DNA from: Longimicrobiales bacterium | Lineage (GTDB): Bacteria > Gemmatimonadota > Gemmatimonadetes > Longimicrobiales > Gaopeijiaceae | NCBI GenBank assembly: GCA_965202985.1 | Contig: CBDBCF010000001.1 | Location: forward strand, 2,784,001 to 2,848,000 | DNA: 64,000 bases | Direction: 5' to 3' | Part shown: positions 1 to 64,000 of the stretch, in pieces | Layout: every line of letters begins with the position of its first letter | Position numbering within the stretch: position 1 is the first letter of the stretch | Translations under genes and position numbers: made by a program | The notes under the pieces: model-generated | Databases searched by the model: none | Told to the model about the DNA's origin: nothing | The model's input: only the letters and a program-made list of their open reading frames with translations

Positions 1-537
1 GCGCGGGAGGGTTGACGATCTCGAAGGCCGGCGAAGGCTCGACCGCCGGGGCGCCTCCGGCGGACATGCGCGCCATCACGTCTTGGGCCACCTCCTCGGG
101 CTGAAGCAGGCGGCCTTCGGGCTGAGTCCGGGCGATCCGGTCCCGCACCTCGTCCGGGGTTCGGCCGGTCTTGGCCGCGACGCGACGCGCGTTCTCGTCG
201 GTCATGGGCGTGTCCACGTAGCCCGGGCAAACCGCGTCGGCCACGACGCCCGTGCCGGCGAGCTCGGCCGCCAGGCACCGGGTCATGCCCAGGAGGGCGT
301 GCTTGGAGGCGGCATACGCGGCGATGTACCGGGCGCCGGCCAGGGCGACCACCGAGGCCACGTTGACGATGCGCCCCCACCGCTGTTCCAGCATCGCGGG
401 GAGGAACGCCTGGGTGCACAAGAGCGGTCCGGTGGCGTTCACGCGGTGAAGGGTTTCCCAATCGTCGAGCGAGATTCGGGCGAACGGCGCCGAAGCGGAC
501 GCCCCGGCGTTGTTGACAAGGACGAGAGGCGGCGTGC
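1..537 (-). pseudogene. Short-chain dehydrogenase/reductase (SDR), 5'-truncated; continues off the left edge
   Basis: Minus-strand translation LVNNAG...VNATG...GRIVNVAS...YAASKHAL...VCPGYVDT shows the NNAG, YxxxK and PG motifs. The N-terminal GxxxGxG part is missing: transposase sequence sits there in another frame. Confidence 0.75.
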
Positions 538-1113
538 CCCTTGACCAGACGGTCCTGAGCCGTCCCGAAGCTGCGCTCGACCCGCCCCTTCGCCTGTGGC
601 GAGCCCGCAAGGATCAACTCGACTCCCAGTTCGCCCAGACCCCAGGCGATGATCGTGTCCGTCCGCCTCTCCTTCGCCGCCATCCACTGCCCGAAGTGAC
701 CGGCGTGGTCGGTGTAGAACGCCAGTGGCCGGCCGCGGCGCCGCAGATACGCGATCAGCGCCCGGTCGTCCGCACCCGGTCCTCCAGGCCAGGGATGCAC
801 TGAACTGTCCCACTGCGCCAGCTCGCCCAGCGCCGCCCCCGCCGAGGACGCCGGCTCCGATGCCTCGCCCGCTTGCGCTTGCGCGTCCACAGCCCGGCCC
901 CTGCATCCAGCGCCGAACCGTCTCGGAACTGGCCCGCACTCCGCAGCGCCGCTCCACGTGCTCGGCCAGCAGCGTCGGGCCGAAGTCCCGGTACATCGCC
1001 TCCGACGCCACCCCCAGCACCGCCTCGCGAACCGCCGGAGGCAGCGCCTGGTTCGACGACCGCCCGCAGAGACCGTGGATCACCACGCCGTCGCCTTCCG
1101 CCTCGAGCCGACG
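538..1113 (-). mobile_element. Decayed ISNCY/IS1202-like DDE transposase remnant (frameshifts, internal deletions, both ends lost)
   Basis: Pieces in different frames: IHGLCGRSSN...YRDFGPTLLAEH...SSETVRRWM; GLWTRKRKRARHRSRRPRR; QWDSSVHPW; GRPLAFYTDH; SPQAKGRVERSFGTAQDRLVK. Confidence 0.8.
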
Positions 1114-1142
1114 TTGACTCTCCCGGCGCTTCGTTGTAGCCT
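1114..1142 (+). promoter_or_regulatory. Putative sigma70 promoter of the riboswitch-metX-metB transcript
   Basis: TTGACT-17 nt-TAGCCT just upstream of the riboswitch. Confidence 0.55.
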
Positions 1143-1154
1143 TCCGCCACGACC

Positions 1155-1268
1155 ACTCATCGAGACCGGCTGAGGGACAGGCCCGAAGAAGCCGGGGCAA
1201 CCTGTGGAAGGTGGCTCTTCCACTGATGTGCCAACTCCTGCGGCGGAAAGAACGCCGAAAAGATGAGC
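1155..1268 (+). ncRNA. SAM-I (S-box) riboswitch
   Basis: P1 CTCATC...GATGAG, plus GAGA, GAGGGACAGGCCC, GGCAACC and GTGCCAACTCC, match the SAM-I consensus; lies upstream of methionine biosynthesis genes. Confidence 0.9.
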
Positions 1269-1373
1269 CGCCCACGGCGTCCGTAGGCTTCGGGCGCGCG
1301 GCCTCGCACGAAACTGGGCGTCGATTCTCCGGGAGTCCGATGGGGCCACTCGAACAACCGGAGGCTTTTCCTC

Positions 1374-2468
1374 ATGGCTTGCAACGTCGCCGCCCGCCAC
1401 GGCCCCAAAGCCGTCCACGACGGCGCCACCGGACGCGTCCGCGTTCCCGTCGTCTTCGACCACTTGGGCGAACGCGGGGTCACGGTGTCCTACCAACTCC
1501 ACGGTCCCGTCCAAGCCGCCCATGCCCGCGCCGCCCCCGTGGTGGTGCTGGGGGGCATCTCGGCCGGTCGCCGCTTGGCCCCGACCCCCGACGACCCCGG
1601 CAGGGGATGGTGGCCCGGCGTCGTGGGTTCCGGCTCGGCTCTGGACCCGTCGCGGCGCCGCCTGGTCGGGATCGACTACCTGGGCGGGCCGACGCCGGAC
1701 GGGGACCTGCTCCGTCCCGTGACTAGCCACGACCAAGCGCGAGCGCTGGCGGCGCTGCTGGACCGGCTGGAGATGCCGCGCGCCTCGCTGGTGGGAGCGT
1801 CCTACGGCGGGATGGTGGCGCTGGCCTTCGCCGAGCTCTTCCCGGAGCGGGTGTCCAGGCTGGTCGTGCTGTGCGCGGCCCACCGCACCCACCCCATGGC
1901 CACGGCGTGGCGGTCCGTGCAGCGCGAAACGGTTCGCTTGGGCGTGCGCGCGGGGCGGGGCGCCGAAGGCCTTGCCCTGGCCCGCGCCCTGGCGATGACT
2001 ACCTACCGAAGCGTTGACGAGTTCAAGGAGCGCTTCTCGCCCAGGCCGTTGCCGTCGGTGACGCCGGAGTCGGGGCAATCGGCCAGCCGCTGCGATGTCC
2101 GCCCGCACCGCGGCGCCGGTCGCCCCGACGGTCCCGTCTTCCCCGTGGAGAACTACCTGCGCGCCCGAGGCGCCGACTTTGCGGGCCGCTTCGACCCGGA
2201 ACGCTTCCTGGCGCTCTCCGAGTCGATCGATCTCCACTGGACCGAGCCGGGCTCGCTGCCCCCGGCGACGCTCCTCGTGTCTGTGGCAAGCGACATCCTG
2301 GTTCCCCCGTGGTTGGTGGACCGCTTGGTCGAGGCAGGCGGAGGCGAGGCCGGCCACGTCGTCCTCGAGTCGCCGTTCGGCCACGACGCGTTTCTCAAGG
2401 AGACCGAGCACGTCTCGGCGTTCGTGCGCTCGGGGTTGGCCCTGGACAACGACGAGGCGACCCCGTGA
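1374..2468 (+). CDS. metX: Homoserine O-acyltransferase, MetX family (alpha/beta hydrolase)
   Basis: LGGISA, GASYGGMVAL nucleophile elbow, ARALAMTTYRS, GHDAFLKE; RBS GGAGG; sits next to metB. Confidence 0.85.
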   Translation: MACNVAARHGPKAVHDGATGRVRVPVVFDHLGERGVTVSYQLHGPVQAAHARAAPVVVLGGISAGRRLAPTPDDPGRGWWPGVVGSGSALDPSRRRLVGIDYLGGPTPDGDLLRPVTSHDQARALAALLDRLEMPRASLVGASYGGMVALAFAELFPERVSRLVVLCAAHRTHPMATAWRSVQRETVRLGVRAGRGAEGLALARALAMTTYRSVDEFKERFSPRPLPSVTPESGQSASRCDVRPHRGAGRPDGPVFPVENYLRARGADFAGRFDPERFLALSESIDLHWTEPGSLPPATLLVSVASDILVPPWLVDRLVEAGGGEAGHVVLESPFGHDAFLKETEHVSAFVRSGLALDNDEATP

Positions 2469-3802
2469 GCGCCGAAAACGGGACGCGGTCCGGCGCGCCG
2501 GAACCCAAGTCGCTCCTGCCGGCGACGCCCGGCGGCTCCGCGCGTCGGGTCTCGCGTCCAACCGTCGACTCTCCCGCCGAGCCTTCGCTGGTCACCCGCG
2601 CCGTGCGCGCCGGCATCGGGGCCGACGTCGCCCATCGCGCCGTGATGCCGCCGATCCACCTCTCGTCGAACTACCTCTTCCAGTCGCCCGGCGTGTACGA
2701 GCGGTACGACTACACCCGGACCGCCAACCCCACCCGCGACCTGGCCGCGGCCGCCATCGCCGACCTGGAGGGCGGCCGCGGCGCGGTCGTGACCTCTTCC
2801 GGCATGGCGGCCGTCGCCGTCGCCACCCGCCTGCTCTCGGCGGGGGAGCTGCTGGTGGCGCCCCACGACTGCTACGGCGGTTGCCACCGGCTCTTCACGG
2901 CGGAGCAGCGGCGGGGCGCCTGCCGCGTGCGCTTCGTGGACCAGACCCGGCCCGGCGCGATGGAGGAGGTCCGCGCCGCCCGACCGCGGATGATCTGGCT
3001 GGAGACGCCGAGCAACCCCCTCATGCGGATCGTGGACATCGCCGCCTGGGCGTGCCTGGCCCGGGAGATCGGCGCGGTATGCGTGGCCGACAACACGTTC
3101 CTGTCGCCCGTGAACCAGCGTCCGCTGTCGCTGGGCGCCGACGTCGTGATCCACTCCACCACCAAGTTCATCAACGGTCACAGCGACATCGTGGGGGGCG
3201 CGGCGGTCGCCGCCGACGAGAGCGTCCACGAGCAGCTCGCTTGGTGGGCCAACGCGCTGGGCGTCACGGGCGCGCCCTTCGACTCCTTCCTCGCCCTTCG
3301 AGGCGTTCGCACCCTTCACGCCCGCAGCCGGGTTCACGAGGAGAACGCTCTTCGCGTGGTGGACCTGCTGTGCCGCAGCGACGTGGTGGAGCAAGTCAAT
3401 CACCCCAGTCTGCCCGGCCGTCCCGGTCACGAGATCGCTCGCGCGCAACAGCTGGGCTGGGGAAGCCTTCTCTCCTTCGAACTGCGGGGCGGGCGTGCGG
3501 CGGCGGAGGCGTTCGTGGACGGGCTTCGGCACTTCGCCCTGGCCGAGTCCCTGGGCGGCGTGGAGAGCCTCGTGTCGCATCCCTGGACGATGACTCACGC
3601 GTCGATGGACGTGCCCGCGCGCACGGCGGCAGGGATCGGCGAGGGACTGCTGCGCCTGTCGGTGGGGATCGAGTCCGCGGACGACTTGGAGGTCGACCTG
3701 GAACAAGCCCTGCGCCGGGCGGAGAAGGCAGCGGCGGGCAAGGACACCTTGCGATGCCCGGCAAGAAGTCGTCGTCTTGCCGGTGCTCGGAGTCGCCCGT
3801 AG
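2465..3802 (+). CDS. metB: Cystathionine gamma-synthase (PLP-dependent)
   Basis: YDYTRTANPTR, SSGMAA, ETPSNP, DNTF, HSTTKFINGHSD, AESLGGVESL; GTG start overlaps the metX stop (GTGA). Confidence 0.9.
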   Translation: MSAENGTRSGAPEPKSLLPATPGGSARRVSRPTVDSPAEPSLVTRAVRAGIGADVAHRAVMPPIHLSSNYLFQSPGVYERYDYTRTANPTRDLAAAAIADLEGGRGAVVTSSGMAAVAVATRLLSAGELLVAPHDCYGGCHRLFTAEQRRGACRVRFVDQTRPGAMEEVRAARPRMIWLETPSNPLMRIVDIAAWACLAREIGAVCVADNTFLSPVNQRPLSLGADVVIHSTTKFINGHSDIVGGAAVAADESVHEQLAWWANALGVTGAPFDSFLALRGVRTLHARSRVHEENALRVVDLLCRSDVVEQVNHPSLPGRPGHEIARAQQLGWGSLLSFELRGGRAAAEAFVDGLRHFALAESLGGVESLVSHPWTMTHASMDVPARTAAGIGEGLLRLSVGIESADDLEVDLEQALRRAEKAAAGKDTLRCPARSRRLAGARSRP

Positions 3803-3858
3803 CCGACCGGGACCCGGCCCGAGACGCCGGTCGCAGGCACGCCTCCGACGTTGCGACC

Positions 3859-3887
3859 TTGCTGTTGCTGCGTCCATATATTATGTT
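3859..3887 (+). promoter_or_regulatory. Possible sigma70 promoter of the adhesin gene
   Basis: TTGCTG-17 nt-TATGTT in a locally AT-rich patch. Confidence 0.3.
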
Positions 3888-3933
3888 GTTGCCTGCGCAG
3901 GTCGTCCGTTCCATCAACCGCGGGAGCTTGCCG

Positions 3934-8718
<4,785 letters not shown>

Positions 8719-8840
8719 GACCGGGCCGAACGCGCTCGAAGGATCGACCGTAGGCCAGCGCAGCGTGGCTCGGTTCGTCCGATGCGGAAGCCTTACCGTG
8801 CTGGGCCTTCAACCTTCAGGGCGGCCCGGGAGCCGCGGGA

Positions 8841-8889
8841 TGGACACGTAGCGAGCAGATGATTATCGTTACCCCAATCGTAACGATAA
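8841..8889 (+). promoter_or_regulatory. higBA promoter with overlapping palindromic operator
   Basis: TGGACA-17 nt-TATCGT; perfect inverted repeat TTATCGTTAC-N7-GTAACGATAA at 8863-8889. Confidence 0.7.
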
Positions 8890-8901
8890 CGACGAAAAAT
8901 C

Positions 8902-9240
8902 GTGGAGATCGGATTTCGAAGCCGTCGCTTGGCAAAGACGTTCAACTCGGAACGCGAGCTGAAGCGGAGGTACGGAAACCGCATGGCGAAAGCGATCATG
9001 CGCCGCCTCGCCGTCCTGAAGAACGCCAAGACGCTGTCCGACGTGCCATCCACCAAACCCGAGAGGAGACATCAGCTAAAGGGAGACCGAATCGGCCAGT
9101 ATGCCGTAGATCTTGTTCAACCCAAGCGGTTGATCTTCAAGCCCGATCATGATCCGGTGCCCCGTCGGACGGACGGGGGCATCGACACGGACCGGGTCTC
9201 GGCAGTGACGCTGGTTGAAGTCGGCGACTACCACGGATAG
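8902..9240 (+). CDS. higB: HigB-like (RelE/ParE superfamily) toxin
   Basis: MEIGFRSRRLAK...PERRHQLKGDRIGQYAVDLVQPKRLIFKP...DYH; toxin-first gene order. Confidence 0.8.
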   Translation: MEIGFRSRRLAKTFNSERELKRRYGNRMAKAIMRRLAVLKNAKTLSDVPSTKPERRHQLKGDRIGQYAVDLVQPKRLIFKPDHDPVPRRTDGGIDTDRVSAVTLVEVGDYHG

Positions 9241-9251
9241 GGGAGCAAACC

Positions 9252-10346
9252 ATGGCTACAGGGACCTATCAGTACCGACCGGACTACGCCGTCTCCCCGG
9301 GATCGGTACTGGCGGAGCGCCTAGCGGCGCACGGGCTTTCTCAGGCGGAACTCGCGCGCCGGTGCGGGCGGTCGCCGAAGCTGATCAGCGAAATCATCGC
9401 CGGAAAAGCTCCGGTTGAGCCGAAGACCGCCTTGCAGTTGGAGAGGGTGCTTGATGTCGGCGCCCACGTTTGGCTCGGCATGGAGTCTGATTACCGCCTC
9501 CATCAGGCCCGCCGAGCAGATGACGAGCAGCTCCGCGGCAACTTGGCCTGGGCACGACGTTTTCCGGTGAAGGAAATGGCGGAACGCGGGCTCATTTCCT
9601 CTACGACAGGCAAAATGTGCGTGTCCGAGCTGCTCTCTTTTCTTGGGGTGGCATCGGTGCAGGCATGGAAGCACCGGCATGACGAGATGGCCGTGGCGTA
9701 CCGCCATTCGCCGAGCTTCAAGAGCAACCGAGATGCGCTCGCTGTTTGGCTTAGAACGGTGGAGATTCGTGCTTCCGAGCAAGGCTGCGCGGACTACGAC
9801 TTGAGCGTGTTCAAGAAATCACTGGGGGCCGTCCGTCAGCTTACCCGGGAATCGTTGGACCACGCCCTGCCAAGTTTGCGAGCGTCCTGCAACGCGGCCG
9901 GGGTGGCCTTCGTGGTCGCGAAACCGTTCGCTGGAATGCGGTTGAGTGGCGCGGCGTGGTGGCCGTCGACGCGCAATCCCGTCATTGCCCTGACGGCGCG
10001 TCACAAGACCAACGACCAACTCTGGTTCAGCATGTTCCACGAAGCCGCCCATGTCATTGTTCACGGCAAGCGGGACGTCTTCATCGACGAGCCGGGCGCG
10101 AACGACGACGGCATGGAGCTGGAGGCGAACCAATGGGCCACCGACTTTCTGATTCCGCGGCCAGCGTGGCTACGCTTCCTGGGCGAGGGCAAGTTCGACT
10201 CCGGCACGGTGCAGGGCTTCGCGGACGCACAGGGCATCGCTCCCGGCATAGTGGTCGGGAGACTCCAGCATGAAGGGCATCTGCCCTGGGGAAGCAGGTT
10301 GAATTCGCTCAAGGTCAAGCTGCGCTGGGCCGACGAACCCAGCTGA
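9252..10346 (+). CDS. higA: HigA-family antitoxin (XRE HTH) fused to an ImmA/IrrE (M78) metallopeptidase domain
   Basis: PDYAVSPG, SQAELARR HTH, WLGMESDYRL; WFSMFHEAAH (HExxH) and ELEANQWA. Confidence 0.85.
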   Translation: MATGTYQYRPDYAVSPGSVLAERLAAHGLSQAELARRCGRSPKLISEIIAGKAPVEPKTALQLERVLDVGAHVWLGMESDYRLHQARRADDEQLRGNLAWARRFPVKEMAERGLISSTTGKMCVSELLSFLGVASVQAWKHRHDEMAVAYRHSPSFKSNRDALAVWLRTVEIRASEQGCADYDLSVFKKSLGAVRQLTRESLDHALPSLRASCNAAGVAFVVAKPFAGMRLSGAAWWPSTRNPVIALTARHKTNDQLWFSMFHEAAHVIVHGKRDVFIDEPGANDDGMELEANQWATDFLIPRPAWLRFLGEGKFDSGTVQGFADAQGIAPGIVVGRLQHEGHLPWGSRLNSLKVKLRWADEPS

Positions 10347-10405
10347 CCACGACTCTCCAGCAAGATCCGACCGAGGACCGGGCGCCGTAGGCCGGCCAAG
10401 GCCGG

Positions 10406-11371
10406 CTACCTGGACCGGGCATCCGAGGCCGCCAGCAGTTGGTCCGCCAGCGCGACGATCATGTCGTGCTTGGCCACTTGGCGCCGCCAGTCCTCTCGGA
10501 TGCCGGCCGCGCCGTAGTAGGCGCCGGCAAGCTGGCCGTACACCGCCCCGGTCGTGTCGGCGTCGTCGCCCAGGTTGACGGCCAGAAGCAGGCCGTCGTC
10601 GAAGCCCGTCGCCTTGCTGAAGGCCCAGAGCGCGGCTTCCATCGATTCGACCACGTATCCCGAGCCCTTGATCTCGGGCGGCTCCTTGCGCTTGAACGAC
10701 CCGTCGGCGACGCGCGCGATTCGTTCGGCAAGCGGATCCCGGTCCCATAGGCCGGCCTCCGGGGAATATCGGCGTGCCAGAAGCGTTTGCCTCGGCTCGC
10801 CGTTCAGCGCTCCCGCGATCAGCCCCGCATAGTATCGGCAGGCGTCCACTGCTTCCGAGGCGGCGTGAGTCGTCTCGGAGCCGGCGACGGCGCACTCGAC
10901 CGCTTCCCTCGGCGTGCGCGCAAAGAACATCGGCACGGACGCCAAGCGCATCAGGGAACCGTTGCCGGCGGTCGTCGGGTCGGTCGAGCCGGCCCACGGG
11001 TCCCCCGTGTCTTCGAACCGGACGAGGGCGGCGCGCGTCGTGTTCCCGACGTCGACGGGCAGGTCGTCCCGAGGCGTCATGTAGCCGTCCCGGAGCCAGC
11101 GCACGTACCGGTCCATCTGGTCTTCGGGGTCGAAGCCGCACTCGACGAGACTGGCAGCCAAGCAGAGGGCCATGGAGGTGTCGTCGGTCCACTCGCCGGG
11201 GCGCAGGCGCCAAGGGCCGCCTCCGGTCATGTCCTGGACGGGGGCAAAGGCGCCCGGGGACTTGAACTCCACAGGCGCTCCCACCGCGTCGCCAACCGCC
11301 AGGCCCAGGAGGCACCCGCGGTACCGGTCCCGCCTGCCAACCGGGGAGTTGCATGAAACGATAGGGCGCAT
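10406..11371 (-). CDS. ADP-ribosylglycohydrolase (DraG/ARH family)
   Basis: GLAVGDAVG, GEWTDDTSMA, GNGSLMR, VNLGDDADTTGAVYGQLAGA; start approximate. Confidence 0.9.
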   Translation of the reverse strand: MRPIVSCNSPVGRRDRYRGCLLGLAVGDAVGAPVEFKSPGAFAPVQDMTGGGPWRLRPGEWTDDTSMALCLAASLVECGFDPEDQMDRYVRWLRDGYMTPRDDLPVDVGNTTRAALVRFEDTGDPWAGSTDPTTAGNGSLMRLASVPMFFARTPREAVECAVAGSETTHAASEAVDACRYYAGLIAGALNGEPRQTLLARRYSPEAGLWDRDPLAERIARVADGSFKRKEPPEIKGSGYVVESMEAALWAFSKATGFDDGLLLAVNLGDDADTTGAVYGQLAGAYYGAAGIREDWRRQVAKHDMIVALADQLLAASDARSR

Positions 11372-11624
11372 TCGCGGGTTCGCTTGGTGACGGACTGGAC
11401 CGCCGGGGCCGCCCTCGGGGGCCAGTTCGGTGCGGAATCCCCGGCACGGCAGGGACGTCGCCGGGCTGGCAACCGACATCAATCCTAAGTGGAGCCGCCG
11501 CCTGCCGCCCCTGACGGCCGACCGACGTTCGTACTCGTGCTGCGACGGGCGTGCAGGAAGCTTGGCCGGGCTCCCGAGAGCGCGCCGGGTTTCGCTCTTG
11601 GCCGCTTCCGGCGAGCTTGCCTCC

Positions 11625-12659
11625 GTGAAGATTCGAGACCGAACCCTGTCGAAGGTGCGTGCAAGCAAGTCGACGGCGCACGCGGGAAAGGCACGCCGGA
11701 CGGTGATCGACGGTGCGACCAGAACCACCGCGGGCGCCACGGCGCCGTGGATCGCACTGGTCCTTGCTGCTTGCGGGGGCGACGCGTGGCCCGTTCCCGA
11801 GGCCGTGGACGAGGCAGTGCTGCTGGCCGACCACGAGGAATGGCGCGCGGATCGGAGGGAGAGCCTGGTGGACTCGGCCGGCGGCGCGGTCCTGTGGTCG
11901 GGTCTCTGGGAGCTGCCGGAAGGGCCGACGGGGTTCGGGTCGGACTCGTCCTTGGCGATCGTGCTGCCGCCCGAGGACTCGCCGCCTCTGGCGGGCACCC
12001 TTCGCCGAACGGGCGGCCGAGTGCACCTGGAACCGGCGCCCGACGGCGGCGTCCGCCTGAGGGACGGCGCCATCGTGACGGCCCCGCTGCCCCTCGAAGA
12101 CGACCGTTCCGACAGCACCACCGTCCTGTCGCTCGGCTCCTTGGGACTGCGCATCCACGCGGAGAGGGGTACAAAGCGCCTGTGGCTGCGCGCCTGGGAC
12201 GCCGACTCTCCCAAGCGGCAATCCTTTCGCCTGCCGCCCTACTACCCGGTCCGGAACGAGTGGCGCGTCGCCGCGCGCCTGGACCCGTACCCCGAGCCCC
12301 GAACCTTCGACTTGACGGACGTGACCGACGGCACGGTTCAGAACGTCTCGCCGGGCGAGCTGGTCTTTCGCCGCGCCGGACGAGCACATCGGCTAGTGGC
12401 CTTTGCGACCGAGAGCAGCCGCAACTACTTCGTCATGCTGTGGGACTCGACGGCCCTGTCCGGCACCTACCAGGGCGGCCGCTACATGCGCGTGCCCCTG
12501 GCCGACGAAGACGGCTGGACCACCATCGACTTCAATCGCGCCTACAACCCGCCCTGCGTGTTCACGCCGTACTCGGTGTGCAGCCTGCCGCCGCCGGAGA
12601 GCCGACTGGCCCTGACGGTGGACGCCGGAGAGAAGCGACCGGAGACGCCTTCGTACTGA
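11625..12659 (+). CDS. DUF1684 family lipoprotein
   Basis: Lipobox-like LVLAAC; C-terminal TYQGGRY and IDFNRAYNPPCVFTPYSVCSLPPPE...AGEK; start uncertain. Confidence 0.8.
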   Translation: MKIRDRTLSKVRASKSTAHAGKARRTVIDGATRTTAGATAPWIALVLAACGGDAWPVPEAVDEAVLLADHEEWRADRRESLVDSAGGAVLWSGLWELPEGPTGFGSDSSLAIVLPPEDSPPLAGTLRRTGGRVHLEPAPDGGVRLRDGAIVTAPLPLEDDRSDSTTVLSLGSLGLRIHAERGTKRLWLRAWDADSPKRQSFRLPPYYPVRNEWRVAARLDPYPEPRTFDLTDVTDGTVQNVSPGELVFRRAGRAHRLVAFATESSRNYFVMLWDSTALSGTYQGGRYMRVPLADEDGWTTIDFNRAYNPPCVFTPYSVCSLPPPESRLALTVDAGEKRPETPSY

Positions 12660-12673
12660 GAAGTTCTCGCGCC

Positions 12674-13327
12674 CTACCGGTTCTCCGTGTAGCGGTCAGG
12701 AATCGGGCCGGCGTCGCTTTCGGACTGCCAGAAGATCGTCACCACCCACCAGCGCTCGCCGTCGTCCAGGAGCTGGATGGAGTTGATGCCGCGCATGAAG
12801 GGCTCGGCGTCCGATTCCGACCGGTACGCGGCGTAGGTGCTGAAGCGGTGGGCGATGTTTCCGTAGCGCTCGGAGACGTGGCTGGTCTCGGCCTCGAAGA
12901 AGCCTTCGGCGAACCAGTTGCCGGACTGGGCGAGCGACGCGTAATCGTCCGGCGACATGACGCGCGCCCCCACCCGCCCGTCCTGGCCGGCGCCCGAGGG
13001 GATCAGCCGGGCGCCGGGGAGGAACAGGGACCGGAAGCGGTCCCAGTCGCGCGGGGCGTCCCCCGGTCCCGAGATCACGTCGTAGACCGCGCTCACGATC
13101 GCGTCCGCCGACTCCACGTCGGCGGGGTCGGCGATCAAGACCGGCATCGCTTCCGCTACCGCCGGGTCGGCCGGGGGCGTCTCCCTTTCCTGGGCGGAAG
13201 TGCATCCGGCCAGCACGGCGAAGGCCGCCGTCAGAAGAGGTCCGGCCGACTTGCGGATGGCCGACGAATGCGGCGGCTTGCTCGCCGGCAACAGGGCCGG
13301 CGTCCGACGGTGCTCTCGGTGCTTCAC
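12674..13327 (-). CDS. Conserved hypothetical lipoprotein, NTF2/SnoaL-like
   Basis: Lipobox VLAGC; YDVISGP...RDWDRFRSLF...RGINSIQL. Confidence 0.7.
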   Translation of the reverse strand: MKHREHRRTPALLPASKPPHSSAIRKSAGPLLTAAFAVLAGCTSAQERETPPADPAVAEAMPVLIADPADVESADAIVSAVYDVISGPGDAPRDWDRFRSLFLPGARLIPSGAGQDGRVGARVMSPDDYASLAQSGNWFAEGFFEAETSHVSERYGNIAHRFSTYAAYRSESDAEPFMRGINSIQLLDDGERWWVVTIFWQSESDAGPIPDRYTENR

Positions 13328-13405
13328 GGCACTTCTCCTTCGCGTCTGAAATCCAATCCTTGGCGTCCAAGGCCTCGGAAGCTATTTATGGGGGCGATCC
13401 CGTTC

Positions 13406-13440
13406 TTCGCAAGAACCGCTTGTCTTTCGCAAGAACCGCT
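13406..13440 (+). repeat. 15-bp direct repeat TTCGCAAGAACCGCT x2 (20-nt period) upstream of the permease
   Basis: Copies at 13406-13420 and 13426-13440. Confidence 0.85.
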
Positions 13441-13466
13441 GCCTCCCCCGCCAAGGCGTCCGCCTC

Positions 13467-15236
13467 ATGTCCTCCGACTCCGACTCCGCCGCCGGCCTCG
13501 CCGTCCGGTACGAACCCGACGAGCGCCCCCCCAACGCCCTCTCGTTCGGGTTGGCGTTCCAGTTCGTCATGCTCACCGTGGCCGGCATCGTCTTGACGCC
13601 GGCGATCGTGGTGCGCGCCGCCGCCGCGGGCGAAGCCTATCTGTCGTGGGCCGTCTTTGCCGCGCTCCTAATCTGCGGCGTCACCACGGTGCTCCAGGCG
13701 GTGCGCGTGGGCCGCGTGGGCTCGGGCTACGTGTTGCTGATGGGCACCTCGGGCGCCTTCATCGCCGTGTGCGTCACGGCCCTGGCGGAAGGCGGACCGG
13801 GGATGCTGGCGGTGCTGGTGATCCTCTCGTCGCTCTTCCAGTTCGTGCTGTCGTGGCGGCTGGCGTGGCTCCGCCGGATCATCACGCCGACGGTGGCCGG
13901 CACCGTGATCATGCTCATCTCGGTCACGGTGATGCCGATCGTCTTCGACCTTCTCACGGACGTCCCGGCGGAAACGGCCCGCTTGGCCGCGCCGGCCAGC
14001 GCCGCGGCGACGCTCCTGGTCACCTTGGTGGTCGTCTTGCGCGGATCCGGTCCGTGGCGTCTGTGGGCGCCGGTGATCGGCATCCTGGTGGGCTGCATCG
14101 TCGCCGGGTGGTTCGGCCTCTACAACATTGGCAGAGTCGCGGACGCCGGCTGGGTCGGCCTCCCCGACGCCGGTTGGCCGGGCTTCGAGTTCAGCGTTAC
14201 GCCCGCGTTCTGGGCGCTGATGCCGGCGTTTGTGCTGGTCACGCTGGTGGGCGCCATCGAGACGATCGGCGACTCGGTGGCCATCCAGACCGTCTCCTGG
14301 CGACGGCCCCGCGCCACCGACTTCCGAGCGGTGCAGGGCGCCGTGGCGGCCGACGGCGTGGGCAACTTGCTGTCGGGGCTGGCAGCGACCGTGCCCAACA
14401 CGACGTACTCGTCCAGCGTGGCCGTCACCGAGATCACCGGCGTGGCGGCGCGGCGCGTGGGCGTCTTCATCGGCGTCATCTTCTTCGCCTTGGCGTTCCT
14501 GCCCAAGACCACCGCGCTGTTGCTGGCCATCCCGAACCCGGTGATCGGCGCCTACGCCCTGGTGCTCATGGCGATCCTGTTCGTGCTGGGCATGAAGATC
14601 GCCGCCCAGGACGGCATGGACTACCGCAAGGCCACCGTGGTGGGCGTGGCCTTCTGGATCGGCGCCGGGTTCCAGAACGGAACGATCTTTCCCAGCTACT
14701 TGGGCGAATGGTGGGGCGGACTCTTGGGGAACGGCATGACGGCCGGCGGGCTCGCCGCCTTGATCCTGTCGGCGTTCATGGAGCTGACGGGTCCCCGGCG
14801 CAAGCGCATGGAAGCCCCGCTGGACGCCGCGGCCGTCCACAAAGTCAGAACGTTCCTGGAGAACTATGCCTCGCGCATGGGGTGGGGAGCGGAGATGGCC
14901 GACCGCATGTGCTTGGTGGCCGAAGAGGCGCTTGAAGTTCTCAAGGAGCGGAACGCCGAGCGGTCGGAGGGCGAAGCGAGCCGCGTCCTGGTCGTGGCCG
15001 GGAGCGACGGTTCGGAAGCCGAGATGGAGTTCGTCGCCGGAGGGGCCGGCGGGAACATCGAGGACCGAATCGCGCTCCTGGGCGAATTGCCTTCCACCCC
15101 GGCGGAACAGGAGATGTCGTTGCGGCTGCTCCGCCACTTCGCGTCGTCCGTGCGCCACCAGCAGTACCAGGACGCCGACATCGTGACCGTCCGCGTGAAG
15201 GCGCCCGGCGCGCCGCAGACGGCGGAGGGCGGCTAG
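13467..15236 (+). CDS. NCS2/xanthine-uracil family permease with an extra C-terminal cytoplasmic HATPase-like domain
   Basis: Many TM segments, IETIGD, ADGVGN, PNTTYSS...TGVAARRVG, IPNPVIG; soluble ~150-aa tail. Confidence 0.8.
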   Translation: MSSDSDSAAGLAVRYEPDERPPNALSFGLAFQFVMLTVAGIVLTPAIVVRAAAAGEAYLSWAVFAALLICGVTTVLQAVRVGRVGSGYVLLMGTSGAFIAVCVTALAEGGPGMLAVLVILSSLFQFVLSWRLAWLRRIITPTVAGTVIMLISVTVMPIVFDLLTDVPAETARLAAPASAAATLLVTLVVVLRGSGPWRLWAPVIGILVGCIVAGWFGLYNIGRVADAGWVGLPDAGWPGFEFSVTPAFWALMPAFVLVTLVGAIETIGDSVAIQTVSWRRPRATDFRAVQGAVAADGVGNLLSGLAATVPNTTYSSSVAVTEITGVAARRVGVFIGVIFFALAFLPKTTALLLAIPNPVIGAYALVLMAILFVLGMKIAAQDGMDYRKATVVGVAFWIGAGFQNGTIFPSYLGEWWGGLLGNGMTAGGLAALILSAFMELTGPRRKRMEAPLDAAAVHKVRTFLENYASRMGWGAEMADRMCLVAEEALEVLKERNAERSEGEASRVLVVAGSDGSEAEMEFVAGGAGGNIEDRIALLGELPSTPAEQEMSLRLLRHFASSVRHQQYQDADIVTVRVKAPGAPQTAEGG

Positions 15237-15286
15237 CGGGCGGCGGCCTGCGACGGGGCCGGCCGGCGGACGCCAGCGAGCGTTCC

Positions 15287-16639
15287 CTACTGCGACACGA
15301 CGCGCTTCCCCGGTCGGGCTCGGTACTTCTCGTACAGCGACTTGTGCTTGTTGTCCAAGCTGACGCCTCGGCCCAGGATGAACATATCGGTGACCTGGGT
15401 CTGGATCTCCAGCGGGTCCCCGTCGGTGATCATGATGTTGGCCAGCTTGCCGGGTTCGATCGTGCCGATCCTGTCGCCGAACCCCAGCATATCGGCGGCG
15501 TTCTTGGTGACCGCGGCCAACGCCGCCTCGCGGGGCAGGCCGTAGGGCACCGCTTGGGCGGCCTCGTAGGGCAGCGTGCGGGAGGCCGACGAGTTGAAGG
15601 TGGCGAAGGCGATCTTGACGCCGGCGGCGTGAAGCTTGCCGGGGTTGGCGTAGGCCTCGTCGTACGGGGCATCCGGCCCCGACGGCATCGACTGAGTGGG
15701 CGAGAGGACGACGCTCACGTCGTTCTCCGCCAGCCAGTCGGCGATCTTCCACGCTTGGCGGCCTCCGGCGATCACGAAGTCGATCTCCTGCCGCTGCGCC
15801 CACTCAACGGCGTTTCGGATGTTCCGCTCGCCGTCCGCGGCCAGCAGCACCGGCATCTCGCGGCTCACGACCTTGGCCAGCGCTTCGTTCTTCAGGTCGC
15901 GGCGCAGTTCCGCCCCGGCCTCCACCGCTTGACGATACCGCCGCGCCGCCTCCATCCATTCGTCCAGGCGCGCCACGGCTTCTTCATACTGCTCCTGCTG
16001 CCGTCGCCATCCGCCCTCGGCCGGCGGTCCGAAGCGCCCGAAGCGTCCGCCTCCGCCGCCCAGCCGCGGGTACTGGACGACCATCGCCGCGCCCGGCTCG
16101 ATCGACATCTCCTCGACGGTCCAGCCGTCCAGCCCGATCAGCGACGCTTGGCCGGGGATGGCGCCGTTGCCGCCCTGGGGCGCCGCCATCGTCAGCGCGA
16201 TCCCGTTGGCGCGCGCGACGGGGATGTGCTCGGTGGCCGGGTGGATCGCCGTGGCCGCCTGCAGATGCGGGTTGAAGTCGCCCTGCTCGCGGGAGTCGTT
16301 GGTCATGTCCACGGCGCCGATCTCGGTCAGCCCCAAGCCCGAGACGGCATCGAACATGCCCGGGTACACGTGCCTGCCGGCCGCGTCCACGATCTCGGCG
16401 CCGGGAGGCGCTTCCACGTCGGCCCCGGCCGCCACGATCCGGCCGCCTTCGATCACCACCGTGCCGACGAACGTCTCGCCCGCCAGCGTGTGCACGGTGC
16501 CGCCTTGGATGGCGTAGGTCTGGGCCGCGGCGGGGGCAGCGGCTCCGGCTGCCGCGAGCGCGAGTGCGAGTGCGAGTGCGATCGGGACGGCGCCCCCGCT
16601 GTGCGCGTAGGCCCTGTGCAGGTTGGTGATGCGAGTCAT
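15287..16639 (-). CDS. Secreted amidohydrolase-family protein lacking the HxH metal motif
   Basis: Signal peptide ending AAAQ; VYPGMFDAVS, GTIEPGKLAN, DGDPLE; start overlaps the upstream stop. Confidence 0.8.
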   Translation of the reverse strand: MTRITNLHRAYAHSGGAVPIALALALALAAAGAAAPAAAQTYAIQGGTVHTLAGETFVGTVVIEGGRIVAAGADVEAPPGAEIVDAAGRHVYPGMFDAVSGLGLTEIGAVDMTNDSREQGDFNPHLQAATAIHPATEHIPVARANGIALTMAAPQGGNGAIPGQASLIGLDGWTVEEMSIEPGAAMVVQYPRLGGGGGRFGRFGPPAEGGWRRQQEQYEEAVARLDEWMEAARRYRQAVEAGAELRRDLKNEALAKVVSREMPVLLAADGERNIRNAVEWAQRQEIDFVIAGGRQAWKIADWLAENDVSVVLSPTQSMPSGPDAPYDEAYANPGKLHAAGVKIAFATFNSSASRTLPYEAAQAVPYGLPREAALAAVTKNAADMLGFGDRIGTIEPGKLANIMITDGDPLEIQTQVTDMFILGRGVSLDNKHKSLYEKYRARPGKRVVSQ

Positions 16640-19446
16640 CGGTTCGTCTCCATGTGCTTGTTCAGAAGCGCTTCCTTCTCGGCCTCGACGGCTGCTCGGC
16701 GCTCCCGGTCCATGTCGATGTCGAAGTACAGCTTGCCGTCCACGTAGGTCTGCACGGCCTTGCCGTACATGCTCAGCGGATGCCCTTCCCAGATCACCAC
16801 GTCGGCGTCCTTCCCTTCGTCGATGGAGCCGATGCGGTCTTCCAGGCCGAACTGAATCGCCGGGTTCAGCGTCACCAGGCGCAACGCCTGCTCCTCGTTC
16901 ATGCCGCCCCACTTCATCGACTTGGCGGCCTCCTGGTTGAGGTGGCGGATCTCCTCGCCCGAATCGGAGTTGATCGACACCAGCACCCCTCGCTCCTCCA
17001 TCAGGGCGGCGTTGTGCGGGATCGCTTCGTACGCCTCGACTTTGTACGCCCACCAGTCGGAGAAGGTGGACGCGCCCGCCCCGTGCGCCGCGATCTCGTC
17101 GGCCACCCTGTAGCCTTCCAAGACGTGCTGGAGCGTGCGCACGCGGAAGCCGAACTCTTCGGCCAACCGGAGCAGCTGCAAGATCTCGTCGGCCCGATAG
17201 GAGTGCGAATGAACCCAGCGCTCGTCCGTCAGGATCTCCCCGAGCGCCTCCAGCTTGAGGTCCCGTCTCGGGGCCACGCCCCTTCGTCCGCCCTCCTCGT
17301 AGGCGTCCCACGCCTCCATGTACTCGCGCGCGTCCAGGAACGCCTGTCTGATCACGTCCTGCACGCCCATTCGGGTGGCGGGGTAGCGGTCCGGGTTGCG
17401 GTCGCGCTTCGTGTTCTCGCCCAACGCGAACTTGATCCCCTTGCGAGCGCCCATCCGCAGGTCGGCCGCGTCGGCGCCCCAGCGCAGCTTGATCACCGAG
17501 TTGCCGCCGCCGATCGGGTTGGCGGAGCCGTGGAGGATGTTGATCGTCGTGACGCCGCCGGCCAGCGCGCGGTACATGCCCACGTCCTCGGGCCGCAGCA
17601 CGTCCTCGATCGTGACCATCGACGACACGTTCACGGTGCCTTCGTTGATGCTCAGCGCCGCCATGTGGGAGTGCGCGTCGAAGATGCCCGGCGTGACGAA
17701 CTTGCCCGTGGCGTCCACCACCGCAGCGTCTGCCGGCGCGTCCAGCCCGGTCCCGATCTCGGCGATCTTGCCGTCGCGCATCAGCACGTCGGTGTTTTCC
17801 AGGGTGCCGCGCGACGCCGTGAGCACGGTCGCGTTCCTGATCAGCGTCGCCGGGTCGTCGCGGTACGGACCCTTGTCGGCGCTCATCGGCACTGGCGGCG
17901 CCGACGGGTCGGGGCCGGCGTTCCGTCCGCCGCGACCTCCGCGTGCTCCGCGGCCTCCGCCGGGCCCGCCGCCCGCGCCCCGCCGCCCGGAGCGCGCATC
18001 GTCCTCTTCTTCGTCACCCTCGTCTTCCGCCGCCTCGTCTTCTTCCTGGCCCATCTCGAAGAGCTCGCCGTCCACAAAGACGATCTCCACGCGCGCGTCC
18101 TCGTCGAGCAGGCTGCCGTCGGCGACCACCAGGTTGGCGATCTTGCCGGCTTCCACCGATCCCAGTCGGTCGGAGACGCCGAAGATCTCGGCGGGCGACA
18201 GCGTGAGCGCCCGAATCGCGTCCTCCTCGGACAGCCCTTGGGCGACGGCCCGGCGGACGGCCGGCAGCGCCTCCGACGGCTGGTCCAGCCCGCCGACGTA
18301 GAAGGCGAACGGAACGCCCGCCTGGGCCAGCACGCCCGGCGTTGTCGGGGCGCGGTCGTACAGGCGCAGTTCCTCGAGGGACGGCACGGCCTCCGGGTCG
18401 CCGTTGCGGGGCGGCTCGGGCCAGTCCAGGTCCACCAGCGCGGGCACGCCCGCTTCGGCCAGCACGTCGGCGGCGGCGAAGGCGCCGTGAGCACCGTACA
18501 CGATCGGCCGGACGCCCATCTCGCGCGTGGTCTCCAGAGCGCGTCCCACGTCCGAACGACTGGTCGCGGGGAAGAGGACGGGCCAGCCCTCCTCGAACTG
18601 CAGTCGCACCGGCTCCAGCGACGCGTCCCACTCGGGCCGCCTCTTGCCGCTGGGATCGGTCTCGTAGGCGCTCCAGGCGTCGTCGTAGTGCTTCGCGTCG
18701 TAGTACAGCTGCTTCAAGTAGGCGAAGACGCCCATGGGGCTGCCCGGATAGCCGGTGTAGGTGCGCGACCGGTCCTGCAGGTTGACCCGCATCGCCGCGG
18801 GCGTCGCCACGACCATCTCCCGAGGCCGCTCGAAGGAGCGGAGGTTGAGGACGGCGGCCTGGCCCGGGAACAGTCCTTCGTGTCGCGTGCTGACGACGGT
18901 GGTGAAGCCGGCCTCGCGCCAAGTCTCGAAGCGCTCGTCGTCGGCCTCGATGTCGTCCGCGGCGGTCAGCCACGTGGAGGTGCCGGGACGGTCTTCCGGT
19001 CCCCACGAGTGGACGGACTCGCCCGACGCTCCGTCGCCGGGGCCGAAGCGCGCGCGGGCGGCGGGCTCCGAGCCGTGGCCCAGCGTGGTGAAGGCGTCGA
19101 AGAAGCCCGGATACACCGTCTTGCCCGTTCCGTCCACGATCCACGCGCCCGGAGGCGGCTCGACCGAAGACCCCACCGCCCCGATGACCCCGTCGTCCAC
19201 GACCACGGTGCCGCCCTCCACGACCCCGCCCGAGACGGTCACGATCCGGGCGTTGACTACGGCGTAGAGGCCGATCCCCTCGGGCCGGGTGGGCCTGGGC
19301 TGGGCGTCCAGCGCAGCGGCAAGCGTCGCGAACGGCGGCAGGGCGACCGCGACGGACAGAAGCCGAGCGAAGGTGCGTCGGCTGCTCGTCGGGCGGCGAG
19401 CGCGCCGTGCCGTGGGTTCGTCGGGAAGCGTCAAAGGCGGCGTCAT
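16636..19446 (-). CDS. Secreted two-domain amidohydrolase-family protein
   Basis: Domain 1: YPGFFDAF...GSVEAGKIAN. Domain 2: TPGIFDAHSH, KFALGEN, HSYR, QHVLEGY, NSDS, GSIDEGKDAD. Acidic/Gly-rich linker. Start 19446 or 19506. Confidence 0.85.
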   Translation of the reverse strand: MTPPLTLPDEPTARRARRPTSSRRTFARLLSVAVALPPFATLAAALDAQPRPTRPEGIGLYAVVNARIVTVSGGVVEGGTVVVDDGVIGAVGSSVEPPPGAWIVDGTGKTVYPGFFDAFTTLGHGSEPAARARFGPGDGASGESVHSWGPEDRPGTSTWLTAADDIEADDERFETWREAGFTTVVSTRHEGLFPGQAAVLNLRSFERPREMVVATPAAMRVNLQDRSRTYTGYPGSPMGVFAYLKQLYYDAKHYDDAWSAYETDPSGKRRPEWDASLEPVRLQFEEGWPVLFPATSRSDVGRALETTREMGVRPIVYGAHGAFAAADVLAEAGVPALVDLDWPEPPRNGDPEAVPSLEELRLYDRAPTTPGVLAQAGVPFAFYVGGLDQPSEALPAVRRAVAQGLSEEDAIRALTLSPAEIFGVSDRLGSVEAGKIANLVVADGSLLDEDARVEIVFVDGELFEMGQEEDEAAEDEGDEEEDDARSGRRGAGGGPGGGRGARGGRGGRNAGPDPSAPPVPMSADKGPYRDDPATLIRNATVLTASRGTLENTDVLMRDGKIAEIGTGLDAPADAAVVDATGKFVTPGIFDAHSHMAALSINEGTVNVSSMVTIEDVLRPEDVGMYRALAGGVTTINILHGSANPIGGGNSVIKLRWGADAADLRMGARKGIKFALGENTKRDRNPDRYPATRMGVQDVIRQAFLDAREYMEAWDAYEEGGRRGVAPRRDLKLEALGEILTDERWVHSHSYRADEILQLLRLAEEFGFRVRTLQHVLEGYRVADEIAAHGAGASTFSDWWAYKVEAYEAIPHNAALMEERGVLVSINSDSGEEIRHLNQEAAKSMKWGGMNEEQALRLVTLNPAIQFGLEDRIGSIDEGKDADVVIWEGHPLSMYGKAVQTYVDGKLYFDIDMDRERRAAVEAEKEALLNKHMETNR

Positions 19447-19586
19447 CGGGCTTGTCCTTCGTTGACGGTATGCTCGTCCGGTCGTCGGACGCGGGCCATT
19501 AGTCATTGCGCAAGCGCCCGGCGAAAGCAAGCGGCGACCGTCCCCCTCGGGCTTCGCGCGGGGGATGGCCCGCTCGCCGTCGCGGG

Positions 19587-20891
19587 TCACCTGATCAGCA
19601 GGATCCGCCGGGTCGCGGGGTACAGCCACTCCACGCCCCGTTCCGTCACCACGGCGTCGTCTTCCAGCGGAATGCGCACCTTGGCGCCGCCCCACTCCGG
19701 GTTGGCGGTGTAGGCGAACAGCTCCACCGAGATCAAGGTGCCGGGCCGGAGCTCGTACTCCAGGCGGGCAGGGTTGAAGAACGCCAGAGACGGGCCGAAG
19801 CCGTGGCCCCAGTTGCCCACCGAATGAGGTCCGATCACCACGTCGGTGACCGCGGGGTCGTCGGTGGGCCGGTTGAATTCGATGCGGTTGAAGCCCGCGG
19901 CTTGGATGGCGGCCCAGGTGGCGTCCAAGGCTTGGCGGGCGGTGGGCGCGGGTTTGATCGCGGCCTTCATCACGTCGCGCACCTCGACGGCCCGATCGAA
20001 GGCGTGCCGAATCCCCGGCGGCGCTTCCGTCTCGCCCTCGCGCAGCACGTACGCCGTCCGCTTCATGTCGGTGTAGAAGTCCAGGAAGCCGACCCCCCAG
20101 TCGATCATGAGCAGGTCGCCCCGCTGGATGATCCGCTCCGACGACGTGGCTTCGATGCCGCCCGGTCCGGTCACGTAGACCGAAGGCATGTCGAACGAAG
20201 AATCGAGTCCCCGCGCCAGCAGCTGGTCCCACATCCACCACGCCACGTCCTCCAGGGCGGTGACGCCGGGCCGGATCACCTCGTTGGAAAACGCGCGCTC
20301 GGCGATCTCGCGGCTGATCTCTCCGGCTTCGGCGAAGGCGGCGATCTCGGAGGCCGTGCGCGTGCTCCGGAAGTCGGACACGAAGCGCTCGGCCGACACC
20401 AGCCGGTCCCGATAGGAGGCGCCCAGCACGTTCTGCAAGTGCAGGAACGACGTGTGCGACAGGCCGTCGGCCCCGCCGATCGACGCCGCCATGTTGACGC
20501 CGATCCGCTGCGGGTCGCGCGCGGCCACGTACGAGCGCAGGGAGTCGGCCGGGCCGAACCGGTCGTAGACGCCGCAACGCTCCAGCATGTAGCCGCCGGC
20601 GCCGAAGACGGCCCGCTCGGCCCGCTCCTCGCCGGCCGCGAACACCCAGTACGCCCATCCGCCCACGTACCCCCGGCCCAGCGCCTCCCACATGGGGTCG
20701 AGAAGCCCCTCCCGCATGACCACGATCCACATGTCCAGACGGTTGTCCGCCAGCGCCTTGGGCAGCACCAGGTCGAACTTCTCGGCGCGGATCTGGCACA
20801 TGCGCTCCCATCTGCGCCGGGCCTCCTGGCCGTCGGCATCGGCGGGCGAGAAGAGCGCGACCAAGGCAAGCAACGTCGCCCAGCGCCTCAC
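19587..20891 (-). CDS. M24 family metallopeptidase (Xaa-Pro aminopeptidase-like), secreted
   Basis: GDLLMIDWG...YTDMKRTAY, HSVGNWGHG, SVEL, LEDDAVVT; GTG overlaps the upstream stop. Confidence 0.85.
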   Translation of the reverse strand: MRRWATLLALVALFSPADADGQEARRRWERMCQIRAEKFDLVLPKALADNRLDMWIVVMREGLLDPMWEALGRGYVGGWAYWVFAAGEERAERAVFGAGGYMLERCGVYDRFGPADSLRSYVAARDPQRIGVNMAASIGGADGLSHTSFLHLQNVLGASYRDRLVSAERFVSDFRSTRTASEIAAFAEAGEISREIAERAFSNEVIRPGVTALEDVAWWMWDQLLARGLDSSFDMPSVYVTGPGGIEATSSERIIQRGDLLMIDWGVGFLDFYTDMKRTAYVLREGETEAPPGIRHAFDRAVEVRDVMKAAIKPAPTARQALDATWAAIQAAGFNRIEFNRPTDDPAVTDVVIGPHSVGNWGHGFGPSLAFFNPARLEYELRPGTLISVELFAYTANPEWGGAKVRIPLEDDAVVTERGVEWLYPATRRILLIR

Positions 20892-22663
20892 GGCAGCAGC
20901 ACCCACGCCGACCGAGCCACGCCGCCCTTGTCCGACCGAGCTGCCACCCGCGCCCGGGCCGCGCCGCCGGTCCTCCGCACCGTCCAGGACACGGCCTGGG
21001 ACGACCCGCCGCCCGGGTCCAGAAACGAATTGGCCCCTGCCAGATGGGGAACGGCGATCCGGGAACGGCCCGCGACAAGTTCGAGGCCTTCGTACTCGAG
21101 CGTCGCCGCCGGGGCGCGGACGACTTGCCGGTCCACGTGCCCGTCCGGCCGCTCGCGGCCCACGGCGCCCCGGCCCGTGACGCTGGTGGGCAGGAACCCC
21201 GTGTTGGAGACGGTTGCCGACACGCGAAAGGTCCCGTCGTCCGCCAGCGGCTCGAACGACGGGTCGGTCACCGCCAACAGCGGGGTCTGCTCGGCCAAGT
21301 AGAGGATCCAAGGCAGCTGCACCGCGGTTTCTTCCTCCAGGAACTCGGGCGGCGGATTCTGGCCCCAGAACTTGGAGTGCCAGCCGCCGATCTCCACGGC
21401 CCCCAGCTGCGGATGGTCGTAGGGCGTCCAATCCGAGAAGTAGCGACCGCCCAGCACCTCGTCGTTGAAGCGGTGCTGCTCGGCGGGGCTCGCTTCGCCG
21501 TCGCCGTCGTAGTCCGTGACCCAGGCTTCCGGTCCGGGCGAGAACTCGGGCACCCAGCCGATCACGCCGTGGTCCCAGTAGGCCCACGAGATGAAGGTGC
21601 CGTACCGATGCTCGGTGGGGTGCGTGGCGCTGGGCACCACGGGCCTGCCCGTCGAGCGCGTGTACGCTTCGCCCAGGTGGACGATCAGCGCCAGGTCGTC
21701 CTTGGGGAACAGCGACGGCGCCGACGCGGAGGGCAACCGGTACACGAAGCCCCCCGACGTGTGGCCGTGGACGATCCCCGCGATGTTGCGCCGAACGTCC
21801 ACGAAGGCGGCCGCGGCTCGGGTCTCGGGCTCGGAGAGCGGGTAGTTGCCGGCGCCCGGCTGCAGGTGTCGGCGCTCCCAGTTGCGCGGGAAGTTGCGGT
21901 TCATGTCGCCGCCGCCGAAGCCGTCCTCGTTGATCCGGCCGTCGCCGTCGTTGTCCACGCCCTCGCGCACCACCCGGTAGCGCCGGCCCGCCGACGTTCG
22001 CTCGGGGTCGCGGATCAGGATGCGGTCGTCCGTCGGGTCGGCGGCCCACTCGCCGTCCGGGTCGGGCTCTCGCATCTGCGTGATCCAGCCGTCGCCGTCC
22101 AGGTCGTCGGGAGGGTCCTCGTCGGCCAGGCCGTCCTCGTCTTCGTCGAAGGGGCGCGTGGTGCTGCGCAGGAACTGGTCGTGCACCAAGGCCAGGTCCG
22201 AGCCGTCCGGGTTGAACTTGGGGCGCACGTAGAAGGCCCGCTTGTCCAGGAGCGCGGTGACGCGGGGGTCGCGCCCGTACTCGGTCAGCAGGTGGCCGAC
22301 CAGGTGCGTGGCCACGGCCGACGCGGTCAGTTCTCCCGCGTGAATGCCGCCGTCCACGTAGAGCGCGGGCTTCTCGGCGGCGGGACCCGTGGCCTGGTTG
22401 GTGATCTCGATGACCATGAGGGGCCGCCCGCGGTAGCTCTCGCCGATCTGGCGCAGCTCGGTCAGCTGCGGGAAGAGGACGTGGTACTCCCGCAGGATCT
22501 GGTCGGTCTCGGCGGCGGTGTAGAAGCGGTTCCAGTCGGCCTCGCCGGCGGGCGACACGAGACTGGACGCCTGCCAGGCCGCGACGCCGGACGGCGGTGC
22601 AGCGCCGGGCGCGGCGGTCAGCAGCACGGCGGCCGACCAGCGGAGGAGGCGGGTCGTGTTCAC
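20888..22663 (-). CDS. M14 family zinc carboxypeptidase, secreted, with Dx[DN]xDG motifs
   Basis: GGIHAGE, NPDG, DMNRNFP, PLSEPET, HGHT; RBS AAGGAG. Confidence 0.85.
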   Translation of the reverse strand: MNTTRLLRWSAAVLLTAAPGAAPPSGVAAWQASSLVSPAGEADWNRFYTAAETDQILREYHVLFPQLTELRQIGESYRGRPLMVIEITNQATGPAAEKPALYVDGGIHAGELTASAVATHLVGHLLTEYGRDPRVTALLDKRAFYVRPKFNPDGSDLALVHDQFLRSTTRPFDEDEDGLADEDPPDDLDGDGWITQMREPDPDGEWAADPTDDRILIRDPERTSAGRRYRVVREGVDNDGDGRINEDGFGGGDMNRNFPRNWERRHLQPGAGNYPLSEPETRAAAAFVDVRRNIAGIVHGHTSGGFVYRLPSASAPSLFPKDDLALIVHLGEAYTRSTGRPVVPSATHPTEHRYGTFISWAYWDHGVIGWVPEFSPGPEAWVTDYDGDGEASPAEQHRFNDEVLGGRYFSDWTPYDHPQLGAVEIGGWHSKFWGQNPPPEFLEEETAVQLPWILYLAEQTPLLAVTDPSFEPLADDGTFRVSATVSNTGFLPTSVTGRGAVGRERPDGHVDRQVVRAPAATLEYEGLELVAGRSRIAVPHLAGANSFLDPGGGSSQAVSWTVRRTGGAARARVAARSDKGGVARSAWVLLP

Positions 22664-23262
22664 GGCGAAGGAACTCCTTGTCGGGTTGGCGAGGCCGGGG
22701 TCGGCGAGGCGGCGGGCGCGCACTCGTGGAGGCGGCCTGCGTCGGGGGCTTCCGGCTTCGTCCAGAGTATCCAGTAGTCGTCCAAGCTGTCGTCGTCGCT
22801 GCCCAGCTCGGCGCGCCCGGGCGGCAGGCCGTTGAGGCGAAAGATGTAGGCCAGGGCGTCGGTGACCTGCCGGCGCGTCAGCGTGCCCGGGGCGCCGTGC
22901 GGCATCCGCTGGTAGACCCAGTGCCAGAGCCGGTACACGGACGCCTCTTCCCAGCGCCCCAAGAACGCCGGGTCGGTCCAGTCCTGGGACTCGTGGCACT
23001 CCGAGCAGATCTGCCGGTAGACCTGGAGGCCGCGGTCGGCCTGGGCGTCCGAGTAGATGCCGTGCAGCGTATTGGGCTCGTCCGCCTTCGAGCGCACCGA
23101 CGAAGCACCCGACGAGCCGCTCGGCGCTGGGCTCGGCGAAGCCGTCGCGCCCGGGCCGGAGGTCCGGCACGACGCGAACGCAGGCAGCGAGAGCGCCAAG
23201 GCCAGGACGACCGAGACGGCGGGAAGGCGCGTGCGCGAAGGCGAGATTACGGAATCGATCAT
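22660..23262 (-). CDS. Monoheme cytochrome c lipoprotein
   Basis: CSECH haem motif, YSDAQADRG, MP distal ligand, lipobox FASC. Confidence 0.8.
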   Translation of the reverse strand: MIDSVISPSRTRLPAVSVVLALALSLPAFASCRTSGPGATASPSPAPSGSSGASSVRSKADEPNTLHGIYSDAQADRGLQVYRQICSECHESQDWTDPAFLGRWEEASVYRLWHWVYQRMPHGAPGTLTRRQVTDALAYIFRLNGLPPGRAELGSDDDSLDDYWILWTKPEAPDAGRLHECAPAASPTPASPTRQGVPSP

Positions 23263-23357
23263 GGGAGTCGTCTCGAAGCTTGGGGCGGTCCGCCGCGTCG
23301 CGGCAAGCGTCCGGCCCTGGACAACCGTCGGCCTCGGGCTAGGTTGGCGGACGCCTT

Positions 23358-23432
23358 GGGCGCTTAGCTCAGTTGGTCCAGAGCGCCTGCCTTACAAGCA
23401 GGAGGTCGCTGGTTCGAATCCAGCAGCGCCCA
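23358..23432 (+). tRNA. tRNA-Val(TAC)
   Basis: GGGCGCT acceptor stem, anticodon arm CCTGC-CTTACAA-GCAGG, GGTTCGAATCC T-arm; CCA not encoded. Confidence 0.95.
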
Positions 23433-23452
23433 TCCAGCATCGACGGCACCGA

Positions 23453-24472
23453 TCACGACAAGCAGTCCCGCAGCTTGTGGATCTGGTCGTCGGTGCCCAT
23501 CACGATCAAGTCGTCTCCCGGTTCCAGGGTCGTGTCGGCGCCGGGGTTGAAGGCGATCTCCTCCGTGCCCGAGCCCGCCTTCCGAAGCGCAATCACGACC
23601 ATGCCCGTCCGGGCGGGGAGCCGCGCCTCGGCCAGAGTCGCTCCGGCCAGCCGGGCCCCGGGGCGCACGGCGACCTGCTCCAAGTGCCGCGAAAGCTGGG
23701 GTCCGGGCGCCGTCGCGCCCAAGAACGACGCCACCGAGGGACGCGCCAGCACCGAGGCCACCCAAATCGCTCCCGTCACGTTGGGGCTCACCACGTGGTC
23801 GGCGCCGGCCCGACGCATCTTGGCCACGACCGCGTCGCCTTCGGCTCTGACGACCACGACCAAGGCGGGGTTCAGGTGCCGGGCCGACAAGCACACGAAC
23901 AGGTTGTCGGTGTCGGAAGAGAGGCACGCCACCAGCCCGGCGGCGTTCTCGATTCCAGCCTCGAGCAGGACGCCGTCGTCGGTGGCGTCGTCCTCGACGA
24001 CCAAGGCGCCGGGCCGCGTCTTGCGCAGCGCGCGCACCGCCGCGCCGTCGCGCTCCACCAGCACGCAGGGCTTGCCGGCCTCCTGCAACTCGCGCGCGAC
24101 CTGCCGGCCCATCTCGCCCCCGCCGCACACGACGACGTGATCCCTGCAACGGCTCGCCTTCTTCATCGTTCTGCTTCTCTTGTAGCGTTTTCCGACGTCC
24201 ATGCGGACGACCCAGGACGTGACCAGGGCAAACCACATGCCCAGGCCGGTCAGGCCGCCGCCCAATACGAACATGGTCCAGTACCGTCCGGCGCTGGAAA
24301 GGGGGTGCACCTCGTTGAAGCCGACGGCAGTCTCGGTCGTGACCGTCATGTAGAGGGAGTCTTCCCACGACCAGCCCTCGATCTCCACGTAGCCCGCCGT
24401 GCCCACGATCGTCAACGCGACGAAGTAGCCCAGCACGAACAACAGCCGGGACGCTTCCTGGCCGATCGCCAT
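23453..24472 (-). CDS. Potassium channel family protein (2TM + RCK/TrkA-N + TrkA-C)
   Basis: YMTVTTETAVGFNEVHPLS pore region; HVVVCGGGEMG, DDAT and GADHVVSP RCK motifs; FNPGADT. Confidence 0.85.
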   Translation of the reverse strand: MAIGQEASRLLFVLGYFVALTIVGTAGYVEIEGWSWEDSLYMTVTTETAVGFNEVHPLSSAGRYWTMFVLGGGLTGLGMWFALVTSWVVRMDVGKRYKRSRTMKKASRCRDHVVVCGGGEMGRQVARELQEAGKPCVLVERDGAAVRALRKTRPGALVVEDDATDDGVLLEAGIENAAGLVACLSSDTDNLFVCLSARHLNPALVVVVRAEGDAVVAKMRRAGADHVVSPNVTGAIWVASVLARPSVASFLGATAPGPQLSRHLEQVAVRPGARLAGATLAEARLPARTGMVVIALRKAGSGTEEIAFNPGADTTLEPGDDLIVMGTDDQIHKLRDCLS

Positions 24473-24717
24473 CAGCGGTTGCCCGTAGGCCGTGCGCCCC
24501 GGGCAGCGTGGCGGGTCAGGCTCAGGAGGCGATCCAAGGCGAGACGGGAAGGCGGGAAGGCATGGCGCTGGAGAGGCGGGCAGGGGGGGCTTGAAGTCGG
24601 TGTTGGAATTGGCGAGTTTGCGGACGGCGTGCAATGGCAGGCCGTTGCGCGCCCTTGTTCCTCGAGTGACCCCGTAGCGAGTCACCCACGCCAGAACCCC
24701 CAGGAGAAACCCCACTC

Positions 24718-27507
<2,790 letters not shown>

Positions 27508-27640
27508 CACCGAGTAGGATCACAAGCTGGACGCGGCGAGAGACGCCGCGGTAGACAATCCGGGTGGCAGGGGGTTCGGCGCAGCGTCGCCGAGCCCCTT
27601 GCCGTCGCGCCGGGGTTCGTGCAGGCCAGGAGGACACCGA

Positions 27641-30427
27641 ATGACGAAACGGCAGCGGACCGTCCCGACGGCAGGCGCCGTGATTTCCTTGCTCGCGGCC
27701 GCGGGCTTGGTGTTGGCCGTGCCCGGCCACGTTGCCGCCCAAGGGACGATCGAGGGGCGCGTGAGCGCCGCGGGGACCGGCGCGAGACTGACGGCTGCGC
27801 AAGTATCGTTGACGGATCTTGGCCTGGGCGCCGTCACCGGGCCCCAGGGGCTGTACAGGATCGACGGCGTTCCCGCCGGCACCCACGGCGTCGCGATTCG
27901 CCTCATCGGCTACGGCACCCAGTTGCGCGAGGTGGTCGTGCTCGACGGCGAGACGACCCGCTTGGACGTGGAGCTCTCGCAAGCCGCCGTCGTGCTCGAG
28001 GGGCTGGTGGCGGTGGGGAGCAGGGCCAAGCCCCGGGCGGTCACCGCGTCGCCGGTGCCCGTGGACGCCATCGCCTCGACGGACTTCGCGAATCAGGGAG
28101 ACACGGACCTGAGCAGCCTCCTGCGCAACATCGCCCCGTCGTACAACGTCAACACCCAACCCATCGCGGACGCGGCCACGATCTCCCGGCCCGCGAACCT
28201 GCGCAACTTGGCGCCCGACCACACGCTGGTGCTGGTCAACGGAAAGCGGCGCCACCGGGCCGCTGCGATCGCGTGGTTCGGCAACGGCGTGGCGGACGGC
28301 GCCCAGGGACCGGACATCGCCGTCATCCCGTCGATCGCGCTTCGCCAAGTCGAGATACTGCGTGACGGCGCGTCGGCGCAGTACGGCTCCGACGCCATTG
28401 CCGGCGTCATGAACTTCCAGCTGCGCGACGACCGCTCCGGCGCCAGCCTGGAGGCCCGAACGGGCGCCTACCCCTTCGGTGGGGACGGCCAAGCGTTCAC
28501 GGTGGCCGGCAACGTGGGGCTGCCGCTGGGAGACGCGGGGTTCGCCAACCTCAGCGGCGAGTACGGCAACGCCGGACCCACCAGCCGGAGCGTGCAGCGG
28601 GACGACGCGGCGGCGCTGATCATGGCCGGAAACGCCGACGTGGCGACGCCGTCCCAGGTCTGGGGCTCCCCGGACGTGGCCGACGACGTGAAGCTGTGGG
28701 GGCACTTCGGGACGTTCCTTGGCGACGGCGTTCAGCTCTACGGCCACGGAAACTACGCCGCCAAGACCGTGGTGGGCGGCTTCTTCTTCCGAAACCCCAA
28801 CGAACGGCAGGCGATCTACAGCAACGACCAGGGGCGCACGCTCCTCGTCGCCGACATGCTGGACGCCCAGGACGGCGTGCTGGACGGCTCGGCCGACTGC
28901 CCGGTTGTTCGGATCGTGGGCGGCGTGCCGGACCCGGTCGCCTTCGGGCAGGTGAAGGACGACCCCAACTGCTTCTCGTTCCAGGAGATCCTGCCCGGCG
29001 GCTACACCCCCCAGTTCGGCGCCGACATGCTTGACGGTTCCGTGGTGACCGGCCTGAAGGGCGAGACCGGCTCCGGGATGCTCTGGGACGCCAGCGCCGG
29101 ATTCGGCAGCAACCGACTGGACTTCTTCATCGACCAGACGACCAACGCATCGCTGGGCCCGGCCACGCCGCTCCACTTCGAGCTGGGATCGTACCAGCAG
29201 CAGGAGCTCAACTTCAACGCGGACGTGTCCTACGCGGTCGGCGACGTGGTCAACGTGGCCGGCGGCGGCGAGTGGCGCGACGAGCGCTTCGAGATCGGCG
29301 GCGGCCAGGAAGAGTCCTGGGTGTTCGGACCGTTGGCGGCACAGGGCTTCCGGGCGGCGTCCGACGGCTTTCCCGGCTTCGGCCCTCTGGCCGTGGGCGA
29401 TTGGAGCCGGTCCAACTACGCCTTCTACGGCGACGTGGAGATGCGCGATCCGGACCAGGACCGCTGGACCGTTGGCGGCGCGGTCCGCTTCGAGACCTTC
29501 TCCGACTTCGGGCGCACGTTCAATTACAAGCTGGCGGGACGCTACGGGCTCAGCGACGCTGCGGGGGTGCGGGGCAGCGTCAGCACCGGCTTTCGCGCGC
29601 CCACGCCGGGTCAGCAGAACGCCTTCAACGTGACCACCGAGTTCGACAGGGAGATCAATGCGCCCGTCAACAAGGCCACGATCGCTTCCACCTCGCCCGT
29701 CGCGCGTTTGCGGGGCGGCAAACAGCTGCAGCCGGAGGAATCCGTCAACTTGGCGCTGGGCGCCGTGGTGGGTCTGGACGCGCTGAACCTGACCGTGGAC
29801 TACTTCCGAATCAGCGTGACCCAGCGGATATCGCTGACCCAGGACCTGCGGCTCGCGCCGTCCGAGGTGGAGCAGCTGCTGGCGGAAGGGATCACCGTCG
29901 CGGGAAACGTGCGGGACTTCCGATTCTTCACCAACGACTTCGACACGCGGACGCAAGGCGTGGACATCGTGGCAACCTACGAACCCGAAGCGTTGCGCGG
30001 CACGACCACCTTCACCTTCCTCTTCAACCACACCGACACCGAAGTCACCAGCTTCAGCCCCGACGTCATCGACGCTCGGCGGATTCGGGAGCTCCGGGAA
30101 GCGTTGCCCAAGACCCGCTGGAACTTGTCGGCTCAACATGCGCCCGGCCGCTGGCGCTTCTTGGCACGGCTCAACTACTACGGCGGATGGTACGACTCGG
30201 AGGACGCCCACTTCTACCAAGGCGACGCGACCGCGGACATGGAGGCGGCGTACTCCTTGGGCGAATTCGCCAACGTGGCGGTGGGCGGACGGAACGTGTT
30301 CAACGAGCTCCCGGGCCCGAACCCGCAGGCGGCGTTGGTCGGCAACCCGTACAGCCAGTACTCGCCCTACGGCTTCAACGGGGCGTATTTCTACGTGCGG
30401 ATGAACTACAGGTGGAGCTGGGAGTAG
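27641..30427 (+). CDS. TonB-dependent receptor, paralog 2
   Basis: Same architecture and plug motifs as paralog 1; RBS AGGAGG before ATG 27641. Confidence 0.92.
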   Translation: MTKRQRTVPTAGAVISLLAAAGLVLAVPGHVAAQGTIEGRVSAAGTGARLTAAQVSLTDLGLGAVTGPQGLYRIDGVPAGTHGVAIRLIGYGTQLREVVVLDGETTRLDVELSQAAVVLEGLVAVGSRAKPRAVTASPVPVDAIASTDFANQGDTDLSSLLRNIAPSYNVNTQPIADAATISRPANLRNLAPDHTLVLVNGKRRHRAAAIAWFGNGVADGAQGPDIAVIPSIALRQVEILRDGASAQYGSDAIAGVMNFQLRDDRSGASLEARTGAYPFGGDGQAFTVAGNVGLPLGDAGFANLSGEYGNAGPTSRSVQRDDAAALIMAGNADVATPSQVWGSPDVADDVKLWGHFGTFLGDGVQLYGHGNYAAKTVVGGFFFRNPNERQAIYSNDQGRTLLVADMLDAQDGVLDGSADCPVVRIVGGVPDPVAFGQVKDDPNCFSFQEILPGGYTPQFGADMLDGSVVTGLKGETGSGMLWDASAGFGSNRLDFFIDQTTNASLGPATPLHFELGSYQQQELNFNADVSYAVGDVVNVAGGGEWRDERFEIGGGQEESWVFGPLAAQGFRAASDGFPGFGPLAVGDWSRSNYAFYGDVEMRDPDQDRWTVGGAVRFETFSDFGRTFNYKLAGRYGLSDAAGVRGSVSTGFRAPTPGQQNAFNVTTEFDREINAPVNKATIASTSPVARLRGGKQLQPEESVNLALGAVVGLDALNLTVDYFRISVTQRISLTQDLRLAPSEVEQLLAEGITVAGNVRDFRFFTNDFDTRTQGVDIVATYEPEALRGTTTFTFLFNHTDTEVTSFSPDVIDARRIRELREALPKTRWNLSAQHAPGRWRFLARLNYYGGWYDSEDAHFYQGDATADMEAAYSLGEFANVAVGGRNVFNELPGPNPQAALVGNPYSQYSPYGFNGAYFYVRMNYRWSWE

Positions 30428-33174
30428 GGATTCGGGCGGCCGCGGCGTTGTTGGTCGCGGCGCTCCTGGGGGTGCCTTCCGTCGTTTCGGGCCAAGCGCC
30501 CGGCAGGGTCGAGGGCGTGGTGCGGGACGCGGCCACGGGGCGAGCGCTGGCCGGGGCGCAGGTGTCCTTGGCGGAGGCGGGCATGGGCGGCACCGCCGGG
30601 CCGGAGGGACGCTACCAGGTGGACGGCGTGCCGGCGGGCACGCATCAAGTCGAGTTCCACGCGATCGGCTATCGATCGGAGCGCCGGGAGGTCGTGGTCG
30701 CTGCCGGTCGGACCGCGCGGCTGGATGTGCTCATGGCCCCGGCCGCCATTGCCCTGGAGGGCGTGGTGGCCGTGGGAAGTCGAGCCCGTCAGCGAACCGC
30801 GACCGAGTCGATGGTGCCGATCGACGCCATCGCCGCCGCCGACTTCGCCGACCAGGGCGACACGGACTTGGGCGACTTGCTCCGCACGGTGGTGCCGTCG
30901 TACAACGTGAACCCGCAGGCCACCGGCGACGCGGCCCGCATCGTGCGGCCGGCGAACCTTCGTGGGCTGGCGCCCGACCACACCTTGGTCCTGGTCAACG
31001 GCAAGCGGCGCCACAGGGGATCGGTCATTACGTGGATCGGGAACGGCGTGTCCGACGGCGCCCAGGGCGCGGACGTCTCGGCGATCCCCGCTTTGGCGCT
31101 GCGCCAAGCCGAGGTGCTGCGCGACGGAGCGTCGGCCCAGTACGGCTCCGACGCCATTGCGGGCGTGCTGAACTTCCAGCTCAAGGACGCGCCGTCGGGC
31201 GGTGCGCTGGTGGTGCGGGGCGGGCGCTTCGGCGACGGCGGCGGGGAAGGGTACACGGTGTCCGGCAACGTGGGGCTCCCCCTGGGCGAGTCCGGGTTCG
31301 CGAACTTGACCGCCGAGTACGGCGCCTCCGAACCGTCCAGCCGGAGCGTACAGCGGGACGACGCCTTGCTGCTCGTGACCGCCGGCAACCGCCACGTCCG
31401 CGACCCGGCCCAGATCTGGGGCGCGCCCACCGTCGACGACGACCTCAAGCTGTGGGGCAACTTCGGAGGCTTCGCCGGCGAGAGCGTCCAGCTGTACGGC
31501 CACGCCAACTACAACCAGGAACGCGTCGAGGGCGGGTTCTTCTTCCGCAACCCGAACACCAGGGCGGGCGTGTTCAGCTTGGACGGCGGCCAGACGCTGC
31601 TGATCGGCGACGCCTTGGACGCACGGGACGGCGTGGCGGACGGCTCCGCGGGCTGTCCCGTGGTTGCAGTGACCAACGGTCTGCCGGACCCCGAGGCCTT
31701 GGCCCTAGTCTTTGCCGATCCGAACTGCTTCTCCTTCCAGGAAATGTTCCCCGGCGGCTTCACGCCCCAGTTCGGCGGAGACGCCAGCGACGGCTCCGTG
31801 GTCGTGGGCGCGAAGGGACAGGCCGGCCGGCTGGCTTGGGACGCCAGCGCCAGCATCGGCTTCAACCAAGTGGACTACTACATCTACAACACGGTCAACG
31901 CCTCGCTGGGACCGGACACGCCCTCCGAGTTCGACCCCGGCGCCAACCGGCAACAGGACGCCAGCGTGAACATGGACTTGGGCTACGCCGCCAGCGATCT
32001 GCTGTACGTTGCCGCGGGGGCCGAGTGGCGGGACGAGTACTTCGAGATCGGCCTGGGGGAAGACGCTTCGTGGCAGATCGGACCCTACGCGGCGCAGGGG
32101 TTCAGCGCGGGCTCGAACGGGTTCCCGGGTTTCAGCGACATCGCGCAGGGCGGATGGCACCGGGCCAACGCCGCCGTCTACGCCGACGCCGAGTTCCGTG
32201 ATCCGGAGGACGGGCGCTGGGCGCTGGGGGCCGCAGTTCGCTTCGAGAACTTTGCCGGATTCGGGGCGACCAGGACCGGCAAGCTCGCGGGGCGCGTGGG
32301 CGTCGGGGGCGGCGTCGGGCTTCGCGCCAGCGCCAGCACCGGCTTTCGGGCGCCCACGCCGGGCCAGCAGAACGCTTTCAACGTCTCGACGCAGTTCGAC
32401 CGGCAGCTGCGGGACTTGGTGAACAACGGCACGATCCCCTCGACCTCCGAGGTGGCCAAGCTGCGGGGCGGCGTGCCGCTGGAGCCCGAAGAGTCCGTGA
32501 ACCTGGGCGTGGGGGCCGTGCTGGAGCGAGGCGGATTCAGCCTGTCCGCGGACTACTTTCGCATCGTCCTGTCCGACCGAATCGCCCTGACCCGGGTGTT
32601 CAAGCTGACGGACCAGGAGCAGGACCGACTTGTGGCGGAAGGGATCACCAGTGCGCGCAACCTGCAGAACTTTCGCTTCTTCACCAACGACTTCGAGACG
32701 CGCACGCAGGGCTTCGACGTGGTGGCCGCCTGGGCGCCGTCGCAGGCTGGGGGCGGCGCCGAGTTCAGCTTTGTACTCAACCACACGGACACCAAGGTGA
32801 CGAAGCACGCGCCGGACGTGCTGAACGAGACCCGCATCAGGCAGCTGGAAGAGGGCCTTCCGCGCACGCGGTGGAACGTGACGGCCCGGCGAGAGTTCGG
32901 AGGCGTGGCCGTGCTGGGCCGGGCCAGCAGCTACGCCGGCTGGTTCGACGCCCGCGACGACCGACCCTACGGCGGAACCGTGCTGGTGGACTTGGAGGCG
33001 TCGTTCTCCGTCGGCGAGTCGCTGCGGCTGACCGTCGGCGGCGACAACGCCCTCAACCGCTACCCGGACAACAACCCCGACGCCGGCTTCTCCGGCAACC
33101 GCTACAGCCCCACGTCGCCCTTTGGTTCCAACGGCGGCTACTACTACGCCCGACTGGCCTACCGCTGGAACTGA
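30412..33174 (+). CDS. TonB-dependent receptor, paralog 3
   Basis: Same architecture; GTG at 30412 gives a signal peptide (start approximate); ends YRWN. Confidence 0.9.
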   Translation: MELGVGIRAAAALLVAALLGVPSVVSGQAPGRVEGVVRDAATGRALAGAQVSLAEAGMGGTAGPEGRYQVDGVPAGTHQVEFHAIGYRSERREVVVAAGRTARLDVLMAPAAIALEGVVAVGSRARQRTATESMVPIDAIAAADFADQGDTDLGDLLRTVVPSYNVNPQATGDAARIVRPANLRGLAPDHTLVLVNGKRRHRGSVITWIGNGVSDGAQGADVSAIPALALRQAEVLRDGASAQYGSDAIAGVLNFQLKDAPSGGALVVRGGRFGDGGGEGYTVSGNVGLPLGESGFANLTAEYGASEPSSRSVQRDDALLLVTAGNRHVRDPAQIWGAPTVDDDLKLWGNFGGFAGESVQLYGHANYNQERVEGGFFFRNPNTRAGVFSLDGGQTLLIGDALDARDGVADGSAGCPVVAVTNGLPDPEALALVFADPNCFSFQEMFPGGFTPQFGGDASDGSVVVGAKGQAGRLAWDASASIGFNQVDYYIYNTVNASLGPDTPSEFDPGANRQQDASVNMDLGYAASDLLYVAAGAEWRDEYFEIGLGEDASWQIGPYAAQGFSAGSNGFPGFSDIAQGGWHRANAAVYADAEFRDPEDGRWALGAAVRFENFAGFGATRTGKLAGRVGVGGGVGLRASASTGFRAPTPGQQNAFNVSTQFDRQLRDLVNNGTIPSTSEVAKLRGGVPLEPEESVNLGVGAVLERGGFSLSADYFRIVLSDRIALTRVFKLTDQEQDRLVAEGITSARNLQNFRFFTNDFETRTQGFDVVAAWAPSQAGGGAEFSFVLNHTDTKVTKHAPDVLNETRIRQLEEGLPRTRWNVTARREFGGVAVLGRASSYAGWFDARDDRPYGGTVLVDLEASFSVGESLRLTVGGDNALNRYPDNNPDAGFSGNRYSPTSPFGSNGGYYYARLAYRWN

Positions 33175-34723
33175 CCTTCAGCAGCGCGCCGTCGGCGAAC
33201 TCCGCCACCAATTGGACGCCGGGCAGGGCAAGCAGGTCGGACATGTCGTAGTCGACGCCGGCGCAGTAGGCCCGGCCCTCTTCGGCCTGGGAAGGGAAGA
33301 ACAGAATGTAGGCGTCGGCGCCCAGGCCCGAAAGGAAGAACTCTCGCCAAGTGCTCCGTTGGCATGGGATGTACCTGTGACTCGGCGGCGTGGTCGTGTG
33401 GATGTAGGCGGCGGCGGCGTCGTTGCTGACCAGGGTTCTGGACAGTCCGTGCTCGCGCACGTAGCGCAGCGCGTCGGAGTTCGTCCACCGTGGCGCTGCG
33501 TAACCATGATCGAAGCCGGCCAACGCTTTCTTCGTCGTAGGAACAAGGGCCGCTGCCTGCGGCAGCACGAGGATCAGACAGGCCACGGACGCGACGAAGC
33601 GACGTCGGCGACTCCCTGCGTTGCGGGGCAGGTCCACCGCCAGCAGCGCCGCCAGCAAGAAAGACATGTACACGGGGACGAAGAAACGCGGGAGCAACTG
33701 GTGCGTTGCGCCCCACATGACGGCTGGGACAAGCAGCACGACTTGCGCCAGCCCGTAGCCCCCAAAGAGCGCGACGGACGCACCGTTCGCGGGCTGGCCC
33801 GCCCCCGGGCGGCGGCGACCCGTCCGTCGCCCCTGCACAGCCAGTGCAAGCAGGACGATCGCCAGGGCGCCGGCGACCAGCCCCAGAAGCCCGGGCAGCC
33901 AGCCTATGTAAGCCGCCATGTCGGAAGCGAGGTTCACGCCTTGGTCCAGAACTTCCGCCAATGACGGGTCGCCGTATTTGCGGCGGCCTGTCCATGTATC
34001 CGCCACGACCCGGCTGCGGAACGCCCACGCGCACACGGGAAGGCAGGAGACGACGGCGAAGACCGCGATCCGCTTCAGCCTCTCGGTCGAAGCAACGCCA
34101 CGGCGAAACCCAACCACCGCCACCACGACCGGAACAAGCACGACGCCGAAGAACCGGCAAAGGCAAGCCAGAGCGGCGAACACGGCCGCCCACGCCAAAC
34201 AGCGCCGGCTCCGCCTCTGCTCCGCAGTGCGGATGGATTCGTCGACCTTGATCAAGGACAGCGTCGACAGCAGAACGAAGGCCGTTTCGTTCATCGCCCA
34301 CGTGCCTGCCCAAATCAATGGAGCGGAAAACGCAACCGCAAGGCAGCCGACCACGGCAAGAGACGGTGCCTTCAGCCGTCTGCGCATCCACCGGCCGGTC
34401 GCGAATACGGTCGCTCCCAACAGCACCGCGTTCAAGGGGCCGGCTACGGCGCGAGGGTCGAAGACGAACAGGCTTGCGGCGGCAAGCATCGTCGGATACA
34501 GAGGCGGAAAGGTTCGGTACGGGCGGCCGTCGAACCGGACGAATCCGTCGCCCGACAACAGGTTCCTTGCCGTGCCGACGTAGTTGACGGAGTCCCAGTC
34601 CAATGCAACCCCGTGACCGAACTGTTGCAACAGCACGAGTCCGGCCCCGGTCGCCGACAGCAGCGCAAGGAAGACGCCGAAGCGGCCCGGCGGCCGCAAA
34701 GGCCAACCTCTGGTCGGGTTCAT
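33053..34723 (-). CDS. ArnT/PMT-like (GT-C fold) membrane glycosyltransferase
   Basis: DSVNY in the first loop, FPPLYP, NETAF, ACLCRFFG, PRFFVPVY; many TM helices; 3' end overlaps TBDR3 convergently. Confidence 0.65.
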   Translation of the reverse strand: MNPTRGWPLRPPGRFGVFLALLSATGAGLVLLQQFGHGVALDWDSVNYVGTARNLLSGDGFVRFDGRPYRTFPPLYPTMLAAASLFVFDPRAVAGPLNAVLLGATVFATGRWMRRRLKAPSLAVVGCLAVAFSAPLIWAGTWAMNETAFVLLSTLSLIKVDESIRTAEQRRSRRCLAWAAVFAALACLCRFFGVVLVPVVVAVVGFRRGVASTERLKRIAVFAVVSCLPVCAWAFRSRVVADTWTGRRKYGDPSLAEVLDQGVNLASDMAAYIGWLPGLLGLVAGALAIVLLALAVQGRRTGRRRPGAGQPANGASVALFGGYGLAQVVLLVPAVMWGATHQLLPRFFVPVYMSFLLAALLAVDLPRNAGSRRRRFVASVACLILVLPQAAALVPTTKKALAGFDHGYAAPRWTNSDALRYVREHGLSRTLVSNDAAAAYIHTTTPPSHRYIPCQRSTWREFFLSGLGADAYILFFPSQAEEGRAYCAGVDYDMSDLLALPGVQLVAEFADGALLKVSSSGRPVGRSSSRRWNQRATWGCSGCRRSRRRGCCPGSG

Positions 34724-34915
34724 GCTTGTTCCGCTCCTTGAAGCGACTCCGGCTCGATTCGTCGGACCCGGACGGCACCAAACTTGGATCGGCCACGATA
34801 GCGTTTGACCGCGCGTTGCTCAACGGCGGCCCGAGGCGCGCCCTGTTGGGGCTTGCCTCCGCGCACCATAGATTCCAGGGTGGCGGAGAGTTTCAGGAGG
34901 CGACTTTCGGAGAGG

Positions 34916-36790
34916 ATGAACGTGCGACGCCCAGACGAAGGCGGGTCCACGACGTCCGAACTGCCTCTTCTGCATCGGGCGGCCGTGGCCTACCTCGTCT
35001 TGCCGTTTGTCGTCTGGCTCGTCGGCTGGTTTCGCTGGGAGGTCGGCGTGCCGCTGGCGCTTCTCCTTGCCGCGGGCTTGCGGAGAGCGCTCGCAGGCGG
35101 CTGGAGGGTTTCCAAGCCATCCCGCGCGTCGGTAGCCGTGCTGCTTGCGGCCGCCGCGTGGATCGCCACAACGCCGGCCTTTGGTCTCTTCCAAGGCCAT
35201 TCCGACTGGATCATTCACCGAGCCGTGCTGCTCGATCTGGTCCGGGGCGAATGGCCCACCTACTTGGCCGGCTACGTCGACAACCCACCGCTGTTGCGCT
35301 ACTACCTCGGGTGGTACATGGCGCCGGCGCTGACGGGTCGTTGGCTGGGCGCCTGGGCCCTGAACTGGGCGGTGCCATTGTGGACATGGTGCGGCATTTC
35401 CTTGGCGCTGCTGCTCTTCGCCCGAGGCCTGCGCACTACGGGCGCGGCGCTTGCAGGCGCGGCGGTGCTGATCTTGTTCGGCGGCATGGACATGGCCGAG
35501 CACGCCCTGCGCGAAGGCGTGCCGGAGACGGCTAGCCGCTTGTTGGGTGCGCCCGATCGCGACTCGACCGAGGTCGTCAGGCCCTTCGGATTCGTTCGCG
35601 CCGGTGACAGCCCCATGATGCTGGACTACCAATCGAACCACATGACGTTGCTGGCGACCCCTCAGCACTTCATCCCCGGGGCGGTGGCGGCACTCTTGAT
35701 CCTTCAAGCGGGCGGCCGCCGGCGCTTCTTGGCGGTCCTCGGCATTGTCTTGGCGGCCTGCGTCTTCTGGTCGACGCTTCTCTCGACGGGCTTGCTGCCC
35801 TTGGCGGCCGCCGCGGCGCTTCGGAGAGGACGCATTCGCTCCTTGCTCACTTGGCAAAACACTGTGCTGGCGGTCGCTCTGGCGGGCGTGCTGGCGCTGT
35901 ATTTGACGAGCGGCGATGTGGACTATCCGCGGGGCTGGCTCTGGAGTCTGTACGACAGCAAGCTTCGGATGACGGCCGATCTGCTGTTTCTCTACGCGAG
36001 CGAGTTTCTGGTGCTGGTGTTCCTCCTGTGGCGGCTGGATCCGGATGTGGTACGACAGCCGATCTTCGTTGCGTCGGTGGGCGTGTTGCTGGTTATGCCC
36101 TGGTTCTACTACGGGGGCACGCGTTTCGACGAATGGGGCATCCGGTTCGTGGTGCCGTCTCTGGTCGTCGTTTCCAGCTTCACCGCCCGCGCGTTGGTCG
36201 CGGGCTGGCCCAGGGGACCTGCGGGTCGCCGGCCGAGAGCGGCGTTCGGCGCATTGCTTGCGGTGCTGGGGGTCGGCGTGCTCACCTGGGTTGTCGATGC
36301 CGGGCCAGCGATTGCCCACCCCCAATGGCGGCTGCCCTTCGAGCGCGCGGAAGCTTCTCTGTTGGTCGACGGCAGCTCCCGGGGAGTTCGACAACGAACC
36401 AGCGTTGCCGTCCCCGAACTGCTCGACGCCGTGCTCAGGAAGTCCGGCGTCTCGGCCCCTCCCGGTCGTCTGCTGATTCGGTCGGCGTACGACGTGTACC
36501 TGGAAAACGACCGCTTGGTGTACGTGAAGCAGAACTGCTTGCCGGAAGACCACGCCGACTTCTTCTTGGAGGTCCATCCCCAAGACGCGAAGGCGTTGCC
36601 CGCCGACCTGCAGCGTGTGGGATACGAGACGCTGCACTTTCGTCTGGAGCCGTGGGAGCACCTCAAGCGCGGCGCGTGCATCGTGCCCAGCAGGCCGTTC
36701 GGCTACGCCGCGGCGCGGATCACGACTGGGCAGTTCGTGTCGGGCGAGGGACGGATCTGGGAGGCCGAGGCGGCGATCGGTCGGCCGTAG
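34916..36790 (+). CDS. Multi-pass membrane protein (possible GT-C type) with a C-terminal soluble beta domain
   Basis: DWIIHRAVLLDL, LRYYLGWY, PQHFIPG; about 12 hydrophobic segments; tail LIRSAYDVYLENDRLVYVKQNC...FFLEVHP...ITTGQF...IWE. Confidence 0.6.
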   Translation: MNVRRPDEGGSTTSELPLLHRAAVAYLVLPFVVWLVGWFRWEVGVPLALLLAAGLRRALAGGWRVSKPSRASVAVLLAAAAWIATTPAFGLFQGHSDWIIHRAVLLDLVRGEWPTYLAGYVDNPPLLRYYLGWYMAPALTGRWLGAWALNWAVPLWTWCGISLALLLFARGLRTTGAALAGAAVLILFGGMDMAEHALREGVPETASRLLGAPDRDSTEVVRPFGFVRAGDSPMMLDYQSNHMTLLATPQHFIPGAVAALLILQAGGRRRFLAVLGIVLAACVFWSTLLSTGLLPLAAAAALRRGRIRSLLTWQNTVLAVALAGVLALYLTSGDVDYPRGWLWSLYDSKLRMTADLLFLYASEFLVLVFLLWRLDPDVVRQPIFVASVGVLLVMPWFYYGGTRFDEWGIRFVVPSLVVVSSFTARALVAGWPRGPAGRRPRAAFGALLAVLGVGVLTWVVDAGPAIAHPQWRLPFERAEASLLVDGSSRGVRQRTSVAVPELLDAVLRKSGVSAPPGRLLIRSAYDVYLENDRLVYVKQNCLPEDHADFFLEVHPQDAKALPADLQRVGYETLHFRLEPWEHLKRGACIVPSRPFGYAAARITTGQFVSGEGRIWEAEAAIGRP

Positions 36791-38579
36791 CCAGGGCCGC
36801 GAGCACGCCCGCCGCAAACAAGTATGCGCCCAGGTGGAGCAGGTGGTCGAACGCCAAGCTGTACAAGACCATGGCGAGCCCCCCTCCGACGACGGCCGCG
36901 CTTGCCGGCGAGCGGGGCGGACTCCAGCGCGTTCGCAAGAGCGACAACAAGAACAGCACGTAGAACGACGCGGGCACAATGCCGGCTTCTCCCGCCAGCT
37001 TCAAGTACATGTTGTGCACGCTCGTCGGTGTGCCCGTCCGGTCGTTGGGAGCGCCGGACAGGCTGAGCATGCTGCCGATTCCGTGACCGACGAAGGGAGA
37101 CTCCAAGAACCGTCGCGCGCCGATCCGCCAAATGGACGCTCTCCGCGCAAAGTCGCCGGTACGGGGCGGATCGACGAATCGATGGTCGCCGGACCAGCCG
37201 TTGCCGCTCATGCGGACGCGAGAGAGCTGCTCGAAGTTGTCCAGAGTCCAGGGCCCGGGACCCGACAGCCGGTTGTTGTCCACGATCAGGACGCTCAGCT
37301 GCGGGAGCGTGCCCAGCTCCGGAGGAAGGCGGCCCGTCAGGGCGTTCTTGCCCAAGTTCAGGAACCTCAGGCGGGCCAGGGCGCCTAGTTGCGGCGGTAT
37401 GGGCCCGGACAGGCGATTCCGGTGGAGGCGGAGGACGGACAAGCGGTCCAGACCGGCCAGCTCGGCAGGGATCTGCCCGCTCAAGCCCATATCCGACAGA
37501 TCGAGCGAGACCACGCGGGGCGGCTCTCCCGCCATCCGGACGCCCCGCCAATGCGCGAGGGGATGCCCATCGGTCCAGTTCAGGCTGGCGCGGCCTTCCG
37601 ACCCGCCCACCAGCACGCCGGCCGTCGCTTGGAGGACCGTGCAGTCGCGACGGAGGCCCGGGTTGGACGGCGGGACCTGGGCGCAGTACATGGCCGGGCC
37701 CGGGCTGACGTGGTATTCGATGTAGGACTTCGTGTTCTTGAAGTCCCGAGCAGTGTGGACGAACAGCCCGAGTGCTGCGGCCACGGGCGCCCACCGCGCG
37801 ACAACGGCCCACGGGCGGAGGCCGGTCGACCCCAGGTGGTGAAGCCATGTTGCCGCAAGGACGATGCATGCCGTGGTGGAGAGGGACGCCAGGGCGGCCA
37901 GAACGCCCAGGGTCGCACCCGAGAGCGCAAGCTTGCGGTGTCTTGGGCCCTGCAGCAGGGCGAGCGCCACGACGACCGTGATGCATCCGACGAACCCGGC
38001 TTCGTTGGGGTCGACAAAGGCGCCGGACATGCGAAAAGCCCGTCGGGAGGGCCACACCACCCACCAATGCCGCAGCAGCGGCGTGGCGACGACGATCGCG
38101 CAGCTTGCCGTCAACACCGTCAGCACGCCCTTCAACAGGAAGTCGGCGCCGGACCTGCGGATGAGAAGCCGACTGCCGAGAACGGCGGCGGACAGCAGGC
38201 CGAAGTAGAACGCTGGACGCAGCAAGAGTCCGGGAAGGCCGACGCTCGAATGCGCAACGGGTTCGGCCCCATAGGACAGCGCACCGATAGCCGCGTACGT
38301 GGCCAAAGCGGTCAAGAGCAGCGCGGCTGGCCTCCCCGGCGCCAGCGACCGCGCCTTGATCGCACCGGCCAGCACCGCGACGCAACAGCCGGCCGCAACG
38401 GCGAACCCGACGACCTTGATCATTGGGAGGCCCCAAAGATACAGGTACGACAGGTTGCACAGAGCGACGACGGCGAGCGCCCAGAACGCCCACGGAAAAC
38501 CGGCGAACGGCTCGATGCCCGTCGGGTTCGGCCTCGCGAGGCCCGCCCTAGTCGCTGACCGGTCTCCTGTCCGCGCCAA
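36720..38579 (-). CDS. O-antigen ligase/Wzy_C family membrane protein with an inserted plant-type LRR domain
   Basis: RMSGAFVDPNEAG; RASIW...SPFVGHGIG...HNMYLKLAGEAG Wzy_C motifs; internal LSGQIPAELAGL / LSGPIPPQLGAL / LTGRLPPELGTL repeats; start uncertain. Confidence 0.8.
   Translation of the reverse strand: MARTGDRSATRAGLARPNPTGIEPFAGFPWAFWALAVVALCNLSYLYLWGLPMIKVVGFAVAAGCCVAVLAGAIKARSLAPGRPAALLLTALATYAAIGALSYGAEPVAHSSVGLPGLLLRPAFYFGLLSAAVLGSRLLIRRSGADFLLKGVLTVLTASCAIVVATPLLRHWWVVWPSRRAFRMSGAFVDPNEAGFVGCITVVVALALLQGPRHRKLALSGATLGVLAALASLSTTACIVLAATWLHHLGSTGLRPWAVVARWAPVAAALGLFVHTARDFKNTKSYIEYHVSPGPAMYCAQVPPSNPGLRRDCTVLQATAGVLVGGSEGRASLNWTDGHPLAHWRGVRMAGEPPRVVSLDLSDMGLSGQIPAELAGLDRLSVLRLHRNRLSGPIPPQLGALARLRFLNLGKNALTGRLPPELGTLPQLSVLIVDNNRLSGPGPWTLDNFEQLSRVRMSGNGWSGDHRFVDPPRTGDFARRASIWRIGARRFLESPFVGHGIGSMLSLSGAPNDRTGTPTSVHNMYLKLAGEAGIVPASFYVLFLLSLLRTRWSPPRSPASAAVVGGGLAMVLYSLAFDHLLHLGAYLFAAGVLAALATADRSPPRPPRSVPRPTRTAQS
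37190..37690 (-). repeat. LRR domain: N-cap (C...DC...LNW...WRGV) plus about 4 24-aa plant-type LRRs
   Basis: LxxLxLxxNxL(S/T)GxIPxxLGxL periodicity read directly from the translation. Confidence 0.85.
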
Positions 38580-40923
38580 TGGTGTACTCCGGTGGTTCCA
38601 CGCCCAGAAGGTGCCGCACGAAGTAGTCCCAGCGACGGCGCATCATGTAGGGTTCGTTGCCGAAGCCGTGGCCCCGGTTGGGCATCATGATCAAGTCGAA
38701 ATCCTTGTCCGCGGCGATGAGTGCGTCGGCCACCAGCAGCGTGTTGTACACGGGAACGTTCGTGTCCATGGTGCCGTGGGCCAACAGAAGCTTGCCCTGA
38801 AGGTTTTCGGCGATCAGCTGGTTGGCTTGATTGTCGTAGTTCGTCGTGCCGTCGGAGTAGGTCTCCAGCAGGCCCTGCCACTTCTCGCCCCAGTCGTCTT
38901 CGTAGCTGCGGTTGTCGTGGTTGCCGGCCTGGGACACCGCCACCTTGTAGAAGTCCGGGTAGCGCAAGATGCCGGCGGTGCTGGCGAAGCCCCCGCCCGA
39001 GTGACCCCAGATGCCGACTCGGTCCAGGTCCATCCACGGATGACGCTCCGCCAGCTGGCGCACCATCCCCACTTGGTCGGGCAGCCCGTTGTCGCCCATG
39101 TTGCCGTAGTAGGCGTCGTGGAACTCCTTGGAACGCCCCGGCGTGCCCATGGCGTCCACTTCGACCACCACGAACCCCAGTTCGGCCAAGGACTGCTTGT
39201 CCCCGCGGGACGCCCGAAACGAGCGGGATCCCACGCTGCCCGCCTGGGGCCCCGGGTACAGGTAGTTGATCACGGGGTAAGTGCGCGCGGGGTCGAAGTT
39301 CGAAGGCTTGTACATCAGGCCGTGCAAGTCCGTCGTGCCGTCGCGAGCCTTGACCACGAAGGGCACGGGCGGCCGCCAGCTCGTCGCCGCCAAGCGCGAG
39401 ATGTCCGCGCGCTCCAGGTCGACCAAGAGTTGGCCGTTGCGGTTGCGAAGCACGGTCACCGGCGGGACGACCGGCGTCGAGTAGCTGTCCACGAAGTAGC
39501 GATCCGACGGCGAGAAGGAGACCGAATGATCGGCGCTGTCGGGGGTGAGCAACGCAAGGCCCGTCCCGTCGATGCCGATCTTGTACAGGTACCGGAAGTA
39601 CGGGTCGCCGGGCTCGCGGCCCGACCCGGTGAAGTACAGCGTCCTTTCGTGCTCGTCCACGCGAAGCAGCCGGAGCACGTTCCATTCGCCCGCGGTGATC
39701 CGGCCTAGCAGCCGCCCTGTTGCCAGGTCGTACCGATACAGGTGTCCCCAGTTGTGGCGCTTGGAGAACCACAATACCTCGCCGGACTCGTGCAGCACGC
39801 GCCAGTTGGGGAGGCGCGAGCCCGACTCGAAGAAGTGCTCTTCCACCTCGGAGAGCACGTCGCGAACGGCGCCCGTGCGGGGGTCCGCGACGCGCAAGCG
39901 CGCTTCCTTGTGATCCCGCGAACTGGACACGAACGCGAACCGGGAGCCGTCGGGGCTCCACTCGGCGTCCAGCAGCAGGCCGCCGGGGCCTGCCACGTGA
40001 TCGGTGACCGTGGAGCGGTGCGGATCGGGGGGCATGTCCAGGCGCACCACCCGGGAGCCGTCCAAGTGCACGACCACCCGGCTGATGCGGAAGATCAGGC
40101 TGTCGCCCGGCAAGGGATACTTCCACCGTGCCAGTTCGGGCCGTCCGACGGCGGTTGTGGCCATGACCATGTCGCCCACGCCTCGGCCGTCGTGCTGGAA
40201 GGTTGCGATCATGTCCGAACCCGGCGACCAGAGCAGCACCGGCGAATCGCGTCGCATCCAGCCCGCGTTGTTCGTGGCGTAGCCGTAGTCTTCGACGCCG
40301 TCGGTGGTCAAGGGCGTCTCGGCGCCGGTGGCCAAGTCGCGCAGCCACAGGTTGTGAGCGCGGACGAACGCGGCCTTCGTGCCGTCGGGCGACACGACGG
40401 CGTTGGGGTCCTCGTCCCGGGGCGGCGGTCCAGAAAGCCGCGCGCATGTGTACGCCCCCAGGTCGCAGCGCCATCGCGCACCGCCGAACTCGGCCGTCAG
40501 GGCGTCTTCGGCGGTCAGGACGACGCTCTCCGGGAGGTGGTACGGCTCGAAGGTTGTGTCTGCGACGACGCCCAGAGCGGCGGCCACGCGGACGTGGTCG
40601 AAGGCGGGGTCGCGGGTGCCCGCGGCTGGGTCCACTCGCACGAACTCGGTGCCGGCAGACGTGGAGTTCCGGTACCAGAAGCGGTCCGGCGACGAGCCGT
40701 CGGGAAACCATCGCGGTTGCACCGCAGCGCCGAAGACGAGGGGTGCGGTCTGGCGGCCGAGCAGCGACTCGGCGCGCGCGTAGTCTTCGACGGTCGCGCC
40801 AGCCACGGCCCGCTCCTGGACGGCGACGGACGGCGGAGAACCGCCGGCCGCCGACATCGGGTCCAGCATCGAGAGCAAGCCGGCAAGAAGCGCGAAGCCG
40901 GCCGAAGAGGCTGTCGAACTCAT
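38548..40923 (-). CDS. S9B dipeptidyl peptidase IV family protein
   Basis: Beta-propeller SPDG repeats, YPGPQ, GIWGHSGGG nucleophile, HGTMDTNV, NRGH; start approximate. Confidence 0.9.
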   Translation of the reverse strand: MSSTASSAGFALLAGLLSMLDPMSAAGGSPPSVAVQERAVAGATVEDYARAESLLGRQTAPLVFGAAVQPRWFPDGSSPDRFWYRNSTSAGTEFVRVDPAAGTRDPAFDHVRVAAALGVVADTTFEPYHLPESVVLTAEDALTAEFGGARWRCDLGAYTCARLSGPPPRDEDPNAVVSPDGTKAAFVRAHNLWLRDLATGAETPLTTDGVEDYGYATNNAGWMRRDSPVLLWSPGSDMIATFQHDGRGVGDMVMATTAVGRPELARWKYPLPGDSLIFRISRVVVHLDGSRVVRLDMPPDPHRSTVTDHVAGPGGLLLDAEWSPDGSRFAFVSSSRDHKEARLRVADPRTGAVRDVLSEVEEHFFESGSRLPNWRVLHESGEVLWFSKRHNWGHLYRYDLATGRLLGRITAGEWNVLRLLRVDEHERTLYFTGSGREPGDPYFRYLYKIGIDGTGLALLTPDSADHSVSFSPSDRYFVDSYSTPVVPPVTVLRNRNGQLLVDLERADISRLAATSWRPPVPFVVKARDGTTDLHGLMYKPSNFDPARTYPVINYLYPGPQAGSVGSRSFRASRGDKQSLAELGFVVVEVDAMGTPGRSKEFHDAYYGNMGDNGLPDQVGMVRQLAERHPWMDLDRVGIWGHSGGGFASTAGILRYPDFYKVAVSQAGNHDNRSYEDDWGEKWQGLLETYSDGTTNYDNQANQLIAENLQGKLLLAHGTMDTNVPVYNTLLVADALIAADKDFDLIMMPNRGHGFGNEPYMMRRRWDYFVRHLLGVEPPEYTIGADRRPVSD

Positions 40924-41054
40924 GGAATGACCTGCGATTGCGGCTACCTCGCGACAACACCAGTTGAACGGCTGCCCGATGGGCCAATGTCGCTCCCGCG
41001 CCGAATCATCGCAAAAAGCGGGCATCGACAGTGCTCGGCTGCGGCTCGGCCCGA

Positions 41055-41850
41055 CCAACGGTCAGGCGGGCCGTTTGTCGCCCGCGCCAGCAGCTTGTCG
41101 CCCGAGTCGCAGTCCACCACGGTGTCCGCCGCCTCGTCCACCAGCTCCGATCCCGACCCCGCCAAGATGCGACGCAGCCGCTCCGCCGTCCCTGACCCGA
41201 ACCGCCGCTCCGCCAGGCGAACCACCAGCGCCCGCTTGTCGGCCAGCCCCTGTTCCAACCCCTGCTCGCTGGTCTCTCGCCGGAGTTCCTCCGCTGCTTC
41301 CGCCGCCTGCCAGGACATGCCGCCTCCCTCCCTTGGGTGTCTGATCCGCTCCACGATGCGATCAATCGTCGCCGGCGCCACGCCCATCGCGCGTGCCGCC
41401 TCTTCCGCCCACACAGCGTAGCCCTCCCGCACGCCCGCGTGCTCCGGACCGCCGTAGCTTGCTCCGCGGCCGACCTCGAGTCAAGCACCCCGTACGCATG
41501 AGCCGTCTGCCGCCGCGCGACGCTCGGCGATCCCGGCGGCGCCAGCGCGGCCAAGCTGGTCAGCGCGCGCCACGGCTCGGGGCCGATGTGCAGCACAGCG
41601 GACAGGACGGCGGGCGCGCCGCTGCCGTCGGAGTGGTTCCACTGCTCGCTGGCTTTGAGGAAGCGGTAGAGGTGGGCGACGTACTCGAGGCTTCGGAAGA
41701 GCATGTCTAGCCGACGGCGGACTGGTACTCGACGTGGAAGCCGACGGCGCGGCGGCGGTGGCGGAAGGGGACCCACCAAGCGGCGTCGACGCGCCGGAGC
41801 TCGGCCCCGCGGAAGGGACCCGCGCCCGCCGGCAAGCCTGTCCCATCCAG
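41055..41850 (-). pseudogene. Rpn/YhgA-like (PD-(D/E)XK) putative transposase, frameshifted remnant
   Basis: RRVDAAWWV...FHVEYQS, a frameshift, then DMLFRSLEY...PAVLSAVLHIGPEPWRA, another shift, then EQGLEQG...RLAERRFG C-terminus. Confidence 0.7.
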
Positions 41851-41889
41851 CTATGGAAGCGGCTCGGTCCGGTACCCTAATTGGCTCTC

Positions 41890-43455
41890 ATGAACGCCAC
41901 GGAGAAGGATGCTCGCCGCACGCCGTACCCGCCTGCCGCCGCGCGGGCGGTCCTGCGCGAGCACTTCGGGTTCGACGGCTTCCGGCCGGGCCAGCAGCGC
42001 CTGGTCTGCGGCGTGCTGTCCGGCCGGGACGCGCTGGGGGTGTTGCCCACCGGCGGCGGAAAGACGCTGTGCTTCCAGCTGCCGGCGTTCGTCCTGGAGG
42101 GGCTCGTCGTGGTGATCAGCCCTCTCATTTCCCTCATGCAGGACCAAGTGGCGCGCGCCCGCGAACTCGGCCTTCGCGCCGCTTCTCTCACGTCCCAGGA
42201 CCCGCGCCCCGAACAGCGCCGCACGGAGCGCCGGATCGCCGCAAATCGGCTGGACCTGCTGTTCTGCTCGCCGGAGCGCCTCGAATCGGACCGGTTGCGC
42301 ACCCTGTTGGGCGCCGCTCGCGTCTCCTTGCTCACCATTGACGAGGCCCACTGCATCTCCGAGTGGGGGCACGAATTCCGACCCGCCTTCCGCCGCATCC
42401 GCGCGCTCCGCTCCGCAACACGTTCGCCGGTGCTGGCGGTCACGGCCACCGCCACGCCCGCCGTCCGAGAAGACATAGTGAAGATGGCCGGCATGAAGGA
42501 CCCCCTCCGTGTCGTCACGTCGTTCGATCGCCCCAACATCCGCTGGCTGGTGGCCAAGTGCCCCGCCGGCCCCGAGCGGATTCGCGCAGTCGTGGAGATC
42601 GTCCGTCGGGCGCCGGCCCGGTGCGCCGACCGGGCGCTCATCGTCTACGCGCCCACGCGGCGCCAAGTCGTCGCCGTCCGCCGCGCGTTGGCCGGCCACG
42701 GCGTGACCGGCGACGCGTACCACGCAGGCTTGCCCGCCGACGAGCGCCAAGCGGTCCAGGAACGCTTCATGTCCAAGCAGTCCAACGTGGTGGTGGCCAC
42801 CTGCGCCTTCGGCATGGGCATCGACAGGGGCGACGTGTGGGCCGTATTCCACTACGCCTTTCCCGGCTCGCTGGAGAGCTACTATCAAGAGGCGGGTCGG
42901 GCAGGCCGCGACGGCGAACCTTCCCTGGCCCTCGGCTTCGTGCACCGCCGAGACTGGCAGATCCCCAAGTCGTTCTTGAACCGGTCGTTTCCGCCGGAAC
43001 GAGAAGTCCTCGCGCTGCTCTGCAAGCTCGCCGCAGCGGACCGCCTTGAAACAGCCGCTCGCCGGGCCGGCAGGCCACACCCCCTTGCCCCGGCCGCGCT
43101 GGCCGGTCCCGGCTCGGCCAACGTGCCCCATCTGAAGTGGCTGGGACGTTCCGGCGCCGTGCGCCTTGCGCCCGCCTTCAAGGAATGGGTCGAAAGCTGG
43201 CCGGACGGCGAGGCGGACGGCCCTCCGTCCATTGCAGGCCCCGCTGCCGCCTTCACCGGCCGCGCCCCGGACCTGTCGGCCCTGGCCACGGCCCGCAAGC
43301 TTGCCTCGGGCCGCCTGGACGCCATGCGCAAGTACTGCAGGAAAAACGGGTGCCGCCGCGCGGAGCTTCTCCGTTATCTTGGAGAAACGCCTGCCCGATT
43401 GTATTGCGGCTCGTGCGACCAGTGCGAGCGACGGCGGCGCGCCCCCGCCTCCTGA
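41890..43455 (+). CDS. recQ: RecQ family DNA helicase (short form, no HRDC domain)
   Basis: PTGGGKT, DEAHCISEWGHEFRP, TATAT, YYQEAGRAGRDG, CRR...CGSCDQC. Confidence 0.9.
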   Translation: MNATEKDARRTPYPPAAARAVLREHFGFDGFRPGQQRLVCGVLSGRDALGVLPTGGGKTLCFQLPAFVLEGLVVVISPLISLMQDQVARARELGLRAASLTSQDPRPEQRRTERRIAANRLDLLFCSPERLESDRLRTLLGAARVSLLTIDEAHCISEWGHEFRPAFRRIRALRSATRSPVLAVTATATPAVREDIVKMAGMKDPLRVVTSFDRPNIRWLVAKCPAGPERIRAVVEIVRRAPARCADRALIVYAPTRRQVVAVRRALAGHGVTGDAYHAGLPADERQAVQERFMSKQSNVVVATCAFGMGIDRGDVWAVFHYAFPGSLESYYQEAGRAGRDGEPSLALGFVHRRDWQIPKSFLNRSFPPEREVLALLCKLAAADRLETAARRAGRPHPLAPAALAGPGSANVPHLKWLGRSGAVRLAPAFKEWVESWPDGEADGPPSIAGPAAAFTGRAPDLSALATARKLASGRLDAMRKYCRKNGCRRAELLRYLGETPARLYCGSCDQCERRRRAPAS

Positions 43456-44667
43456 ATGCATCCATACCTAGACCGGCGCCACCGCCAGCTACAGTCCGAA
43501 GTCCGCCGGTTCGCCCTGGAATCGATCGTCCCCGAGGCCAGGGAACTCGACGAGACGGCCCGCTTCCCGTGGAAAAACGTCAAGGCCATGGCCGAACGGG
43601 GCTGGCTGGGCGTTCCCGTCCCCACGGAGCTGGGCGGCATGGGCTTGGACGACTTGAGCTACTATGTGGTCGTGGAAGAGCTGGCCAAGCACGACGCCAG
43701 CCACGCCATCACGGTGTCCGCCCACACCAACTTGGGCACCTCGCCGATCCTGAACTTCGGCGACGCCGAGCAAAGGGCCCGCTTCGTGCCGCTCCTGGCG
43801 TCGGGCCAAGTGCTGGGCGGCTTCGGGCTCACGGAACCGGCCGCGGGCTCCGATTCGTCGGGCACGCGCACGAGAGCAGTCCGGGAGAACGGCGGCTACC
43901 GGATCAACGGCAGCAAGATCTTCATCACCCATGCCGGCGTGGGCGAGATCTTCACCGTCACCGCCGTCACGGATCCCGGCGCCGGACACCAAGGCATCAG
44001 CAACTTCGTGGTCTGCAAGCCGACCACCGACTTGGAAGACGCCGAACGCGCGGGCGTGGGACACCGTCCCGAGCTGCCGTACACGGAGGGGGTCAAGGCG
44101 GGCGAGAAGGAAGACAAGCTGGGCTGGCGCGCCTCGGACACGCGCGAACTCCACATGGAAGACGCCTGGGTGGACGCCGCCCAGCGGATCGGCGCGGAGG
44201 GCCAGGGCTTCAGGAACTTCATGAAGACCTTGGACGCCGGGCGCATCGGGATCGCCGCGCTGTCGCTGGGGATCGCCCAAGGCGCGCTGGACCACGCCGT
44301 TCGCTACACGGCGCGGCGTCGTCAGTTCGGCCGGCCCGTCTTCGAGTTCCAGGACGTGCAGTTCGACCTGGCAGGGCTGGCCGCGGAAGTCCAGGCGGCC
44401 CGGCACCTTGCCTACCACGCCGCGTGGCTCAAGCAGCAGGGCCGGCCCTTCGCAAAGGAAGCCGCCATGGCCAAGCTGTTCGCGTCGGAGCTGGCCACCA
44501 GGGCTTCCCGCTCCGCCGTCCAGTACTTGGGAGCCGCAGGGTACACGTCGGACCATCCGGTCGAGCGCATGATGCGCGACGCCAAGGCGTGCGAGATCGG
44601 AGAAGGGACGAGCGAAATTCAGAAGATCGTGATCGGCCGCCACCTGCGGCGCGACGCAAGCACGTGA
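43456..44667 (+). CDS. Acyl-CoA dehydrogenase
   Basis: GLTEPAAGSD, INGSKIFIT, KLGWRASDT, RRQFG, EIGEGTSEIQ. Confidence 0.92.
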   Translation: MHPYLDRRHRQLQSEVRRFALESIVPEARELDETARFPWKNVKAMAERGWLGVPVPTELGGMGLDDLSYYVVVEELAKHDASHAITVSAHTNLGTSPILNFGDAEQRARFVPLLASGQVLGGFGLTEPAAGSDSSGTRTRAVRENGGYRINGSKIFITHAGVGEIFTVTAVTDPGAGHQGISNFVVCKPTTDLEDAERAGVGHRPELPYTEGVKAGEKEDKLGWRASDTRELHMEDAWVDAAQRIGAEGQGFRNFMKTLDAGRIGIAALSLGIAQGALDHAVRYTARRRQFGRPVFEFQDVQFDLAGLAAEVQAARHLAYHAAWLKQQGRPFAKEAAMAKLFASELATRASRSAVQYLGAAGYTSDHPVERMMRDAKACEIGEGTSEIQKIVIGRHLRRDAST

Positions 44668-44683
44668 CGGGACAAGGGTTCGC

Positions 44684-46207
44684 TTGAAGAGAGAGATCCT
44701 CGTAAGCGCTTCGGACCGGGAGTCCTGGGTCGCCTTGAAGGAAGACGGCAAGCTCGCCGAACTCCTGTTCGACCGGCCCGGCGAAGGTCGAATCGCCGGC
44801 GACATCTTCTTGGGACGCGTGGAGTCGGTGCTGTCCGGCATCCAAGCGGCGTTCGTGGACATCGGTTGCGACAAGGGCGGGTTCCTCCACGCGTCAGACG
44901 CGACGGGAGAACAGGACGACCGCGTGCGCAACGGGCGCAACCGCGACGGCCCGCGCATCGAGGACGTCCTGTCGAAGGGCGACGTGGTGCTCGTCAAGGT
45001 CACCAAGGAGGCCATCTCCACGAAGGGGCCTCGGGTCACCACCCGCATCTCCCTGCCCGGACGCTTCCTGGTCTACCTTCCCGCCTCGAGCCACGTGGGC
45101 GTCAGTCGCAAGATCGACCACCGGGGCGAGCGCTCGCGCCTGCGCGACATGGCGCGGACCGTCGTGGACGGACGCCAGGGCGGAGTCATCGTGCGCACGG
45201 CCGGCGAGGAGCTCACCCAGGACAAGCTGGCGAAGGAGTACGAACAGCTGCGGCGCTTGTGGCAGTCGATCCAGCGCCGGGCGGCCCGCGCGCAAGCGCC
45301 CGCCTTGGTGCACGAGGACGCCAAGCTCGTGTCGGGCGTGATCCGCGACCTGTTCACGGACAAGTTCGAGGCCGTCACCATCGACAATCGCCAGGTGTAC
45401 GAGCAGATCGCCAAGTACGTGAAGACGTTCGACCCCGCCCTGCTGGACCGCATCCACCTCTACGACGGCGGAACCCCTCTGTTCGACCACGCCGGCGTGG
45501 AAGAGGACATCCAGCGCACCTTCCGGCGCCGGGTGGACCTGCCGTCCGGCGGACACGTGATCATCGAGCCCACGGAGGCGCTGGTGTCGGTGGACGTGAA
45601 CACGGGGCGCTTCACCGGCAAGGGAAGGGCAAGGAAGAAGGATCCGGAAGAGACGATCCTGAAGACGAACTTGGACGCGGCCCGAGAGATCGCGGCTCAG
45701 CTCCGGCTGCGGGACGTGGGCGGGATCGTCGTGATCGACTTCATCGACATGGAGTCGCCCGAGAACCGCAAGAAGGTCCTGCACGAGTTGCGGAGCCGCT
45801 TGGGGCGGGACCGTGCCCGCACCCGGACGTGGGAGGTGTCGGACCTGGGGCTCGTCGAGATGACCCGGCAACGAGTGCGCCCGCCGCTGCTTCAGTCGTT
45901 GACCGATCCCTGCGCCGCGTGCGGCGGGACGGGGCGCGTCTGGTCGGCGCCGGCCCTGGTGCGCGAAGTCGAGCGGTGCATCCGCCGGGCCGCCGCCCTG
46001 GGCGACGACACGGACCTGCTGGTGCGCGTCCACCCCCAGGTGGCGCTTCAGGTCATGGAGTTCGAGCCCCGCTTCGTGCGCAAGCTGGCGCGTCGCACGC
46101 GGCTCCGCCTGGACCTGCGCGACGACCCGCTCCTGCGGCACGACGAGTTCCGCATCCTGGCCGGCCGCGCCCGGAACGACGTCACCGACAAGTACCGCGT
46201 GGCCTGA
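44684..46207 (+). CDS. rng: Rne/Rng family ribonuclease (RNase G-like)
   Basis: S1 domain (QAAFVDIG), VDVNTG, GGIVVIDFIDM, EMTRQR, CxxC Zn link. Confidence 0.9.
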   Translation: MKREILVSASDRESWVALKEDGKLAELLFDRPGEGRIAGDIFLGRVESVLSGIQAAFVDIGCDKGGFLHASDATGEQDDRVRNGRNRDGPRIEDVLSKGDVVLVKVTKEAISTKGPRVTTRISLPGRFLVYLPASSHVGVSRKIDHRGERSRLRDMARTVVDGRQGGVIVRTAGEELTQDKLAKEYEQLRRLWQSIQRRAARAQAPALVHEDAKLVSGVIRDLFTDKFEAVTIDNRQVYEQIAKYVKTFDPALLDRIHLYDGGTPLFDHAGVEEDIQRTFRRRVDLPSGGHVIIEPTEALVSVDVNTGRFTGKGRARKKDPEETILKTNLDAAREIAAQLRLRDVGGIVVIDFIDMESPENRKKVLHELRSRLGRDRARTRTWEVSDLGLVEMTRQRVRPPLLQSLTDPCAACGGTGRVWSAPALVREVERCIRRAAALGDDTDLLVRVHPQVALQVMEFEPRFVRKLARRTRLRLDLRDDPLLRHDEFRILAGRARNDVTDKYRVA

Positions 46208-46241
46208 ACCGTCGGGGCCGGAAACGGAGTAGATTGCGACC

Positions 46242-47873
<1,632 letters not shown>

Positions 47874-48437
47874 CCTTGCAGTGGCGCGCCAATACGGGGC
47901 CGCCGCACAGCTCGCAGGCCGACTCCGCGATGTAGCGGCGCCCGAGCGCCACGTAGTGGGCGGCGCTCCGCTCGGTCCATGCCGCCGCCCGCGGACTCAA
48001 CGCCCGTACACGGCCGGGCACCCCCGCCACCAGCCGCCCGCTCGGCACGTCGGCGCCCCCCTTCACCACGGCGCCGGCGGCCACCACGCAGCCTTCTCCA
48101 AGGCGAGCGCCCTGGAGCACGGAGGCGTTCATCCCCACCACCGTTCGCCGCCCGACCCGACAGCTCTCCAGTACGGCGCCGTGACCCACCGTCGCCTCTT
48201 CCTCCACGATCGTGTCGCCCGCGGCGCTCACGTGCACCACGACGTTGTCCTGCACGTTGGCGCGCGCGCCGATCCGAATGCCGTGCCCCGGATGGTCGCC
48301 TCGCAACACGGCGCCGAACCAGACGCTGGCCTCGTGGCCGATCCTCACGTCCCCGATCAGCACGGCTCCGGGCGCCACGAAAGCGCTTTCCGCAACCCGG
48401 GGCCGGCGCCCTCCGAGCGCGACGACCCTCGGCGCCG

Positions 48438-64000: not shown

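Follow-up and report, generated by a model that had tools for sequence, protein, structure and literature searches.

Gene arrangement at the locus

The window, i.e. the complete 64,000-nucleotide stretch of DNA that was analysed, contains an uninterrupted reading frame for a predicted WaaL-fold membrane glycosyltransferase with an inserted LRR domain. This frame and the associated features are listed in Table 1. As read from the sequence, the start codon is a TTG that overlaps the end of the upstream peptidase gene, within its final 32 nt; an ATG at codon 53 is the next start in frame. The sequence-only reading had not noticed this overlap. The gene is part of a block whose flanks carry genes for TonB-dependent receptors and for an S9 peptidase. 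In G002, the two flanking genes end side by side where the block would sit. The frame of the putative GT-C glycosyltransferase extends beyond the block edge, antisense to a receptor gene. A mobile-element signature was sought and not accepted: no terminal repeats were found at the block edges, and the GC3 values of the block (0.79-0.83) are only slightly lower than those of the flanking genes (0.85-0.92).

Table 1. Features of the glycosyltransferase gene and its block (window positions).
Feature	Positions	Strand	Basis
Predicted WaaL-fold membrane glycosyltransferase ORF with inserted LRR domain	36720..38579	-	619 aa, single open frame
Membrane part at the N-terminus (predicted helices 1-9; residues 28-278)	37746..38498	-	AlphaFold secondary structure; alternating Lys/Arg-rich inner loops
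R183, RxxGxFxDPN outer loop	38031..38033	-	Arg/Lys in 131/136 family members
T235 at the WaaL Arg191 site (first diphosphate-binding Arg); Arg missing	37875..37877	-	Profile alignment
LRR N-cap, residues 299-354 (C299, C313, W335, W344)	37518..37685	-	Invariant alignment columns; model
24-aa LRRs of plant type: four full, one degenerate (residues 355-465)	37185..37517	-	Pfam, PDB matches, structure match
C-terminal part (residues 476-599): end of the catalytic loop plus predicted helices 10-12	36783..37154	-	Pfam, AlphaFold secondary structure
R480, equivalent of WaaL Arg265	37140..37142	-	Profile alignment
H522, equivalent of WaaL His313 (catalytic His)	37014..37016	-	Profile alignment
H579, last outer loop	36843..36845	-	His in 46/53 cargo carriers vs 13/72 short-loop relatives with a residue there
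Three-gene block, 5.4-kb	33175..38547		G002, a genome of the same genus, lacks it at this site
Multi-pass membrane protein, GT-C-like by eye; unannotated ~110-aa C-terminal domain	34805..36790	+	No Pfam or NCBIfam match
Putative GT-C membrane glycosyltransferase	33053..34723	-	Weak matches: TMEM260-like E 0.027; NF047440 E 1.4e-4

A chimeric join is ruled out because the whole gene is spanned by single contigs from two other sponge-metagenome studies; this count omits run X1, which is possibly the source, and run X8 yielded short pieces only. No RNA dataset is listed among the runs containing this DNA.

Fold and topology of the membrane protein

The following motifs were located: R183-MSGAFVDPN192, R480-ASIW484, P495-x2-G498-x-G500, H522-N523-x-Y525 and E531-x-G533. 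The Pfam domain Wzy_C was detected at residues 474-540 (E 2.7e-6) with 27.7 bits, which is below the cut-off of 31.7; the domain is split by the insert, and insert-free relatives exceed the PF04932 cut-off.

An AlphaFold model (pLDDT 87.7, pTM 0.87) predicts 12 helices in the arrangement of the O-antigen ligase WaaL from Cupriavidus metallidurans (PDB 7TPG/7TPJ; CAZy GT121; Pfam PF04932), so that both proteins would have the GT-CB fold in common across the membrane part. Superposition on 7TPJ gave a Z of 21.2 and an rmsd of 4.5 for 337 aligned residues, covering model residues 24-603. The Foldseek listing contained LRR structures only, and PDB searches with a single sequence and with 8 sequences failed to recover WaaL. 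The WaaL match and the pattern of Lys/Arg charges rule out a cytoplasmic LRR. The predicted model and the charge alternation bear out the sequence-only reading, which had placed the LRR between WaaL-type flanks, directly before the conserved Arg of the large extracytoplasmic loop; this Arg is the second of the catalytic set. Since the host genome encodes LpxC and KdtA, this loop lies in the periplasm, with the outer membrane beyond.

In the reading that we prefer, and to which we assign a probability of roughly 0.42, the protein is an accessory, still active WaaL-fold ligase or O-oligosaccharyltransferase whose LRR cargo binds the acceptor or a partner. Both the quality of the model and its similarity to 7TPJ count in favour of this reading.

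The inserted LRR domain

The loop stretch comprises 201 aa, compared to 20-45 aa in short relatives. The Cys/Trp N-cap and the plant-type 24-aa repeats that had been recognised earlier were found again, with four full repeats (residues 355-378, 379-402, 403-426 and 427-450) and, in addition, a degenerate fifth one ending at about residue 465. Pfam LRR_1 matches the insert with an E of 4.5e-10. Its 24-aa repeat LxxLxLxxNxLsGxIPxxLg and the presence of an N-cap assign the insert to the plant-specific LRR class. Nearly all of the 60 PDB sequence matches listed (of 166) are plant LRR receptor-type proteins; the nearest sequences to the insert are other bacterial cassettes. Matches to the NCBIfam models of XopAC, XopAE and internalin span the LRR only and are far under the cut-off, and an effector identity was not accepted.

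The ectodomains of the plant proteins ERL1, SERK/BAK1, BIR and SOBIR1 consist of the same 24-aa repeat in a capped short solenoid (ERL1: Z 21.9, rmsd 1.8, 155 residues). However, plant LRR receptors are single-pass proteins with or without a kinase, whereas the window protein is a polytopic enzyme lacking a kinase domain. Moreover, the cap cysteines of plant LRRs flank a WxGV motif, whereas here they are located upstream of it.

This similarity to plant peptide-receptor and co-receptor ectodomains, the closest solved folds, would suit a ligand-gated enzyme, whose activity is switched by a small host-derived peptide or glycan bound in the periplasm. The receptor and peptidase genes beside the block and the sponge metagenome label of the runs containing the DNA point in the same direction. 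Yet the flanking genes constitute a resident site that exists without the block in G002, the relatives lie in glycan clusters and not next to receptors, and the cargo is interchangeable. Because the loop is periplasmic and has the outer membrane as a shield, a host ligand is highly unlikely to gate the enzyme. Of the earlier interpretation, the family, fold, topology and LRR type stand, whereas its proposal of host-ligand gating is unlikely. Host mimicry is also excluded as the direct role of the LRR by its periplasmic placement.

Catalytic residues

Alignments of the family profile to 7TPG, counted along the printed chain, place T235, R480 and H522 on R191, R265 and H313, which speaks for the preferred reading. 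These alignments start downstream of R183, which has no assigned WaaL counterpart. The open frame with Wzy_C/WaaL motifs on both sides had been identified correctly in the sequence-only reading, but the residue set is not canonical, as T235 occupies the Arg191 site, which that reading had missed. Arg191 of WaaL binds the donor diphosphate (PMC10920833), and bioRxiv 2022.10.31.514599 lists the corresponding E. coli residue, R215, as critical. The Thr at this site counts against the preferred reading.

All seven members of the window clade contain this Thr. Neither Arg nor Lys is found at the Arg191 site in 28 of 53 cargo carriers, whereas the catalytic His is kept in all 53; 46 of these have one further His and one additional Arg. 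For the 31 members without Arg/Lys at this site (mean identity 41%), H522 is conserved in 31/31, R480 in all 30 that could be aligned and R183 in 30/31, which again supports an active enzyme. The association of cargo with Arg loss (Fisher p 1e-10) is based on non-independent members and is reduced to 1 independent pair on supported branches, which counts against the preferred reading. Of the sequence pattern H[NSQ]x9Gxx[GTY], HN-x9-G is present and the final position is Pro; this position also deviates in 76/83 short-loop relatives.

Alternatively, the protein could be a decaying or dead enzyme that merely anchors the LRR binding domain in the membrane. This view is compatible with the 11 residue states at the Arg191 site among the 53 cargo carriers, with a start codon taken from the upstream gene and with broken copies in relatives (L024, L027, L028, L030), the last of which also count against the preferred reading. 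However, Arg-less members retain the His, the second Arg, R183 and HN-x9-G, and the gene is free of any listed indel in two other strains. For Ig-cargo members with Phe or Tyr at the Arg191 site, dN/dS of the catalytic half is 0.14-0.15 (3 pairs, 123 codons), which is counted for the preferred reading as well. We consider a mere anchor very unlikely. A two-cassette clade, with a dN/dS of 0.52-1.07 in the catalytic half, is under weak constraint, and this counts against the preferred reading. All dN/dS pairs were taken from relatives outside the window's own clade.

It is also conceivable that the protein is a Wzy-type polymerase and that the insert replaces a missing co-polymerase as chain guide or length ruler. 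Some His-type Wzy_C proteins function as polymerases, so the His is compatible with such an activity. A Wzz match is lacking in four of five carrier genomes and is distant in the fifth, where it lies far from the locus; the length of the array is highly variable, and Wzx flippase matches accompanied by GT2/GT4 genes occur in 4 of 10 loci. On the other hand, the window's block contains no flippase and no Wzz/Wzc, and the host possesses a separate polymerase locus with Wza and Wzc. A weak Wzx match in the host adjoins a MATE transporter and is probably no flippase. Furthermore, the His occurs at the catalytic position in 136/136 family members, which lack the Asp/Glu of Wzy polymerases of clan GT-C1 (GT125-129), and an Asp/Glu at this position is what PMC10920833 gives for the polymerase families of the clan. 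A polymerase is accordingly quite unlikely. The separate polymerase locus and a second Wzy_C gene of the host, which has the full Arg/Arg/His set, count for an accessory ligase.

Relatives and variety of the cargo

Forms with an LRR, whose cassette number runs from 1 to 9, were found in five phyla, and the family is passed among phyla inside glycan gene clusters. A word-index search with the N-terminal half recovered only the 6 closest relatives, and an atlas search returned only leads below 0.9. Sister proteins carry Ig-like, other-repeat or Pro/Thr cargo in the same loop; a search of the rest of the host genome with a profile of 7 sequences gave no Ig cargo. Three observations are counted for the preferred reading. 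Glycan genes are present in 10/10 cargo loci scanned, including the 4 with a Wzx-type flippase match; genome G286 has two LRR paralogues and one Ig paralogue in a single cluster; and two Caldilineaceae genomes with cargo forms have no KdtA match. Three others are counted against it. P0205, P0185 and P0189 have Pro/Thr repeats or no cargo within the same clade; P0005-P0007, which are 72-74% identical, contain only ~2 repeats and offer a small surface; and a pilin gene or another candidate for the acceptor was recognised neither beside the gene nor as a recurrent element of the loci.

The same variety would be expected of an active ligase that tolerates its cargo, the LRR being a passenger, spacer or scaffold from the repeat pool of sponge symbionts without a role in specificity; the acceptor would then be lipid A-core or another envelope glycan. 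Unrelated cargo, low-complexity linkers and cargo-free forms coexist within one clade, the array ranges from ~2 repeats to 9 cassettes, stand-alone LRR proteins are numerous in same-genus genomes, and the host has LpxC and KdtA. Against a passenger speak the N-cap, which is invariant over 18 aligned sequences of 38-99% identity, the retention of large inserts across phyla, the cargo forms in genomes without KdtA, and the other intact Wzy_C gene of the host. We regard this alternative as unlikely.

On the concave face of the LRR, dN/dS is at least 1.5 in 5 of 10 pairs, compared to 0.52-0.74 for the whole insert; these values come from pairs that are not independent and from 25-30 codons. The excess as such was counted for the preferred reading, the small codon number and the non-independence against it.

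Proposed function

According to the preferred reading, the enzyme would take an oligosaccharide unit from its lipid carrier and attach it to an acceptor on the periplasmic side of the inner membrane. The donors may be supplied by the host's own polyprenyl-PP-glycan pathway. By analogy with WaaL, R480 would bind the donor phosphate and H522 would activate the acceptor hydroxyl, and H579 and R170, which are typical of the cargo clade, may compensate for the lost Arg. The inserted LRR is likely an exchangeable binding module that recruits a partner or the protein to be glycosylated. Rather than lipid A-core, the acceptor is probably a protein that is secreted or exposed at the surface. Judged from the sequences, selection of the acceptor by the LRR is plausible, but it is weakened because close relatives have ~2 repeats and sister proteins carry unrelated, low-complexity or no cargo.

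A more far-reaching proposal, possible but doubtful, is that of a programmable glycosyltransferase family among sponge symbionts. It would combine a WaaL-fold chassis and a rewired donor site with a loop slot for LRR, Ig or other modules that choose the surface-protein target, and gene trading and cassette shuffling would re-dress the surfaces. The rewiring refers to a dispensable Arg191 and to the extra His and Arg.

It is an open question how enzymes of the WaaL fold discriminate between acceptors that are lipids, glycans or proteins. They serve as tools for the production of glycoconjugate vaccines. The occurrence of many loop inserts on one chassis shows that the catalytic loop tolerates large binding domains. 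Natural pairs with and without cargo, or with and without Arg191, are suited for tests of targeting. The unexplained LRR enrichment of sponge symbionts would moreover be tied to surface glycosylation. If the cargo is a passenger, the finding reduces to a curiosity of domain shuffling.

Comparison with known systems

A literature search of the main texts of open-access papers found no published description of a WaaL fold with an LRR in its loop, i.e. no paper in which the fusion is already a described family. WadA (GT121 plus GT25) is a precedent for a ligase fused with a second domain (PMC10920833); its partner domain is appended and catalytic, whereas the window protein carries a repeat domain without catalytic function within its outer catalytic loop. 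PglL, PglS, TfpO and TfpM have the Wzy_C domain and the essential His in common with the window protein (PMC9829042, PMC3643930), and the passages covered describe no inserted binding domain for them. PglL_A or other PglL-specific Pfam models matched neither the window protein (E 0.1) nor 80 relatives (E 0.01). The window protein likewise has no TfpM match, and no pilin gene was recognised among the neighbours scanned. Short-loop relatives gave weak matches to the TfpM model (13/80) and to PEP_O_lig_1 (25/80).

According to PMC8163846, sponge-associated genomes are enriched for LRR proteins, which are laterally transferred among them. The two large LRR proteins of the host are apparently lipoproteins that stand alone, and their cassette is more distant (37-39% identity), whereas the LRR of the window protein is anchored in the inner membrane by both of its ends.

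Architecture and authenticity of the window protein

The sequence-only reading had proposed one uninterrupted ORF that carries about four plant-type LRRs within a Wzy_C/WaaL enzyme. The ORF is stop-free (see table), and its LRR domain comprises four complete 24-aa repeats and a degenerate fifth, preceded by a cap (C299, C313, W335, W344). The sequence matches 166 PDB chains, and the best 60 of these are nearly all plant LRR receptor-type. The AlphaFold model, based on a 115-sequence alignment, reached a pLDDT of 87.7 (70.5 in an 18-sequence run) and a pTM of 0.87. Among 48,161 solved chains, ERL1 resembles residues 311-472 of the model (Z 21.9, rmsd 1.8) and WaaL 7TPJ resembles residues 24-603 (Z 21.2, rmsd 4.5, 337 aligned), followed by SEDS proteins (Z 11-14). 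The regions flanking the LRRs are thus predicted to adopt a WaaL fold, as had been claimed. With loop limits assigned by hand from the model, 2-5 Lys/Arg residues are found in the even-numbered loops and at both ends, and none in the short odd loops. This pattern places the LRR insert outside, beside the catalytic residues, in agreement with the earlier reading.

The DNA is present in sequencing runs of five studies; five listed runs from two studies are labelled sponge metagenome. The contig comparison took in 4 of 15 listed runs, of which X1 may be the source and X8 yields short pieces. In X3 and X7, one contig each spans the whole gene; about 2% of letters differ across the stretch, and the differences listed for this gene include no indel. 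An artefactual join was therefore rejected. The architecture is real and well supported, and a full-text literature search found no paper on a WaaL/Wzy_C plus LRR combination, in line with the earlier statement that no characterised example was known.

Coordinates of the window gene and of accompanying features (window positions unless residues, loci L or contigs C1 and C2 of the host genome G000 are named)
Feature	Position	Strand	Remark
ORF of window protein	36720-38579	minus	619 aa, no internal stop
LRRs	residues 355-457		Pfam
Wzy_C end	residues 474-540		Pfam, 27.7 bits vs cut-off 31.7
TTG start region	38547-38579		TTG start within last 32 nt of peptidase gene
Related tandem TonB-dependent receptor genes	24718-33174		two scanned, third read by eye
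Unannotated ~110-aa domain	36437-36787	plus	conserved Cys, RTGQ-like end; also L020, L024, L025, L041, G000 C2:454097-459923
Two short ORFs	40944-41779		only weak HTH matches; resemble fragments of Rpn/transposase-like gene
GC 0.575	60001-62000		~0.69 elsewhere
Three tandem paralogues of neighbour 34805-36790	L048:8098-13924 (G000 C2)		adjoin Kdo synthesis genes
Short-loop relatives between miaB and comEC (G000, G001, G003)	L016:5795-10865, L017:6160-11365, L018:10171-15693		full Arg/Arg/His set
Broken family copies	L024:6528-8393, L027:2946-9063, L028:6088-8406, L030:8034-8969		stop, frameshift or internal deletion; intact paralogues adjoin in three of the four loci
Big stand-alone LRR proteins	G000 C1:976369-979845, C2:813836-818338		lipoprotein-like signals, several plant-type cassettes

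Local context and start codon

A 5.4-kb block, made up of the window gene and the genes of two putative GT-C membrane proteins, separates a TonB-dependent receptor gene from an S9 peptidase gene. In the same-genus genome G002 the receptor and peptidase genes end side by side, and in G001 and G003 different genes lie downstream of the receptor. The 3' end of the last receptor is a variable site whose cargo differs in each same-genus genome. No full-length match to the window protein was found in 40 relatives; a C-half profile detected short-loop forms only, in two of three other genus members.

The start of the gene is uncertain because the TTG sits in the peptidase gene, depends on the sole ATT among its 16 Ile codons, and is missing at the equivalent position of G002; it may be a newly captured start. 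GGAG lies 7 nt before it. Use of the next possible start, codon 53, would remove helix 1.

Many membrane glycan enzymes encoded in the family's gene clusters carry the ~110-aa domain as an appendage, among them a further Wzy_C protein of L025. Kdo-gene adjacency hints that the GT-C-like family of neighbour 34805-36790 modifies LPS.

The loop as a cargo slot

An N-half profile gave 410 matches among 1.84 billion representatives. The 150 listed, combined with our loci and freed of fragments, yielded a 136-sequence set. Here the loop has at most 50 aa in 83 proteins and 51-100 aa in 8; it contains LRRs in 33, Ig-like domains in 7 (8 with P0179) and other cargo in 5. Ig-like cargo occurs in 1-4 copies, SCAB-Ig exceeding the cut-off in P0199; further types are an unannotated repeat and Pro/Thr runs. 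In P0234, P0261, P0272 and P0202 a third, unannotated repeat domain occupies the loop; P0202 (1,494 aa) apparently has two tandem ligase domains and a C-terminal SnoaL-like domain.

All cargo forms and two cargo-free proteins fall into one clade (FastTree 0.986, SH-aLRT 95; bootstrap 96 in a 32-sequence set). LRR forms require at least two changes on supported branches, which implies more than one swap or loss of cargo. The window cassette is 45-75% identical to family cassettes, compared to 37-39% for the LRR proteins that the host encodes elsewhere.

Active site

Profiles built from 80 and from 115 family sequences match WaaL 7TPG (E 6.9e-8 and 4.8e-11). By profile alignment, with equivalence set by counting along the printed chain, the family SR Arg corresponds to R191, RxxxW to R265 and HN to H313, to which PMC10920833 assigns diphosphate binding and acceptor activation. 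The window protein contains T235, R480 and H522. The proposed family membership holds for the predicted fold and two residues, but not for the R191 site. Arg or Lys occupies this site in 80/83 short-loop proteins and only 25/53 cargo carriers, and the tree requires 8 changes. The His is present in 136/136 sequences; at the second site, each of the 126 sequences that align has Arg or Lys. H579 (46/53 cargo carriers versus 13/72 short-loop relatives with a residue there) and Arg/Lys170 (46/53 versus 6/83) are clade traits that amount to a single independent contrast, and fall short of proving compensation for the lost Arg. By a simple counting method applied to GC-rich genes, catalytic-half dN/dS is 0.14-0.15 for Arg-less Ig forms and 0.52-1.07 for an Arg-keeping two-cassette clade. 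That the protein is a dead anchor, as the lost Arg might suggest and the invariant His would not, is improbable.

The window protein would work like WaaL, yet lacks one of its defining residues; its working mode would also resemble that of Wzy_C O-OTases, but the PglL/TfpM markers are absent. It is therefore classed as a GT121-like variant outside any named family.

Candidate function

The most likely reading, with a probability of roughly 0.4, is an accessory, active transferase whose inserted cargo would bind the acceptor or a partner. Strict targeting is opposed by cargo of only ~2 repeats in close relatives and by low-complexity cargo; an insert that is merely a tolerated passenger would accommodate both, and is a weaker but real contender. 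A polymerase with a built-in guide would fit the absence of Wzz from 4/5 carrier genomes; the host has a separate polymerase locus, and we consider this reading unlikely. Gating by a host ligand, also raised earlier, seems very improbable, sponge-labelled runs notwithstanding.

For the accessory transferase, acceptors need not be lipid A-core. The host is a diderm with LpxC and KdtA; Caldilineaceae carriers gave no KdtA match, so the family's acceptors are not limited to lipid A-core. The host's second, canonical Wzy_C gene lies between miaB and comEC. The relatives at this position in G000, G001 and G003 are just 22-28% alike and possibly glycosylate competence pilin.

Family spread and gene neighbourhoods

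Among 120 listed of 182 matches, at least 17 proteins (38-99% identity, three truncated) share the architecture at ≥65% query coverage. With one genome per species, the C-half profile found 12 loci, a lower bound given its single short pattern. LRR forms occupy eight (Gammaproteobacteria, Entotheonella, Vicinamibacterales, Latescibacteria, Gemmatimonadota), non-LRR inserts three (Pseudomonadales and two Caldilineaceae; one frameshifted), and one has no insert. In the host phylum, the N-half profile matched 4/401 genomes (6 candidates scored per genome). Between copies from different phyla, dS of the membrane parts is only 0.1-0.3, which points to recent transfer.

The neighbour scan covered 54 of 198 candidate ORFs. 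Glycan genes (GT2, GT4, epimerase) occur at 10/10 cargo loci covered, and a Wzx-type flippase match at 4/10. Family genes are frequently in tandem, and LRR arrays extend to ~2,000 aa, where a pattern count gives 8-9 caps. Many more stand-alone plant-type LRR proteins are found in same-genus genomes.
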